Part shown: positions 1 through 64,000 of the stretch, piece after piece | Numbering within the stretch: position 1 is the first letter of the stretch | How the letters are laid out: every line of letters begins with the position of its first letter | From: a virus | Direction: 5' to 3' (one strand) | Length of the DNA stretch: 64,000 nucleotides | IMG/VR virus record: IMGVR_UViG_3300014913_000011 | Coordinates: 1 to 64,000 of that record | Program-made: the position numbers and the translations under genes | The notes under the pieces: model-generated | The model's input: only the letters and a program-made list of their open reading frames with translations | What the model was told of the DNA's origin: nothing | Database searches by the model: none

Positions 1-123
1 AGCATTAGTGACTGTAAGTCCTGAAACCGTTGCAATATCTGCAGTGTTATCAGAGATGTCAGAAGCATTGTCAGAGATGTCTCCAGCATTAGTGACTGTA
101 AGTCCTGAAACCGTTGCAATATC
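1..123. repeat. 39-bp direct repeat (1-39 = 85-123), period 84 nt (4 heptads), inside the fibre gene
   Basis: agcattagtgactgtaagtcctgaaaccgttgcaatatc occurs twice, identically. Confidence 0.9.
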
Positions 124-303
124 ACTTGCATTAGAGTCAATGTCACTTCTAATGTCTGATGCATCTAATGTAAAGGCTGCTGTGCCTGACGTTTGTGTTA
201 CCGATACATCGGAATCACCTGTTATAGAAAGTTTCTCTTCTACAAAGTCAGCACCATCATACCTACCTACAATTAGTCCATCAGTACTAAAATCAAAAGC
301 CAT
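1..303 (-). CDS. Tail fibre-like protein with N-x-x-D-I heptad repeats (5' part; runs off the window)
   Basis: Not in the ORF track because it is truncated. ATG at 303 with a GAGG SD reads MAFDFSTDGL...NASDIATVSGLTVTNAGDISDNASDISDNTADIATVSGLTVTNA. Located after the tail-tip genes. Confidence 0.7.
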   Translation of the reverse strand, partial: MAFDFSTDGLIVGRYDGADFVEEKLSITGDSDVSVTQTSGTAAFTLDASDIRSDIDSNASDIATVSGLTVTNAGDISDNASDISDNTADIATVSGLTVTNA

Positions 304-433
304 ATTTTGGGTACCTCTTTTTTATTTTATTTTATTAATATATATATATCGAGCATTGTGAAATGTGTCCTATACTTTAAGTATACGAAACCTACAATAC
401 TACAGTTTAAATAGTATAGTTTATTGAAAATAA

Positions 434-622
434 TTAATTTTTTTGTAGTACTATGGGAATGTTACAAACAGGACAAATAGCTGCTATGGTACGTGTTTTA
501 CAGATAGTACATTCTCTGGCTACACTTCCAGGATTTACTCTACTAGTTTTAACTGCTGAAGAATATTGAATAATTTTCATATTATCTTTTTTTGTCTTTA
601 CTTTCTTTCCACAACAACCCAT
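434..622 (-). CDS. Small Cys-rich/zinc-ribbon protein
   Basis: MGCCG start, CTIC and CPVC motifs; GAGGG SD. Confidence 0.6.
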   Translation of the reverse strand: MGCCGKKVKTKKDNMKIIQYSSAVKTSRVNPGSVARECTICKTRTIAAICPVCNIPIVLQKN

Positions 623-633
623 AAATATCCCTC

Positions 634-918
634 TTAATCTACTATTGTACCCAAAACACTTATCCTGTGTTCTATATATCCAGTTCCAGGTATTTCTTGA
701 GGTGAATCTCCTACTATGTACCCTTCAAATGATTGGCCGTTTCCTAAATCGAAGATGCAGTCGCCTACTATAGTACCTGCTCCCTTCTGAGTTACAGTAA
801 CTGAAAGTGTAGATAATCCTTGGTTATTAATTTCAATTGTTAACGTTCCAGTATCTACCATTACCTCCGGTGGATAACCAGTGTCACCTTCTTCTCTTTG
901 TACACAGCTTAAAATCAT
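634..918 (-). CDS. Putative tail-tip protein
   Basis: Beta-rich ORF in the tail-distal block; AAGGA SD. Confidence 0.5.
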   Translation of the reverse strand: MILSCVQREEGDTGYPPEVMVDTGTLTIEINNQGLSTLSVTVTQKGAGTIVGDCIFDLGNGQSFEGYIVGDSPQEIPGTGYIEHRISVLGTIVD

Positions 919-927
919 ATAAAATCC

Positions 928-1260
928 TTAAAATGATATAATACTACAAGCATTTCCACCGCCCTCGCATTGGAATTCTGAGTCTCCATATATACTTGTC
1001 TTAGAGGTAATAGTCGAATTATAAACGACCTTACCCCGCTTATCCTTCTCCTGTAAGGCCCTATAACTAGCTGAATAGTATGGACCTCCGGTTAAACAAA
1101 ATTGATCTGATGTAACGACCTCAGTTGCGTTGGAGCATGTTTCCACCCTCTTACATTCTGCACCGAAAGTATACTGAACTAACCCAGTTGAAGTAGCTCC
1201 CTCACCTAGGACTGGCATTGGTCTACCTACTCGTTTGTTATATATCTTAACTATACTCAT
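928..1260 (-). CDS. Putative tail-tip protein (Cys-containing)
   Basis: GAGG SD, late motif upstream, tail-distal position. Confidence 0.5.
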   Translation of the reverse strand: MSIVKIYNKRVGRPMPVLGEGATSTGLVQYTFGAECKRVETCSNATEVVTSDQFCLTGGPYYSASYRALQEKDKRGKVVYNSTITSKTSIYGDSEFQCEGGGNACSIISF

Positions 1261-1291
1261 AACTACCTCTAAATATTATATAGTACTAACA

Positions 1292-1921
1292 CTAACTCTC
1301 ACAATCTAATATAAACTGCCAGGTATATGATACTTTTGCAGGCAAATTTGGATAATCTATATCTAATGAGAATCCACTTAAGAAACAATTTGGAGTATTA
1401 AGTACAGTATAAGGTTGTTTGTCTGGAAAACTAACTGGTAAAGGATTTCCATCAAAACTCAATTCATGTCCGACTACTGTTCTCATAGCCGTTCCGACTG
1501 TTACAGAGCCTGCTACCAATTGAGAAGTGAAGGATTGTGTTTCACAATCTGTCACCATCTCTACACCTTCAGGATACTCTCCTGTAATTTGACAGCTATG
1601 ATTGGAAGATGGCAATACATAATACTGATCAGTCCTCCCATCATACTTCATTAAATTAGATTGATTAGCCTGTACCTTAGAACTACATCTTACCCCTAAC
1701 CACATGTCTTCTGACTCACTGTTGAAGGCATATGCTTGTAAGTTAACTGTTCCAGTAACAGGTCCTAGAACATACTGTGCCCCGGCCTCACCATTTACTG
1801 GATTATCACAGTCTCCACCTAAAGACTTTACCTGTCCTTGAGTATTCCACTGGATAGATATTAAGCCAGTATCATCTCCACAACCAAAATCAACACATTT
1901 TTCACATATCTCAAACGCCAT
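1292..1921 (-). CDS. Putative tail-tip/distal tail protein
   Basis: Beta-rich, Cys-rich N-terminus, tail-distal position. Confidence 0.5.
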   Translation of the reverse strand: MAFEICEKCVDFGCGDDTGLISIQWNTQGQVKSLGGDCDNPVNGEAGAQYVLGPVTGTVNLQAYAFNSESEDMWLGVRCSSKVQANQSNLMKYDGRTDQYYVLPSSNHSCQITGEYPEGVEMVTDCETQSFTSQLVAGSVTVGTAMRTVVGHELSFDGNPLPVSFPDKQPYTVLNTPNCFLSGFSLDIDYPNLPAKVSYTWQFILDCES

Positions 1922-3169
1922 CTATCTTAACTTATCCCACTTTCTCTCTAATACTGGTAAATTGTGCTTATCTATAGTTTCTAGTAAGTAGGTTCTAAAT
2001 ACTCTTTTTCCACATCCAAAAGTACACATAGTAGGTCTATCATTACGTTTTCTTGGATTGGGAATATTAAGATCCAGTAAGTCTTTAAAAATAGAAATCA
2101 ACTGTTCAAACCAACTTAACCACTCTATTCTAGCTTCAATACCTATCCTGTTTCTTGATATCCAACCATCTCCATCTATAAAACCTATAAATAAACAAGT
2201 AAGTAGTTCAATATCGAACTGTTTATATATCTCTACATCGGGTGGATCATAAGTTTTTCTAGGTTTTAAATCAAATTTAGCAATTATTTTGGATAAAAGG
2301 TATTTGTTATGTATACCTATTCTTACTACCCTACTAAGTTTTTTATAATCTTTTAGTCCAAATTTTGAATCTCTCTCACGTAAGTTAGAAGTACACTTAA
2401 CATACTTACAGAACTTCTTTAGATGTTCTATATCCTTTACAGACAGTGATACTGATAACTTTTTATCAGTTATGTGCCCATCTGCTAATAAAAATCCTAC
2501 CCAATAAAAAGTTTCAGGTGTATCCTTTAATAAAATACCTACTCTTGATTTTAATTTATCCCTATAAATATATGCAGTATTTCTCTTTAATTTTAACTCT
2601 TGAGCTTTTCCTTGAATACTTTTCCACGTATGTTTAGGTAATAAACTACTTAACTTTTCTGCTTTTAACTCGGAGTAATACTTTTTTAAAGTATCTAACT
2701 CTATTTGTGAGAAGCTTCTAGGATCCTCTCTGGACAGACCTAAAGAGCTAGCCTTAGCTTGAATACCTTGCCAGTTTCTGCGCTCTAGATTTGTTAAAAT
2801 ATCTTCTTTACTGCCAGTGTGATAGTTTTTCTTTAAAAACCTTACCTCACTTTCAGAGTAAGAAGCCTCTCTAGTCTCTAGTACTTCTCGCTTTATCTTA
2901 CATTGAGAGGCTTTACGTCTTAGTAGTTCTATAGATCTATTAGGAAAAAGTTCCATTAGACTTTCATGTGAGGATGTAGGATACTTCTCTATTAACAGAG
3001 CCTTCTCCTCTCTAGAGAAATCTGGGGGCTTAATTCTAACAAAAACATTGTTAGCTTTTAAATAGCTATCCAATGCACCTCTGGATACTCCATAAAGTTT
3101 AGCTATACTGACCTTAGTTTCCCCTTCTTTAAGAAGTTTAAGAATATTTTCTAAATTTAATTTTTTCAT
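1922..3169 (-). mobile_element. Free-standing double-motif LAGLIDADG homing endonuclease with N-terminal HTH and three Myb-like repeats
   Basis: YWVGFLLADG and LFIGFIDGDG motifs; three repeats of (F/Y)SxxExxxLxxxY...RxWxxIQxKAxxLxL; has its own promoter. Confidence 0.85.
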
Positions 3170-3175
3170 AACTCT

Positions 3176-3204
3176 ATTATAACAAAAATTACCTACAAAA
3201 GCAA
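3176..3204 (-). promoter_or_regulatory. sigma70-type promoter, leaderless, for the endonuclease
   Basis: TTGCTT-17 nt-TATAAT-6 nt-ATG. Confidence 0.7.
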
Positions 3205-3243
3205 TAGTATTAATTTAACTTAACCTACTGGTATTACTAGCAA

Positions 3244-3924
3244 TTACTTAATCCCGTATACTCCTTTAGCACTGCCTCCACCATGAACGCCTGTTAAATC
3301 TAAACTAGAGTGATCATGTAGTCCTATATCTCCACCACCACCTAACGAATGATCATAACTAGTAACAATATCTGTGTTCTTAGCAACTGGATGTAATGAT
3401 GCATTCGTATTACTCTGTCCACTATCAAACAATCTATTTCTTACATCCCAATAACTTTCCCCATCTAAAGAGAAAGGAGACTGCCCTCCTGATATGTCTT
3501 GCAGACTATTAGGGTCATCAAATCCAACATCTGGCCTCTTATGAATGGAGGTTATAAAGGCTAAGGGACCTAAACCATTTCTCTTCTGTCTTCTATTCAT
3601 TCTCTTGTTTATTAACTTGTACATTATGTCCTCCGCCTGCACTCTAATTATAAACTCATTAGCACATTCCATAGATGGAGATACATTTACTCTTTTCGCA
3701 TATCCTGTAAAAATTACTTCTTTTTGAAAAGCTATTACTACATTTACTCCACTACCTGCTGCATTAGTATCTCCAGACCATCTGAAAGAAAAACTGGCCT
3801 TTCCTACTATTTCACCTCTCGCTCTTGAGACGTTAATACTGGTAATAAATGGTGTTTGAATGTGGATTCCTCCCATCACTATAGTAGCTAATGCTTTTTC
3901 TTCTGTTAATTCTATTCTTGGCAT
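3244..3924 (-). CDS. Putative tail-tip/baseplate hub protein
   Basis: Hub-like pattern (ITSINVSR...IFTGY...IRVQAED); downstream of the tape measure. Confidence 0.55.
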   Translation of the reverse strand: MPRIELTEEKALATIVMGGIHIQTPFITSINVSRARGEIVGKASFSFRWSGDTNAAGSGVNVVIAFQKEVIFTGYAKRVNVSPSMECANEFIIRVQAEDIMYKLINKRMNRRQKRNGLGPLAFITSIHKRPDVGFDDPNSLQDISGGQSPFSLDGESYWDVRNRLFDSGQSNTNASLHPVAKNTDIVTSYDHSLGGGGDIGLHDHSSLDLTGVHGGGSAKGVYGIK

Positions 3925-3925
3925 A

Positions 3926-5932
3926 TTATCTCTCCACCGGATAATTTAAAATCTTAACTTCTACTTTATCTCCTACATGTACAGAATCGATAACGCCATT
4001 TAAGGCATCATAAGTTCCCAATCCTTCAATATACACTGAGAACTTGCCCTGTGCTGAATTTGATCCTATAACCGTACCTGTCTTATTTAGTGTCTCTGAT
4101 CTCTTTATATAAGTTGAGTCTGATCCTGCGCTTCCCGGTTGGTAAAACCTAGGACCAGTAGTAACAGTAGTTATTTGACTGTCTCTATCTGAATACGAAA
4201 ACTCTATAGTGTGAATTATTTGTCCCTTGTATAGCATACCAGGAAAAACATTATATCCACCTTTCTTATAGGTATAAGATCCTGATTCATCTTCTTCAGC
4301 GGATAATCTTATCTGTGTTAAGATATTAGAACAAAACTGATTGACTTGACTATTGGTTAAAAATGGACAGGAAATCTCCATTATACTACCTTCCAATGTA
4401 TCTAATAAAGTATCTGGACAATAAGAATCTTCTGGGTTATTTGGGGGAGTTGGGGGTGGATCTGAAATTCCGTTAACTGAAGGTATAGGTGGTTTTTCTT
4501 GCACTATTATGGCTGTCTGAAGAATCCCATGTTGAGCACAGTGATTAGCGATTGAAAATGCATCGTTTTGTTGTGACCTTATTTGCATTGAAGATTTTTG
4601 TTTTGTTATATTTAAATCTAAGGAGAATACCTCCATCCCGTAGTTTCCACCAAATCCTGCTACCAAGTTTCCATGTAAGGAAGCTGCCTGGAATACGTTT
4701 GTATCTGTTGACATTAAGGGATAGTTAATATTGCCAGCACCTGGACCTGTTGCTATAGCATTAAATACATCCTGCCAACTACTTATGTACCTGTTGTTTG
4801 CCCTATATGAATCATTAAATGCAAGAGAATTCCCACTTTCAAAAGTAGATAATGCTCCACCAAAAGCTGCTGCTGATACTGCACTTCCTTCAGACTCACG
4901 TACAGCTATTCTAGCCGAATAAGGATCTCCACCTACTGGCAATATCCACCAATTTTGGCCTCTAGGTAAACTATTCAAACCACATTCACTGCAGAGTAAG
5001 GTATAATAAGAATTATTATCTAAAGCATCTTCTTCAGTTTGTGAACTAAATGCCGAATATCCTAACTGTGATGCCATTTTAACAAGTTCTGCCTTTGTCT
5101 TTATATCAAGTACTGGAGCTGAAGTCATGCTAATACTTGATATATCTGTTATCTGTCCTGTATCCGGTTCATTATTTGATATACTAACAGTTGTATCTGA
5201 CCATCCTACATTTGGTAACTTTATTGTGTTAGGTGAGGTTTGTGCTACAGAAACTGTTGCATATCTAGGAATGCTCGGAAAATTGACTCTATAGCCAACT
5301 AGTTGTTCCCACTTACTTCTTCTAACTAAACCTCTTAGTTGTTCCTTTATTATATCATTTTGTGGAGATAATCCAAATTCTGCCCAGGCTTCCTTACCGA
5401 AGGCAGCATTTTTCGAATTATTTAAATCCAGTAAACAGTCGAATCTGAGTTGTGAAGCAAAACCTCCATTCGGACCCATTATATTTACAGTGCCTCCGGT
5501 ATATCTTGTAGGAATCGGTTTTCTAGGTCTACATACTACATAATCAATATAGGGCTGTGAAGACTTAAGTACATTTGTAAAAAGTAGATCGTCTTCATCA
5601 AGTCCCTCTGCTTCACTCGTTCCAACTTCAACCTGTCTAGCTCTCCCCTTACCGTTTCCGTATACCTCGAAGAATTTTGAGCCATCAGAATCTGCTAATA
5701 GAGATAGTCTAAGGGTGGACATTGCATCTTGCGACTTTATATCCATACCTTGTAAGATAGATCCTGCTGTTACATCGGAAGGTATTTCAAATCTTTCAAG
5801 TACATAATTGGCTAAACTACCTTCAACTTTGGTTTCGTATTCAGAACCACAGTATCCACCTCCAAAGCCTTCTCCGTCTCCCCAGAAGATTGAGTTTCCA
5901 TATGTAGGTGATACATTAAATCCTCTAGCCAT
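3926..5932 (-). CDS. Putative tail-tip/baseplate hub protein with C-terminal OB-like segment
   Basis: Immediately downstream of the tape measure; C-terminal GTVIG...VHVGDKVEV. Confidence 0.55.
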   Translation of the reverse strand: MARGFNVSPTYGNSIFWGDGEGFGGGYCGSEYETKVEGSLANYVLERFEIPSDVTAGSILQGMDIKSQDAMSTLRLSLLADSDGSKFFEVYGNGKGRARQVEVGTSEAEGLDEDDLLFTNVLKSSQPYIDYVVCRPRKPIPTRYTGGTVNIMGPNGGFASQLRFDCLLDLNNSKNAAFGKEAWAEFGLSPQNDIIKEQLRGLVRRSKWEQLVGYRVNFPSIPRYATVSVAQTSPNTIKLPNVGWSDTTVSISNNEPDTGQITDISSISMTSAPVLDIKTKAELVKMASQLGYSAFSSQTEEDALDNNSYYTLLCSECGLNSLPRGQNWWILPVGGDPYSARIAVRESEGSAVSAAAFGGALSTFESGNSLAFNDSYRANNRYISSWQDVFNAIATGPGAGNINYPLMSTDTNVFQAASLHGNLVAGFGGNYGMEVFSLDLNITKQKSSMQIRSQQNDAFSIANHCAQHGILQTAIIVQEKPPIPSVNGISDPPPTPPNNPEDSYCPDTLLDTLEGSIMEISCPFLTNSQVNQFCSNILTQIRLSAEEDESGSYTYKKGGYNVFPGMLYKGQIIHTIEFSYSDRDSQITTVTTGPRFYQPGSAGSDSTYIKRSETLNKTGTVIGSNSAQGKFSVYIEGLGTYDALNGVIDSVHVGDKVEVKILNYPVER

Positions 5933-5933
5933 A

Positions 5934-8900
5934 TTAGGTATTACCTACTTGAGTTACTGCTCCTTGAAGTCCTTTAACCTCAGCTTCTAAAGTGTTTACT
6001 TGACTATACAAAGCTACTAAACCTTGAGCTAAAGATATAGTATTTGTATCTAATTGATTCAATTTGACTAGATCTTCATTTAGACTGTTCTTTTCTAATT
6101 CTCTATTAGTAACTTGTCTATCTATTTTTTCATCTGTCTTGACTAACTCATTCATGAATTCTGCTTTATTTAACCCGGCATCTTTATTTATCTTGTCCAA
6201 CTTTGCTGACATTTCTTCGTACCTGTTTTCTACATCTAAGTAAGCTGCCGTTATGTCTGCAGTATTAGCTCCCTTACCACCAACTCCATTTGTTCCATTG
6301 TTTCCTTGATTAGCTGACAACCCTTCTTTTATAGCAGCTACAAGCTGTTGTTGAAAACTAGCATCTAATTTTGCTACTAACTGTGATTTCTCTAAGGTTG
6401 TCTTTAAAGTCTCTCCACTGTCTGTGAAGGCTCCAGTAATAGCACTGCTAATGGCATCTGTATCAATCTCAAGTTTTTTATCAGTTCCCTGAGCTGCTCT
6501 TTCCTTTGCTGCCAAGTCTGCTACATTACTTGAGTTTTCAGTTGCCTTCTTAATTTCATTTAAAGTATTCTTATTCTCTTCCATAGGCTTTTTAACTACT
6601 TCCTTAGATTGTTCTAACTTTCTTGTAGAATTAGTAAAAGCTTTTAACTTATTTAATCTTTGCTCGTCATTATATTGTGGATCTTCGGTTGAATATAAGC
6701 TTTGAGGTCCTTTAGTTCTAAATTCAGGTGTTGCTAGTTTATTTCCATCTTTATCTGTATAGGTATATAGAGAATCATTTAAAGCTGACTTTTCAGAGCT
6801 GGCTCTATCTAATAAATTTGTTCTTTTCTTAGCTTCTACATTTGCTGGGAAGGTACCTGTTAAAGGAGTTTCTAATCCCCTAGGTTGTACTGTATTCTGA
6901 GATAAGGATTCATTAAGTTTATTTCCATCCATTATATAGGTAGGATTAACTGATGTGATTCCTCTACTTGAGTTCATTGCCTGCGCTTGTTGCTGTTTTA
7001 TTTGTGCTTCAGCTTGTGACTTTGCCTGTGCTTCAAGAAATTTTCTTCTAGCTTGAATAGAGCTTGACTGTGCTTGTTGCTTACTAGGTTCTGAGTTGGA
7101 GTATAAATCTTTTACCGCATTTACTACGTTACTTACTGGGTTGGATCCTTCTTTACCTATAATAGCTTTTAAAATTTGAGATAATAGAGTTGTTTGAGGT
7201 TTTAATGCCTCTACTACTGGTTTTGATTTAGCTTCGTTTCTTTTATCCTGTTCTGACTGTCCGGTTTCTTTATCTATTTGACCTGACTCTATCATGGATT
7301 CTAAATTTTTTGAAGATACTGTACTAGGATCTTGCTTAAATCTTTCACCTACTAACTTCGCTACTGCTTCCTTACCCATTAGTGAAGCTAGGGCACTTAG
7401 AGAGCTTGAGTCTAATTTTAAAGCCTGGATCTTACCTTTTGCGTCCCTGGAAGTTACTCCTATAATGCTTTGTAATTGCTTAGGTATATTGTCTAGTGCA
7501 GTAAAAGAGCCACCTTTAAACTGTCCTCTACGATTTATAAAAGATTCTTGTGGCTTATTTGCTAATGAATCTAAACTACTAATTAGTCCTTGTAAACTTG
7601 CATTAGTTTTTCCTGATAGTCCCGCAGTCTTTATTATGTTCTGTAAGCTTCCTCTGGTGCTTAATAGTTGCTGAAACTTAGAAGATAGCAATCCCCTAGA
7701 TTTTTCTATAGTTTGACTCTGCCCAGCCTTCCTAGCTTCTATATTTATGCCTTGAATTCTTTCATCTCTTTCTTTTGCACTTATAGCTTGTACTCTATTT
7801 CTATTCTTATCAAATATTTCAACTCTACCAGACTGTACTCCCTCAGAAGATAGCAGTCTAGCCATGCTCTTCTGAAATTCAAACTTGTCTTTACCTTCTC
7901 CAGATCTAATCTCTTGTAAGGGTCCACCTCTAGCTCCCTTCCTGAAGAAAGTCTCTGCATTAGGTCCTAAGTTAGAAAACGGAGACTTACCTAAAGCTTC
8001 TTCTATACCTTTAAATTGTGGTAAAGTGGACATATCCTCAAAAGCTCTTTGTGCTTTCTCTGCAGATACTATAACAGCTGACAGTGCTTGTGCAGTTGCT
8101 GTGGCTGGTTCGTTTATAGTTAGTATTTTAGTTAAGGCGTTTGCTGCTGAATCTACTGTGGTATCTAGTTCTGAGAATCTTGCAGTTAACTTTGTAAATA
8201 ACTCTGTTCTTAGTTTTTTCTCTTGCTCTGGTGTCTGTGGTCCTTTTTCTACTGAAGTTAAATCATTGAATATTTTTTTAAGATCCTCTGCTTGTTTAGA
8301 AGATTCTTTTCCAACTTCTCCACCAAATCCTTCCTTAGTTCCAGTCAAGATTTTATCTAAGGTATCAATATCAATTGATTTAATTGTATCTATACCTGCT
8401 CCAGAAACTATCTCACCTAAGTTTTGCATACCACCTAGTATATTCTTCTTAATTCCTTGAATTAATCCTTGAGCTTCTTGTGCATTTGCCTGTGCATTAA
8501 ACAAGTTCGGTGCAGCTATCTGTGCTCTCTCACCTGCTCCCAACTGTTCTAATGTTTTACCTATTTTCAACTGTCTTGCTTGAGAACCTTCTAAACCTGA
8601 AAATAGTTTTGCTTCTCTAGGACTAATAGGTGCTCTTTCTTTTGCCTGCCTATCAAATCTCCCTTTTAATAGTTTCTGAGATGCTGATTCAAAAGATTTA
8701 ACTGCTGAACCGAACATTTCAGCTGCCTTGGCAATTAAACCTACTGCCTCTATTTGTCTAGATGCTTCCTTTTTACCGACATCTCTACCTCTATCTACTA
8801 TCTCTACTGAATCTTTAGATGTATCAAGGATTTCTTTTCTAAGCCTTACTCTCTCTGATTCTGCTGTCGTTAAAAACTGCCTTAAACCTTTATTAAATTT

Positions 8901-11900
8901 AGGTGTTCCATCCCTTCCACCGTCTCCAGTTCTCTTTAAGAACGTTCCTGCTAATTGATCTGAAAAATCTAACAGAGAGTTTGCTCCTGATTTAAAGTCT
9001 TTACCTAGTATTGCCTGTCCTGCTCCAAAACCTGTAGTTGCTAAGTTATTAAAACTGCTAAATAGTTTTTCTGCAGCTGAGGCTACTTTTGTTAGGCTTA
9101 CTTTAGTTCCTACCAACTGTTTTTCTAATTCATCGAGTGAGATTGTCTTTACAGATGCTAGTCTCTCTTTTTCTGACTTTGCAGTAGTATCTCGTGATAT
9201 AAAAGTTCTATCATCCCCTTCTCCCTGTATTCTTCCTTCTACTCCTTTAAACCTAATAATATCATTTACTGAGAGTTTATCTTTAAGGTTTCCAAAAGTA
9301 TCTTCTAGTGAGTCTCTTCCTTCTAAATCTCTAGCTATATCATTAAGTCCTGCTGCATAACTTATTACTCCCTTTGCCTGAAGCTCTCCACGTTGTTTCT
9401 TTCCTACAAGACCTTCACCTGCTATTGCTTTACTTGCTGCATCAGCTATATCTTGGTTCTCTGATATTAAATCCTTAGCTAATAGAACACCTAATTGACT
9501 TCTACTACTTCCTCCACCACTTCCACCTAGTTTAAAGGACTTCTGAACATACTCGTTCACTATTGCATCAAATCCACCTTTAGTACCTAATCCACCTATG
9601 GCTGCGTTCGCTTGACTTGAAAAGGCAGTTCTCTGAAGCTTAGATCTCTTTTCATCATCTAATAGGTTAGTTCTATCAAAAGCATCTAAGTCATTAAGTG
9701 TGCCCTTTCTATCAACTTGACCTGTAAAAAATCCTTTAGCACTTAATTTTCTTGTAGTATCATTGAGTAGTTTTAATTCATCTGATGAATCTATCTTCTC
9801 TGAAAACTTATCAAATTGCTTACCTAACACAGCTGTAGTTGTTCTGAGTCTAGTCTGTTTAGCGAGAGTTGTTGCTACTTTATTAATAGCTTCCATACCT
9901 TCTTCAGACTCTGCAGCTTCTGTTGAAATTTCTACACCTTCGAAGGTTACCTTATTACGATCTGATATTTTTAATCCATCAATTTTTAAGCCTTCTTTTC
10001 CACTTACTGTTTTTATTATTGAGGATCTAAAATCCTTTACTGCTTCTTTACGTTGTTTTGACAGATCTTCTTCGGTTATTGAGATGTCTCCAGCTTCTTT
10101 GGCCTTCCTCTGCCTTTCTAAACTATCTTTGCCTGTAAATCTATCTTTAATTAAGGCTCCCCTCTCATCTATAGTTTTAATTTTATCTCTAAACTCACCT
10201 ATAGATGAAGTTAAGTCTTTTGAACTTTTAATTTCTGCATTTACTCCAGTTCTTTGGGATCTTTCTTCGGATGTTTCTGTTAATCTTCCAAGTATTTTAC
10301 TTAATGCTGCAAATCCTAGAGTTATTACTGCTAAAGGAGCTATAAATCTTGATAGTATTAATCCAGCTCCTGTTAGGAATTTCATAAATGGACCACCCTT
10401 AGCAGCTACACCAGTAAAGAATTTAGTAAGCTTATCAGCACCTACTAACTTTCCTGCCCCACTAAATAATTTGGAAACTACTCCAGTGGCTGCTGCTCCG
10501 GCTGCTCCTGCTGCTCCTGCTATACCTCCACCTGCTGCTGCTCCACCTGCTGCTCCACCTGCTGCTGCTCCACCTCCTAGGACTTTACTACCTAAATATG
10601 TTGCTAATAATGCACTACCAGTACCAGTTAAAGCAGTTCCAGCTGTTTCACCTACTGTAACATCTAATACAGGTATTTTAAATTCTCCTATTTCAGTAAG
10701 TACTGATGCAAACTTTTCTGCTAATCTTAAAGCTGTAGTTAATGGTTTTACTAAACCTGCTCCCACTGAAAGTGCTAATCCTTGAAAAGCTGTTGAAGTT
10801 TTAGATGCTTGCTTAGAAAGACTTTGCATTATTTTTGCATTTCTCTCTTGTGCAGTTCCTTGTGCGTCTTGAGACTGTGCAGCTACAACGCTAACCTTAC
10901 TATAGTTCTTCATTAATGCTAAGAATTCACTTACAAATCTAGTACCAGCCGTTGATACCGCTACATTTCTTTGTTGTCTTTTTGTAAGTGTTGGGAAAAC
11001 TTTAGCTAAGTCAGCTAAAATCTCTGGGGCATCTTTTAAATCTCCCCCTACACCTGCTATATCTACACCTACAGACTTTAAGGTAGGGGCTGCTGTACTA
11101 AAGATATTTTTAGTTAAGAATCTTATTGTCCTAGATATACGGGATCCACCTGCTCTAGTACTCTCTTGTATTACAGTAGTCATTGCATTTAACTGATCAA
11201 AACTTATTCCAGCATTCTCGGCTGCTGCACCTACTCTTTTAACTACTTCAGATAGGTCTCCGGCTGTTACAGCATTTTGAGACTCAACAGCTACGAATGA
11301 ATCTATTAATCTTTCTGCACTATTATTTACATCTTTTCCATAAACTTTTAAACCTGCAGTAATAGTCTCTGCAGCTCCTTCAGCATTTAACGTACTAACG
11401 TTTGTTGCTAGAGATACTATTCTACCACGTTCTTTAACTTGTTCAGCTGGTAAACCTTGTTGTGCGAATACTCTGTAACCTCTTAGAACTTCTCCTACAC
11501 TATTACCAAATTCTTTTCCAGTACTTATTGCTGATTTCTTAAGGCTGTCTAACATGCTAGTGCTAGTTGCTAAAACTTTATTTAACTCTGCTAATTCTTT
11601 ATCAACTTCCACTATAGTGTCAAATCCTGATCTTAATCCCTCGAAGGTACCCATTACAACTCTTGATGCTACTGCATATTCAGCTACTGATTTTATCCTA
11701 GTTCCAAAACCACCTGCTCTATCTCCACCTGCTGTAGATCCAATGAATCCACCTCTTCCACCACCTGGGGGTGTTCCTCCACCTGCTCCTCCAGAACCTC
11801 CTCCAGTGGTTGCAGTTTTTATTTGAGCTACGGACTTAGGAACACTTTTTAGTGCATCATTAGCCCTTCTAGTTGACTTACTTAACCCTATTAACTCTCT

Positions 11901-12212
11901 TGAATGCTTCTGGTTTATCTTAGATAGAGCTTCGGTATTTTTTGCTAGGGTGCCAAGCATCGAATTTGCTTTTCTAGTGTCTATGAAACCTGCCCCAGTT
12001 CCTCCCTTACTTCCAACTGCCGGACTAGAACCTGCTTGATGACTTGACTTGATCTTTGATACCTTACTACCTGCTCCTGCTAAGTTAGTTTGCAAGGCTC
12101 CTAAAGAAGTGGCTATCTTTTTGATTGACATCTCAAGTCTTTGTAATTTAGCTATAGCTGCAGTATCCATTACGTCAAGCTTAATTGAGAGAGTCTTCGA
12201 GTTTCCTGGCAT
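5934..12212 (-). CDS. Tail tape measure protein (TP901-family core)
   Basis: 2092 aa, helical and Ala/Gly-rich; VDKELAELNKV...FAQQG...TRAGGSRISRTIR core; hydrophobic segments; follows the chaperone genes. Confidence 0.92.
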   Translation of the reverse strand: MPGNSKTLSIKLDVMDTAAIAKLQRLEMSIKKIATSLGALQTNLAGAGSKVSKIKSSHQAGSSPAVGSKGGTGAGFIDTRKANSMLGTLAKNTEALSKINQKHSRELIGLSKSTRRANDALKSVPKSVAQIKTATTGGGSGGAGGGTPPGGGRGGFIGSTAGGDRAGGFGTRIKSVAEYAVASRVVMGTFEGLRSGFDTIVEVDKELAELNKVLATSTSMLDSLKKSAISTGKEFGNSVGEVLRGYRVFAQQGLPAEQVKERGRIVSLATNVSTLNAEGAAETITAGLKVYGKDVNNSAERLIDSFVAVESQNAVTAGDLSEVVKRVGAAAENAGISFDQLNAMTTVIQESTRAGGSRISRTIRFLTKNIFSTAAPTLKSVGVDIAGVGGDLKDAPEILADLAKVFPTLTKRQQRNVAVSTAGTRFVSEFLALMKNYSKVSVVAAQSQDAQGTAQERNAKIMQSLSKQASKTSTAFQGLALSVGAGLVKPLTTALRLAEKFASVLTEIGEFKIPVLDVTVGETAGTALTGTGSALLATYLGSKVLGGGAAAGGAAGGAAAGGGIAGAAGAAGAAATGVVSKLFSGAGKLVGADKLTKFFTGVAAKGGPFMKFLTGAGLILSRFIAPLAVITLGFAALSKILGRLTETSEERSQRTGVNAEIKSSKDLTSSIGEFRDKIKTIDERGALIKDRFTGKDSLERQRKAKEAGDISITEEDLSKQRKEAVKDFRSSIIKTVSGKEGLKIDGLKISDRNKVTFEGVEISTEAAESEEGMEAINKVATTLAKQTRLRTTTAVLGKQFDKFSEKIDSSDELKLLNDTTRKLSAKGFFTGQVDRKGTLNDLDAFDRTNLLDDEKRSKLQRTAFSSQANAAIGGLGTKGGFDAIVNEYVQKSFKLGGSGGGSSRSQLGVLLAKDLISENQDIADAASKAIAGEGLVGKKQRGELQAKGVISYAAGLNDIARDLEGRDSLEDTFGNLKDKLSVNDIIRFKGVEGRIQGEGDDRTFISRDTTAKSEKERLASVKTISLDELEKQLVGTKVSLTKVASAAEKLFSSFNNLATTGFGAGQAILGKDFKSGANSLLDFSDQLAGTFLKRTGDGGRDGTPKFNKGLRQFLTTAESERVRLRKEILDTSKDSVEIVDRGRDVGKKEASRQIEAVGLIAKAAEMFGSAVKSFESASQKLLKGRFDRQAKERAPISPREAKLFSGLEGSQARQLKIGKTLEQLGAGERAQIAAPNLFNAQANAQEAQGLIQGIKKNILGGMQNLGEIVSGAGIDTIKSIDIDTLDKILTGTKEGFGGEVGKESSKQAEDLKKIFNDLTSVEKGPQTPEQEKKLRTELFTKLTARFSELDTTVDSAANALTKILTINEPATATAQALSAVIVSAEKAQRAFEDMSTLPQFKGIEEALGKSPFSNLGPNAETFFRKGARGGPLQEIRSGEGKDKFEFQKSMARLLSSEGVQSGRVEIFDKNRNRVQAISAKERDERIQGINIEARKAGQSQTIEKSRGLLSSKFQQLLSTRGSLQNIIKTAGLSGKTNASLQGLISSLDSLANKPQESFINRRGQFKGGSFTALDNIPKQLQSIIGVTSRDAKGKIQALKLDSSSLSALASLMGKEAVAKLVGERFKQDPSTVSSKNLESMIESGQIDKETGQSEQDKRNEAKSKPVVEALKPQTTLLSQILKAIIGKEGSNPVSNVVNAVKDLYSNSEPSKQQAQSSSIQARRKFLEAQAKSQAEAQIKQQQAQAMNSSRGITSVNPTYIMDGNKLNESLSQNTVQPRGLETPLTGTFPANVEAKKRTNLLDRASSEKSALNDSLYTYTDKDGNKLATPEFRTKGPQSLYSTEDPQYNDEQRLNKLKAFTNSTRKLEQSKEVVKKPMEENKNTLNEIKKATENSSNVADLAAKERAAQGTDKKLEIDTDAISSAITGAFTDSGETLKTTLEKSQLVAKLDASFQQQLVAAIKEGLSANQGNNGTNGVGGKGANTADITAAYLDVENRYEEMSAKLDKINKDAGLNKAEFMNELVKTDEKIDRQVTNRELEKNSLNEDLVKLNQLDTNTISLAQGLVALYSQVNTLEAEVKGLQGAVTQVGNT

Positions 12213-13340
12213 CTATCTTTTGTTCCTGTTCTTTCTTCTACTTCGATTTCTATTTCTAATTTCTCTTGCTTCTTTTATCTCACTGTATTGACTTGAATCT
12301 GAGTCGTTAGCTATTCTACCTTTAATGATTTCTGGATCACTGTATACGTCATTCTTATGAAAAGATACATATTGATTCGACTCTGCAGTTACTACAACTT
12401 GATCCTTGTCCAATGCACTGGAGCTGAGATTTCCTCTAGATCTATTTTCTTTCTTTCTAGATACTTCTGCTTCTGCAGACATTCTTCTAGTATACTCTTC
12501 CATAAACTGGTCTAGTTTAGTATCATTTTCTATTACCTCATCAGAAGGTCTATCACTAGTTAACATCTCTGATATATTATTATAATACATTGTCCAAGAC
12601 ATTAGTTGTAGTAATAACATTGATACATCTTTTGCACTCACCTCTGTTAGATTAAATATTCCACTCTTTGCAGATAAATAAATTACCCTCCAATGACCGC
12701 TTCTTGCTATTTTTCTAACAATCTCGGTACTATATCCCCAATAAAAATCTAAAAATGCATTTAATAACTTATATACAAATTCAGCTGTGTTCTTCTCCAG
12801 AAGGTTATTATAATCTTCCCAGACTAATTTATTATCTAATGAATAAGTACATTGACTTAATAAGTACATATACTTTTCCTCTCTAGATTTGTACTCTGCA
12901 GAGTATTGGCTAGTACTTCCCTTTTTAATAAGTAATGACTCTTTTTCACTTTTTAAATTCTCGATCCCCTCTAAGTCCCTAATATAAATATCAGTTCCTT
13001 TTATTCTTTTCTTTAATACTAAGCTCAATCCCTCAATTTTTTTCTCCACTTCCTGAAGCCTTTCAGCCTCTTCTATAGAAAAAACTTCCTCAGCTAATTC
13101 TTCAGGAAGATTATCTTCAGATAAATACCCTTCTTCTAAAGCAATTTCAATTAGTTGGTTCTCAAGAAAAATGGAGCGTTGTCTTAGCTTATTTAAAGGA
13201 TACTTAAATATATAAGTATTATTATCAACTGAGACTACCCTCTCTCCAGACAATATCTCTCCAATAATTGTCTGCATCTTCTCCTCATCCAGCTCATCCA
13301 GCTCATCTAAACTGTTTAAATCTGTATCCACATATTCCAC
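12213..13340 (-). CDS. Tail assembly chaperone (long form)
   Basis: Directly upstream of the tape measure; similar to the 13347-14138 protein. Confidence 0.6.
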   Translation of the reverse strand: MEYVDTDLNSLDELDELDEEKMQTIIGEILSGERVVSVDNNTYIFKYPLNKLRQRSIFLENQLIEIALEEGYLSEDNLPEELAEEVFSIEEAERLQEVEKKIEGLSLVLKKRIKGTDIYIRDLEGIENLKSEKESLLIKKGSTSQYSAEYKSREEKYMYLLSQCTYSLDNKLVWEDYNNLLEKNTAEFVYKLLNAFLDFYWGYSTEIVRKIARSGHWRVIYLSAKSGIFNLTEVSAKDVSMLLLQLMSWTMYYNNISEMLTSDRPSDEVIENDTKLDQFMEEYTRRMSAEAEVSRKKENRSRGNLSSSALDKDQVVVTAESNQYVSFHKNDVYSDPEIIKGRIANDSDSSQYSEIKEAREIRNRNRSRRKNRNKR

Positions 13341-13346
13341 AGTTGT

Positions 13347-14138
13347 TTATTCCTTAACAACTATTTTCTTCTTTGCTGCTGCTGCTTTCTTCTTTGCTGC
13401 AGGTTTCTTCTTAGTTGTGGTTTTTTTCTTAGTAGAAGCCTTCCTAGTCACTTTCTTAATTACCTTTTTTTCTTTCTTAGCTTCTTCATTCTTTTTTAAC
13501 TCTTTAGCCTTCTCTTCTGCTACAGCCCTTAGCTCCTTTGCTTTCAAAATAGCCTTAGCTTCAGGTAATTCCTCCTGCCAAGTAGGGTCTAAATTATATT
13601 CCCAACAAATAAGCTGGTACTTACAGTGGTCAAAAAACTCATATGTATTAGTTTCTAGGAAGTCCTCATAACTTTCTGCTAGTCTATTACCTTTGGTGTC
13701 TCTAATCATTGCATATGCAAGGTAAGAATTTCTCTCCTCTTCTGCCATCTCATCACAAGTACTAGAAAATAGTGTCCGCATCATCTGTTCTTGATCTACT
13801 AGGTGTGCTCTATAAAGAGTAACTATATTAGATAAGCTTTCTAGGATATCTGGATCTTCAGTTATCTCTATTTCCTTCTCGGTTTCATTTATCTCATCTA
13901 CAACAGATTGTCTGCCTTCATTGAAATCTTTAAAAAATTCTGGATTATCTGCTTCAAGTTCTTTCTGCATTCTACTTCTAGTAAAGATTCCATCCTTTAA
14001 TCCCTGAGTAAATGCTTTATTATGTTTGAATTTTGCTTCTCTAACAGCTGCTGCTGAGGGTTCTATAAGAGTGTACTCCTCTTCTCCAAACTTAAATTTA
14101 CAAATTTCTTTTAATTTGCTAGTAGTTACCTTTTCCAT
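13347..14138 (-). CDS. Tail assembly chaperone with Lys/Ala-rich C-terminal tail
   Basis: Between the major tail protein and the tape measure. Confidence 0.6.
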   Translation of the reverse strand: MEKVTTSKLKEICKFKFGEEEYTLIEPSAAAVREAKFKHNKAFTQGLKDGIFTRSRMQKELEADNPEFFKDFNEGRQSVVDEINETEKEIEITEDPDILESLSNIVTLYRAHLVDQEQMMRTLFSSTCDEMAEEERNSYLAYAMIRDTKGNRLAESYEDFLETNTYEFFDHCKYQLICWEYNLDPTWQEELPEAKAILKAKELRAVAEEKAKELKKNEEAKKEKKVIKKVTRKASTKKKTTTKKKPAAKKKAAAAKKKIVVKE

Positions 14139-14436
14139 TTTTTCCTCTTCCTTTTCCTTTCCTTTTATAATCTATGTTATTAAGTCCTTTAGTACCTATT
14201 ATAACTACATCCTCACACTCAGTTGAGGGTGTATATTCTATATCATAATTTAAGTCTAAGTCTAATTCCATACTCCTTCGGATATCATTAGTGACACCCA
14301 GCACCTTTCTTCTAAATTGTTGATATTGATCTTTATTAGAAATAACAAGTTCAGCATAATCTAAAACTTGTTTTTGAATTGATTTAATCTCTTGTTTGAG
14401 TTTGGTCTTTAATTTTTCCTTTCCTTTGTCAGTCAA
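14119..14436 (-). CDS. Hypothetical protein (tail module)
   Basis: TTG start with GGAGG SD. Confidence 0.6.
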   Translation of the reverse strand: MTDKGKEKLKTKLKQEIKSIQKQVLDYAELVISNKDQYQQFRRKVLGVTNDIRRSMELDLDLNYDIEYTPSTECEDVVIIGTKGLNNIDYKRKGKGRGKNGKGNY

Positions 14437-14457
14437 ACTGATCCCCTCCAGTGTATC

Positions 14458-14489
14458 AAAGTAGGAGCCTCCATAAGAAAGACTCCTAC
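14458..14489 (-). terminator. Hairpin/terminator after the major tail gene
   Basis: GTAGGAGTCTT...GAGGCTCCTAC stem followed by a short T run. Confidence 0.6.
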
Positions 14490-14500
14490 CAGATAACTAT

Positions 14501-16768
14501 TTATTCACCTTGTGATTCAATTACTTTAACTACGTAATCAACATCAATAAAGCCTCTTACCACTGCTAGAGAATTGGTTCCTCTGTAAGAGAAACTTTGA
14601 GTTGCATTATCTCCTTGAGCTAAGCTATACTCCTCATCAGTAGGTCTAAGGTCTTGAAGTACAACAGTCTTTAACGGATATTCTCTAAGAGAGCCATCTG
14701 TTGCTGAGTATACTTCTCTAACGCCATCTACATAGTATTCGTCACCGAACATATCAGGTGCGAGAACTCTACGGTTACGTCCATTCCCACCAGCTTCTTT
14801 ATCAGTCTGCTGGTAGATTTGGGCTACTAGAACCATGTTGTCTTTTGCAAGAAGGTCAGCTAAATCCAAGTCTGTCAATGTTCCAGCCTTGTACTTATTT
14901 TCCTTGCCAGCAAATTTGGCAAATAATTCTAAATCACCTGCTGTAGTTTCCATAGCCACTGTAAACTCAATTGGTAGAGTTAACGGTCTTGCATATGGAT
15001 CTAAGTGACCAAGTTCTTTCAGAGCCTCTCTGGAGAGATCTGCTGAAATATCTACTGATTGAAGTCTCAGTGACAATTCATAATCACCAATTCTCATAGT
15101 AGAATTTACGGTAGGTTCTGCACTAACTAATACTTGACCACCATCGTCTGCTACATCTGATAAGGGAGCTGCTAGAGTAATTTCACTTCCAACAACTGCT
15201 GCAATAGTAGAGGATTCAAGACTTCCACTTACTGCTACTTCTATATCAGAACCAACATATTCTGCAGTTACTGAACATGCATCTGCAACAAATACTCCTG
15301 AAGCAGTAGATACTTGATCTAAGTCCTCAGATAATGAAATAGATGCCCAATCAGCTCCTCCTAAGGTTAGTGTTCCATTGTTATAATCACCTGCCAGTAC
15401 GTTACTAGCTGCTACGATTTCACGAGCTGGACCACCTACACCTGGACCTGCAGTTATTACAACTGGTAATCCTATGAAGTTAGTTAGGTCAATACTGTTA
15501 GCTACAGTATCATTAAATGTAATTTCGTCTGCTAAGATTGTTGCACCAGTTAAGGCTGCTGAGAGGATTAAATCTGGATCTACCAAATAAATCTCTACTT
15601 GACCTTGACGTGTTCCACCAATATCTTCAACATCCTCTGTTCCGATAGGAGCAAAGTATTTAGCATTTACATATGTTGCTTCTTTAGCACTCTCATCTGC
15701 GAAAGCATCAGCAGCATATACCACACTAATTTTATCTCCAGTCTCAAAGCTTGCTCTTCCTGCAGGAAGTACTTCATCCAATGAATCAGCTAAACCATTA
15801 GCAAAAAATTGCAGTTCGTTGGTTATACTGTCATAAATGAAGTATTCTACTACATTACTAGGAATACAAGCGACACTATTGAATACGGGAACTAGTTTTA
15901 CTTCTGGTTGAGTTAATCCACCAAGTCTAGCAAATCTGAAGTGAACAGCTGGTTGACCAGTCTCGTCTCTTTTCATAAATGCTAAAGAAGTATCTTCTAA
16001 AGTTGCCACAGTATTAGCAGTATCTAGAGCTAATGTTAGCTCAGTTTTTGCATTCATTGTTACTGCAGAAAATTGATCAGCAAGATCACCTACAAGCCAC
16101 TCTTCCCAAGAAACAAATCTAGCAGAGTTTAGTAACCAAGTCTTAGTCTCAGTTTCTCCACCATAATTTTCAGAAGAAGTATCGTCTGAACTATAACTTA
16201 AGTCCATTGAATTAACGAATACATCACTCAAATATTTTGTAAAGTCAACATCGGCGTTAGCTGTTCCTAGAGAACACTCGCCTTGTATTGGGCTATAAAT
16301 TTCTAACCCACCTGGTACACACTCTTTACCAAAATCTGGCAGATATACACCATGAAAATACCTTAAAGCATTTCCACCTGATACATCTCTAACTACTACG
16401 TTAGCAGATCCTGTAGAACCGGATGTTTGTGGTCCTGCACCAATATCTCCAGTGCTAGTATCTTCACCATTAACTTCACCAGTAAATGTTAGACCATCTA
16501 TTTGTCTAATATTATCGTTTAAGTTATGTGTTGGTACTTTTGCAAGCGTGGCCATTGTATAGATTGAACCGTAGTCCATTCCCTCCAAAGTTACAGTTAC
16601 TTCAGGAGCATCATCAACAACATCAGTTAAGTTTAACTGACCTATTTGAAACATATCAGTTGTATTGAAAGTAGTTGAACTTCCAAACGTTTGAATTCTG
16701 TAAAGGATGCGTCCTTCTGCAAAAACTGACTGAGAAGCATAAATTATCCTATTCCTTCTATTAGCCAT
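14501..16768 (-). CDS. Major tail (tube) protein with inserted domains
   Basis: Starts NRIIYASQSVF; RLQSVDISADLSREALKELG...PYARPLTLPIEFTV tube-like segment; strong SD; followed by a terminator, chaperones and the tape measure. Confidence 0.7.
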   Translation of the reverse strand: MANRRNRIIYASQSVFAEGRILYRIQTFGSSTTFNTTDMFQIGQLNLTDVVDDAPEVTVTLEGMDYGSIYTMATLAKVPTHNLNDNIRQIDGLTFTGEVNGEDTSTGDIGAGPQTSGSTGSANVVVRDVSGGNALRYFHGVYLPDFGKECVPGGLEIYSPIQGECSLGTANADVDFTKYLSDVFVNSMDLSYSSDDTSSENYGGETETKTWLLNSARFVSWEEWLVGDLADQFSAVTMNAKTELTLALDTANTVATLEDTSLAFMKRDETGQPAVHFRFARLGGLTQPEVKLVPVFNSVACIPSNVVEYFIYDSITNELQFFANGLADSLDEVLPAGRASFETGDKISVVYAADAFADESAKEATYVNAKYFAPIGTEDVEDIGGTRQGQVEIYLVDPDLILSAALTGATILADEITFNDTVANSIDLTNFIGLPVVITAGPGVGGPAREIVAASNVLAGDYNNGTLTLGGADWASISLSEDLDQVSTASGVFVADACSVTAEYVGSDIEVAVSGSLESSTIAAVVGSEITLAAPLSDVADDGGQVLVSAEPTVNSTMRIGDYELSLRLQSVDISADLSREALKELGHLDPYARPLTLPIEFTVAMETTAGDLELFAKFAGKENKYKAGTLTDLDLADLLAKDNMVLVAQIYQQTDKEAGGNGRNRRVLAPDMFGDEYYVDGVREVYSATDGSLREYPLKTVVLQDLRPTDEEYSLAQGDNATQSFSYRGTNSLAVVRGFIDVDYVVKVIESQGE

Positions 16769-16807
16769 TTAGTTAATTTCTCCTTTTTATCATACTAGTA
16801 TGCGTAT

Positions 16808-17872
16808 CTAAGACGAGTAATTCTTTAATACTAGAGAATCAAATCCACCTGGAGGTGGCTTGAGTCCACTGAATTTACCTACTAGATCTGGATCCCGATC
16901 ACTGTAAGTTCTAGTCTTAAACACAATTTTCCCCATGTGCCTTGTAATGTCAGATCGAGAAGATCTGGCAAACGCATCATGTTGGACCTCTATATTGACA
17001 AAGTACAAACTTTGGCCATTACCTGGGTTCAAAGTCAAATAACTTCGATAGGTCTGACCATCATAAGCTATGTCTTGTATAAAGTCTTCATTCACTACTC
17101 CCCACTGTTTTAGTGGTTCACCTATGCGATTGAAGTCTATTACCGGAGCACTTCTATTATATAAAGCATTCTTTAATAAATTCAGTATATTACGCTTTTC
17201 GGCGTTGTTGGAAGCAAATATATCTATTGCGTATTTATTGTGGTATTCTGCTCCAGGTCCTATCTGTAGTCCTTCAGTATTTTCGTTCATTGGATATATA
17301 CATACAATTGGTAAGGTTGATGGATCACTGTCTGTAGGATATCCATCATATAAGGAGACCATGTGAAATCTATGATCTATACTTGTTGGTATTTTAGTTA
17401 AGGCTACTCCACTTGGAGTAGTATTAGATGGCCACCTTATTCTACAGTCTTTATAGTCCACTCTATAATAATCTCTTGGAATAACATCATCATTTTGGTC
17501 TCTTACTATAATTAAAGAACTTTCTCTTTCAGTTGGAATTGAGTATGGTGTGTTATAGAACTCTGTTCCATAAGTTGAAACAAATCCACTAGTAGTTTTA
17601 TCATAAATTTCGCATGGATTTATATCTGACAGTTCAAAGCTTAGCCATCCACGGCCCTTAGTGGACTGTAAATCGCCGTAGGCGCTATCTTCTGAATTTA
17701 TCAGGTAAACCCTGGCTGCTGCATTTCCGTCCACTCCTGGACGTATATCACGCTTTAATGTATCATTCTGAACCTCGACTGAGAATTCGTGTGCTAGTAC
17801 ACCTTCTTTTAAGTAATGAAATATTGATTGAAATTCAAGTTCTGATCTCTCTAACATAGAGAGTTGTACCAC
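16808..17872 (-). CDS. Putative tail terminator/neck protein
   Basis: LQIG...YAIDIFASNNAEKRNI tail-completion-like pattern; upstream of the tube gene. Confidence 0.55.
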   Translation of the reverse strand: MVQLSMLERSELEFQSIFHYLKEGVLAHEFSVEVQNDTLKRDIRPGVDGNAAARVYLINSEDSAYGDLQSTKGRGWLSFELSDINPCEIYDKTTSGFVSTYGTEFYNTPYSIPTERESSLIIVRDQNDDVIPRDYYRVDYKDCRIRWPSNTTPSGVALTKIPTSIDHRFHMVSLYDGYPTDSDPSTLPIVCIYPMNENTEGLQIGPGAEYHNKYAIDIFASNNAEKRNILNLLKNALYNRSAPVIDFNRIGEPLKQWGVVNEDFIQDIAYDGQTYRSYLTLNPGNGQSLYFVNIEVQHDAFARSSRSDITRHMGKIVFKTRTYSDRDPDLVGKFSGLKPPPGGFDSLVLKNYSS

Positions 17873-17887
17873 CTTATGGTCTTATTT

Positions 17888-18259
17888 TTATAATAATGCT
17901 GGTAAAAATTTAATAAGTGCAAGTACAACACTCCCTGTAACAGCATACCAAGTGATCCTTTTGAGTCCCTTGTTTTTTTCCTTATACTTTATTACGTCCT
18001 GCCTAGCTGTAATTACTTCTTTAGTTAAGTTATTGATTTTCTTATCTTTATGTTCAATCTCATCATATAAATCTTTCACTAATTTCTCACAATTACTTAA
18101 TAAATCAAGATCTCTCTCTGAAGCATCAAGTAATGTTATAATATCAACAGCATCACTACCACTAACACATACAACATCTTCAGCATATACCCTACAAGGT
18201 ACAAAAAGCAGTAACAAAAATACTACACTTAATATAAAGTACTGTTTTAACATATTCAT
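17888..18259 (-). CDS. Spanin-like protein (signal peptide, coiled coil, C-terminal TM)
   Basis: Hydrophobic N- and C-termini around a coiled coil; overlaps the upstream gene by 4 nt. Confidence 0.45.
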   Translation of the reverse strand: MNMLKQYFILSVVFLLLLFVPCRVYAEDVVCVSGSDAVDIITLLDASERDLDLLSNCEKLVKDLYDEIEHKDKKINNLTKEVITARQDVIKYKEKNKGLKRITWYAVTGSVVLALIKFLPALL

Positions 18260-18687
18260 TTAATGGACCTCTTCCGCATCAATCTCTTTTTATATCCTAG
18301 TAATAAATTTCTCTTTTGTTCCAGAGATAGGTTGGAAAGTTTGCTTCTAAGTTCCCTATTCAGCCTTTCAGCATCTTCCTTATTTGACTGTAACTTATTC
18401 AATTTTCTCTGTAATTCTAAAGTTCTTGTTTGTTCCATTACTAAGTCGTCTTGTAATTCTACTATCCTAGCCTTATCTACTTGCTCTCTTAAACTATCTA
18501 TTTGCAACTTATAGTAATAACCACTGAACATTATTACAAAAAATAGAAATACAGATACTTTATTTGTAAACATCCACTTTAATATAAGTCCAGTAGCTGT
18601 AGAATTTTCAATGTTAACAATATTTTGCGCTCGTTTCTTCTCTGCAAACTCTCCTAGTTTCTTAGTCGTATTTTCTAGTTTATTCAT
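18256..18687 (-). CDS. i-spanin-like protein (TM plus coiled coil)
   Basis: VSVFLFFVIMFSGYYY TM followed by a long coiled coil. Confidence 0.5.
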   Translation of the reverse strand: MNKLENTTKKLGEFAEKKRAQNIVNIENSTATGLILKWMFTNKVSVFLFFVIMFSGYYYKLQIDSLREQVDKARIVELQDDLVMEQTRTLELQRKLNKLQSNKEDAERLNRELRSKLSNLSLEQKRNLLLGYKKRLMRKRSIK

Positions 18688-18692
18688 AATTA

Positions 18693-19091
18693 TTAACTCT
18701 TAGGAAGGAATTTCTTCAATCCTCCATCCTCTATATCTTTTCTATCCATTTTATTTATTAATACTTTCTCTTTACTTGCATCGTTCCAATCACCAAAACC
18801 CTTTATTGCTATTATAGCGACTAATACACTAATACCGAAAGTAGATACATGTCCCAAAGTAGAATCAAACAACACCTTCTGTGCGTTAGACAGTAGCTCT
18901 GCAAGTTGTTTACTATCAATATATCCACTATCATGTAACTCTGTAATTACCCTAACAGTAGTATCAAGACTTCTCTGAACACTTAACCAAGCTCCAACAA
19001 GAAGTATAGTCAGTGTTACAAAAGACATAACTTTAAAGGATATCAACATCCACATCAACTTAGAGAGCCACTGCTTAACGCTTAGAAACAT
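18693..19091 (-). CDS. Holin-like membrane protein
   Basis: Two hydrophobic helices and a charged C-terminus; next to the spanin-like genes. Confidence 0.5.
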   Translation of the reverse strand: MFLSVKQWLSKLMWMLISFKVMSFVTLTILLVGAWLSVQRSLDTTVRVITELHDSGYIDSKQLAELLSNAQKVLFDSTLGHVSTFGISVLVAIIAIKGFGDWNDASKEKVLINKMDRKDIEDGGLKKFLPKS

Positions 19092-19095
19092 ACTA

Positions 19096-20277
19096 CTAGT
19101 ATCCTTTAGCTCTTAATTTCTGTATTCTCAGGTCTACAGCATTAATTAGATCCTGCTTTCCTTGATTACGTAAAACACTTTTTGCTACTTTCAGAGTGCC
19201 ATAATCAGTACATTTATTAATACTTTCAATGGCTTCCTTTGTAGTAGCTGCTCTTATAATATGATCCTGTGTAATTGTTTCTGGTGTAGCTGTACCTTGA
19301 AATACTTGAGTACCTTTCCCAGTAGTTATTACTTGATCTACACTCCTAGCGGTTGATTGTAAATTGTCGCCAGTTATTACCTGAACTCTGTCTCCATTTG
19401 CGCCTTCAGCTGTGACAACTGGTCCTGGGCCACTTATTGAGCTAATACTCTCAACTGTTTCGGAACTTGGTTCAGTTATTTCTACAACTTTGTGAGTAAC
19501 TGGTACCTCTTGTGTTGTAATAACACCTGTTTGTCCAGTTGAAACTACTTCAGTTAGGGAAGCATTTGGATTTGGTGCTGGATTAGCCATAAATGAGTTA
19601 GGCTGTTCAATCTCTATTACATTAATTTCGCTACTTTCGTCTGGAATATTTTGAACAGGTGTTACAGCATAGCTATTACCATTAAGCTGTGTATAACTAT
19701 TAGTATCTAGATCATCCCCAGTCATTACATTATCATCAATGTACTGATTCTTATTCATCTCTTTCACAGACTGTACAGACATAGCCTTTGACGTGCTCAT
19801 ATCAGGTGTATCTACTACTACTTGTCCTTCTAGGCTTTTCTCTGAATTCACTGCCGATGTAGTTTGTTTTACTATCTCTGGCACTGGTTTAGTATGGACT
19901 GTATTTACTTGACTCTTACGAAGTGCCTCCATAGCCTGTTCCTGGGAGTCTGCTACTTGTACCTCTCCCGATTCTACTAACTCTACTTCTGGCTCCGCTG
20001 ATTTTAGTACTTCTTCACTGACAGTTTTATTTTGATAGAATCCCCTATCGAAATGTGCTACAAACTTACCTTTAAATCTGTCTAAATATTTACCTTGTAA
20101 CCAAACTACGAATTCTTCTCCACATTCTTTGACAGGGCTGCGATCTTTAAAAAACTTAAATATGCTGGTTAATGGAATATCTCTGTATTCCTTCCCAATA
20201 CCTGGGTGCCAGTCATGCCCCAACGCCCTAACAGGACTATTACCATGATATCTTATAAAACTTCTATCTTTTGCCAT
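19096..20277 (-). CDS. Hypothetical protein with long T/V/S/E-rich low-complexity centre
   Basis: 393-aa ORF tightly packed in the late operon. Confidence 0.75.
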   Translation of the reverse strand: MAKDRSFIRYHGNSPVRALGHDWHPGIGKEYRDIPLTSIFKFFKDRSPVKECGEEFVVWLQGKYLDRFKGKFVAHFDRGFYQNKTVSEEVLKSAEPEVELVESGEVQVADSQEQAMEALRKSQVNTVHTKPVPEIVKQTTSAVNSEKSLEGQVVVDTPDMSTSKAMSVQSVKEMNKNQYIDDNVMTGDDLDTNSYTQLNGNSYAVTPVQNIPDESSEINVIEIEQPNSFMANPAPNPNASLTEVVSTGQTGVITTQEVPVTHKVVEITEPSSETVESISSISGPGPVVTAEGANGDRVQVITGDNLQSTARSVDQVITTGKGTQVFQGTATPETITQDHIIRAATTKEAIESINKCTDYGTLKVAKSVLRNQGKQDLINAVDLRIQKLRAKGY

Positions 20278-20282
20278 TTAAT

Positions 20283-20645
20283 TTACTCCTCTGTAAAAAT
20301 ATTAATATATCTACGATCTTTATCCTTATCAAAATACTTATCAATAGCGCCATGAAGTATGTTGCTTAACCTATGCAGTATAATCCAAGAAAGTAAAAAA
20401 TTAACATAAGAGGGACATCCCTCTATTAAATTTAAATCAGGATCAATATTAACATTAAAACAAACTAGTACATTCAATGAAACCCAAAAAGAAAAACAAT
20501 ATCCACAAGATAGTAATTCATTTAAGAAATTACAAGAATCTTTCAATAAAGTCCTGAGTTTATCAAACAAGCCTGCATTTAATATAGCATAAGTTATCGC
20601 TTCTATTGCGATAACCAATAATACTATATCACAAAATACTTTCAT
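20283..20645 (-). CDS. DUF1360-like membrane protein with CxxC
   Basis: ELLSCGYCFSFWVS motif, hydrophobic helices. Confidence 0.65.
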   Translation of the reverse strand: MKVFCDIVLLVIAIEAITYAILNAGLFDKLRTLLKDSCNFLNELLSCGYCFSFWVSLNVLVCFNVNIDPDLNLIEGCPSYVNFLLSWIILHRLSNILHGAIDKYFDKDKDRRYINIFTEE

Positions 20646-20651
20646 GTATAT

Positions 20652-20680
20652 ATGATACCTAATTTAAACGTAATTGTCAA
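20652..20680 (-). promoter_or_regulatory. sigma70-type promoter, leaderless
   Basis: TTGACA-17 nt-TATCAT-6 nt-ATG. Confidence 0.75.
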
Positions 20681-21379
20681 TTATTTTGAGTTTTTAAATG
20701 AAACTCTTTCTAGAGCTGCATCACGAGCGGGTAGTTGAATCAAACTATAAATGTCATCAGGATTTATTACATTGTATATTTCGAACCAATCTTTCGGTGG
20801 TTTTCCTGACTGTGGATGAATAACTGCATCTCCATACTTAGATACTAGAGCCTTACCATACTTAGAATCTGTACGAATAAGGTATCCAGCTCCAAATCTA
20901 CCAAGATTGGAAATACTTTCATTTTTAGACTTTTTAGCTAACTCTTTATTATACCAAATTAAATTTTTAGTATAAATTAAACTAGACTCTGGAGAGCCTT
21001 GAATAAAGTATGCTGCCCATTTAATAGGTGAACTATCACCTGGTCCTACATTTTCTCCTATACCTAAAAATTCATTAGATAATACTGTTATTGTAACCTC
21101 TCCACTATCTGTAACACTGCTAGCTGATTTGGTTAATTGAGATTTAACTTCCTCTTGGATAATTTCTGAAAAGTTTAAAAACCTAGTAGGGTCGTCTTCT
21201 GCCTCTCCCCCCCAATATTCCTCCTGCATTCCTTGAAACATTTGCATGACTTTTACAGTAAAAAACTGATGAACTTGATCTGATTTTAACCTCCTTCTAA
21301 CCTCTTGATAATAGGCCCTACTCAGATCTCTCTTTAAATCTCTTATCCCTTTTTTAGCTTTCTCTAAGTCCTTTACCAT
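20681..21379 (-). CDS. Putative neck/tail completion protein
   Basis: Position in the neck block; C-terminal IHP..G.PP motif. Confidence 0.45.
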   Translation of the reverse strand: MVKDLEKAKKGIRDLKRDLSRAYYQEVRRRLKSDQVHQFFTVKVMQMFQGMQEEYWGGEAEDDPTRFLNFSEIIQEEVKSQLTKSASSVTDSGEVTITVLSNEFLGIGENVGPGDSSPIKWAAYFIQGSPESSLIYTKNLIWYNKELAKKSKNESISNLGRFGAGYLIRTDSKYGKALVSKYGDAVIHPQSGKPPKDWFEIYNVINPDDIYSLIQLPARDAALERVSFKNSK

Positions 21380-23172
21380 GGCCCATCATCGCTAGGTATA
21401 GTGGGAGGATCATTTGGAGTTCCTGAATCTGCTTGATCCGAACTAGATCCATGTATATTCTTTATAATTCTCGGGTCTGTATCATAATGATCTGATACGC
21501 TCTTATCTGTTTTTACTGTAAGTGTATAAAATTCCACTATATGATCTGCTCCTAGTCCTTTAGTTCTTGGTGGAGATGTTAAAGCACATTCCACTCCATC
21601 TATTATAAACTTTTTTGCATCTCTACACAAGGCATAATTACATTTAAAAGTTTTTATTCTACAAACATTCTCACCATCCCAACCAGCGGATAAGTCTAAA
21701 AAGTCTCCTTTAGGGTTCCAAGTTACCAGACCTTTTATACATTCAAATCTTTTTTCAGTTAGTATACCCTGTCCTTTACATACTGGACATATTGAAGTTC
21801 TTAAGATTTTTGGATTATCTAATGAAGGGTCATACTGTATCCCTGCAGGTGCTGACTCAACATTGAAAGGCTGTGGGTAAACCTTCCGCTCGACTGAAGA
21901 TCCAACAAAGATATTAACAGGTCTGATAAATTCTGAATAATATATATTAGTTGATTTACCTCTAACAGTATCAAAGATGCAATTATTAACACTTATACCT
22001 TCAGCTATGTAGCTATGTTCATTAGTAACTTCAATATTATAAACAGTTGTTTCTTTTTTAAAGGAGTCTAAGGATTTTACCACCTGAAATAGTTTATTAC
22101 CATCCTGAAGAGATCCTCTCAAGTTATACTCCTTATCATTCCAGTATCTTATCTGGTAGCTATCTCTATGCTTTACTTTATTTTTATCAATAAATGCATT
22201 AGTTTTTCTTATACTAACTTTATATCCACAAGATAAAAGTAGATTATATACTTGATATGCTAATTTTTTAGAAATTGTAGTTAACACATTAGCATTAAGG
22301 TTCTTTTCAAAATGTCCATCTCCAGTATAAAGACCAGAAATTAAAGACATAGTTTGCTCCTCATTTAATGTGTAATATAGTTCTTCTGGGATCTTCTTAT
22401 TTCCTGCTAAGTGTCCGCACCACCTATCTAGTAAATCAGCTAGCTTAGAACTGTACATTTCAAAAACTAGATTCTTACTATTAGGTCTATCTTGTATTCC
22501 ATAGTTTAAATCGCAGACTTCTGACCATAAGTCACATACTTTAATACCTACATCTCTCTCTGAGTTATTTAAACAGTAAAGTATACTTCTACCTTTTGAC
22601 GTTACTCCTTCTGCTATGTATAATCCTATTGCAAATAGCAAATCATTAGATAATTGTAATTTTTCTGGTGAGGTTTTCTTTGGGCCTGTGAGATTCTCTT
22701 TCCACTTTATCTTCCTCTCAACTAATCTCTCCTTTGGTAACTCTCTTATACTTTTAAACACTAAGTCACCTTTTTGAATATCACTTATGGACTTTTCTAC
22801 CTGTTTTCCAATTATTGGTTTATAATTTGTACCTAAGTTAGAATATACCTTTAATTTATGATTGGAAGTAGCAGATATACCTACACTGTTTCCATACATA
22901 TGAATAGTATTAAAGTTAAACGTCCCTCCCTTGATAAAAGTTTTTGAAACCTGCTGAAGGTTACCTAACCCATCTATAACTTGATCACCTGGCACAAAAT
23001 CTTGAATTTCTTTCAATCCATTACCTGTCTCTATTAAAGTACCATATTCAAAACAATTGGGACAGTCTACTTCATATGGATCCATAATTACGGCTAAAGA
23101 TCTTCCCATCTCCTTAATGTAACTGTTCATACCTTTGTGAAACTGTTTCTTTAGATCTTTAGGTATTTTCAT
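21373..23172 (-). CDS. Putative head-closure/neck protein with zinc finger, interrupted by an intein
   Basis: Exteins total about 241 aa with CPN|C and CPVC; follows the head-tail adaptor. Confidence 0.65.
   Translation of the reverse strand: MKIPKDLKKQFHKGMNSYIKEMGRSLAVIMDPYEVDCPNCFEYGTLIETGNGLKEIQDFVPGDQVIDGLGNLQQVSKTFIKGGTFNFNTIHMYGNSVGISATSNHKLKVYSNLGTNYKPIIGKQVEKSISDIQKGDLVFKSIRELPKERLVERKIKWKENLTGPKKTSPEKLQLSNDLLFAIGLYIAEGVTSKGRSILYCLNNSERDVGIKVCDLWSEVCDLNYGIQDRPNSKNLVFEMYSSKLADLLDRWCGHLAGNKKIPEELYYTLNEEQTMSLISGLYTGDGHFEKNLNANVLTTISKKLAYQVYNLLLSCGYKVSIRKTNAFIDKNKVKHRDSYQIRYWNDKEYNLRGSLQDGNKLFQVVKSLDSFKKETTVYNIEVTNEHSYIAEGISVNNCIFDTVRGKSTNIYYSEFIRPVNIFVGSSVERKVYPQPFNVESAPAGIQYDPSLDNPKILRTSICPVCKGQGILTEKRFECIKGLVTWNPKGDFLDLSAGWDGENVCRIKTFKCNYALCRDAKKFIIDGVECALTSPPRTKGLGADHIVEFYTLTVKTDKSVSDHYDTDPRIIKNIHGSSSDQADSGTPNDPPTIPSDDGPW
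21982..23055 (-). mobile_element. Intein (358 aa, Cys1...Asn, +1 Cys) with LAGLIDADG endonuclease
   Basis: Block A CFEYGTLI, block B ATSNH, FAIGLYIAEG and LISGLYTGDG, block F/G VYNIEV...EGISVNN|C. Confidence 0.92.
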
Positions 23173-23174
23173 GG

Positions 23175-23810
23175 TTATTCAACCTTGTAGACTGGTAGAC
23201 TCATCATCTTACATCCACTCTTAATTTCTAATGAATGTTTAAGCTCTTTTCCAACTATGTTCATAAATGTGGCTAACGATTGTGGTCTCCTACTAGCATC
23301 AAATTTGCTATCACTGTCTTCTAAGTTAACTGCCTCACTAATATACTTAGACATATCTTTACTTAAAAGTACATAAGCCGTAGAGAGGGATAATAAATCT
23401 TCCCCCAAATCCGTATCTGATAAAGAACATTGACCTGTCAGGAAGGTATGTGCAGAAGTATCGTATGTATTTATTATCTCTAAATCTGAATGTCTGAACT
23501 TATCGTACACTACTGTTAAACTAATCCCTGAAACCAAGGGTCCTGGTACTGTATCCCACTGTAAGTACTCATGATTCAGAACCTGTACTCCACTTGTTAC
23601 TATAGCTCCACCAATTACAATGTCAGTTGGCCAACCTTTTGGCTCCTCTAATCCATACATAGAACCTTGTAATTTTACATTAGCACAGTAATCTACTGAG
23701 GTGATATCATCTACTACAGTTCTCTTCTCATCACCTATTAGTTGACGTATTCTAAAGACTATTACTTCTTCTGGTTGTGTTAAACTTATCTCTTCAGTAA
23801 ATGTAGCCAT
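23175..23810 (-). CDS. Putative head-tail adaptor
   Basis: RIRQLIGD motif; start refined to ATG 23810 (AAGGA SD). Confidence 0.6.
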   Translation of the reverse strand: MATFTEEISLTQPEEVIVFRIRQLIGDEKRTVVDDITSVDYCANVKLQGSMYGLEEPKGWPTDIVIGGAIVTSGVQVLNHEYLQWDTVPGPLVSGISLTVVYDKFRHSDLEIINTYDTSAHTFLTGQCSLSDTDLGEDLLSLSTAYVLLSKDMSKYISEAVNLEDSDSKFDASRRPQSLATFMNIVGKELKHSLEIKSGCKMMSLPVYKVE

Positions 23811-23814
23811 ATCC

Positions 23815-24162
23815 TTAACTTGCCATGATCTCACTTATATATGTACTAAAGTCCTCTGAGTTGGTGGTCTTACTAATTATCCCAGAAATTCCATTGTAAG
23901 AGGGTCTTAATACATCCTCTCCCTTACAACACGTAATTACTATATCTCCATCATATCCTTGACTTCTTAGGCTATCATAAACTTCAATACCATTTCTATT
24001 CCTTAATAGATGACTAACTATCACTAAATCATAGTTGTTTAAATCCTTATCTAGATCTTCATTTAACGTTTCTATAAACTTGATATCAGACTCTATTGTC
24101 AGTAGCTTCCTTCTATACATTGTTTCATAACTCTTGGAATCAATTACTAATAGTTTTGACAT
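23815..24162 (-). CDS. Receiver-domain (CheY-like) protein, atypical
   Basis: KLLVID...YDLVIVS...NGIEVYDSLR...GISGIISK pattern; Ser at the phospho-acceptor position. Confidence 0.65.
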   Translation of the reverse strand: MSKLLVIDSKSYETMYRRKLLTIESDIKFIETLNEDLDKDLNNYDLVIVSHLLRNRNGIEVYDSLRSQGYDGDIVITCCKGEDVLRPSYNGISGIISKTTNSEDFSTYISEIMAS

Positions 24163-24171
24163 ATTAAACTC

Positions 24172-24558
24172 CTATATATATCCTAACTGTTTAGCTATTA
24201 CCAGACCTGCTAATACAGTTGCTGCCACAGTCTTTATAATAAAAGATAGTTTACTATTTTTGATATTAGTAACTTCAGTATCTAAATCTTCGAAACTATC
24301 AGTTGCTTTTCTTAATTTTGCCTTCATATTCTCTAACTTTTCTAAATATAGTTCAGAGTGCTCCTCAAAAGCTATTCGGGTCTTCTCTGCGACATAGAAT
24401 GTATCTCGCATTTCTTCACTTTTTTTCTTTAGTTCTTCACTTAATTTCCTGTGTTCAGTTCTAAGGTCTTTAAGACTATCTTTGATATACTCAATATCTT
24501 TGAATGCTTGAATTAATTGTACATACTCTTCCGCTTCTAACTTATGGAAATCATTCAC
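24172..24558 (-). CDS. Coiled-coil protein with C-terminal TM
   Basis: GTG start with GGAGG SD; coiled coil then a hydrophobic tail. Confidence 0.65.
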   Translation of the reverse strand: MNDFHKLEAEEYVQLIQAFKDIEYIKDSLKDLRTEHRKLSEELKKKSEEMRDTFYVAEKTRIAFEEHSELYLEKLENMKAKLRKATDSFEDLDTEVTNIKNSKLSFIIKTVAATVLAGLVIAKQLGYI

Positions 24559-24639
24559 TGAGGTACCTCCACCTGGATATTATATCTAATAGACCTTCTT
24601 ATATACAATAGTACAAATTAGTGTAGTTACTATAGTTCA

Positions 24640-25668
24640 TTAGAATTTCTGGAAATTTGACCTTACCCAGAATGCCCCAGTGTGGTAATACATGAAGTTA
24701 CGATCCCAACGTACCTCACCTTCTTCACCTAGTTCTGCTGAGGATATTGGTGAAGATCCTGATGTAGTTATTAATACCCCACTAATTGTAAGTTTATTTT
24801 TTACTGCAACTTCATTACCATCACACCATAGTGCGTCTGTTGCTGCAAATCCTGACCCATTGTGATGTAAGGTATCCCCATAGTTGCCAGCAATTGATGC
24901 AGAGCCTCCACCAAATGAACCAATGTATCTAAAAGCCTCTATGTATAGCGGTTTGGAATATCCCAAATCATCTGCTGTAAATCCAGAACCAAAAAGTATA
25001 AGTCCTTGCTGCCAGTTCGGTATCCAAGCTCCTTGAGTGGTAAAAATTTCGGTGCCATCTGCTTCATATAGTCTAATAGCATACCCAGTGCCAAACCTAG
25101 CATTTGGTATAAAATTTTTGATATTGTTAGAAAATGTATTGCCTGCTTCGTCTTTAGTAAACCAAGCAAGTCCGTTTGATGCTAAATCCTCTGTTAGATA
25201 TATCCTACTCTGTAACACAGCAGAGCCAGCAGAAACACCTGAGTTACTATTTAAAGTTATAGTATAACTTCCCCCACCATTATCTACTGCATTTATTATA
25301 GATTTAATATAAGTTGCATTAGGATGTACATCTGTAACTTGATATCCGATTTGTGGAATTATTGTAGTAGTAAGAATGTCCCAATCAAGTCCATTAGCTA
25401 CAAGAGTAATACCCTCCCCCTGACTACGATCTTCTACTATAGAACCAGAAGCAGTTGCTGCAGCCTGAGCTTGAGCTTGAGTAGTTGTTACTGGAATTAA
25501 ACTTGAATTTGCCCAGATATCCTCTGGATAAATTATATGTGTTGAAGGTACTTTCTCCTCGTACCACATCTTACCACCAGCATTTGGGTCAGTATTGACA
25601 GTACCCTGCAGACCAAACAAGTGTTTGAAATTAATATTTAACTTTTCGGTATCTGAAAAATCAGCCAT
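24640..25668 (-). CDS. Putative virion structural/fibre protein
   Basis: Downstream of the capsid gene; C-terminal GEVRWDRNFMYYHTGAFWVR fibre-type motif. Confidence 0.55.
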   Translation of the reverse strand: MADFSDTEKLNINFKHLFGLQGTVNTDPNAGGKMWYEEKVPSTHIIYPEDIWANSSLIPVTTTQAQAQAAATASGSIVEDRSQGEGITLVANGLDWDILTTTIIPQIGYQVTDVHPNATYIKSIINAVDNGGGSYTITLNSNSGVSAGSAVLQSRIYLTEDLASNGLAWFTKDEAGNTFSNNIKNFIPNARFGTGYAIRLYEADGTEIFTTQGAWIPNWQQGLILFGSGFTADDLGYSKPLYIEAFRYIGSFGGGSASIAGNYGDTLHHNGSGFAATDALWCDGNEVAVKNKLTISGVLITTSGSSPISSAELGEEGEVRWDRNFMYYHTGAFWVRSNFQKF

Positions 25669-25671
25669 AAA

Positions 25672-27525
25672 TTATGTCCAGTTAATAATCTCCATTCTGG
25701 TAATAACAGTTGAAACGGCTTCAGGATTTTTTAAAGTCACTCTTGCTTCTATAGCTTTATTCTCAGCAAATGCTGTAGAAAAACCACCAAACGTAAATTC
25801 AAATTCGGGGGCTAGGTATCCACCAGTGTTTACAAAACAACCATCTCCAACATCACCTGTAAATGTTCCAATATTATAAGGGTCATTTAAGCTAAGCCAG
25901 TCAGTCCCTTCATTTCCGGGGCCTTGTACCCCATTTCCAGGTATATGAGTTCCAACTACTCTAATCTCTACTAACACCTCCTTAGAGGTTCTTTGGACTT
26001 CTGTAAGTCCAGCAATTCTAAATACTCCATTGGTTCTAGAAACACCAGATGAATCCTTAAACTGTCTAATGTAAACCTTATCAGTTCCCTCCCCCACAAT
26101 ACTAGTATAATCTCTATTAGCCAGGGGATCCATACTAGAAAAGTCAACCTGAGGAAACACTAATAAACCATTTATTACTTGCAATCCAGTACCCGAAATT
26201 AACGTCATAGTTGAGTCCCAAGACCTAGCACCTCTAGATGGGCCATTTATTCCTACCACTGATCCACTCGCATTAGTCATGCGATAATCTTCATCTAAAA
26301 ATAACTCTAAAGTATCCGTTGACTGATTTCCAAATGTATTTATAAGTATTTCAGGGTTCGCACTAAATAAGGAACCATTACTCGTAAAAAATGGATCTCT
26401 TACCACATAACGCATCTGTGCAAAATTATTGTCCTCATCAGGATTAATTACATCGTTGTTTATACTCTTAGTACCACTATATATAAAATCATCTGCATGT
26501 TCAAAAGGTAGTACTGGAGGATTTACACCTTCACTAGTAACATCTACATTATTATAATTTATTACGAAGTTGTTTATACCATATTCAATTGAATTAACTA
26601 GAATAGGATCTGTTCTGTACGTATCTTTCCATACCTCCAAAGCATCTAAGTAAAACTCTACTGATGATCCTTGACCTGCAAACTTAATGCCACTTAACCA
26701 TTTAATTGCAACTGCATCCATTTTTAAATTTTGAGAATTAATACTAGGTGCTGTTCCAGTATCCAAAAAATAATCTATTACCTGTGAGTAGGAAGCTGAA
26801 TCAACAATGTGTTCTACTACTATTTGTACATAACCTGTTCCACCTAATAAGCTAAATGCGGGTAAAGAAACTTCTACAAATCCTTCTATCCTATCAAAGT
26901 TCCTTTGTAAAGAATTTATCTCTAAGTATCCTTGTGGCGTACTTACTTGGTCATTTAAGGAACCATCTAAACTTAAAGTCTCAGTATGAATTAGCACATT
27001 GTTACCATTGTAATATTTTACAGTTACTTCTCCTGATTGAAGATCTGTTATTTTCTGTCCAGTGTCTAAGTTCCAGTCTAAAGTATTAGTTCTAGTTATA
27101 TCTCTGTTAGTATCATTGTCCCAGGAGTTTGTATAGAAAGGAACTCCTAAAGAATCTGGACTTGCAACTCTACCTATAGTAAAAAATGGGGAGACTAATA
27201 GTCCATTAGTATTACCATCTAGACTTCCAATGTGACTTGCATAACTTCCAGACACAACAGGGGGCACACTTCCTGAAAAGCAAATCCATTGCATATTATC
27301 TGGATCACTTAATTGTAAACACCCTGTAGTTTTATTATAAATTAAAACGCCATGCTGAGTAGGTACATCCGTTATATCTAAAAAATCTGATTGTTCAACT
27401 AAGGGTACATATCCAATTATATCCCTATTGCCGTTTTCTGCATAGAGATATCCTTGATCTATGAATCTAGCATCTGAACTCTGTGCAACCCTAGATCTGG
27501 GTCTTTTTTTATCTCCTTGAACCAA
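25672..27525 (-). CDS. Putative virion structural protein (beta-rich)
   Basis: 617 aa; GVLIYNKTTG fibre-type motif; follows the capsid gene. Confidence 0.55.
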   Translation of the reverse strand: MVQGDKKRPRSRVAQSSDARFIDQGYLYAENGNRDIIGYVPLVEQSDFLDITDVPTQHGVLIYNKTTGCLQLSDPDNMQWICFSGSVPPVVSGSYASHIGSLDGNTNGLLVSPFFTIGRVASPDSLGVPFYTNSWDNDTNRDITRTNTLDWNLDTGQKITDLQSGEVTVKYYNGNNVLIHTETLSLDGSLNDQVSTPQGYLEINSLQRNFDRIEGFVEVSLPAFSLLGGTGYVQIVVEHIVDSASYSQVIDYFLDTGTAPSINSQNLKMDAVAIKWLSGIKFAGQGSSVEFYLDALEVWKDTYRTDPILVNSIEYGINNFVINYNNVDVTSEGVNPPVLPFEHADDFIYSGTKSINNDVINPDEDNNFAQMRYVVRDPFFTSNGSLFSANPEILINTFGNQSTDTLELFLDEDYRMTNASGSVVGINGPSRGARSWDSTMTLISGTGLQVINGLLVFPQVDFSSMDPLANRDYTSIVGEGTDKVYIRQFKDSSGVSRTNGVFRIAGLTEVQRTSKEVLVEIRVVGTHIPGNGVQGPGNEGTDWLSLNDPYNIGTFTGDVGDGCFVNTGGYLAPEFEFTFGGFSTAFAENKAIEARVTLKNPEAVSTVITRMEIINWT

Positions 27526-27642
27526 TCCTTTCCTATCTCCGAGTTTTGAAACTCTTATTTGATTGTTACCTTATTCCTTCAAAGTAAATCTTATACTTAC
27601 CTAGTATACCATAGTTATATAGTATAGTCTATACCTAGTTAC

Positions 27643-27676
27643 AAAAAAAATGCCCACTATATTTCAAGTGAGCATT
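27643..27676 (-). terminator. Intrinsic terminator after the major capsid gene
   Basis: ATGCTCACT-loop-AGTGGGCAT followed by a T run. Confidence 0.8.
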
Positions 27677-27703
27677 ATAGTAAAATTAATTACTTATCGG
27701 CAA

Positions 27704-28777
27704 CTAGGCGCGATTTATGATTCCCATACTTATCATACGAGGATCAAGGACTGCGATTCCTAGTTCTTCCCAACCATAGAAGCCCTGAAGCTGTTCTCTA
27801 TGTAGTGTTGGATCGTCAAAGAATCTCATTTCTTCTCTAATTGGCATAACCAAGGAGTCATCAGATGTTAGATCGAAACCGTAAATCTGAGTCTCTCCAG
27901 CTGTAACCAAGTTCAAGTTGGCATCAACCTTATTAGCGTCTGTAGGTGCGTAATCATTAAACTGACCACCACTACCGACTTTAAATAGACCGCCTTCGCT
28001 GTCGTTAGAGTTGATATTGTACCTTCCAGTCATACCTAATTGATGTACTTCGTGAAGTTTAACCTTCCAAAGCTCATCCATTCCACCAGATACAAAGATT
28101 TCTCTTCTAGTAGTATCGTCAACCTGTGAACCAGACCATTCTCTCTGATCTGCCATATCTTCTGGAGATACATAGAGGTCAGTTAGAGTGCGTCTTGTTC
28201 TTTTCATTTTAACGATCATCTGGTTAACTAGTTCCTTACTGAAGAAGCCTGCAGCGGGTCCACCGGCAATTTCAACAATAGGAGCTGGACGTGCAGGAAG
28301 AAGTCCTTTGCCTGGGAAGGCAGAGGTTGCAGCTGGAGCTAAAAGTCTCCATGCGCTTTCTTCTTCATAATCGACTACTGAACGAGCAGCTGTACGCATA
28401 CAACGTTCTGCAATATCAATACGACCATCACGAGCATACTTAAGTGCCCACTCACAGGAAGTACCTATTTTAAACGTTGGAACTACGATTTCTTCACCAG
28501 CTAGCTCTACGAAATTACGTGGAACTGCACCAACCTTAGGTAGTACAAATACTGGTACGTCAAAATCATCAGCTATTGGGTAACTAGCCTGAGCACCGGG
28601 GTCTAAGACCTGAACTGCGAACAGTTGACGTGCTAAAGACTCATCACGAACTAGCTGTAGAATTGGAACTTGAATAGCTTGGGCTACTGCTTTACGAACC
28701 TGTGGATCATCATAGTTCGCTGCAACAGCTTTCATTAGTGCTTTAAATTGTTCCTTATTTTTGATTAATTCAATCAT
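27704..28777 (-). CDS. Major capsid protein (HK97-fold expected)
   Basis: 357 aa; order protease-scaffold-decoration-capsid; strong SD, terminator, C-terminal QGFYGWEELGIAVLDPR. Confidence 0.85.
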   Translation of the reverse strand: MIELIKNKEQFKALMKAVAANYDDPQVRKAVAQAIQVPILQLVRDESLARQLFAVQVLDPGAQASYPIADDFDVPVFVLPKVGAVPRNFVELAGEEIVVPTFKIGTSCEWALKYARDGRIDIAERCMRTAARSVVDYEEESAWRLLAPAATSAFPGKGLLPARPAPIVEIAGGPAAGFFSKELVNQMIVKMKRTRRTLTDLYVSPEDMADQREWSGSQVDDTTRREIFVSGGMDELWKVKLHEVHQLGMTGRYNINSNDSEGGLFKVGSGGQFNDYAPTDANKVDANLNLVTAGETQIYGFDLTSDDSLVMPIREEMRFFDDPTLHREQLQGFYGWEELGIAVLDPRMISMGIINRA

Positions 28778-28795
28778 CTTATTTTCTCTCCTTTA

Positions 28796-29311
28796 TTACA
28801 GCTTTAGCTGAATTAAGAGTGCTTGTCCTGCAGCAACTTGCTCTGCTGTCAGTGGCTCTTGTACAATCGCACAAGGCACAGGAACACCTGCAACATTTAC
28901 TGCAACGTCCTGAGATGATCCATCATCATTTATTAATTTTCCATTGTTAGCAGTATCGTTAACTTGACAGTATAGAACTGTACCAGCTGCAACACCAGCG
29001 CCTCCGATTATATTGTAATTCTCTGTATGGTAAATTCCACCTTCTTGATAAAGAAGAATAGGGTCACCAAGTCTTGCATCACTTGCTCCGATTTCACCAG
29101 GAAACTCGTAGTTTTGTGGGAGATTTGCAGACTGAGCCTTTACACGCTGAAAAGAAATAGCGTAAGGTACGTTACCGGAAACGGCTACGCACTTAGCAGC
29201 TTTACCTTCAGCAGTTAGATACACAATAGCACCAGGTTCCATAGCTCCACTTGCTTCGTCATGAACGAGCATTGTGTTCTGTATACCTGGATGTCTAGGA
29301 ATCAAAGCCAT
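28796..29311 (-). CDS. Capsid decoration/stabilising protein
   Basis: Small Gly/Ala/Val-rich beta protein immediately upstream of the capsid gene. Confidence 0.65.
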   Translation of the reverse strand: MALIPRHPGIQNTMLVHDEASGAMEPGAIVYLTAEGKAAKCVAVSGNVPYAISFQRVKAQSANLPQNYEFPGEIGASDARLGDPILLYQEGGIYHTENYNIIGGAGVAAGTVLYCQVNDTANNGKLINDDGSSQDVAVNVAGVPVPCAIVQEPLTAEQVAAGQALLIQLKL

Positions 29312-29355
29312 AACTATATTCCCATCCTTTTATAATTTTATATTATATAAAAATA

Positions 29356-30144
29356 CTAAAAACAATTAACTAAATCGTTAACTAGTTTTCTAGCGTCGAG
29401 TTTACTAGAATTACACGAAGCTTCTTCTTTAACTTCTTCTGATTCTTCTAAAGATTTCTCTTCTTCGGTCTCTTCAGCTAGTTTTTCATCTTCCTGCTTT
29501 TCTGTCTCCGTTTTAGGAGCCTCTTCTTCCTCTGTTTCCAGAAGTTTTTCATTTGAAAGAATTTTTTTCAATTTCTCAGTGACTTCTTCGGCAGAGGCTG
29601 CTGCTTCAGCATCGCCCTGTACAATTTCGTCTACTTTGGAATCGATCTCCTCTTCCTTAGCCTCTTCTTCATGGGCCTTAGAAGTTGTTGAGATTCTTTC
29701 TTTAATGTCAGTAAGGTCTTCGACGTAAGCCTCAAACTCTTCTATTGACATTTTGGAAATACGTTCCGCTTGCGCCACAAGCTTGTCTTCTCCTGAACGA
29801 AGAATATCATTCTCCTTCAAAATACTAACACGCTCTGCGATCATAGCTGCTTCCTTCATAGCGTCAAGCTCTTCCTGAGCTTTTGCTGCTACTTCAAGAG
29901 CTGCTGCTAACTTTTCCTCTAAATCCTTTACAGTTGCCTGGGACTCAGATAATTCCTTATCTTTTAGTTCAGCCTCTGTATGAAGGGTTTCGATTTCTGT
30001 TGCTTGATCGGCTACATCAACGGTTAACTGCTGAACGTCTTCCAAAGTCGCTTCTACTTTGGCTTTGATACTTTCTGAATTATCAGTAGTACTTTCTTCC
30101 TCAGTAACTTCAACTTCTTTAGTCTCAAGCTGTTCTTTTACCAT
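29356..30144 (-). CDS. Capsid scaffolding protein (acidic coiled coil)
   Basis: Glu-rich coiled coil; start refined to ATG 30144 (GGAGG SD). Confidence 0.7.
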   Translation of the reverse strand: MVKEQLETKEVEVTEEESTTDNSESIKAKVEATLEDVQQLTVDVADQATEIETLHTEAELKDKELSESQATVKDLEEKLAAALEVAAKAQEELDAMKEAAMIAERVSILKENDILRSGEDKLVAQAERISKMSIEEFEAYVEDLTDIKERISTTSKAHEEEAKEEEIDSKVDEIVQGDAEAAASAEEVTEKLKKILSNEKLLETEEEEAPKTETEKQEDEKLAEETEEEKSLEESEEVKEEASCNSSKLDARKLVNDLVNCF

Positions 30145-30157
30145 TAATTGAAACCTC

Positions 30158-30532
30158 CTAGTTTCTGGTTTTGTCTCTTTCAAGACTTTTCTTAGATAGA
30201 TATTGCTCAAACTTACTATTAAATCCCATAGTACAAATCTCGTAAGATTCTGCTACTTTTAAGATTTTTTTATAAGCTTCCTCTATTTCCTGCTCTGAAA
30301 CCTTCTTTACTTTTAAGAGATGCTCCATTGCAGATAAAACTTGACGCTTACCATCTAGTGGTAATTTCTTAAGATTAGTAAAAGCATATTCTTTAGCTAT
30401 CTTTATTTTTTTCTTATTTAACTTCTTGTAATTACTAACTTTTTCCTCAGTTGAACTAGGTTTAGCCTTTAGGTCTTTATCCTGTACCTTGTCCTTTAGT
30501 TCTTGGGGGAATGACTCGAATAATTTAACCAT
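30158..30532 (-). CDS. DUF6582-like helical domain protein
   Basis: YAF...KKLPLDGKRQVLSAM...ILKVAESY resembles the repeats in the upstream protease. Confidence 0.6.
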   Translation of the reverse strand: MVKLFESFPQELKDKVQDKDLKAKPSSTEEKVSNYKKLNKKKIKIAKEYAFTNLKKLPLDGKRQVLSAMEHLLKVKKVSEQEIEEAYKKILKVAESYEICTMGFNSKFEQYLSKKSLERDKTRN

Positions 30533-32319
30533 TACTTTTTAGTTGCCTGTTTCTTAACGGCTTTTGTTTTTAATGCCCTCTGTTTAAAAGAATTTGTATT
30601 TATCCCAAAAGTTGCTGCTGCTTTTAATATATTAACTACTAACATTTCTCTCTCATAGGAACTCATTTTAACTTTAAGTCTAGAAAACTTGCTCATAGCA
30701 GATATTACTTGCTCTCTAGTATCCAAAGGAAACATTTCTAACCTTGGTAGCCCATACTTTGCGCTATAGTCAATTTCTGCAGCAAATTCAAGATCTTCTA
30801 CTGACTCTTCGAAAGTTTCTGTAGATATACCTAACTTTATTCCCGCTATTACTAAATTATTGAAGAACTCTTTCTGATCCTTCTCCTCAAGTGTCTTACT
30901 AATATATTGAAATAACTTCATATTTGCATGAATCCTGTCTTTCGAGTGAATTGGGTACTTCCTTTCCTGTCTCAATCCGAAAGAGGTATGTGACAACTTC
31001 TTTCTCTCTTTAGTAGTGGTACCCTTTACTCTTGGTACTTTAAGTTTGTCTATTTTCTCAACTGCCTTACCGACTGGGAACTCTTTTTCTTCTTTAAATT
31101 CAGTTTCATCAGACTTATCTACTATTTTAAATAGTGATTCTATTTGCTCAACTGCCTTTTGATCTACCTTATCTGATCCCGCCTCTAAAACTGCTTCAAG
31201 TTCGTCGTCTCCTTCTGACTTCTTCTCTGCTTCAACTATAAATGAAACTTTACTACTACCTACTATCTCATAAGATTCACTGTCAGTATGGATAACCGTA
31301 TCGCTTACTTCTGACTCGGCCAATTCTTCTGCCCTTAGAAAGGAACAATTTAACTCAGCTAATCTAACGACTATACCATCACTTGCCATCTCCACTGATC
31401 TAATTTTTGCCTCTTCATAAGTGCTATAATGATGTTTAATCTCAGATCCGACAATCAGTACAAATCCAGTGTCTTTCCTTTCGGCTACTTTGAATTCTTT
31501 CCTATTTTTTACTTCATTAATTGAATCTTTTTCTAACTTATCCAAGTCCACTAATATTAAACTCATTTTAGCTGCTTCTGGTAGGTTCTTCGCTGTCCTC
31601 ACTTGACTAGCAGCCTCAAGTATTAGAGATCTGTTATTGGCTGGATTACCTACAATAGCTACACCACAGAACCTAACTCCTCTTAACATTCTGGCAATCC
31701 TTTCGTTTCCAAGACACTTACCTTTTGCTACATCTCTAACTTCTCTATTTATTGTGGAATCAGCCTTATCATAAACAGCTGCTTCATTCTTGGATAGGAT
31801 AACATCATCTACTTGGACATCAAAATCATCATAATAACATTCCATGGATACTTTCCACTTGCCCATCTCTATTTCTTCAGAAATTTCTGGGAAGTTGGCT
31901 CTATAGACTGCACAGATAATTCCAATATCCATTTCCATCTTGTCTAACTCGGCTATAGCTTCCTTTCTCTCCTTCTCATCAGAGTGTGTAGCTTTAGCGT
32001 ATAGCTCTTTATCGTCTAATACATTACCAACTTGATCCATGAAAATCCATGACGTAATATGTCCTATAACATCTTTAGATTCATGAGAAATGTTAACTGG
32101 TTTTTGTGTAATGGATTCCCTGGCTAATACTAATTCTGATCCTAGGAAACCTGCACCATTCTTATTTACTCCAGTAGAGACTAGAATAGCTGACATAAAC
32201 ATGAGGTCTTTTTGATTATTCTGGGGTAGTTCTAATTTTTCAGCAATTTCTTTTTTACGTTTATCAGATAACTCCTGATGTACGTTTAAAATTGCTTCTA
32301 ACAATAATTTTTTACTCAT
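30532..32319 (-). CDS. Prohead maturation protease with C-terminal DUF6582-like repeats
   Basis: PVNISH...VIGHI...KVSMEC...FCGVAIVGNPA protease pattern; start refined to ATG 32319. Confidence 0.75.
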   Translation of the reverse strand: MSKKLLLEAILNVHQELSDKRKKEIAEKLELPQNNQKDLMFMSAILVSTGVNKNGAGFLGSELVLARESITQKPVNISHESKDVIGHITSWIFMDQVGNVLDDKELYAKATHSDEKERKEAIAELDKMEMDIGIICAVYRANFPEISEEIEMGKWKVSMECYYDDFDVQVDDVILSKNEAAVYDKADSTINREVRDVAKGKCLGNERIARMLRGVRFCGVAIVGNPANNRSLILEAASQVRTAKNLPEAAKMSLILVDLDKLEKDSINEVKNRKEFKVAERKDTGFVLIVGSEIKHHYSTYEEAKIRSVEMASDGIVVRLAELNCSFLRAEELAESEVSDTVIHTDSESYEIVGSSKVSFIVEAEKKSEGDDELEAVLEAGSDKVDQKAVEQIESLFKIVDKSDETEFKEEKEFPVGKAVEKIDKLKVPRVKGTTTKERKKLSHTSFGLRQERKYPIHSKDRIHANMKLFQYISKTLEEKDQKEFFNNLVIAGIKLGISTETFEESVEDLEFAAEIDYSAKYGLPRLEMFPLDTREQVISAMSKFSRLKVKMSSYEREMLVVNILKAAATFGINTNSFKQRALKTKAVKKQATKK

Positions 32320-32351
32320 ATCTAACCTCTCCAAAGAGTTTTATAATTTTT

Positions 32352-32882
32352 CTAAGAAGTAATAGTAACTGATCCTGCAGATCTTAATGCAGTTCCAACA
32401 ACTTCTCCTTCCTTTTCTGCTGAGTCTACTTCTATGTAAAGTACTGGGTTTCTATCTGTACCTACTCTTGTTAACTCAAACTCACTATTTTCATTCTTAA
32501 AGGTATGAAAATTAGTAACTGTCTTCTTCACTACTTCTGTATGTATGGATACTACTTTACCTTTCCAGGCACCTAAGTGGTCTGTCCAACTTACTTTTAC
32601 TCCTGCCTGAACTGAGGCTTTCTCTATAGCCTGCTCACAGAATGCACTTGATTTAAAATCGTCAACTAAATATAAAAGCTGTTCCTTTTTATACTCTTCA
32701 TTAATTATTAACTGTACTTCCATCACCATTGCATTCATCTGTGCTTGCCACTGTAATACAAATTCAAGAGTGGGTGTTCCAGCCATGTATTCTATAGAGT
32801 CGCTAAGAACTTTAGCAATACCAAGCAAAATTATCTCCATTGCTTCTCTTTTTGCATATAATGTGTCTATTAAGTCACTCAT
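32352..32882 (-). CDS. Head-module protein with DUF2945/Tudor-like C-terminal domain
   Basis: GVKVSW...GAWKGKVVSI...GTDRNPVLYIEV; between portal and protease. Confidence 0.5.
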   Translation of the reverse strand: MSDLIDTLYAKREAMEIILLGIAKVLSDSIEYMAGTPTLEFVLQWQAQMNAMVMEVQLIINEEYKKEQLLYLVDDFKSSAFCEQAIEKASVQAGVKVSWTDHLGAWKGKVVSIHTEVVKKTVTNFHTFKNENSEFELTRVGTDRNPVLYIEVDSAEKEGEVVGTALRSAGSVTITS

Positions 32883-32958
32883 TTTATAAATCCTCCCTAT
32901 TATTGTTTAAATTAGAATCTCTTCTTAAATAGATAAAGTACAGAAACATATCCCATTG

Positions 32959-35103
32959 TTATTTCTTGGATTTTAGTAATGTGATTAACCTCTTTTTCTC
33001 ACCTTCTGGTAACTCTCTAATATTACTAATTAAACCTTCTACTTCTACATCTATATTAGTATTGTCCGAAGCTTTGGTTCTGGTTTGTTTTTGTTGAGTA
33101 GGACTATCTACCTTAGTTTTTTTTGTAACTGTTTTAGTATTATCTACTGGTTTCTTGTTTCCAGTTGGTTGTCCTTTTGGTCTACCCTGGTCTCCAGATG
33201 TTTGTTGAAAAGGACTCCCAGGTATTCCTATACCCTCTGCTTCCAACTTTAACTCTTCTCGCATCTTCTCTACTTCTGCTTCTGGATCAAATCCCAAGAC
33301 TTGCATAGTGGTATGTCTGGAAACTAGTTTTCTATCAATCATTTGCATCATGGAAGCTCTAGTAACTGCATCACTGTCTGTTGTAATAACTGATTGTTGC
33401 CATCTCACTACCGGATAAGAATTAAAGCCATTTTGTTCTGCTATTAGCTTATATTGCTTATAAATCCAGGCAGTTATTGCTCTTCTAACGACATCTATCT
33501 GACTTTGAGTTGACTTAGAAGATAGTACTGCTGCTGCATTTTGTATAGAGCTGCCGTCAATTATGGCTCTAGATATACCTAAACCTGCTTGAATGTCCAT
33601 CTCTACTTGCTCATACTTGGCCTTTCCAAGGATGGCACCTATATCGGGGGTAGTTATTTTCTCAATATCCAAAGTATGATTCCATACTACAGAGAATGCC
33701 TTTTGAGGGGTGTTAAAGGCTTCTGCTAGATCTTCTAGAACCTTTAGATCAGTAACTGGGTGGTCCTTATCCCCTACAGTTACCTTTAGAATATAGTTAA
33801 AAATTCCATCTAAGGTAGCAAAATCGGCTGCTACTAGTTCGTCCTTATAATCGATGGCATCAAAAATCCTGGATCCTCTAGGTTTCGCATAAGCTTCATG
33901 GTCATCCTTACGAAAAAATATGACATCTAATTCATCACCCGTGAATAGGTAGTCATCTCCCCCTATAGCGGAAGCTTTCATTTTGGTGGGGACCATTCCT
34001 ATTAACTGTTTCTCCTCTGGACTCATTTCTCTCTTCTTTTGTCTCTCTACTGATTCCTTCAAACCAGATAAACCTTTAGAGGTGTAAGTGTAAGTAGCCC
34101 CACCAAAAAACCCTGAACTCTCTACATTCATATGTTTAGGATTTAATAGAGTATAAGCTATTGGCATCTTCCCGGATGCTTTTTTAGCTGCCACCTCTAT
34201 TTCCCTCGCAATCGCTGCATCATACCTTTTCTTATCCTGTTTGGTCCATTTTTTTCCAGTTACTTTTTCATAAACATCTCTAGATAGTCGAAGAAGGGTT
34301 GCCTTCTCTTTTTGTTTTTTCTTAGTATTAGTGGGTATTTTCCCAGGCAATGATGAGATTCCACCTGTATTTGGCTCATAACTACCTGTTCCTGGCATGA
34401 CATACGCTATACCATACTTGAATAGGTTATTAATTATCTTGTCTACTGTCTTCAAAAAGTTAGTATCTAAAATCCAAGAATCATAAAACTCCTTTATAGC
34501 CTCATCTGCTATTTCGTTTACGAACCCTGTTGATGTGAAGTCTGTGAGTGCGTCTATAGCTGATCCATATATTCCAGATCTGTAATATTCAACTTCAGAC
34601 CTTTCATATAGTTCAACTGCGTTCGCTTCGTCAGGTGTTTTCTCTCTGAGATCTAGTTCCTCATTGCTCAGAGGTGTACGGTATCTTTGATTCAGGGAGG
34701 CCATTTCTAGGGAAGCCATTTCTTTGTTGGTCTGTTTGACCTGCTTCACTACTTCTTCTATTCCTTTACCATTCTCTACTGCTTTAGCTATATCTCTTAA
34801 ACCTGCTATCTCTATCTGTCGAAGAAAGTTATCTCTTGTCTTGTTTAAATTTAATTTATGATATAGACTACCTCTATTAACCTGTCTCTCTGTAACTAGT
34901 TTATTTAATTGATCTTTATTTGCAAAAAAATTTCTATCAGCATCAAATTCTGAAATACTTAACTCTGCCGATAATTTTCCGTCCTTTATGTCACTAACCT
35001 TACTAATTTGGATACCTTTAGGTTTTAATGACTTATTAACTTTTGAAATTATGGCTGCTTTATCTATCTTTTTATTCTTATCGTCGTCTTTTTTTTCTAC
35101 CAC
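32959..35103 (-). CDS. Portal protein
   Basis: 714 aa directly downstream of TerL; portal-like C-terminus (PVVRW...LGFDPEAEVEKM). Confidence 0.75.
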   Translation of the reverse strand: MVEKKDDDKNKKIDKAAIISKVNKSLKPKGIQISKVSDIKDGKLSAELSISEFDADRNFFANKDQLNKLVTERQVNRGSLYHKLNLNKTRDNFLRQIEIAGLRDIAKAVENGKGIEEVVKQVKQTNKEMASLEMASLNQRYRTPLSNEELDLREKTPDEANAVELYERSEVEYYRSGIYGSAIDALTDFTSTGFVNEIADEAIKEFYDSWILDTNFLKTVDKIINNLFKYGIAYVMPGTGSYEPNTGGISSLPGKIPTNTKKKQKEKATLLRLSRDVYEKVTGKKWTKQDKKRYDAAIAREIEVAAKKASGKMPIAYTLLNPKHMNVESSGFFGGATYTYTSKGLSGLKESVERQKKREMSPEEKQLIGMVPTKMKASAIGGDDYLFTGDELDVIFFRKDDHEAYAKPRGSRIFDAIDYKDELVAADFATLDGIFNYILKVTVGDKDHPVTDLKVLEDLAEAFNTPQKAFSVVWNHTLDIEKITTPDIGAILGKAKYEQVEMDIQAGLGISRAIIDGSSIQNAAAVLSSKSTQSQIDVVRRAITAWIYKQYKLIAEQNGFNSYPVVRWQQSVITTDSDAVTRASMMQMIDRKLVSRHTTMQVLGFDPEAEVEKMREELKLEAEGIGIPGSPFQQTSGDQGRPKGQPTGNKKPVDNTKTVTKKTKVDSPTQQKQTRTKASDNTNIDVEVEGLISNIRELPEGEKKRLITLLKSKK

Positions 35104-38035
35104 TTTTCTGTGTTATAACTCCTCCGTTCCTTATTCTACGAATCCCGCTTGATCTTTGCTCTTGCATGAACTCCTGAGGTGTACAAACTAGTCTACCTTG
35201 TTGTATCATACCAACATCTGGGCCAGATGTCAAACTTTGTTCGTTTATTTCCCTTATTATACCTGTTGTAGGTACACTTAAATCTTCTCCGGGCTTAAAC
35301 CCCCGATCATACGCACATTTACCTGCTAATATGAAGGCTGTATATAAATCCTTTGTGTTCTTGTCCAGATTTGATTTTCGCGCTGCATTACTGCTGTTTG
35401 CATTTTTAGGTAAATCATACCTTGGAAGTTCTTTAACACCTGAACTAGTTATGATGATTGAAGCTATTTGATCTATCATCTTCTGAACTAAATCTATTGT
35501 TTTTATCCTTCCTTTTGCGTCTGGTGAGCTTTGTACTTCTATTGGATTATTAGATTGAGGTAATTTTAATAAACCTTGCTCTAATAATGCCTTAGTATTA
35601 TTATTAGCATCACCTATAAATTCACTTACAAAATTACACATAGTAAGAATTCTCTTTCCTGTCATAAAAGGGCTTGACTCTTTCTCAATAATCTTTGTTT
35701 TTAGATGATCTCCCACGTCTAATTGACTTGGATCTGCTAGTAGATCCTGTAAAGTTCTACCTCCACCTCCAGAATCCATGTAAATTTCCTCAGGACTGAA
35801 TTTGAATATTAAATCAAGGATAGTTTTTGCCTGATCCTGGAAAGAGGCAGTGCCCCCTGGAATTTCTACTATATGAACTACCTTACATACGAACCCTAGC
35901 TCCATAATTACTATTGCTGTAGAATCTCTATCCCTAGCCACGTCAATTCCGAATACGTATTTGGTGTTTTTATGTTTATTTAAATCTCTCTCTGAATATG
36001 GAACTAGATCCACTTCCCTACATGCAGAAAGTAAAGCCATCGGAAATGCACCTGCTGAGTCTGCAATCCACTCAGCACACCACTCTGTAAGGAACATATG
36101 CGAAGGATCGTTATTCATTGCATTATCAATTAGGTCTTGCTCTAAAAAACCTTCAGGTATATCATTCCAAGGAACAAAATTTAAGGAGTGCTTATTACTT
36201 CCTGCTTTCATCTGTTGCCAAAATTTTTGAATAGTAGCCCACCAGTAATTAAATTGGTAATATCCAGAAGTAATCGCGATATATCCATTATCAGTGGAGA
36301 GTAAGTTTTCTATTAACTGTATATTATTTTTTCCTGACTCCTTATACTCGTTCTTAAGTTTTTCTAATTCTATTACCCTACCCATAGGATCAACTGATGT
36401 GGCAAGCATAGGTAGAATTACACTACTTAGAATTACCTCAGGGAGCTGAACACACTCATCAATTAATATCTCACTAAAACGTAGCCCTCTAATTTTTGCT
36501 CCATCTGTTCCTACTGGCAAAGCATTTAAGTAACTAGACTGATAACCCGTTGCAGGTGGTTTGAGTATACACTTACAAGCATCATTACCTTCAGTTGGCT
36601 CTTTAAGAATGCATTCTGCTAATAAAGGACTATCATCTACAAACTTTGTAAACTCTTTAAAAATAAGTTTTGACTGCCTGTAGGAAGGACCGAATACTCC
36701 CATTCTTGAGTTTGGATATAATAACATTTTAAGTGCTAAGTATACAGCACATAGGAACGTATTATGAGTAACGATATAATCATCGGTTACATATAGTTCT
36801 TCAGGATCATCTATCTTTATGCAGGTTGCATAATCTTTCTTTCCCGTAAACTCTATTGATTCTATCCTAAGACCAAAATTTTTTTCTGAATATTGATCTG
36901 TTTCTTTAAATCTCTCTAATTTTCTAGGTGATGAAACCAGTTCTCTTTTATCTTTATACCTAATACCTAATCTATAAGACTTTCTTCCTTTAACCTTGTC
37001 TCCATACTTATCCGTATACTTAGTTACTCTCGCCTGTATTGTACATATTCCACCCAATTTCCAAATTAAGGTTTGCACTTGTGTAGCCAACTCTTTACTT
37101 GTCGTTGTGTAGGTTATACTTCCACCTTTCACAGTTGTTCTATCTGTATCTATTAAACCCTGGATTAATTCGATGGTTTGTTTTCTTGATAGATTCATGT
37201 AGGCTTCAGGTATACTTTTGTCTTGGGACTTTTTACCAAAAATATTTAACCTTTTTAGTTCTTCTTTTAGAGTGTTTATATGAACTCTGCCTAAATTTCT
37301 TAGTTTTTTATGAACTATTACATAGTCATACTTACCTCTCTTGGAAAGTTCTAAATCTTCAGGTAGTGCCTTTGATACTTTCTCTAGTATAAAACCATCA
37401 GCTGAAGTAAATCCTACGTGATGTGTCATACATCCATCTCCAACTAAAGCCCCCAATAGGTACGGATGTATGTATAATTCTTTATCCACTTCTAATACTA
37501 CATTCTCTGCGACAGGTATTCTAGGATACCTATGATTTCTCTTAGCTTTACCACTACCAATATACTCTTTAATATCCTCTGTTTCTAATACTTCATACTG
37601 CCCAGATCCATTTACCCCTCGGACTGTCCATAAGTGTTCTTTAGTACACTCACAGGTTCTTCCATCATAGAAGTTTACTTTATAGATGTCTTGCTTACCC
37701 TGTGGAAATATACCTATGACATTACTTAAGCTGCCTTTAGGAGTAATAACTTGGTCACCGATTTTAATATCTTCAATTTTTACCCAACCATTAACTGTTA
37801 ATACTTTAGATCCATTAACAGTCGCTTTACCAAATCCTCTAGAAGCAGTAAGTTGGTTGAACTTGCTCTGCCACCAATCCATTAAAATCTTCCCCTGCAC
37901 TGGTAATAATGTCACAGGTCTACCATCTCTTACTAATAAATGATTAGCAGCTATTATAGGATTCTGCCTATAAAAATGAATTAATCTTGTTATATCGTCT
38001 GGTAAAGTATTACTTCTAGATTGAATTAAAACCAT
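35078..38035 (-). CDS. terL: Terminase large subunit (intein-containing)
   Basis: Walker A SRGFGK|T, Walker B ILIDE, KIRGLR, nuclease FGIDVAR...DSTA, YMDSGGGG. Confidence 0.95.
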   Translation of the reverse strand: MVLIQSRSNTLPDDITRLIHFYRQNPIIAANHLLVRDGRPVTLLPVQGKILMDWWQSKFNQLTASRGFGKATVNGSKVLTVNGWVKIEDIKIGDQVITPKGSLSNVIGIFPQGKQDIYKVNFYDGRTCECTKEHLWTVRGVNGSGQYEVLETEDIKEYIGSGKAKRNHRYPRIPVAENVVLEVDKELYIHPYLLGALVGDGCMTHHVGFTSADGFILEKVSKALPEDLELSKRGKYDYVIVHKKLRNLGRVHINTLKEELKRLNIFGKKSQDKSIPEAYMNLSRKQTIELIQGLIDTDRTTVKGGSITYTTTSKELATQVQTLIWKLGGICTIQARVTKYTDKYGDKVKGRKSYRLGIRYKDKRELVSSPRKLERFKETDQYSEKNFGLRIESIEFTGKKDYATCIKIDDPEELYVTDDYIVTHNTFLCAVYLALKMLLYPNSRMGVFGPSYRQSKLIFKEFTKFVDDSPLLAECILKEPTEGNDACKCILKPPATGYQSSYLNALPVGTDGAKIRGLRFSEILIDECVQLPEVILSSVILPMLATSVDPMGRVIELEKLKNEYKESGKNNIQLIENLLSTDNGYIAITSGYYQFNYWWATIQKFWQQMKAGSNKHSLNFVPWNDIPEGFLEQDLIDNAMNNDPSHMFLTEWCAEWIADSAGAFPMALLSACREVDLVPYSERDLNKHKNTKYVFGIDVARDRDSTAIVIMELGFVCKVVHIVEIPGGTASFQDQAKTILDLIFKFSPEEIYMDSGGGGRTLQDLLADPSQLDVGDHLKTKIIEKESSPFMTGKRILTMCNFVSEFIGDANNNTKALLEQGLLKLPQSNNPIEVQSSPDAKGRIKTIDLVQKMIDQIASIIITSSGVKELPRYDLPKNANSSNAARKSNLDKNTKDLYTAFILAGKCAYDRGFKPGEDLSVPTTGIIREINEQSLTSGPDVGMIQQGRLVCTPQEFMQEQRSSGIRRIRNGGVITQKSGRKKRRR
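36761..37825 (-). mobile_element. Class-3-type intein (355 aa, Ala1, WCT triad, +1 Thr) in the TerL P-loop, with LAGLIDADG domain
   Basis: A1 TVNGSKVLT; CTKEHLW; ATCIKID; IVTHN|T; YLLGALVGDG and LIQGLIDTDR. Confidence 0.92.
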
Positions 38036-38679
38036 TAAGGTGTATTTACCTTTATCTTTTTTTTACTTTTATCTTTTTTACTTTCTACCACTTCTAAAGC
38101 TGAATGTAAAGTCATATACTCATCTACATCGGTGTGATCACTATTTTCATACTTATCTAATATTTTTTGCTGCTGTTTATCAAACATTGCGAATAATTTA
38201 GGTTCTTGTTTAAATTTTCCTAACATATCCATCATTGTCATTTCTCTTCTATTCTTTCTTTCCTCTTGTCTAGATGATGCTGTAATTTTCAGACTTTTTT
38301 GAAGAGTATCTACCTGTTTTGAAATATTAACAATGTCATTCATCGTTGTCTTATCAGGTGATCCTGCACAGACTGTAAGTACTTTATACATTTCATCTCT
38401 TCTGATAATATCACGGTAAAGGGTCGCTATATCTTTTATCTCTGTCTCTGTAAGTTCCTTCGAACCTAACTCTATTATTAGTTTATCACATAATTTTAAA
38501 AATCTATTTCTTTCTTCCAATTTTAAAGTATTTTCAGGTACATATAGATACAAATCATCTGAGGTGATCTCAGCATTCTGCATAGAGTACTGCTTGTACC
38601 GTTTCTTAGTTACTTTAGTGTACTTTTCTTTTGTAGAATCTTGCTCTACTATCTCTAACTCTTCTTCTTTATTGCTCAT
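38035..38679 (-). CDS. Terminase small subunit candidate
   Basis: Helical 214-aa ORF coupled to TerL (TAATG overlap); LQKSLKITASSR resembles the P27-like TerS motif. Confidence 0.5.
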   Translation of the reverse strand: MSNKEEELEIVEQDSTKEKYTKVTKKRYKQYSMQNAEITSDDLYLYVPENTLKLEERNRFLKLCDKLIIELGSKELTETEIKDIATLYRDIIRRDEMYKVLTVCAGSPDKTTMNDIVNISKQVDTLQKSLKITASSRQEERKNRREMTMMDMLGKFKQEPKLFAMFDKQQQKILDKYENSDHTDVDEYMTLHSALEVVESKKDKSKKKIKVNTP

Positions 38680-39037
38680 CGTCTAATTCACTTATTAACC
38701 TATCTTTCAACTCTGATGAAAAAGAATTTAATTCTCCACAGTAAAGACAACACTTTCTGGCACTATTAGATCCTACAGTAATAAGTTCTCCACACTTAAT
38801 ACACGGCACTTCACCTATTGTATGACTCACACAACTAGCACTAGTACTAACTATAGATTTATTAGGATCTGTACCACTTATTTCGTGATAGTACATTCCA
38901 GTTTTGGGATCTCTTCTACCAGCCTTGTATTTATCATAATGCTGATTTTGTTTCTCTATCATCTTAAAGTACTTCTTGTCGCCCATCTCTGCCCTGAGAG
39001 GGGTGTCTTTAGCCTTGGGTGCTTCTTTTAATGTCAT
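38669..39037 (-). CDS. Zinc-ribbon protein
   Basis: CIKC...CLYC. Confidence 0.65.
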   Translation of the reverse strand: MTLKEAPKAKDTPLRAEMGDKKYFKMIEKQNQHYDKYKAGRRDPKTGMYYHEISGTDPNKSIVSTSASCVSHTIGEVPCIKCGELITVGSNSARKCCLYCGELNSFSSELKDRLISELDDEQ

Positions 39038-39038
39038 C

Positions 39039-39680
39039 TTATCTTCCTATCAAATTATCTAATATTCTACTAAATTTTGTCAATATATTTTCCTCTAAGC
39101 TTTTGTAATCTGGATTTCCTAAGATCTTTGTTATAAGAGAAGAGGTATGATATTTGGCCTCACATTTTGACCATACAGGTTCAGAGTGATCGTCTTCTAC
39201 ATCCAGCATATCCATCACATAATGTTGCACTTCGTGTCTCCAGGTAATTCTGAGATCTTCTACCCGCTGTCTTACCATGAATACTTGCTTTGTCTTGTAG
39301 GTATAAAATCCTAACACACGCCCGCCTGAAGGTCTAAGCCTAATGTAGTTAATTCTTTTTCCAGAATATACATCAGGTGAACTTAATTCAAGTATATTAC
39401 ATTCAGGAATTTTTAGCAACTTTCCTGGATTTGCCAAAAACTTGTCATATAGTTTTTTATCAGAAGCCAAAGTGCAGTTTACGGATTTTATATATTCTTC
39501 CTTAACTCTAATATATTTTGAACATGGGGAAACATCCTCACTACCAGTAAAGTGTAGTTTCGGATAGACCTCTGGATTTGTAATAGGAATATATTTAAAA
39601 TTAGTTATAATTGCTTGTAAGAATACAATAAAAAGAAAACTAACAAAACAAGTCTTTAATATGTCCAATAGTACTCTCAT
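39039..39680 (-). CDS. Membrane-anchored zincin-like metallopeptidase
   Basis: N-terminal TM; LGFY...WRHEVQH (HExxH). Confidence 0.55.
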   Translation of the reverse strand: MRVLLDILKTCFVSFLFIVFLQAIITNFKYIPITNPEVYPKLHFTGSEDVSPCSKYIRVKEEYIKSVNCTLASDKKLYDKFLANPGKLLKIPECNILELSSPDVYSGKRINYIRLRPSGGRVLGFYTYKTKQVFMVRQRVEDLRITWRHEVQHYVMDMLDVEDDHSEPVWSKCEAKYHTSSLITKILGNPDYKSLEENILTKFSRILDNLIGR

Positions 39681-39716
39681 ATATTATGATAAAGTACAAA
39701 AATTGACTATTGGCCA

Positions 39717-39962
39717 TTATTTTCTTGTTCTGACAGCACCTCTTCTTCTCTGACGTTCAGCATCGTTTGCTGGATAATCCTCAGGTATCTTAGGTCCTAC
39801 CCACTGCTCTACACCATTAGTAGCTACGACTTCTTCTCTCTTGCCATCAATTATCACTGTAGTAACTCCAAGGATTTCAGGCTCTTCTACTAATGTTGGA
39901 TTAGTTCCAGATATCGCTTGAACTTCATTATTATAAAATGTAAAAAATGTTTTTCCTGCCAT
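39717..39962 (-). CDS. Hypothetical (probable late/virion) protein
   Basis: GAGG SD and late motif upstream. Confidence 0.65.
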   Translation of the reverse strand: MAGKTFFTFYNNEVQAISGTNPTLVEEPEILGVTTVIIDGKREEVVATNGVEQWVGPKIPEDYPANDAERQRRRGAVRTRK

Positions 39963-39980
39963 AATTACCTCTATATAAAG

Positions 39981-39989
39981 TATAGTACA
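39981..39989 (-). promoter_or_regulatory. Representative copy of the repeated TGTACTATA late-promoter-like motif
   Basis: Exact copies also at 40655, 47467, 51221, 53614 and 61188; one-mismatch copies at 1279, 24607, 32934, 39690 and 42524. Confidence 0.65.
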
Positions 39990-39990
39990 T

Positions 39991-40614
39991 TTAGTACTTT
40001 GTTTTCCTTAATTTATATCCACCCATTGGATAATGAATGTTAGGCTCCACTGGAGACATATACCCATCAGATCGCCATCTTATATTAAATTGAGCTGAAG
40101 TGTTTATAGGTATATACGGGTATCTAGGAGTGAATTGAAATTGTTGAGCTGGAAATTCTGTGTACCAAAACTCAGCAATAGCTGGATCGCTGTTATCATT
40201 TTCCCATTCATCATTTATAATACCTGGGACATCAAGAGGATATCCCTGTTGTGGTCCAATAGTAAACGGTGGGTCTGTTAAAGGTTCAATACCACTAGAC
40301 GTTGCTATATATCCTGGCTCTAGTTTTAGACCGTCTGAAGCTCGATTGATATACCTATTCTTGCTACTGTCTAGTGGCCTAGCCAGTCTAATACTAAGCT
40401 CATCGTGTCCTAGAGGTATAATTGGTGCTCTCCCTCCCCACTCCCTGTGTAATGTCGGATCTTTAAAGGGAACATTAGATTCTACTTTTCTATCGTAATT
40501 CATAGGGAATTTTGCCCTACTTCTCTGATAGGTTGGTTTATTTACTCTGCCTGGATACCAAGATGCTGCTGACTTATCTGTAGTATATGTTGGTGCCTTC
40601 TCTCTATTTGCCAC
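39991..40614 (-). CDS. Pro-rich hypothetical (probable late/virion) protein
   Basis: GTG start with GGAG SD; late motif upstream. Confidence 0.65.
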   Translation of the reverse strand: MANREKAPTYTTDKSAASWYPGRVNKPTYQRSRAKFPMNYDRKVESNVPFKDPTLHREWGGRAPIIPLGHDELSIRLARPLDSSKNRYINRASDGLKLEPGYIATSSGIEPLTDPPFTIGPQQGYPLDVPGIINDEWENDNSDPAIAEFWYTEFPAQQFQFTPRYPYIPINTSAQFNIRWRSDGYMSPVEPNIHYPMGGYKLRKTKY

Positions 40615-40648
40615 TAATTGTGTCTCCTAAATAACTATTCCCAATTAC

Positions 40649-41317
40649 TTAAAATATAGTACAATTAGTAGGTAAGTGCTGTGTAAGTACTTCCTTAGCC
40701 CTATCTTCAAGGTCTTCTAATGACCCATCGTTTAGTATAGTATCTGTCCAATATTTAAAATCGTTTAAATCATTTTCACTAATATCACCTGCAGCAGTTT
40801 TTGACTTTATATTGGGTCTATTTACTTTGACCATCTGTAAGGTGTTAAAATCACTAGAGGATTCCCATTTCTTAGCTACTATAGCTTCATTCTTAAACCT
40901 AAAGTCAGTAATTAAAAATCTTGAAATACCTTCCTCTTCTATCATGTAAGGTATCCGAACATTAAATATATAATCTGCCCAAATAGTTGGATTTATTGAT
41001 CTTTGATCCTGTCCAAATAATTGTAATACTCTTCTAGGTGTAAAATAGGGTAAGTAGTCTGGATTAGGATCCAGCTCACCAACTACATCTGCAATAAACT
41101 CTAAATCACGATTATTAGAATATCTAAGATCTAGAATGTCCTTCTCATCTCCAAACATTTGTTCTTCAGAGAAGTCATATAGGTCTGCCACCGTATACTT
41201 AAGTTTATCTGCAAACGCTAGTCTTTTAAATCCCATCTCCTTACCGATGATGTCATATATAGTATCTTTACCTGATTGACTTTTATGTCCTAACATAACT
41301 ACTTGAATTTGTTTCAT
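40649..41317 (-). CDS. Deoxynucleoside monophosphate kinase (T4 gp1-like)
   Basis: GHKSQSGKDT, FADKLK, PRRVLQLFG, ITDFRFKNE. Confidence 0.88.
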   Translation of the reverse strand: MKQIQVVMLGHKSQSGKDTIYDIIGKEMGFKRLAFADKLKYTVADLYDFSEEQMFGDEKDILDLRYSNNRDLEFIADVVGELDPNPDYLPYFTPRRVLQLFGQDQRSINPTIWADYIFNVRIPYMIEEEGISRFLITDFRFKNEAIVAKKWESSSDFNTLQMVKVNRPNIKSKTAAGDISENDLNDFKYWTDTILNDGSLEDLEDRAKEVLTQHLPTNCTIF

Positions 41318-41544
41318 TATTTACTCCATTTTTCTGCTGCTGCTGTTAACCCTCTTAACTCTTTACTTACTTTTTTAAACTTCTTCTCTACTTTTTTAAC
41401 ATTATAACCTACTGACTTTCCAGATCCGAGTCTCTCTATTGTTACGATTACAGGAATATCCTCATCCGAAGTTGGACACTTACTGAGTATCCAATTATCT
41501 TCCTTCCCATTCCAATATGCTGCAAAGTTTATATTATTTTCCAT
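41317..41544 (-). CDS. Hypothetical protein
   Basis: Overlaps both neighbours. Confidence 0.55.
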   Translation of the reverse strand: MENNINFAAYWNGKEDNWILSKCPTSDEDIPVIVTIERLGSGKSVGYNVKKVEKKFKKVSKELRGLTAAAEKWSK

Positions 41545-41971
41545 CTTTTAAACATTTTAATATTAAAGATACATACTTATGAGATAAACCTCCAGTTGGA
41601 TTTCCAACCGAATCTACTCCACCTACTTGCTCCTTCAGTATAACAGAAGCAGTTGCTAAATTACAATTGTTTGATAGTAGGAGTTTTAGAAATAGATCAA
41701 AAAGAGCCTCCTTAATTAATACAGAGATAGTACTTCGAAGTTGTTCTCTTTTTTCTTTCTGTTTGGTTTTATTAGCTTCTTCATAAGCTTTCTTAATTAG
41801 CAAACTTACTACTTCTAGTCTTAATCTTAAACTATCTACAGATAGAGCTGCCAATTCACTAGTTCTTTCAACTAGTTGATCTGTAACAGGATCCTCCAGT
41901 TTTAAAAGTATGTTTAAATCGTTTTCCAAACTTTCTATTTCTTTTAATAATGCTAATATAGTAGATTCCAT
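41534..41971 (-). CDS. Hypothetical helical protein
   Basis: Probable start ATG 41971, just downstream of a late-motif variant. Confidence 0.55.
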   Translation of the reverse strand: MESTILALLKEIESLENDLNILLKLEDPVTDQLVERTSELAALSVDSLRLRLEVVSLLIKKAYEEANKTKQKEKREQLRSTISVLIKEALFDLFLKLLLSNNCNLATASVILKEQVGGVDSVGNPTGGLSHKYVSLILKCLKDGK

Positions 41972-42009
41972 ACTAGTATATAGTATCATAAAAACATTAA
42001 AAAATAAAG

Positions 42010-42045
42010 AAAAAAAATCTGAGCCTTCAGTAAAGAAGACTCAGA
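42010..42045 (-). terminator. Intrinsic terminator
   Basis: TCTGAGTCTTC-loop-GAAGGCTCAGA followed by a T run. Confidence 0.8.
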
Positions 42046-42085
42046 CTACAAGCGTCCATTAAGTTAAGTTAAGTTAACTAACTAA

Positions 42086-42427
42086 CTACTCAACAATTGT
42101 AACAGGTCTAGTGCGTGTTTGGGACGCACCAGGAGCTGGGAATGGATTACTCTTAGGAGCAGATGAAACACCTGTCTTATGAATAACGCCCTTTCCAGAA
42201 GTGTTACGACTAGCCACAGGACTACCATTAGGTGTTCCACCTAAGAAGCTTGGAACGCCAGCTACACTACCAGCAGCCCCATCAGGGTTGTTGAAAGGTA
42301 GTCCGTCTATTGCATTAAGTAATGCTGTTCCATCTTCTTCTGCTAGATACTGAATGCCAGTTGACTTATCAGTTCCATCTAACTCTTGAGTGGCACCTGC
42401 TTTATGGGGTTTTCCGACTAAGATCAT
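42086..42427 (-). CDS. Small Gly/Pro-rich protein, probably a highly expressed virion component
   Basis: GGAGG SD, own late motif and terminator. Confidence 0.7.
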   Translation of the reverse strand: MILVGKPHKAGATQELDGTDKSTGIQYLAEEDGTALLNAIDGLPFNNPDGAAGSVAGVPSFLGGTPNGSPVASRNTSGKGVIHKTGVSSAPKSNPFPAPGASQTRTRPVTIVE

Positions 42428-42542
42428 ATATATTTTCCTCCTAGTTAATATTAACTAGAGCATTTCTATCTAAACTCGATTTGCTATCTACAACAAACCA
42501 AAAGTCTGTAAGTTCAAATAGAACATAGTACAGATATTAAAA

Positions 42543-43355
42543 TTAAGTTAAAATTACTGGGCCAGTATTAAGTATAAATACTTGATTTTCATAGTGGGAG
42601 GAAGGCTTCCTATCAGAAGTATAGAACTGACTCACGCCTTTTACTGAAATATTCAATACTTTTGATGACTTATATATGATTACTGGTTCAATACAGATGC
42701 ACATACCGGGTATTAGTGGGTGTCCAGAGCCGGGTTTCCCTTTGTTAGGTACGTTAGGTGCTTCGTGTAGGTCTAACCCAATACCATGTCCCTGAAAAGA
42801 CTCAAATATTTTAAACGAAGATCCTGAGTCCCAATCTTCATCCTTTCTAAGCTTTATTACTTCTTTATTTACAGCATGTCCTATATCAGATGTTGTATTT
42901 CCAGGTATGGACTTCTCAAATCCCTGGTAGAAAGCCTCTTTAGCTAATTTAACTAGTTCTTTGTGTTTGGATCTTCCGTCTTCTCCTATAATAACAGTCC
43001 TTGCTGAGTCAGTGCAATAACCATTTTTATGTCTAAGGCCAAAATCTATGGATAAGACATCTCCTTTTTTAAGTTTCTTATTATTTGGAAATCCATGTAC
43101 TATCTGTTCTCGATTTGATACACACGTACAATATGGGTATCCATACATTCCTTTGAAAAGCGGTGTTCCACCCGACTTTTCAATAAGATCTTCGGCTAAA
43201 TTCTCTATATCTTCAGTGGTGTTGCCTTCAACAGCTTGAGTAATTAGTTTATTTCTTATATCTTTACCTAGAATTCCAGCTTCTTTCAGTTTTTCGAGTG
43301 CGTCCTTACTGTAGATATTTACTCCGGTTTTTAAAGTGATTACCTCTTGTCCCAT
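42543..43355 (-). CDS. map: Methionine aminopeptidase type I
   Basis: IVHGFP, GDVLSIDFG, TDSART, GHGIG.DLHEAP, CIEP, SHYEN; all five metal ligands present. Confidence 0.92.
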   Translation of the reverse strand: MGQEVITLKTGVNIYSKDALEKLKEAGILGKDIRNKLITQAVEGNTTEDIENLAEDLIEKSGGTPLFKGMYGYPYCTCVSNREQIVHGFPNNKKLKKGDVLSIDFGLRHKNGYCTDSARTVIIGEDGRSKHKELVKLAKEAFYQGFEKSIPGNTTSDIGHAVNKEVIKLRKDEDWDSGSSFKIFESFQGHGIGLDLHEAPNVPNKGKPGSGHPLIPGMCICIEPVIIYKSSKVLNISVKGVSQFYTSDRKPSSHYENQVFILNTGPVILT

Positions 43356-43361
43356 TATTAT

Positions 43362-43390
43362 ATACTATCAGTAATAAAAAAAGGAGTCAA
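43362..43390 (-). promoter_or_regulatory. sigma70-type promoter, leaderless, for map
   Basis: TTGACT-17 nt-TAGTAT-6 nt-ATG. Confidence 0.7.
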
Positions 43391-43405
43391 GTAATCTTGA
43401 CCCCT
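43376..43405 (-). terminator. Intrinsic terminator ending the actin/amidase operon
   Basis: AGGGGTCAAG-ATTA-CTTGACTCCT followed by a T run. Confidence 0.8.
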
Positions 43406-43438
43406 CAGAGCATAAATGACAATGTAAGCTTATTGTTA

Positions 43439-44308
43439 TTATCTACCTACTATATTCCAAGACTTTCCATTAAACACTAGTCTAACAAATCCGTAATTTT
43501 CCCTTATGAATATTTTAGACTGTCCATCTACTGTTTCCTGCTTACCTTCAGGTAATTTAAACCCTTCTATAACTATGGATGCAAAATAACTACTTCCACT
43601 TCCATCCTTAATTACTAACTCGTGTCCTTTCTCACCCTTTGGGAGCTTAACTCCAAATAGGGCACTAGAAGAGTTGTTTACTATTACATTTCTATCTGAT
43701 CTAACTACTACTGCAGGTGCAGAATTTATGACTCTAATTGATGGTCTCTCAATACAATCCTCTGTCTTTAGGGCCTTACCATTTACTGTTAAGGCTCCTT
43801 TTACCTCTAAGTGACCAATTATCTCTTGTTTCTCTTTTTTTCTAAGTACAGCAAGTTCAGTCTTTAGAAAGCTATCTAATTCTTCTCTGGCTACTCGACC
43901 TTCTAATCCCTTCTTAGTTGCGAATTCAGCTAACTTATTAGGATTAACTATCTTAGCCAATTGCTCTTCGGTAACTAGTTTTTCTAATTCCCGCCTACTT
44001 GCTAGATCTTTTAATTCACACTTTGTCGCTAACTGCCCTAAACCTAAACTATCTATTACTGCTCTTAGATACTCTTTAGATATTAAATCTGTCAAGTTTT
44101 TCTTTAAGGCGAAGCCATTTAGGTCTACAGTTAAATTTGCAGCGTTTAATTCTTCCTTAGTTGCATACTTAGCCAGTTCTTCTCTTTTAGCTAAAGGTGC
44201 TAAGTCTGCCTTTTTAGCAAATCCACCTAATTCCTTTCTAGTTACCGCATCAGGATCTGCCTGTGCTGCGGGCTGTGAAGGTATTGTTTTCTTCTTATAG
44301 TCTATCAT
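43439..44308 (-). CDS. Fibre-like protein with (A/V)(T/K)(K/R)xEL repeats and C-terminal beta domain
   Basis: About eight ATKEEL-type repeats; LP...G.ELVIKD.SG...TVDG...NYG..RLVFNG.SW motif seen in fibre/baseplate proteins. Confidence 0.6.
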   Translation of the reverse strand: MIDYKKKTIPSQPAAQADPDAVTRKELGGFAKKADLAPLAKREELAKYATKEELNAANLTVDLNGFALKKNLTDLISKEYLRAVIDSLGLGQLATKCELKDLASRRELEKLVTEEQLAKIVNPNKLAEFATKKGLEGRVAREELDSFLKTELAVLRKKEKQEIIGHLEVKGALTVNGKALKTEDCIERPSIRVINSAPAVVVRSDRNVIVNNSSSALFGVKLPKGEKGHELVIKDGSGSSYFASIVIEGFKLPEGKQETVDGQSKIFIRENYGFVRLVFNGKSWNIVGR

Positions 44309-44321
44309 TGTTTTATACTCC

Positions 44322-44978
44322 CTACTTATTTAAATACTCTTTTATACCAAAGAAGATTGCATCTGCTATCTCCTCATGCTTATCTGTCAGGAACTTTACC
44401 TGATCAGGGTGATTAATAAACTCACACTCTACTAAACAACATGCCTGTACTAAGTGTTTTCTTAGCACATAAAACTTACTACCATTCTTTATTCCACGAT
44501 CTTTATGCTTAGGAAAATCAAGTATTAAGTTATTTTGTATACATGCAGCTAACTTTTTTGATTCAGGTCTGGATTTATTGAAGAAAGTTTCTATACCTTG
44601 GGCTGGTGTTCCATCATTTGAATTTGCATGAATAGAAATGAAGATATTAGGATTTTCTTTTTTAATAATTGCTACCTTGTCTCTTAAATGTGATAAAGTA
44701 TTATTATCAATCCTAGTCATAACTACCTTATAACCAGCCTCATCTAATTTATATGCTAGTTGTTCTGAAATATCAAGTACGGTATCTCTTTCGTACACCA
44801 GCTCACCTTCTAGCTTTCCTACTGCTCCTGGATCCCTTTTTCCGTTCCTACCCCCGTGTCCAGGATCAATCACTATCTTTATATTTGAATGACTTTTAGT
44901 ATTCTTGGATACTTCAGTAACTGACTGCCTTTTAAAGATCAAAAATATATTCTTTATTAAGTCTAGAAAAGTGTTCAT
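44322..44978 (-). CDS. N-acetylmuramoyl-L-alanine amidase (Amidase_3), endolysin candidate
   Basis: IVIDPGHGG..DPGA...E, FISIHANS, CLVECEFI zinc and catalytic motifs. Confidence 0.92.
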   Translation of the reverse strand: MNTFLDLIKNIFLIFKRQSVTEVSKNTKSHSNIKIVIDPGHGGRNGKRDPGAVGKLEGELVYERDTVLDISEQLAYKLDEAGYKVVMTRIDNNTLSHLRDKVAIIKKENPNIFISIHANSNDGTPAQGIETFFNKSRPESKKLAACIQNNLILDFPKHKDRGIKNGSKFYVLRKHLVQACCLVECEFINHPDQVKFLTDKHEEIADAIFFGIKEYLNK

Positions 44979-44980
44979 AG

Positions 44981-46066
44981 TTATTCATCCTCTGCAGCTA
45001 AGGCTATAAATGCTCCCTCAGCAACTGCCTCCAATGGCCTTCTCGCATGACAAACTTCTTTAACTTTAAAAGGTAATTTACTTTCTATTTTTTCAAACTC
45101 TTCCTTAAAAACCTCTAGAAAGTCTCCAGCTAAGGAGGTACCTCCAGATACTACAATTTTAACTGGCTCTAAAAACCTAGGCTTAGATTCTAACGAATCA
45201 ATTTTATTAACTATACTTTCTACCATATACTTAATTAAAGCTTTGTAATAGGAAGAGATAGCTATTTCAGCCATTTCATTTCCTGGATTCTTAATACTAA
45301 TTCCACTCTCTTTAGTGTAAGTCATTAAACTGGGAGTAATATCACTTGCTTTTGGGTCCTTAGGATCATATCCTAAACTTGTCGCAGCGGAGTAATCTAC
45401 ATAGTCGCCTCCTTTACTTACTGAGAAGGTGGTAATAACTTCAGCCATGTTAGTTATACATACGTTTGTCATGCCTGACCCACAACTTATTGCTATTCCA
45501 GTGTAGTCCTCTTCTTCTAATTCACAGAATACAATTGCTTGAGCTTCATTTATAGCCTTTCCTATAAAACCTAAATCTGCTAGTACTCTTTCGATTACAT
45601 TCTTATGATACTCAATATCAAATGGAGCGTCCTCAGGTGAAGCTGGTACACTATATACTACTAACTCGTTTGGTACAACAGGTTCTCCTAGTAACTCTTT
45701 TAATAATATTTTGAAGAGTGGAAGTGCCTGAGCCTCTCTCGGAGAAATTACACCTTTATGCATTGGCCTTCTTACAGTCATTTGTTTCTCTATAGCTACA
45801 TTTAAAGAATCATTTCCTAAGATATGGAGTTTCTTATCTTCTTGGATATAACTTACACCTGATTTATCTAAACCTTTTTTCATCATTTTAAAAACTAAGT
45901 CACCTCTAGGTTGAAGTTCTAGAAAGGAATCCCTTACTGATTTTGTCTCTACATCCCCAGATTCTAACATTCTACTCTCCACTAGGAAACCTGTCCCAAC
46001 GTCTAGCCCTCTCCCTGGTAAATACTTTTTAGCTTCCATAGGTTTATTTTCCTTTTCCATCTTCAA
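44981..46066 (-). CDS. Actin-fold ATPase, volactin-like
   Basis: Phosphate-1 GLDVGT, connect-1 INEAQA, phosphate-2 ISCGSGMTN, GGDYVD, adenosine VVSGGTS, connect-2 AVAEGA. Start may be 46060 or 46039. Confidence 0.88.
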   Translation of the reverse strand: MKMEKENKPMEAKKYLPGRGLDVGTGFLVESRMLESGDVETKSVRDSFLELQPRGDLVFKMMKKGLDKSGVSYIQEDKKLHILGNDSLNVAIEKQMTVRRPMHKGVISPREAQALPLFKILLKELLGEPVVPNELVVYSVPASPEDAPFDIEYHKNVIERVLADLGFIGKAINEAQAIVFCELEEEDYTGIAISCGSGMTNVCITNMAEVITTFSVSKGGDYVDYSAATSLGYDPKDPKASDITPSLMTYTKESGISIKNPGNEMAEIAISSYYKALIKYMVESIVNKIDSLESKPRFLEPVKIVVSGGTSLAGDFLEVFKEEFEKIESKLPFKVKEVCHARRPLEAVAEGAFIALAAEDE

Positions 46067-46454
46067 TAAGTCTCCTTTTCCTGTAAACTAAGTTACCCTT
46101 GTTTATTTCTGATATCGCCTTTAATATAGTATTTTTTACACTTTTGGCATTGTCTTTTAACTCACAGCTACAAAATCTAAGTATACTTAAGTTATATCTT
46201 TTATGGTATGCAATACAAGCTATGTCTTTCTTTATCCTAAGTAGCTGTCTATCTGTAGGTTTTTTTTGAATCTTACATTTAAAACAGTATGAATGAAAGT
46301 AATTTCCATCTGCTTGAATACTTAATTTATAACTTGGAAGGTAAGCATCAACATTATAAGTTCCAAGTCTATATTCCCTAACATAAGGTATACCCTCATC
46401 AGCTAAGATGTCTAACAGAATTTTCTCTATATCAGTAAGTTTTCTATTGGTCAT
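46044..46454 (-). CDS. DUF559/Vsr-like endonuclease-fold protein
   Basis: TDIEK...YNVDAY...LSIQADGNYFH...KD...ILRF. Confidence 0.75.
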   Translation of the reverse strand: MTNRKLTDIEKILLDILADEGIPYVREYRLGTYNVDAYLPSYKLSIQADGNYFHSYCFKCKIQKKPTDRQLLRIKKDIACIAYHKRYNLSILRFCSCELKDNAKSVKNTILKAISEINKGNLVYRKRRLIEDGKGK

Positions 46455-47049
46455 TTTTTAATGCCTTCAGCCTTTTAATCCTATCCTTAATATCTGAAGA
46501 TCCTTTCTTAGACTCAATCTTAATCTTAGGCTTCAGATTACTCACCCTAGTTTCGTCTATTGGATTGACAAACACTCCATCAGACTTATTATTAATATTA
46601 TCAATTGGATATGACTCTTGTGTGTCCTTATTTATTACTACAGTGGTATTCTTAGATTTTAACTCTTTAACCTCTTCTTTCATACTCCTTAATTCATTCA
46701 GAATTTCTAGATTTAAATCCTGAGATTGTTTTGACTGTTCAGATACTATATCTTTGATGCCTCTTAAATCTGAGTTACTTCTATGTATATTAATCTCCTG
46801 AATCTGGACATTTTTTAAATCTATATCCAACTTATTCTTAACCCTATCTAATAGTAATTGAACTGACATGGGTTTCTGTCTTACTGAATATGTTTTAAGT
46901 AATTGATTTTTCAGTGTATTTAATATTTGTATGTAGTCAGCTTCTAATACATATCCACCTAAAACAGCACTCTGAAACTCTGTAAGTGGGCCTGAATCGA
47001 TTCCTAATTGTTGAATTTGTTGAACTAACTTATTTAAGTCTATACGCAT
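46444..47049 (-). CDS. Coiled-coil protein, first gene of the actin operon
   Basis: Central coiled coil, linker, C-terminal DIKDRIKRLKALK helix. Confidence 0.7.
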   Translation of the reverse strand: MRIDLNKLVQQIQQLGIDSGPLTEFQSAVLGGYVLEADYIQILNTLKNQLLKTYSVRQKPMSVQLLLDRVKNKLDIDLKNVQIQEINIHRSNSDLRGIKDIVSEQSKQSQDLNLEILNELRSMKEEVKELKSKNTTVVINKDTQESYPIDNINNKSDGVFVNPIDETRVSNLKPKIKIESKKGSSDIKDRIKRLKALKNDQ

Positions 47050-47120
47050 ATACAGTATATAGTATACTAAGAAAAAAATACTTATATGTTAGGTAGTTAA
47101 CAAATAGATTATAGTGCTAC

Positions 47121-47342
47121 TTAATCTGGTGAGTCTAATAGTTCTTCAGGGTCTTCTAGCTCGTATATTAAATCACCAAAAAACACAATAGCTTCTTCTT
47201 TTGATGTAAAATAATACCAACCTTCTATCGGATAGGTATAGGAGCTGTGGTCAGCTATTGCTAAAGTATATGAACTACTTTTTACCTCATTTGGAGCAAT
47301 ATACAACTGCCCTTCTATTACTTTAAAGAATGCCTGTATCAT
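47121..47342 (-). CDS. Small hypothetical protein (fibre-associated type)
   Basis: YTYPIEGWYYF motif; ATG 47342 with SD. Confidence 0.55.
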   Translation of the reverse strand: MIQAFFKVIEGQLYIAPNEVKSSSYTLAIADHSSYTYPIEGWYYFTSKEEAIVFFGDLIYELEDPEELLDSPD

Positions 47343-47540
47343 GAGATTTCCCTTTATAAAACTACAGTCCAAGTCTATTACAAATGTTATAACAGTTTCT
47401 ATAAGTATAACTACCTATAGGTAATGATGTACAATTAATTAGGCAACTATAGTAAATCACTTTAAATATAGTACAATTGTCTAATTTTCAATATAACTGA
47501 ATAATTAAACTAAAATCTCTATAGTTGCATTAAATATAAT

Positions 47541-47888
47541 TTAGTACCTAAACAACTTAACTGGCTTATCTAATTTTGTCATAGCACTTAGCATGGATCT
47601 ACTTCCAGGACTTTTTCCATCCCAAAACAATAGTAACATGTCTCCATAGTCTGCCATTGATTTATTTCTAATAGGTCCAGCTGACGTTCCGTATGTTTTC
47701 CAGTCCGGTTCAAAATTTGTTATCTGTATTTTACTTAAATTTGCCCAACATTCTCCTAAACTATCAGCTCCCTTAGCTGCTCCTGATACTATCTCTGATA
47801 TTTTGATCTCCTTTGATATGTCATTTAACGCTGCAAATAATAACCTAGCATCATCAAAATCTCGTCCACCTGCTACAATAACTTTCAT
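47541..47888 (-). CDS. SLOG/YspA-like (DUF2493) protein
   Basis: IVAGGRDF, IVSGAAKGAD, AGPIRN..M, FWDGKSPGS. Confidence 0.85.
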   Translation of the reverse strand: MKVIVAGGRDFDDARLLFAALNDISKEIKISEIVSGAAKGADSLGECWANLSKIQITNFEPDWKTYGTSAGPIRNKSMADYGDMLLLFWDGKSPGSRSMLSAMTKLDKPVKLFRY

Positions 47889-47891
47889 ATA

Positions 47892-48077
47892 CTAACACCT
47901 GTATTCTATAAAATACCCGCACTTATTACATGTACACCTATAGTATTTAAGATTTGGGAATTTGATTTTGTTTTCTTCACCTAGTAATCTGGGCCTGTAT
48001 GGTTCTTCTATCTCTTCCGAATATAGGTCTTTGCTTTTACATTTATCGCAATAATAATTTTTCAGGTCTATACTCAT
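47892..48077 (-). CDS. Zinc-ribbon protein
   Basis: CDKC...CNKCG. Confidence 0.6.
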   Translation of the reverse strand: MSIDLKNYYCDKCKSKDLYSEEIEEPYRPRLLGEENKIKFPNLKYYRCTCNKCGYFIEYRC

Positions 48078-48946
48078 AGTCTTCTCTCTTGTATAAAGTA
48101 TATTAATTTAGTTAAACGCAGAAAAGAATTATCGGAATCTAAAAAATTAGAAAAAACTTTGTCGATGTAGTCAGTTATATCTAATAAATTTTGGAAACCA
48201 TATCTATTAGCTACAGCTCTATCTTGAGATATGAAATACCCATTCCTGTCCCAGTGTATTTTTGCCTGGTCTAAGCTACCTAATGATAGGGCTATGTAAG
48301 AGTTTAATCGCTTTATTAGTGTAGCCCTTAGTACTTGTATCGGTACAGTCTCTATTTTCTTTGCAAATAAATAACAATCTTCTCTGCCTTCAAATAGGGA
48401 TGTTATGAAATCCAATACATCAAAATTTGCTTTATAAATAGATACAGATCCCAAAGCCTCTTCTTCGGACATTACTTCTAAAGCTGTACTGAATCTTCTC
48501 AGTTCATTATGTACACTCTGTTTATTATCGGATGAAACCATTGTAAAAAAATCTAGGTGTTTAACCGATATATTAAATTCCTTAAATAATTTCTTTAAGA
48601 ACGCCTTTTTAGACTTCTTTACAGATAAATCTACACATTCCTCAAGATTTGATAACCTTTTTAATCTTTTATAGAGCTTCTTTCGTTTATCTAATTTCCC
48701 TACTACCCAAATAACTTCAGTCTGAAAAGGTGCTTCTAGTATTGATAATAATTTAACTGCATCAAACTTATCTACCCCAACAAAACCTGTAACTCCTGAG
48801 GTGTTAAGTAAGTTAGGCTGATGCATTAAGACAAATTGCTCAAAAGACAAATCTGAGCAGTACTGTAATTTAATATTTTCAAAGTCATTCCTTACTTCAA
48901 ACAATGAACTATCCAATGACTCAGATATAAAAACTTTTTTAAGCAT
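48074..48946 (-). CDS. DNA polymerase III delta (HolA)-like clamp-loader subunit
   Basis: KLDKRKKLYKRL and VHNELRRF patterns; coupled to the dnaX-like gene. Confidence 0.55.
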   Translation of the reverse strand: MLKKVFISESLDSSLFEVRNDFENIKLQYCSDLSFEQFVLMHQPNLLNTSGVTGFVGVDKFDAVKLLSILEAPFQTEVIWVVGKLDKRKKLYKRLKRLSNLEECVDLSVKKSKKAFLKKLFKEFNISVKHLDFFTMVSSDNKQSVHNELRRFSTALEVMSEEEALGSVSIYKANFDVLDFITSLFEGREDCYLFAKKIETVPIQVLRATLIKRLNSYIALSLGSLDQAKIHWDRNGYFISQDRAVANRYGFQNLLDITDYIDKVFSNFLDSDNSFLRLTKLIYFIQERRL

Positions 48947-50012
48947 CCTTCCACAACCTAGCTAATTCCACTGGTATCATGTCCACTACTGCAGACTTGT
49001 TACTAGTTTTTTTAAGTTTAAGTTCTATATCTAAGGATTTTTCCCAAAGTTTGTGAACCCTGTTTCCTATGAAAGCTTGAAAGGCTTTATCACTCATATT
49101 ACATTCCGGGAACTTGGCCCATATTTTTCCGAGTAAATCGTCAATGTTACTCTTTAGTTCGGGAACTAAGTCTTTAGCTGCAAACCCAAGTCTTAAATCT
49201 GCAGTAAACTGTTGCAACCTATGAATACCTTGTACTGGATCTACAATTTCTGGACTAAATACCTTAGATTGTTTTCTCATTTCGAAAAAGTCTTGAAATA
49301 AATATGCGTACATGAGGCTTGATAAGTTCTTTGAACTTACTACTCCTAAAGTCTTTGTGATGTCTAATTCAGTTTCGTCATTTGCATGTAAGGTTAAAAT
49401 CTTCTGGAGAGCCACGATAGCCCCCCGCATAGATCCTTCTCCAGATTCTACAGCCAAATCAATTAAAGCTTGAGGTAGTTTCTTTTTCTCTAATTTTAGT
49501 ATCTCTTTTAACCTAATATCAATTATACTATTAGGTATTCGGTTAAATCTATGTAATTCACATCTTGACTGAACAGTGCTAGGTATCTTCTCTTTCTCAG
49601 TAGTAATGAAGATGAACCTAACTCCTGGTGGAGGTTCCTCTATGGTTTTTAAAAGTGAGTCAAATCCAGCTGCACTGATTCTATGGGCTTCATCAAAAAT
49701 GTAAGTTTTACAATCACCTTCTATCGGATGATGTACTATCTCCAGTTTTAATGCACGAATATTATCTATTTTACCGTCACTAGCAGAATCCTTCTCAATT
49801 GTTCCGCAGGGATGTTCATTTAACACTTTACCTATAATCCTACCTAAGGTCGTTTTCCCTGTTCCTGGAGGTCCATACAGTAAGATACTCTTAGGAAGTA
49901 CATTTTCCTTTAAATATTGCTTTATTACTTTAGTGACACTTTCTTGGCCTGAAATATCTCCTAAATTGTCTGGGCGATATTTAAGATCTAAATCCAACTC
50001 AAATTCTGACAT
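48939..50012 (-). CDS. dnaX: DNA polymerase III gamma/tau-like clamp-loader ATPase
   Basis: KYRP...GQ, GPPGTGKTT, IFDEAH, LLKTIEEPP, SRC, GSMR. Confidence 0.9.
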   Translation of the reverse strand: MSEFELDLDLKYRPDNLGDISGQESVTKVIKQYLKENVLPKSILLYGPPGTGKTTLGRIIGKVLNEHPCGTIEKDSASDGKIDNIRALKLEIVHHPIEGDCKTYIFDEAHRISAAGFDSLLKTIEEPPPGVRFIFITTEKEKIPSTVQSRCELHRFNRIPNSIIDIRLKEILKLEKKKLPQALIDLAVESGEGSMRGAIVALQKILTLHANDETELDITKTLGVVSSKNLSSLMYAYLFQDFFEMRKQSKVFSPEIVDPVQGIHRLQQFTADLRLGFAAKDLVPELKSNIDDLLGKIWAKFPECNMSDKAFQAFIGNRVHKLWEKSLDIELKLKKTSNKSAVVDMIPVELARLWKDA

Positions 50013-50040
50013 GCTAGCTCCAATTAGTAAAACTAAAGTT

Positions 50041-50069
50041 AGTATACCTGAATTCTAAAGTTAAATCAA
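50041..50069 (-). promoter_or_regulatory. sigma70-type promoter for the dnaX operon
   Basis: TTGATT-17 nt-TATACT. Confidence 0.7.
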
Positions 50070-50074
50070 CTTGA

Positions 50075-50602
50075 CTATTGCAATAATTTTATATTTCGGA
50101 ACTTTGTTAGAATACTTTCTGGCTTAATATCTAAGGAGATAACTGCATGTCCGTCTCCAGTAGATTTCTCATGTATGACAGCTTTCTGTCCGGGATTAAT
50201 TGCCTTTAGAGCCATATATTCCTCATCTGGATCAAAAAATAATTTTAATCCAATAGTGGTATCTTTTGAACCATTTTTTTCTTCAGTAATATCTAGTACT
50301 TGTCTCTTTTTTAAGTAAAATGCATCTGAAATTTGAGTCGAATAAAGATCTAGTTCTTTCTCCCAAGTACTTATTCCCAAATCTTCTTGAAGTGCTTTAG
50401 CTATTCCCACACTTAGGAACAATCTTCCAATAACTAAATAGAGTGGCCTTAATCCTCTTTCTTCGGATGTTCTAATTAATTCATCAAGATCTGAAATAAT
50501 TTCAGATTCTAACTCTTTTGAACCTAATAATTTTAAACTGGGCTGGAATTCCTCTAATTCATTTGAAACTGCAATTTCTACTTTACAAGCATCTTCTTTC
50601 AT
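50075..50602 (-). CDS. Hypothetical protein
   Basis: 175-aa ORF abutting the upstream gene. Confidence 0.65.
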   Translation of the reverse strand: MKEDACKVEIAVSNELEEFQPSLKLLGSKELESEIISDLDELIRTSEERGLRPLYLVIGRLFLSVGIAKALQEDLGISTWEKELDLYSTQISDAFYLKKRQVLDITEEKNGSKDTTIGLKLFFDPDEEYMALKAINPGQKAVIHEKSTGDGHAVISLDIKPESILTKFRNIKLLQ

Positions 50603-50836
50603 TTATTCAGACTCTAGCCTATCAGGGATTTTGCCTTCTTCTACAAATCTTGTATATGTTTCTGGTGAAATTTTCCAACTCTTGGTTATCTTATCAAGGC
50701 ACCAGACACCTTCGCAGGTGTTGCATACAAACCACTTTCGTGTACCATCATATGTTAACAACGTACTTTTATACTCTGGATGAGTACTAGGTAAAAGGTC
50801 TAAGTCATTATCGCAATATGGACATTTTAACTCCAT
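50603..50836 (-). CDS. Zinc-finger protein
   Basis: CPYC...CNTC. Confidence 0.65.
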   Translation of the reverse strand: MELKCPYCDNDLDLLPSTHPEYKSTLLTYDGTRKWFVCNTCEGVWCLDKITKSWKISPETYTRFVEEGKIPDRLESE

Positions 50837-50853
50837 TAGTTGTTACCTACCTT

Positions 50854-50882
50854 AAAAGTACCCTCTAATTAAAGAGGGTACC
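50854..50882 (-). terminator. Intrinsic terminator
   Basis: GTACCCTCT-loop-AGAGGGTAC then TTTT. Confidence 0.7.
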
Positions 50883-50892
50883 TATCATATTC

Positions 50893-51135
50893 TTAGCTGT
50901 ATACTGCACTTGATATATAAGCACCAGCGACAACAATTTTCATCTTACTCTCAGTTGAATCAAAGACCGTACTTCCCTCAGGAAGCTTAGCTGGATCTGG
51001 AAGATCTGCAGTAGCTGCTACTAGAATTAACCCCGTAGCCTTACTTTGTATTCCACCTTCAGCTTGTACAACGCCTTTAATCTTTCTTACAGTTGATTCA
51101 GGTCTAACACCTTTGTAATCTTGATTACCTGCCAT
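50893..51135 (-). CDS. Small probable virion protein
   Basis: AGGAG SD, late motif, terminator; LP.P...EG.TVFD motif of head-fibre type. Confidence 0.65.
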   Translation of the reverse strand: MAGNQDYKGVRPESTVRKIKGVVQAEGGIQSKATGLILVAATADLPDPAKLPEGSTVFDSTESKMKIVVAGAYISSAVYS

Positions 51136-51237
51136 AATTATGTACTCCTAAAATTTTCTATATATAGAATCACTTCTTACACTGCATTTACAGTTTCAGA
51201 AGTTCAATATTCAGTATTCATATAGTACACAAATGTT

Positions 51238-51498
51238 TTATTTGGGACGTTTTGATAATTCGTGATTTACTGCATCTTTAACTTGTTTAGTTAATTCAAG
51301 TAGTTGCTCTTCTGAGAGTTGTGAGAGGAACTCGATTCTATCTCGTATAATAAGCATAGTGCCAGCTTCCACTTGGTTACCTTCAGCATCTAATACCAGA
51401 TACTTACTATCTGCCCATTGAACTATAAACCCATTCGTATAGTCCTTATCATATTTTGGACATCTTTGTACAATAGTTGTTGTTTTAGTTTCTTTCAT
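51238..51498 (-). CDS. Hypothetical protein
   Basis: ORF track; packed between neighbours. Confidence 0.55.
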   Translation of the reverse strand: MKETKTTTIVQRCPKYDKDYTNGFIVQWADSKYLVLDAEGNQVEAGTMLIIRDRIEFLSQLSEEQLLELTKQVKDAVNHELSKRPK

Positions 51499-51501
51499 AT
51501 T

Positions 51502-51759
51502 TTAATAATCTTCAATAAAAAGAAAATCTATATCTTCAGCTACTTTAAATAGTTCTATCCACTTACGTTTGATTTCCAATTTCTCTTTAGTAGGTAACTT
51601 TCGCACCTTACCAGACATGCTGTCTTCGAAATTTTTAAATTTTCTTCTCCCTTCTAATCTATCAAGATCAGCACAAAGTGAAACAATGTTATCAAAAGTG
51701 GATTCAACCTCATTAAGATCATAATCATTGAACTTTTCTAGTAGTCTTTGTCCTAACAT
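51502..51759 (-). CDS. Hypothetical protein
   Basis: ORF track; late-motif variant just upstream. Confidence 0.55.
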   Translation of the reverse strand: MLGQRLLEKFNDYDLNEVESTFDNIVSLCADLDRLEGRRKFKNFEDSMSGKVRKLPTKEKLEIKRKWIELFKVAEDIDFLFIEDY

Positions 51760-51794
51760 ATTAATTGTTATATAGTATAATTTAATTTGCTTCT

Positions 51795-52616
51795 TTAGTC
51801 AACATGTAAAATTTTATGAACCTTTTTACAAGACCTATACATTTGATTTTTAATAGAATATTGAGTTAAACTGGGTAGTTCCAGACACGTAATAGAGCCT
51901 TTAGGCCGAAAACTTTTAGTATCAATGCCAATTCGATCATACTTAGGAGTACCTGTCCTCGACTTTATAAAACGAGGTTTGTTGTAAGAGGTATGTCCAT
52001 GAATCACCGTTTTTCCAAAATCTAAATCAGATATTAAAAAACTATTCCTTATCCATAATAAATCCTCAGAAGCTTGATCTTCAACTTTTACACCTGGCAT
52101 AAGACCAGCATGTACAAAAATATAATCATCAGTCTCTAACATTAGATTTAGACTATTTAAAAATTTTAAATGATCTATAGGAAATTTCTTACGCATAGTT
52201 TTTGGTGAATCTAGATGCATAATACTCTCACCAGTGTGGTAACACATTCCAACTTTGCCTTGAAGTCCATAACTCTTATAGAACATGTCTCCACCATTTA
52301 CCATATGCCATTGACCGAAAGTTTCTCCAGGGTATCCTAAAAACCCAAGTGCCATTGACTCATGATTACCTTTTAAAAAATAAGCAGAACTACCTAATTC
52401 TTTCTTTACCTTTAATAATATATCTATTACATTAGAAGAACTAGGACCTCTATCAATATAATCACCCAGAAAAACCAGTAAATCTTCACCTACTTTAAAC
52501 TTTTCTGTATTAACTACATGATCTAATAAAATACTTAACTCTATAAATTGGCCATGAATATCTCCAATAGCAAATATTCTACCTTTAGGGTTTGGTAGTC
52601 TGATACGACTGTTCAT
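51795..52616 (-). CDS. Calcineurin-like metallophosphoesterase (Ser/Thr phosphatase, lambda NinI-like)
   Basis: GDIHG, LGDYIDRG, KGNHE, FVHAG, IHGHT, GIDT. Confidence 0.92.
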   Translation of the reverse strand: MNSRIRLPNPKGRIFAIGDIHGQFIELSILLDHVVNTEKFKVGEDLLVFLGDYIDRGPSSSNVIDILLKVKKELGSSAYFLKGNHESMALGFLGYPGETFGQWHMVNGGDMFYKSYGLQGKVGMCYHTGESIMHLDSPKTMRKKFPIDHLKFLNSLNLMLETDDYIFVHAGLMPGVKVEDQASEDLLWIRNSFLISDLDFGKTVIHGHTSYNKPRFIKSRTGTPKYDRIGIDTKSFRPKGSITCLELPSLTQYSIKNQMYRSCKKVHKILHVD

Positions 52617-52867
52617 TTTCTATATTGCCAGTATCCTTCAGATGGTTTAAATCTCCACCAGGTATATTCTTTAGTAGTTATCCATCTTCTAGATTTTTCA
52701 CTGCAATATACAGTAGTTGCTGCACTTGGATGTTTGAATCCACAGTATGGACACATGCCTATAGAGTAAAACTCTTCATGATCAGTTAGAATAGTATCAC
52801 ATTCTATGCAGCATGAAACTAATTGCCAACATCCTACCTTAATTGCATCTTTTGGCACTTCTTTCAT
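52613..52867 (-). CDS. Zinc-finger Trp-rich protein (paralog A)
   Basis: CIEC...CPYCG...GYWQ. Confidence 0.7.
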   Translation of the reverse strand: MKEVPKDAIKVGCWQLVSCCIECDTILTDHEEFYSIGMCPYCGFKHPSAATTVYCSEKSRRWITTKEYTWWRFKPSEGYWQYRK

Positions 52868-53163
52868 AAGAATTTTCCATACTTAGTAATTTTTACAATA
52901 TCTCTATCCCAATTTTCGTCTAGTCTAGATTTAACTTGCCAGTATCCCATGTTATTCCATTTCCAGAATTTCCATAAGGGTTCAGTTCTTATAAACCTCT
53001 TAGATGAGTGGAATACCTTATCACCCACAAATTTTGAAATACATCCACAATATCTGCAGACTTCCTGAGCATGGTAGATTTCATTATAGGTTAAGTGATG
53101 ATTGCATTCAATACAAGCTCTAGTATCTCGCCATTTGCCAATTTGATAAATTTTTTCTGTCAT
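52864..53163 (-). CDS. Zinc-finger Trp-rich protein (paralog B)
   Basis: CIEC...CRYCG...GYWQ; start refined to ATG 53163 (GAGGG SD). Confidence 0.7.
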   Translation of the reverse strand: MTEKIYQIGKWRDTRACIECNHHLTYNEIYHAQEVCRYCGCISKFVGDKVFHSSKRFIRTEPLWKFWKWNNMGYWQVKSRLDENWDRDIVKITKYGKFL

Positions 53164-53170
53164 ATTTATT

Positions 53171-53273
53171 TCCCTCATCAAAAGAAATACACGGACACAG
53201 TGCTAACACACTTGGAATTAATAGGAGCTGATAGATGATGAGGAATTAAGTAGTCTTTCCTGCCCCCGTGTAT
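53171..53273 (-). ncRNA. Candidate structured leader/small RNA
   Basis: About 14-bp terminal stem starting at the predicted TSS, a U-rich tract, and an internal 10-nt anti-SD. Confidence 0.4.
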
Positions 53274-53279
53274 GTTATT

Positions 53280-53308
53280 AGAATAACCTTTCTAGAGCTA
53301 CTTGTCAA
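53280..53308 (-). promoter_or_regulatory. sigma70-type promoter
   Basis: TTGACA-17 nt-TATTCT. Confidence 0.7.
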
Positions 53309-53328
53309 GTGTTCTTAAGTGAATAATT

Positions 53329-53592
53329 TTATTTTATTTCTTCGTCATCTGCTTGAAGTGGGATACTGCGAGTTGAGGCAGTATTTTTATGAATTTTTAC
53401 TCCGTAGGAAGAAACATCAATCGACTCGGAGTGACTTAAAATTTTATGGAAAGCTTTTATTAGTTCAGATTTAATTTGATTATCTGACATGCCTTCAGGA
53501 AATATTTCTAAATCACCTAGGTTAATTCTTGCTGAAATTGAAAATTCTACTAAGATTTCATCTGAAATTATGTAAGATTTTTTATTTGACAT
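53329..53592 (-). CDS. Hypothetical protein
   Basis: AGGGG SD; late motif at 53614. Confidence 0.6.
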   Translation of the reverse strand: MSNKKSYIISDEILVEFSISARINLGDLEIFPEGMSDNQIKSELIKAFHKILSHSESIDVSSYGVKIHKNTASTRSIPLQADDEEIK

Positions 53593-54031
53593 AGATTGTT
53601 CCCCTGTATTGTATATAGTACATGGATTAGTTGAGATTTACCTAATTAATTTAACTAGTTATACCTATAAAATCTATAAGTATTTAATATCATTAGGAAT
53701 TCACACTTATTTTATATTAAATAATATTAAATATAAATAAATAATACTAATATGTTTTATATAGCTTTCGATTTTTTACTGGACCCATACTAAGTACTTG
53801 ATTTTAGGTAGGTTATAAAGATATTCATCATTTAGAGTAACTTATCCCGATTTTATACTAATTTTAATAATATTTCGTATTTTGTATTGAGCGTTCATGC
53901 TTGGTTTTCTTAAATTCGCTCATATTTGCCTTCTATGGTCCTTTTGTGGATTCTACATTGTCCGGGGTAGGTTTACAAGTTTCTCCTTGATAGCAGTAGA
54001 CAGGGGACTGATTTAGTGCTATCATTGGATC

Positions 54032-54241
54032 ATGTTTAAAGCATATTCCGTATTCATATCCGAAGCTCGAAGGGAGGGAGCCTACTTGGTGAGCTGTCCA
54101 GAACTGTTTAATGATTGGCTTGAGATAGATCCTGAAAAGCAAAGTATATTTGAGGCTATTGAGCTGGTTTTAATAGCTAATTTAGAAATTGAAAACTTTA
54201 GTTTAGTATTTTTTGGTGAGACCTATTCATTAGCTATTTGA
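54032..54241 (+). CDS. HicB-like antitoxin-fold protein
   Basis: YSVFI...EGAYLVSCPEL...IFEAIELVL matches the HicB N-terminal pattern. Confidence 0.5.
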   Translation: MFKAYSVFISEARREGAYLVSCPELFNDWLEIDPEKQSIFEAIELVLIANLEIENFSLVFFGETYSLAI

Positions 54242-54247
54242 AAATAG

Positions 54248-54276
54248 TTGACTTAATTGCTTTTTGTAAGTATACT
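54248..54276 (+). promoter_or_regulatory. sigma70-type promoter
   Basis: TTGACT-17 nt-TATACT. Confidence 0.75.
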
Positions 54277-54307
54277 AGCTTTAATCAGTGTATAATGGAG
54301 ATGATAG

Positions 54308-55015
54308 ATGGTTAAGAAAAGAAAACTAAGAACAAATTTCACGCATCCAATAGTGGTATTCGATACTGAAACGGGGGGGTTAAATTCAGATGTAGAAGTT
54401 AATTGGAACCTGAATCTAGCATCAAAAATAGAAAAAGGGACAAAGATTGAAGGTACGGTTGCTAACCCTGCAGCCCCCGTTTTAGAAATAGCAGCTGTCG
54501 TTCTAAGTCCAATAACCTTAAAAGAGATTGATTATTTTCACACCTATGTCGGACCAGACAACGGTCAGACTTTAGAAGAGTATTTAAATTTATGCCATCC
54601 AAAGGCTTTAAGTGTTAATGGATTCAATAAAGGCGAGAGACGAGAAGCCCTAAAGAACGCTCCCACAGCAAAGGAGGCTTTAAAGGACTGGGTTAATTGG
54701 CTACAATTTGGTCATAGCTCACCACAAAAATTTCTACCTTGTGGACAGAACGTTCGTTTTGATATTGACATGATTAACTCTCTCGCTATGCGAAGTGGTG
54801 TGGATTTTCAATTTAGAACTAATCACATACTCGAATTAATTGCCTACTCATTAATTTATTTTTCACTTCCTAATACAGGTACTGTGGCTAATTATAAGTT
54901 AACTACAATAGCAGAATGTTTGGGAATCCCCACAGATCAAGCACACACTGCATTAGCAGATGTACGTATGACTGCGGATTGTTTACGCATTTTCCTAAAG
55001 GAGTTCACTGGATAA
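54308..55015 (+). CDS. DEDDh 3'-5' exonuclease (DnaQ/epsilon-like)
   Basis: VVFDTETGG, GQNVRFD, AHTALAD. Confidence 0.9.
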   Translation: MVKKRKLRTNFTHPIVVFDTETGGLNSDVEVNWNLNLASKIEKGTKIEGTVANPAAPVLEIAAVVLSPITLKEIDYFHTYVGPDNGQTLEEYLNLCHPKALSVNGFNKGERREALKNAPTAKEALKDWVNWLQFGHSSPQKFLPCGQNVRFDIDMINSLAMRSGVDFQFRTNHILELIAYSLIYFSLPNTGTVANYKLTTIAECLGIPTDQAHTALADVRMTADCLRIFLKEFTG

Positions 55016-55245
55016 TGAGTAATGAGCCTATGGACTTAGACGATCACGAGGTAATGTTCACCTGGACTGATGATAGGTCACTTGTTATTGAGCTTATAGG
55101 AGCCGACGGGTCTCTAGTACAATATGAAATGGATCCTTCAGAAATACGTAGTCTTTTCAACTTCCTAAAAGAAAAAATGGAACCAATCGAAAAAATAACT
55201 AAAGTTCTGGGCACAATTGCCGATAATAAACTTACAGACAAATAA
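55015..55245 (+). CDS. Hypothetical protein
   Basis: TAATG coupling; AGGAG upstream. Confidence 0.6.
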   Translation: MSNEPMDLDDHEVMFTWTDDRSLVIELIGADGSLVQYEMDPSEIRSLFNFLKEKMEPIEKITKVLGTIADNKLTDK

Positions 55246-55287
55246 ACTTTAGTTTTACATAATTTAAAAATTTAAGGAACTAGAAAG

Positions 55288-56853
55288 ATGAGTTTAGATT
55301 TAACGAAATATAGAGCATCTACAATTGGACTTCATGGATTAGAAGACGAGTTTAAGCTTTGTCATATCCCATTCCTAGTAGTTAATGATGTCTATGGAGC
55401 CATTGCTCTTGAGGGTTCTTCAGGATCAGGTAAGACAACTCTTATTGATCGCCTAGGCAAACTAAATGCTCTGACTGAAGGGGGAGGCCCAGTTGGTATC
55501 TTCTCAGCAGATAAGGCTAGGTATGAAGATTTCATAGGATGTCCTATTCCCAACTTAGAAACTGGTCAGATGAAGATTTATCCGATGCCTAAATCTGTAA
55601 CTACAATGCAAACTCTACTAATTGATGAAATCAACAGAGCTTCCTATGAGAATCAAGAAAAATGGCTCTCCCTTCTCGCTAGTAGAAGAGTAGATGGACA
55701 TGATACTCAGTGTAAGTATCTATTTGCAGCGATGAATCCAGTAGCTGGTGAGGGTGGAGATCAGTATGAAGGTACACAACCACTAGACAAGGCACTAGGT
55801 GAGAGAATTATGCTGTTAATTCAAATGCCTAAATTTAGTGACCTTCCGGCAAAAGACAAGATCAATATTATGACCGCATGTAAAAATCAAGTTCACTGGT
55901 CACCAACACCTGAACTAGTAAGCTTACATACAGAGTTTCTAAAAAGAGCCAGGGATTTTTATGAAGAATACAAGGCAACTATTACTGATAAAGTAGCTAA
56001 CTATATTTGTATGGTAGACAGTAAGATTGCAGCAGAATCTAGGGGAGAAGGAGGTCTAAAATTAGAAGGAAGAAGGGCACAGTTCATCTTAACAAATATT
56101 ATTGCTAACCATGCTTTAAATAAAGTATACTATGATACAGCTAGCTTGGAAAATTCTGCTCTAGAAGCACTTATCAAGAGTTTTCCAAATGTACTTTGGC
56201 AGGCTTCTGTAAATACAGTAGCTTTAAAGCAAGCCCATGATCTCTCTAGGGATATCCTCAACATGGATTCTGAAGAGCGGATTAAAGCACCTAATAACTA
56301 CGATGGTTTAGAAGGCCCTCTAAAGGTAATTAAGAAAGCAGCTGAGGATGGAGAAAGTACCGAGCAACTATCAAAAATTATTAACCAAGAATGGCCTAGT
56401 AAAAAACTTGATCCAATTAACTACTATCTGTTTGCCATTGCTGCATCTATAGGCTTGGCGAAAAGTGAGGATTCTGATACCTCAAAGCCTGTGATAAAGA
56501 AAAACGAGTATGCCAGACTTGAAAAAATATATAAAAGCCTACTTACTACTGAAGCATATCTTGAGATGGATAAAGTTGTAGAGTATGCTAATAAAAATTC
56601 AGGAAGTTTTCCTACGGATTACACTAGACCCGACTTCATAGAAAGAGACATTGATCCTGAAGCAATGGGCCTATTTGACCAGACCCTTGGAAACCTAGGA
56701 GTTGGGGGATATGCTTGCCTGGCAGTTTCGATAAGTGCTGAAGAATTAGTACATATTAAAGGTCTTCAAGATTATTTTCACATACTAAAAAAGATGTCTA
56801 CATCAATTCGGGCATTTCAAAAGATTAAAATAACTGTAAATAGTAGAGGTTAG
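55288..56853 (+). CDS. MoxR-like AAA+ ATPase
   Basis: GSSGSGKT, LLIDEINRA, AAMNP, PLDKALGER. Confidence 0.88.
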   Translation: MSLDLTKYRASTIGLHGLEDEFKLCHIPFLVVNDVYGAIALEGSSGSGKTTLIDRLGKLNALTEGGGPVGIFSADKARYEDFIGCPIPNLETGQMKIYPMPKSVTTMQTLLIDEINRASYENQEKWLSLLASRRVDGHDTQCKYLFAAMNPVAGEGGDQYEGTQPLDKALGERIMLLIQMPKFSDLPAKDKINIMTACKNQVHWSPTPELVSLHTEFLKRARDFYEEYKATITDKVANYICMVDSKIAAESRGEGGLKLEGRRAQFILTNIIANHALNKVYYDTASLENSALEALIKSFPNVLWQASVNTVALKQAHDLSRDILNMDSEERIKAPNNYDGLEGPLKVIKKAAEDGESTEQLSKIINQEWPSKKLDPINYYLFAIAASIGLAKSEDSDTSKPVIKKNEYARLEKIYKSLLTTEAYLEMDKVVEYANKNSGSFPTDYTRPDFIERDIDPEAMGLFDQTLGNLGVGGYACLAVSISAEELVHIKGLQDYFHILKKMSTSIRAFQKIKITVNSRG

Positions 56854-56854
56854 A

Positions 56855-58351
56855 ATGTCTGCAGACAAGGTTGGTAAAGAAACTAAGAAGAAAAAGGATG
56901 AAGTGGTAACTTACAAACTTCCGAGGGAAGCGGAAGACTTTCTAGAAACTATAATTAACAATTATCCGGTACATCATGATAAGAATACTCTTCGTAAAGT
57001 GATGAGTCTTGGTAAGGTTGTTTACTCTGACAGTAAAGGGATGACTGCTGCTGTTATGAATACTAAACCCTATACCTTAATTTTTGGTAAGCAGTTTATG
57101 TCTACTAAAATGGATAGGATAGAGGATTGTGTCTGGGTTTTATCTCACGAACTTACACACCTTGTATTAGATCATTTTGCCTGTGATATTCTTGAACTCT
57201 TTAAGGATAAAAAATTAGGACAGAGGGCAGGACACATTGTAGTTGATGCACAAGTAAATGCTACGGTTTATCACTCCTTAAAAGATGAAAAGTATTTGGA
57301 TATTCCAAAAAAGCTATACTCCCAAACTGAAATGCCTGACTGTATGCTTCGTCCAGACGGTGAGCCAGAGGAAGAAGTCTATAAAGAACTTCATAGGGAG
57401 CTATATTCAGTAGAGGGAATAACTAATGAGGATCTAATTGATGGTTTAATGCCCTGGTTTAAAAAGAATCAAGATAAAATCGACGAGATGAAAGAAAGGT
57501 TAGTTGGTAATCATGAAGATCTGTTCGAGGACAGTAGTAGGATGGATGATCCAAGTGATGACCTGTCAGATCTCACTGAACATATGGCCAACCAAATGTC
57601 TGACTGGTTAGATGACGATGAAGAAAAGGGAAAAAGTTCCGGTGAAGAAGAGGACGCTGATAGTAATGAGGAAAAGCATAATGGGAAAAAACCAGGAAAG
57701 GGAACTAATGTAAGGAAAAAACAAGTAAGAACTTGCTTAGATAAAATAGCCTACGCAAAACGACTCAAGAAACAGTTAAATAGATTCTATGAAAAAAGTC
57801 CCAGTGCTAGAATTCATGAAGCTATAGAAGATCTAAATCCTAAATACCCCACTAGAAGTCCAGTCCCTAATTTCCAGGATAGGAGGGCTGCAGCTATGTT
57901 TGCGGTAGGTAAACTACCTATATTTTATCAACGAATACAAACAGGTTCCAAAGTAAGGGTACCTTGCTATGTAGATGTTAGTGGTTCTCAGAGTATGGTT
58001 ATACCTTATGTACAGCCAGTAGTATCCAGGCTCAAAAACATCATAGGTGAGTATGTAAACTGTTTCTCTAACTACGTAAATCCTTGTAGAGTTGCAGATT
58101 TTGCAAAGGGGATTTACGAATCAAGTGGTGGGACTGACTTTGACCCAGTAATGGAGGACATCCTTAAGAATAATTATACTTCAGCTGTTATTCTTACTGA
58201 CGGTCAAGCCTATATAAGAGATGATTTAATTCATAGAATTAAGTCCAGAAATATAAAGATTACAGTGGGTTGGACTATTGATGCACCAGACGTGGAGCCT
58301 TTAAATCAAGTGGCAACTAAGACCTTTTACTTGTTTAAGGGAAGAGCTTAG
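56855..58351 (+). CDS. Zincin-like (DUF2201_N) plus VWA domain protein
   Basis: HELTH, acidic linker, MIDAS DVSGS...GGTDF...LTDG. Confidence 0.85.
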   Translation: MSADKVGKETKKKKDEVVTYKLPREAEDFLETIINNYPVHHDKNTLRKVMSLGKVVYSDSKGMTAAVMNTKPYTLIFGKQFMSTKMDRIEDCVWVLSHELTHLVLDHFACDILELFKDKKLGQRAGHIVVDAQVNATVYHSLKDEKYLDIPKKLYSQTEMPDCMLRPDGEPEEEVYKELHRELYSVEGITNEDLIDGLMPWFKKNQDKIDEMKERLVGNHEDLFEDSSRMDDPSDDLSDLTEHMANQMSDWLDDDEEKGKSSGEEEDADSNEEKHNGKKPGKGTNVRKKQVRTCLDKIAYAKRLKKQLNRFYEKSPSARIHEAIEDLNPKYPTRSPVPNFQDRRAAAMFAVGKLPIFYQRIQTGSKVRVPCYVDVSGSQSMVIPYVQPVVSRLKNIIGEYVNCFSNYVNPCRVADFAKGIYESSGGTDFDPVMEDILKNNYTSAVILTDGQAYIRDDLIHRIKSRNIKITVGWTIDAPDVEPLNQVATKTFYLFKGRA

Positions 58352-58432
58352 TTATAAACATAAAAAATGCTAAAATTATATGAAATAATAACGATAATAT
58401 ATTTATAAGAATCATTTAAAGGAATTACTAAT

Positions 58433-58699
58433 ATGCCAACAAGAGAAGAAAAAGCAAAAGCTTCAATGAAGGGGCTTAGATATGCACTTCTTAGCGTAAT
58501 TATAGGGTTAGCCATGGCTATAGGTTTTACGAATAAGTACATTCCAGAATCTAACATGTTTGTGGGATTGTTTCTTTGGTATGTATTTTCAGTTATTTCC
58601 AGGAGGATAATTAACTGGGCATATAGTGAAGAAGTAGCTAAGATACGTGAAATAGTCTTCGCACCTGAAGACGACGATGATGAAGAACCCTTTTACTAG
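58433..58699 (+). CDS. Two-TM membrane protein
   Basis: Two hydrophobic helices, acidic tail, AAGGA SD. Confidence 0.65.
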   Translation: MPTREEKAKASMKGLRYALLSVIIGLAMAIGFTNKYIPESNMFVGLFLWYVFSVISRRIINWAYSEEVAKIREIVFAPEDDDDEEPFY

Positions 58700-58712
58700 G
58701 GAGTATTTAATA

Positions 58713-58994
58713 ATGATTAGTAAAATCAAAAAGTTACTGTCTGTTTTAATTATGTTTAGTGTACTAGGTCTAGTAGGTCTAGCTGCTGGAAAGAGCTTAG
58801 TGGCATTAAATGCCACTATGAAAAGCAGACCTCAGTATCTTGAACTGGAGTGTATGAAATCCTGTGATATGCCTGTAAGAGGTGATGGATTCTCTGTTAA
58901 GTTCAAAGAATGCGTAGCAGGTTGTATGGAAAAGAAAGGATATATTGAGTACTACTTAAAGGGATGGATAAAAGTGGATGGTAAGGTAGACTAA
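58713..58994 (+). CDS. Membrane-anchored protein with Cys pairs
   Basis: N-terminal TM, CMKSC/CVAGC; GGGAG SD. Confidence 0.6.
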   Translation: MISKIKKLLSVLIMFSVLGLVGLAAGKSLVALNATMKSRPQYLELECMKSCDMPVRGDGFSVKFKECVAGCMEKKGYIEYYLKGWIKVDGKVD

Positions 58995-59015
58995 ACCTAA
59001 AAAATTTAGTATACT
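58987..59015 (+). promoter_or_regulatory. sigma70-type promoter
   Basis: TAGACT-17 nt-TATACT. Confidence 0.6.
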
Positions 59016-59034
59016 GTTGTTAGGAGTATAAACT

Positions 59035-59349
59035 GTGCCGATTAAAGAATATAAATGTATAAATGAAAATTGTTCAAATTTCTTTGGATTCGAACATTTG
59101 CATATTAGGTCTACAGATACTCAATTAGAGACTTGTGATAAATGCGGTGCCCCACTGGAGGTTCAAATGTCTACATTTTCAGCTAAGTTTACTGGAAGTG
59201 GGTTCTATGAAACTGACTACAAGTCAAAGAAAAAGAAGAATAAAAAAGTTGAAGTTACTGGTGAGACTAAAACAGTAACTGATAAACAAGAAATCAAGAA
59301 GATTAAAAAGGAAGCGAAGAAACGGAGAAATAAGCGTGACAACAGTTAG
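59035..59349 (+). CDS. FmdB-family zinc-ribbon protein
   Basis: MPIKEYKC..C...FE...CDKCG...F.GSGFYETDY. Confidence 0.8.
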   Translation: MPIKEYKCINENCSNFFGFEHLHIRSTDTQLETCDKCGAPLEVQMSTFSAKFTGSGFYETDYKSKKKKNKKVEVTGETKTVTDKQEIKKIKKEAKKRRNKRDNS

Positions 59350-59662
59350 ATTTAAATTAATATTACTGCTTTTATTTCAGCCATTGGATGGCTTGTTTAC
59401 CTATATTGGTATACAGAGGGCTGATAGTATATATGTTGAAGGTAATCCGATATTACTTTGGTTGCTAGAAAACAATTCTAGTGAGGCTTTGATTCTATTT
59501 TTTACCAAGCTAATAGCCTGTATCTTCGTATTATTTATATATTTAACATTAAAAGAAGAGCCTACAAAGTTATTTCGGTATGTTATAAACATTTGTTTAC
59601 TAATATATACTTATGTAATTTTGACTTGGTTATATGTTTTAACTATTGGAGCACTATCATGA
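59336..59662 (+). CDS. DUF5658-like membrane protein
   Basis: LDGLFTYIG...EGNPIL...K; three TMs. Confidence 0.65.
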   Translation: MTTVRFKLILLLLFQPLDGLFTYIGIQRADSIYVEGNPILLWLLENNSSEALILFFTKLIACIFVLFIYLTLKEEPTKLFRYVINICLLIYTYVILTWLYVLTIGALS

Positions 59663-60219
59663 AAAAGTTTATTGAGTTTATTTTAAAATTATTAGGATTT
59701 AAGAGGGAAGAGTCTGAATCAGGTGGTACCTATACTCCCTCAGAGCCATCAGCTCCCAGTCCACCACCTATGGAAGTTAAAGAAGAAGGTGAACTAGAGG
59801 TAAAGGAACCTAAAGAAGAAGAAATAGAACAGTCTAGAATAGAACCAAAGAAAACTAAGAAAAAGGGTACAGTAGATACCTTCCTCTGGAAACCTAAAGC
59901 AGATCATAGTAACCTTCCAGTTGTAGTAGTTTCTGCTGATAACTTTAAGTCAGAAGATCTATTTGTAGAGATTGTGGGAAAAGGTAAGAAGGTTCTAAAA
60001 ATAGATATTAGAAACTCAGCTAGAGCAAATATGTTACCTGGCTTTGAATTTGGAAGAATTCATTTTAGAATTAACAGATCTGGGAAAGAACTTAATAAGA
60101 GCGCACCTTTAAAAGTACGCTTCTACAGGAAAGAAGGTGGAGAGAAAATACCTGTAAAAGTTAGAGGTAGGAAGAGTATAACTATTAAAAAACCTACTCA
60201 TAGGAAAGATTTAAAATAG
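59659..60219 (+). CDS. Hypothetical protein (amphipathic N-terminus, Pro/Glu linker, beta domain)
   Basis: GGAG SD; ATGA overlap. Confidence 0.65.
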   Translation: MKKFIEFILKLLGFKREESESGGTYTPSEPSAPSPPPMEVKEEGELEVKEPKEEEIEQSRIEPKKTKKKGTVDTFLWKPKADHSNLPVVVVSADNFKSEDLFVEIVGKGKKVLKIDIRNSARANMLPGFEFGRIHFRINRSGKELNKSAPLKVRFYRKEGGEKIPVKVRGRKSITIKKPTHRKDLK

Positions 60220-60222
60220 CAT

Positions 60223-60251
60223 TTGATTTCTGTGGGTCATTCGTGTATACT
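60223..60251 (+). promoter_or_regulatory. sigma70-type promoter
   Basis: TTGATT-17 nt-TATACT. Confidence 0.7.
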
Positions 60252-60284
60252 TACAATATTAAATTTATTTAAAGGAGCAATGAA

Positions 60285-60599
60285 ATGTTAGTACCAATAT
60301 TAACAACAATAGTAGCAGCAGGACTTGGGTTTTTTCTTGGAAGAAAGTTAAGAGAAGAGAAGAAACAAAAAAGCATTGCAGAAGTATTAACTACAGCTAC
60401 ACCTATTACACTTAGTTTAGTAGAAATTGAAGAAGCAGGTTTTAGTGCTCTAATAAAAGACCTAACTAAGTTTAAAATACTTGTAGATACTACTAGTGGA
60501 GAGAAATTCGTGGAAATACCCCTGGAAGACCTACTTCAGGTAATAGTACAAAAATTTAGACAGTTGAATCTAGAAATTGAAGACTTAGCTAAAAGGTAA
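60285..60599 (+). CDS. N-terminal TM protein (paralog A)
   Basis: AAGGAG SD; similar to the next ORF. Confidence 0.65.
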   Translation: MLVPILTTIVAAGLGFFLGRKLREEKKQKSIAEVLTTATPITLSLVEIEEAGFSALIKDLTKFKILVDTTSGEKFVEIPLEDLLQVIVQKFRQLNLEIEDLAKR

Positions 60600-60607
60600 T
60601 AATCCAG

Positions 60608-60886
60608 ATGTTATTACTATTCTTAGCCGTCTTCGTACTTGCTTTGGCTAGTACTGTGTTTGATAAGATAGATCTTAAGACACCAACTGGTGAAGATCTT
60701 TATATATCTCTATCAGTAAGGACTATTATAGAGAATGATCTCGCTCAACATATTAAGAAATTAGAGACAGTACATACCTACAAATCAGAAAGTGGAGTAG
60801 ATATGTTACAAATCAATTTGTTTGATTATGTAAAGATCCTAGAGCTGGAAGTAGAGAGGGTAATAAAAAAGGCCAAATCAGTTTAG
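60608..60886 (+). CDS. N-terminal TM protein (paralog B)
   Basis: AAGG SD; similar to the previous ORF. Confidence 0.6.
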   Translation: MLLLFLAVFVLALASTVFDKIDLKTPTGEDLYISLSVRTIIENDLAQHIKKLETVHTYKSESGVDMLQINLFDYVKILELEVERVIKKAKSV

Positions 60887-60920
60887 ATTTAGCCTCTAGA
60901 CCTAATTAAGTAGTTAAAAC

Positions 60921-61151
60921 TTAAGCAGGAAATTTCGTACTAACAGCTATAGCAGTAGCTTCCAGCTTAGAACTTCCCACACCTTGAAAAAGCTCCGACT
61001 CATCTGAACTCATACAAAAAGTAATTTTGACTGAGACTCCATTTAGTTGTTCGAAATTTTTTATTTTCTTTCTTACACCTAAATTAGAGTTTGCATACTC
61101 TATGATAGCTGATGTACTACCTAAGTCCAACATTGCTTGTTTACTTGGCAT
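60921..61151 (-). CDS. Small hypothetical protein under a late motif
   Basis: GGAGG SD before ATG 61151; TGTACTATA at 61188-61196. Confidence 0.6.
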   Translation of the reverse strand: MPSKQAMLDLGSTSAIIEYANSNLGVRKKIKNFEQLNGVSVKITFCMSSDESELFQGVGSSKLEATAIAVSTKFPA

Positions 61152-61215
61152 TATGAATACCTCCAATTTGTTATATAACATCTAGAATATAGTACATTTA
61201 ATCTACCATCACTGG

Positions 61216-61244
61216 TAGACTTCAATACCGTACTATGGTATACT
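61216..61244 (+). promoter_or_regulatory. sigma70-type promoter for the glycosylation genes
   Basis: TAGACT-17 nt-TATACT. Confidence 0.6.
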
Positions 61245-61283
61245 GGTTGTTATACTAGATGTATATACTTAATAGGAGTTGAG

Positions 61284-62039
61284 ATGTCAAGCAATATACA
61301 AGAATTACTAAATACGTATAAAGATAGATGCAAAACCAACTGTAGACCATACTTAATACTAGGAAGCAATGGACATGCTAGAGAAATGCTACAAACCTCC
61401 AGAAATAGTTTAGGAAATATACAAAACTCAACCTTATATGAGTATTTTGGATTCATATTAGAAAATGAATTAGCAACATTTAATAAAGGATTTCAAGATA
61501 AAAAATACATACTTGAAGAGGAGTTAATAGAAGAATTAATTGAAAAATTTCCACTAAACGCTTCACAAAATAGGAAAGTATACTTAGGCATAGGTATAGG
61601 TAGTCCCAAAATTAAAGAAAAAATTTATAAAAAATATAAAAAAGAACATAGAGTTAACTTTGTAAACATTGTAAGTAATTTAGCTCAAGCAGAAGAATCT
61701 ATAAATGGCTGGGTATTTAAACCAGAGCAGGGTTTGTATATTGCAAATAATGTTAACTTAACTACAAACGTATCCTTAGGAAAGCATGTACATTTAAATA
61801 CAGCTTGCACTGTTTGTCATGATGCTAAGATAGATGACTTTTCAATTGTGTCGCCTGGAGCGATAGTTTGTGGAAACGTGTCTATAGGTAAGAGGTGTTA
61901 CATAGGTGCAGGTGCAGTTATAAGAGATGGGGTGTCTATAGCAGATGACACTACTATAGGTGCGGGTACAGTAGTAGTTAAGGATATAGAGGAAACTGGA
62001 AGAACTTTTATTGGAGTACCTGCAAAAGAATTAAAATGA
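61284..62039 (+). CDS. NeuD/PglD-family sugar acetyltransferase (left-handed beta-helix)
   Basis: ILGSNGHARE, GIG.P, NT..TVCHD, hexapeptide repeats, GVPAK. Confidence 0.9.
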   Translation: MSSNIQELLNTYKDRCKTNCRPYLILGSNGHAREMLQTSRNSLGNIQNSTLYEYFGFILENELATFNKGFQDKKYILEEELIEELIEKFPLNASQNRKVYLGIGIGSPKIKEKIYKKYKKEHRVNFVNIVSNLAQAEESINGWVFKPEQGLYIANNVNLTTNVSLGKHVHLNTACTVCHDAKIDDFSIVSPGAIVCGNVSIGKRCYIGAGAVIRDGVSIADDTTIGAGTVVVKDIEETGRTFIGVPAKELK

Positions 62040-63085
62040 AATTACTATACATATCAGGATATCATGAGACTTTAGAATATAATGATCTAAGTCTCTTCAC
62101 AGAGATGGGTATAGATTGGTTCTCTACTGGAAAATATAAGGATACTAGTGAACAACTCACTAGCAAGTCCTGGAGACCTAGTATTACTAAGGAGACAGAT
62201 CAGGAACTATTACAAGAATTTAACAGGTTAAACCCTAACCAACAACAGTATGGGAGAGTACAACTAAGTAAGGAATTCGTGGATAAATTTGACATGATAC
62301 TGTGTAGTTTTTGTTTCTTAAGACAAGATATGTTAGACTTAATATGGCCACACTGTAAACACAAACCCTTAGCGTTCTTAACATACTCACAGCAGTTCTC
62401 GAATTTTGAGGTAAGACTTCAAGAATATAGATCTAAAGGTGTGAAGCTAGTAAGGGGGTCTCCCAGAGAGTCTACAATAGATAATTATGCAGGAGAGGAT
62501 GCTATTATTAGATGTTATGTAGATGAAAATGTATTCTCTAAATGGACAGGGGGGAATAGTAAGGTACTTAGTTTTTCAAATGACTTTCCAGCGAGAATTA
62601 ATCATCCAAATTTTAATTGTTATAGAGCATATAATAGGGTCATACAGCAAAAACTTCCATGCTCACTTTTTGGTAACCAGACAGAACCTGCAGGAGGAGG
62701 AGGCTTCATACCCTTTGAAAAACATCTTGAAGAGTATAAGAATTGTAGTTGTTACTTTTCTATAGGATCTCCCCCAGCAACAGTAACCTATAATTTTTTA
62801 GAGGCTTGGATGACTGGGGCACCAGTATTAACTTTTGGAAGTAAAATAGGTAATGGAGTAGATTATAATACCCATGAGCCTCCCTTCCTAATCGAAAATG
62901 ATGTAGATGGTTTCTATTCAGACGATCTCGCAGAACTAATATTAACAGCTAATACATTACTTCTAGACCAAAACTTAGCAAAGAAAGTTGGAGATGCTGG
63001 AAGAAAGAAATGTCTGTCCATCTTTGGGAAAGAAGTAGTTAAAACTAGTTGGGAAGTTTTTTTCAAATCACTAGGGGTTTATTAG
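62036..63085 (+). CDS. GT-B (GT4-like) glycosyltransferase
   Basis: YNFLEAWMTGAPVL...IENDVDGF...VGDAGR. Confidence 0.85.
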   Translation: MKLLYISGYHETLEYNDLSLFTEMGIDWFSTGKYKDTSEQLTSKSWRPSITKETDQELLQEFNRLNPNQQQYGRVQLSKEFVDKFDMILCSFCFLRQDMLDLIWPHCKHKPLAFLTYSQQFSNFEVRLQEYRSKGVKLVRGSPRESTIDNYAGEDAIIRCYVDENVFSKWTGGNSKVLSFSNDFPARINHPNFNCYRAYNRVIQQKLPCSLFGNQTEPAGGGGFIPFEKHLEEYKNCSCYFSIGSPPATVTYNFLEAWMTGAPVLTFGSKIGNGVDYNTHEPPFLIENDVDGFYSDDLAELILTANTLLLDQNLAKKVGDAGRKKCLSIFGKEVVKTSWEVFFKSLGVY

Positions 63086-63088
63086 AGT

Positions 63089-64000
63089 ATGAAAAAGAGA
63101 GTTTTTAATATAGTTGGCCATGATATATTAGAGTACAACAACTTAAAACTATTCTCTACATTAGGTTATGAGGTATTTACTCCAAGTGTCTATATGGATC
63201 CTAAAAACCCAGATCCTACTAAACCATACTTACCTAATTTGGATTTAAATGTAAATAAAGAAATACTAGACGAGTTTTTACGCTTAAATCTAGGTGGGTA
63301 TCGGTACCCAAATAAGTTAAAAATATCAAAATCCTTCATTGATAAGTTTGATATAATTCTAGTATCATGGATAAAGGATGTCCTAATAGATGAAGAAGAT
63401 TGGAAGCTAATTAAAGATAAGTTAGTTATATATCAAAGTTTAGGTCAATCTAGTAAAGGTAGAGAGTATCGTATAGCTAAATGGAGAGCAGAAAAGGGAA
63501 TAAAGATAGTAAGAATATCAGATAAGGAGCGTAACTTTCCACTATATGGTGGAGAAGATGCAATCATTGATTTAGACATCGACTGCAATTACTATACTGG
63601 ATGGGTAGGTAATGATTCTAGTGTTCTAACTATTAACTCCTCAGTGTTTCAAAGAAGTCTTGCGTGTAACTCCAATCAATACCTAGAAGTAGTCAATAAG
63701 TTTAATAAAAAATTATATGGAACTGGCAATGACCCTTCAGCTGCTAGTTTTATTAAGGGAACAGCATCCAAAGAAGAATTGCTAGCTGAACTTATAACGT
63801 GTAGAGCTTTCTTTTCACTAGGTACTAAACCTTGTCCAGTGGTTTTGTCTTTTAAGGAAGCCATGTCCACAGGTATACCTGTAGTAACTTGGGGTCCTAG
63901 ATTGGGAGGCCCAACCTATGCAGCATGTGATTACATAGAGAATGGAGTGAATGGTTTTTATTCAGATAATTTAGAGGAACTGAAGAGTTATCTTAGATTG
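63089..64000 (+). CDS. Second GT-B glycosyltransferase (paralog; truncated by the window end)
   Basis: Not in the ORF track. ATG 63089 reads MKKRVFNIVGHDILEYNNL...SFKEAMSTGIPVVTWG...IENGVNGFYSD and stays open to the end. Confidence 0.85.
   Translation, partial: MKKRVFNIVGHDILEYNNLKLFSTLGYEVFTPSVYMDPKNPDPTKPYLPNLDLNVNKEILDEFLRLNLGGYRYPNKLKISKSFIDKFDIILVSWIKDVLIDEEDWKLIKDKLVIYQSLGQSSKGREYRIAKWRAEKGIKIVRISDKERNFPLYGGEDAIIDLDIDCNYYTGWVGNDSSVLTINSSVFQRSLACNSNQYLEVVNKFNKKLYGTGNDPSAASFIKGTASKEELLAELITCRAFFSLGTKPCPVVLSFKEAMSTGIPVVTWGPRLGGPTYAACDYIENGVNGFYSDNLEELKSYLRL

Follow-up and report, generated by a model that had tools for sequence, protein, structure and literature searches.

A volactin-family actin and a predicted docking partner form a candidate cytomotive module in a jumbo-type phage

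Five open reading frames (ORFs) form a single minus-strand unit in the window, the 64,000-nucleotide stretch of IMG/VR record IMGVR_UViG_3300014913_000011 analysed here, which covers ~30% of the phage genome. They encode a 201-residue protein (46444..47049), described here as the partner or putative adaptor; a 136-residue Vsr/DUF559-type endonuclease (46044..46454), whose ORF overlaps both its neighbors; a 361-residue actin-fold ATPase of the volactin family (44981..46066), with a TTG start and an ATG two codons in; a 218-residue Amidase_3 N-acetylmuramoyl-L-alanine amidase (44322..44978), recognized by both Pfam and PHROG; and a repeat-rich protein of 289 residues (43439..44308). The ORFs lie where the first-pass annotation had placed them; the packing is tight, two junctions overlapping by 11 and 23 nt and the other two being separated by 2 and 13 nt. 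The unit ends in an intrinsic-terminator-like hairpin and T run on the minus strand (43381..43406), comprising 11 pairs (5 G-C) and a loop of 4, followed by TTTTTATTAC, and the methionine aminopeptidase gene (42543-43355) lies beyond it. Terminator-like sites are found three times in the region against 3.2 expected, a count that alone proves nothing; the terminator reading, which had been made from the outset, fits because the hairpin follows the last ORF.

Upstream of the partner, the motif TATACTATA (47058..47066, minus strand) ends 8 nt before the partner ATG and differs by one mismatch from TGTACTATA. It had been read as a late-type motif, but TATACTATA by itself is not enriched, with 4 copies against 2.35 expected and 4 copies reached in 17/100 shuffles. 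TGTACTATA is enriched: where 1.34 +/- 1.17 exact copies are expected, there are 6, every one on the minus strand (0/100 shuffles reach 6). Nothing marks it as a late promoter. Its nearest exact copy (47467..47475, minus strand) is a candidate promoter of unassigned timing, ~95 nt upstream of an 83-residue ORF (47121-47372). Late expression of the unit finds no support: in relatives (loci L002-L005 and L087) the partner-actin pair lies directly 3' of clamp-loader genes.

The 361-residue protein matches the Pfam Volactin family (PF25216) at E 3.5e-57 and 194.7 bits (cut-off 35), with residues 19-355 covering profile positions 3-320 and thus 318 of the 321 positions, and a six-frame search of the whole record gave the same match. 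Besides MreB_Mbl (32 bits) and Actin (15.4 bits), no further Pfam family was listed for this protein at E<=0.1. These scores bear out the earlier view that it is volactin-like rather than a relative of MreB, ParM or FtsA. MreB/Mbl (PF06723) was considered as the best family and rejected, scoring 32 against 194.7 bits in a partial match (residues 71-225; 153 of 327 profile positions). The nucleotide-binding motifs of the actin fold, which we take to be those named phosphate 1, connect 1, phosphate 2, adenosine and connect 2, are all present, as had been claimed, and appear intact from the model topology and from residues D22, G24, T25, N173, E174, G196, G198, N201 and G308-S311, which are invariant in 27 related sequences. 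Volactin is matched by 815 cluster representatives at E<=1e-3, 261 of them at E<=1e-30, and the nearest ESM-Atlas clusters, named 'Volactin domain-containing protein', are 94% and 78% viral. Volactin of Haloferax volcanii (VolA, HVO_2015, encoded beside HVO_2016) belongs to the same Pfam family, but haloarchaeal homologs are 34-35% identical to the window actin (E 2e-50, tblastn), which falls in a separate clade of 39 rows (support 100) whose members are viral contigs from IMG/VR and metagenome proteins without a name; the long branch of E. coli MreB lies outside the whole set of 156 family rows. On these sequence comparisons, the 361-residue protein is a clear Volactin family member.

The AF2 model of the actin (pLDDT 89.4, pTM 0.86) has an actin-type topology, and its best Foldseek matches are MamK, MreB, BeeR, and ParM, the last at rank 21. 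MamK and MreB are the nearest solved structures (TM 0.61-0.70, E about 1e-14), yet share only 14-18% identity. The matches listed in the top 50 ranks all belong to the actin superfamily, save three rows named by a larger complex, and neither a sugar kinase nor an Hsp70 is listed among them; EutJ (rank 24) is the sole listed match not known to be a filament former or an actin-related protein. The model is thus nearest to polymerizing actins, and not grouped with sugar kinase- or Hsp70-like ATPases. A sequence profile search of the PDB reached MreB at no better than E 0.002-0.01, and the Volactin family therefore has no solved structure. Because of its family membership and predicted fold, we propose that the 361-residue actin most probably polymerizes.

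The AF2 model of the partner (mean pLDDT 67.3) comprises an N-terminal four-helix domain (residues 1-85; pLDDT 81-90 over most of residues 1-80), a long helix (residues 98-132) followed by a disordered linker, and a C-terminal basic amphipathic helix (residues 187-199, with L194 and L197 invariant; pLDDT ~80), which is the predicted actin-docking element; the protein also carries a conserved VFVNPID stretch. The coiled coil previously assigned to the partner corresponds to the moderate-confidence helix at residues 98-132, and we do not retain that label. A Pfam scan of the partner returned nothing above cut-off, PHROGs, Atlas features and a PDB fold search gave nothing usable, and no recognizable DNA-binding or membrane domain emerged from the Pfam, Atlas or PDB searches. 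A Kyte-Doolittle scan likewise found no transmembrane (TM) segment in the partner or across its sequence cluster (cluster 40), and the N-terminal four-TM DUF7139 domain is absent, with no Pfam match in either the window partner or its L087 ortholog. Cluster-40 orthologs lie upstream of the actin in 4/4 of the closest IMG/VR loci (L002-L005) and in L087/L088.

When the partner and actin were modeled together, ipSAE values of 0.64, 0.66 and 0.69 were obtained in three runs (median 0.66), against 0.00 as the best of 3 for the controls. In calibration, the mark applied here was reached by 58/80 solved complexes and 2/110 mismatched pairs, and passing it denotes likeness, not binding. At least 80% of contacts are common to the runs, although the partner alignment is shallow (6 rows) and partner pLDDT in the complex is 62-64. 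In these models the tail is docked in the actin subdomain IA/IIA cleft, with partner residues 171-201 contacting actin residues 37-44, 120-125, 180-188, 207-209 and 342-358. ParM with a ParR peptide is a solved actin-peptide complex, and the model may echo complexes of this kind. Taken with the conserved position of its gene, the predicted interface favors the earlier proposal that the upstream protein is an adaptor, which probably binds the actin via its C-terminal helix.

A similar tail recurs beside volactin genes far beyond the window clade. A relaxed motif ([KR]L..[LMIF][KR] in a basic tail of an upstream same-strand ORF) was found in 107/152 related loci against 7/1904 other ORFs (51/78 and 56/74 loci in the two locus sets; other ORFs 6/1187 and 1/717), counts that include many near-duplicate loci from sets overlapping in origin (L090 = L003 and L125 = L015, for example). 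A strict motif ([KR]L[KR].[LMIV][KR] within the last 15 residues) was found in 47/1476 ORFs, located at positions -1 (39), -2 (2), -3 (2), -5 (1) and -11 (3, all one repeated locus). A PSSM trained solely on 101-residue TM-type partners was tried on 40 loci without that partner type: the upstream ORF was the top-scoring ORF of the whole locus in 24/40, among them the window and 2/3 haloarchaeal loci, while the test failed in 16/40, Natrinema (L085) and L082 among these. With an HMM built from the TM-type tails, other partner types were matched at no better than E 0.24-7; a motif of this length cannot yield significant profile matches, and it is position, not alignment statistics, that carries the case.

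The N-terminal module preceding this tail varies. The largest phage clade has a single TM helix there, the model of the window partner a soluble helical domain, and haloarchaea a four-TM DUF7139 domain; in the haloarchaeal loci all three upstream genes (3/3; Haloarcula, Halogeometricum and Natrinema, a set that leaves out H. volcanii itself) encode CdpA-like membrane proteins bearing the motif. The haloarchaeal loci thus resemble the window in having an upstream same-strand partner with the same short basic motif, but the window partner is without the DUF7139/TM domain, and its motif lies at the very C-terminus, whereas the haloarchaeal motif is internal. Partners that already have TM helices retain the tail. 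A basic amphipathic C-terminal helix could alternatively serve membrane targeting.

The remaining ORFs of the unit appear to be less closely tied to the actin. The window copy of the ORF at 46044-46454 scores 17.8 bits against DUF559, under the 20.6 cut-off, but among its five orthologs four match DUF559 (best E 5e-7) and three match Vsr (best E 4.3e-10), so that the DUF559-like label given earlier, weak for the window copy, is borne out by the orthologs. The best PDB match is 3r3p, a 'Mobile intron protein' (1.7e-5), followed by Vsr endonucleases (1cw0 at 1e-4). Besides the window, L087/L088, L089, L002 and L003/L090 carry the ORF; L004/L005 lack it. From these matches it is a Vsr/DUF559-type endonuclease and probably a free-standing homing enzyme, its gene inserted between those of the partner and the actin, and its candidacy as a cytoskeletal component was rejected in favor of this reading. 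The Amidase_3 assignment is upheld (Pfam E 4.3e-40), and the protein is probably a phage endolysin, given its match to PHROG 435 endolysin (2e-38). Neither it nor the 289-residue protein has a homolog in any of 80 IMG/VR loci; among 80 metagenome loci, L087 has both (57% identity for the amidase, and 35% for the 289-residue protein, its only homolog found) and L123 the amidase alone (56%), in each case with the amidase adjoining the actin. In more distant clade members (L002-L005), the methionine aminopeptidase gene comes immediately after that of the actin. Because the two proteins trail the actin in no relatives but the closest ones found, they probably do not belong to the cytoskeletal system to which they had been assigned. 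The 289-residue protein, which had been called fibre-like, matches just two PHROGs (30808 and 19741), neither with a known function.

The wider context of the pair points toward DNA. The module sits within a clamp-loader-to-terminase gene run, which is typical of lytic jumbo phages, and no tubulin was found in 5/5 records of the window clade, one of them nearly complete (259,994 bp, 95%). Fusions of HTH_ParB with Volactin were detected in three proteins (P0132, P0142 and P0156), but P0156 alone, at 27.8 bits, scores above the 22.6-bit cut-off; an Atlas cluster of 69 members joins Bac_DNA_binding with Volactin, and viral actins of 391-399 residues have an N-terminus that, judged by eye, looks like an HTH. 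Because the phage encodes a peptidoglycan amidase, we infer that its host is a bacterium, unlike that of the haloarchaeal volactins.

Our literature search found no paper on a volactin-partner pair in phages, and related systems offer the closest comparisons. Volactin of H. volcanii acts in the rod-to-disk transition. Work on this protein describes dynamic filaments in vivo whose tips touch the membrane, and gives its binding factors as unknown (PMC10869688); a separate article notes that the CdpA-like HVO_2016 adjoins the volactin gene (PMC12126565). The C. glutamicum prophage CGP3 also pairs a virus-encoded actin with an adaptor gene upstream, a likeness of gene order alone: the AlpA/AlpC study places the AlpA gene upstream of AlpC in the same operon, finds that both are expressed early and that efficient replication of the viral DNA depends on them, and reports that AlpC filaments carry phage DNA (PMC4446434). 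Unlike AlpA/AlpC, the window has no alpS-like repeats upstream, and its partner has no recognizable DNA-binding domain. The predicted docking site is the same IA/IIA cleft as in ParM/ParR/parC, but the gene order is reversed, with the window adaptor upstream of the actin, and the locus shows no ParM-family match at E<=0.1 and neither a ribbon-helix-helix domain nor centromere repeats. In ParM/ParR of plasmid R1, the ParR C-terminal helix binds this cleft at the filament end. PhuZ/TubZ are likewise cytoskeletal polymers of large phages, presumed to help position replication or assembly, but they belong to a different superfamily, of which no member was found in the five window clade records, one of them nearly complete.

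We propose, with a probability of roughly 60%, that this tubulin-less jumbo phage carries the pair as a two-gene cytomotive module, in which a polymerizing volactin and a cleft-docking adaptor position the phage DNA, replication or packaging site. The 361-residue ATP-binding actin would form filaments, and the C-terminal basic amphipathic helix of the 201-residue adaptor would dock in the hydrophobic IA/IIA cleft. In actin-like filaments such as those of actin and ParM, a single end leaves this cleft exposed, and the adaptor would accordingly cap the tips of the filament or hold on to them. What the filament attaches to would be set by the N-terminal domain of the adaptor, linking filament ends to cargo, possibly phage DNA or the replisome, and the module would work inside the infected cell much as AlpA/AlpC or ParR/ParM do. 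Positioning of DNA or replication seems the most likely job because of the clamp-loader neighbors, and the ParB-type HTH and HU-type fusions in relatives. The Vsr-like endonuclease would be a selfish insert, and the amidase a lysin and mere neighbor.

Several of these features would also suit ParMRC-type segregation of a plasmid-like prophage or carrier-state genome, in place of an organizer of lytic replication: the layout of an adaptor with an actin, the ParB-HTH and HU fusions to volactin domains, the location of haloarchaeal copies on megaplasmids, and the ParM-like dynamics reported for volactin (PMC10869688). We consider such a role unlikely, as there are no centromere-like iterons upstream of the pair (46900-47700), no integrase, repressor or plasmid-replication genes among the scanned ORFs (~30% of the genome), and many phage clades have a membrane protein rather than a DNA binder as partner; moreover, the surrounding gene run is of the lytic jumbo type. 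A takeover of host wall or shape, in which the actin steers or localizes the amidase, or replaces host MreB and so reshapes the cell before lysis, was the idea of the first-pass annotation. That the amidase matches ordinary endolysin families, that homologs of it or the 289-residue protein occur in 0/80 IMG/VR loci and 2/80 metagenome loci, and that an aminopeptidase takes its place after the actin in L002-L005 makes this improbable, even though actin, amidase and 289-residue protein are contiguous before one terminator, their order is kept in L087 and the actin-amidase pair in L123, and volactin affects Haloferax cell shape (PMC10869688).

The actin might instead act alone, next to an unrelated small protein whose basic tail is a helix that binds membranes or nucleic acid. 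Helices of this amphipathic, basic kind at the C-terminus commonly target proteins to membranes, e.g. in MinD and FtsA, and so short a motif gives no significant alignment; however, the tail is kept while the remainder of the protein changes, always by a volactin gene and in phages and haloarchaea alike, it persists in TM-bearing partners, and the complex model passes where all controls give 0.00. We accordingly give little credence to a chance pairing. It seems very unlikely that the 361-residue protein is a non-polymerizing, chaperone- or kinase-like ATPase of the actin fold: its family includes a protein seen forming filaments in vivo and its top fold matches are filament formers, against which stands the appearance of EutJ among the fold matches.

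Beyond the favored reading of a positioning module, we raise the tentative possibility that tubulin-less jumbo phages build an actin cytoskeleton from volactin and a modular adaptor, and that the docking helix shared with the haloarchaeal CdpA-like anchor marks one ancient module of archaea and phages. In the window phage, the anchor would have been lost, and the filament ends would be tied to the replisome, the genome, procapsids or another soluble target. If true, such a system would be the actin-based counterpart of the PhuZ spindle in jumbo phages.

The 361-aa protein encoded on the minus strand at 44981-46066 was found to belong to the volactin family of actins. The Pfam Volactin profile matches it along the full protein (194.7 bits against a cut-off of 35, E 3.5e-57), MreB_Mbl scores 32 bits with half of the profile covered, Pfam Actin stays under its own cut-off at 15.4 bits, and a PHROG search with the protein gave no match. 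Its nucleotide-binding residues are invariant among 27 relatives, and an AlphaFold2 model built on the alignment of these relatives (pLDDT 89.4, pTM 0.86) is closest in the PDB to MamK (E 5.5e-15, TM 0.64/0.70), with MreB, BeeR, ParM, crenactin, Arp2/3 and actin as further best neighbors. The best 50 ranks of this structure search list neither a sugar kinase nor an Hsp70; the first-pass annotation had raised a grouping with such non-polymerizing ATPases as the outcome that would speak against a filament, and the protein falls with the polymerizing actins. A PDB sequence search with the actin returned MreB only (E 0.002-0.01), so the volactin family is without a solved structure.

Several homologs depart from this plain architecture. 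A 716-aa metagenome protein (P0121), 85% identical to the window actin, is interrupted by a LAGLIDADG intein of ~357 aa in the phosphate-2 loop, between the equivalents of S194 and C195; in this case the actin gene is also a target of selfish elements. P0123 (729 aa) contains two Volactin stretches, P0131 (750 aa) and P0134 (727 aa) each match the actin in two stretches, and each of these three is possibly a tandem of two volactins. In P0149 (1160 aa), volactin is fused to Wzz/GNVR and ParA/MinD-like ATPase domains, an arrangement resembling a polysaccharide co-polymerase tyrosine kinase.

To catalogue the family, 5963 candidates from a word-indexed search were scored, yielding 908 proteins at E<=1e-5; an exhaustive search recovered 815 cluster representatives at E<=1e-3, 261 of them still at E<=1e-30. 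A relative is encoded in 290 of 316 candidate IMG/VR stretches and in 481 of 582 candidate metagenome stretches, and many of these lie on contigs of 100-500 kb. The scan of viral contigs gave the IMG/VR relatives when an alignment was the query and none when a single protein was used. Deposited phage records with a relative number two out of 50,697, both uncultured huge phages (485 and 595 kb). The three ESM-Atlas clusters nearest by features are all named 'Volactin domain-containing protein'; of the members that have a record, 94% are viral in the first, 78% viral in the second and 59% bacterial in the third. When plasmids were searched by tblastn, five haloarchaeal megaplasmid records matched (34-35% identity, E ~1e-48 to 2e-50), and a scan of genome contigs found one locus (L082), on a 174,909-bp contig labeled as a Woesearchaeota MAG. 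The volactin homolog at this locus has a long N-terminal extension. By eye, the 839-aa ORF immediately upstream resembles the large subunit of a terminase, and close by is an HNH-like ORF; possibly the contig is viral and was binned with the MAG.

A FastTree phylogeny of 157 rows (218 initially, less 61 near-duplicates sharing at least 80% identity), with E. coli MreB as outgroup on a long branch, places the window actin within a 39-row clade (support 100), nested in a 62-row clade (support 96) that includes the largest group of IMG/VR contigs. The two rows from haloarchaea fall in a separate, weakly supported 37-row group (support 80). The deep branches of this tree lack resolution and give no basis for a direction of transfer.

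The window is contained in a 72,413-bp IMG/VR record with a CheckV completeness of 30%. Its source is most likely a jumbo phage, because a clade relative at 95% completeness measures 259,994 bp. No tRNA genes were found in the phage DNA examined, and tRNAs therefore give no clue to the host. From ~53.6 kb down to 1 kb of the window almost every gene lies on the minus strand, a run that includes a DnaX/clamp-loader-like AAA+ gene (48939-50012), the actin unit, a phage-encoded methionine aminopeptidase assigned by its Peptidase_M24 match (42543-43355), an intein-bearing large terminase (35078-38035) and the portal (32959-35103). The terminase intein has a LAGLIDADG homing endonuclease, with terminase PHROGs flanking the Hint/LAGLIDADG segment, and another intein-bearing protein is encoded on the same strand at 21373-23172 (Intein_splicing, LAGLIDADG_3 and Hom_end).

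Within the actin unit, ORF calls bore out the five closely packed genes first described, and a hairpin with a T run at 43406-43381 ends it, in agreement with the terminator originally proposed. The late-type motif placed at 47058-47066 fared less well. As an independent motif, TATACTATA was dropped, with 4 copies observed against 2.35 expected, and the 47058-47066 site is a one-mismatch variant of TGTACTATA. The latter occurs in six exact copies, on the minus strand only, against 1.34 expected, a number reached in 0 of 100 shuffles. An 83-aa ORF lies downstream of its closest exact copy (47467-47475), which is flanked by a perfect 10-nt inverted repeat (47443-47452 and 47519-47528, 66 nt between arms). 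The window analysis gave no indication of the timing of the TGTACTATA motif. The claim of a late operon is unsupported.

The 201-aa protein encoded upstream of the actin (46444-47049, minus strand) had been put forward as a possible adaptor, and gene order supports it as a conserved partner. Among IMG/VR loci, the four closest (L002-L005, of which L004 and L005 are near-identical) share one gene order: a clamp loader is followed by a cluster 51 gene, a partner ortholog of 181-198 aa, the actin and, immediately after it, an aminopeptidase; a Vsr-like ORF separates partner from actin in L002 and L003. The same order is kept in two metagenome loci, L087 and L088, whose actins are 61-62% identical to that of the window. 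Outside this closest clade the upstream proteins are unrelated by BLAST, yet they share a short basic C-terminal motif. In its strict form, [KR]L[KR].[LMIV][KR] within 15 residues of the C-terminus, the motif is present in 47 of 1476 ORFs: 39 at position -1 relative to the actin gene, two at -2, two at -3 and one at -5, all on the actin strand, the remaining three representing a single repeated unrelated locus. In a relaxed form it marks an ORF at -1 to -3 in 51 of 78 IMG/VR loci versus 6 of 1187 other ORFs, and in 56 of 74 metagenome loci versus 1 of 717 other ORFs, counts that contain near-duplicate loci and come from sets that in part share their origin. A position-specific scoring matrix (PSSM) trained solely on the 101-aa partner type ranked the upstream ORF first in its locus in 24 of 40 loci without that type (chance estimate ~6), or in ~18 of 32 distinct loci once duplicates were grouped. 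In the largest phage clade (L016, L020, L028 and similar IMG/VR loci), the conserved run comprises a RuvB-like AAA+ protein, a partner with a transmembrane (TM) segment, the actin, an HNH endonuclease, a trypsin-like protease and a subtilase.

The tail motif is too short for profile methods: cross-family matches of its HMM had E 0.24-7, none significant, and the HMM was dropped as a homology test in favor of the positional counts. A word-indexed search for homologs of the window partner found only two, and BLAST of long fused actin forms against the upstream-partner clusters revealed no adaptor-actin fusion. As judged from sequence, the partner is a constant, putative docking tail joined to a variable remainder. 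A hydropathy scan detected an N-terminal TM-like segment in 36 of 42 partners of the 101-aa type, the other six lying narrowly under threshold, and in two singleton partners; none was detected in the 190-240-aa types, including that of the window. In its model, the window partner has a four-helix N-domain predicted with confidence, followed by a long helix, a disordered linker and a terminal helix. It has no family match, no usable Atlas feature match (structure matches at TM<=0.33) and no PDB fold match at E<=0.001.

The modeling of the actin with the partner's C-terminal helix, proposed in the first-pass annotation, gave a positive result. With the actin (27-row alignment) and partner residues 150-201 (6-row alignment) as input, three runs scored ipSAE 0.64, 0.66 and 0.69, and the best of three controls scored 0.00; in calibration, 58 of 80 solved complexes reached the mark applied, as did 2 of 110 mismatched pairs. 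The runs have at least 80% of contacts in common, and partner pLDDT is 62-64. The last helix of the partner (~residues 187-198) packs in the model against actin residues 180-188, 207-209 and 342-358, and residues 171-185 lie alongside actin residues 37-44 and 120-125. From the secondary structure of the model and general actin anatomy, we take this site to be the hydrophobic cleft that separates subdomain IA from subdomain IIA. In ParM, the IA/IIA cleft is the binding site of ParR, and in filaments the next subunit fills it. Docking in a cleft that the next subunit fills would imply that the partner binds at filament ends. The model supports partner-actin binding, although its pass may owe something to solved complexes such as ParM-ParR.

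A similar arrangement accompanies volactin in haloarchaea. At all three haloarchaeal loci fetched, a gene for a ~300-aa protein lies directly upstream of volactin on the same strand, and all three proteins match DUF7139. Both of those scored by hydropathy scan (the two other than the Natrinema ORF) have four TM-like segments. These proteins also feature an acidic linker and the motif of the phage partners, positioned internally. In published work, HVO_2016, a CdpA-like four-TM protein, adjoins the volactin HVO_2015 and a common function is suggested (PMC12126565), filament tips of volactin contact the membrane, and its binding factors are called unknown (PMC10869688). A shared docking motif offers a testable explanation of why HVO_2015 and HVO_2016 are neighbors, as described in PMC12126565.

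The conservation of neighbors proposed at first thus holds for the partner and not for the rest of the unit. Outside the window, L087 is the only locus in which both the amidase (44322-44978, minus strand) and the 289-aa protein (43439-44308, minus strand) accompany the actin; L123, also a metagenome locus, has the amidase alone. How often the amidase follows the actin within the close clade is judged from few loci, to which the 47 proteins closest to the actin (P0002-P0047) contribute no contigs. The linkage of both to the actin is synteny local to one clade and does not characterize the family as a whole. Their occurrence in L087, and that of the amidase in L123, rules out insertion specific to the window. 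The amidase matches common endolysin families, and the suggestion that the actin localizes it is unsupported, given its presence beside the actin in L087 and L123 only. This amidase and its L087 ortholog have a hydrophobic stretch within the first ~20 residues, by eye, which could be a signal or signal-anchor sequence of the SAR-endolysin type. The 136-aa ORF (46044-46454, minus strand) is a Vsr/DUF559-type nuclease, closest among solved structures to a phage 'mobile intron protein'; L004 and L005 lack it, and it does not belong to the actin system.

Several observations hint at a role connected with DNA. A ParB-type HTH is fused to the actin in three relatives, one exceeding the Pfam cut-off, an HU-type domain is found on the actin in a 69-member Atlas cluster, and some viral-contig actins have by eye an HTH-looking N-terminus. 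The partner-actin module comes after replication genes, the partner of L087 starting 23 nt past the cluster 51 gene. In the window, the interval from the clamp-loader-associated gene to the partner contains three small minus-strand ORFs at 47121-48077 (the 83-aa ORF, a 115-aa YAcAr/SLOG-family protein and a 61-aa protein with CxxC pairs), none of which occurs at the equivalent place in L087 or L002-L005. The five clade records searched yielded no tubulin, and no iterons were found upstream of the window module. AlpA/AlpC of prophage CGP3 are expressed early and needed for replication, and the adaptor gene comes first, as in the phage pair (PMC4446434). Positioning of phage DNA, or of a replication or packaging site, is therefore the favored role of the module, on the basis of the DNA-binding fusions, the replication-gene context, the lack of tubulin and the likeness to AlpA/AlpC; the cargo here is putative.

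Overall, the initial observation was largely right, and the reading of an actin with its adaptor is supported by several independent lines, its function and polymerization being predicted. To our knowledge, the phage cytoskeletons studied so far are mainly tubulins (PhuZ, TubZ), plus a single prophage actin (AlpC). In contrast, the present data describe a widespread actin family with a recognizable partner, whose docking motif is also found beside haloarchaeal volactin. In the volactin and jumbo-phage actin-like literature searched, we found no paper on volactin-family actins or on such an actin-partner pair in phages. The pairing of a short peptide with an actin makes for a simple in vitro test, and could advance the study of actins in archaea as well as in phages.
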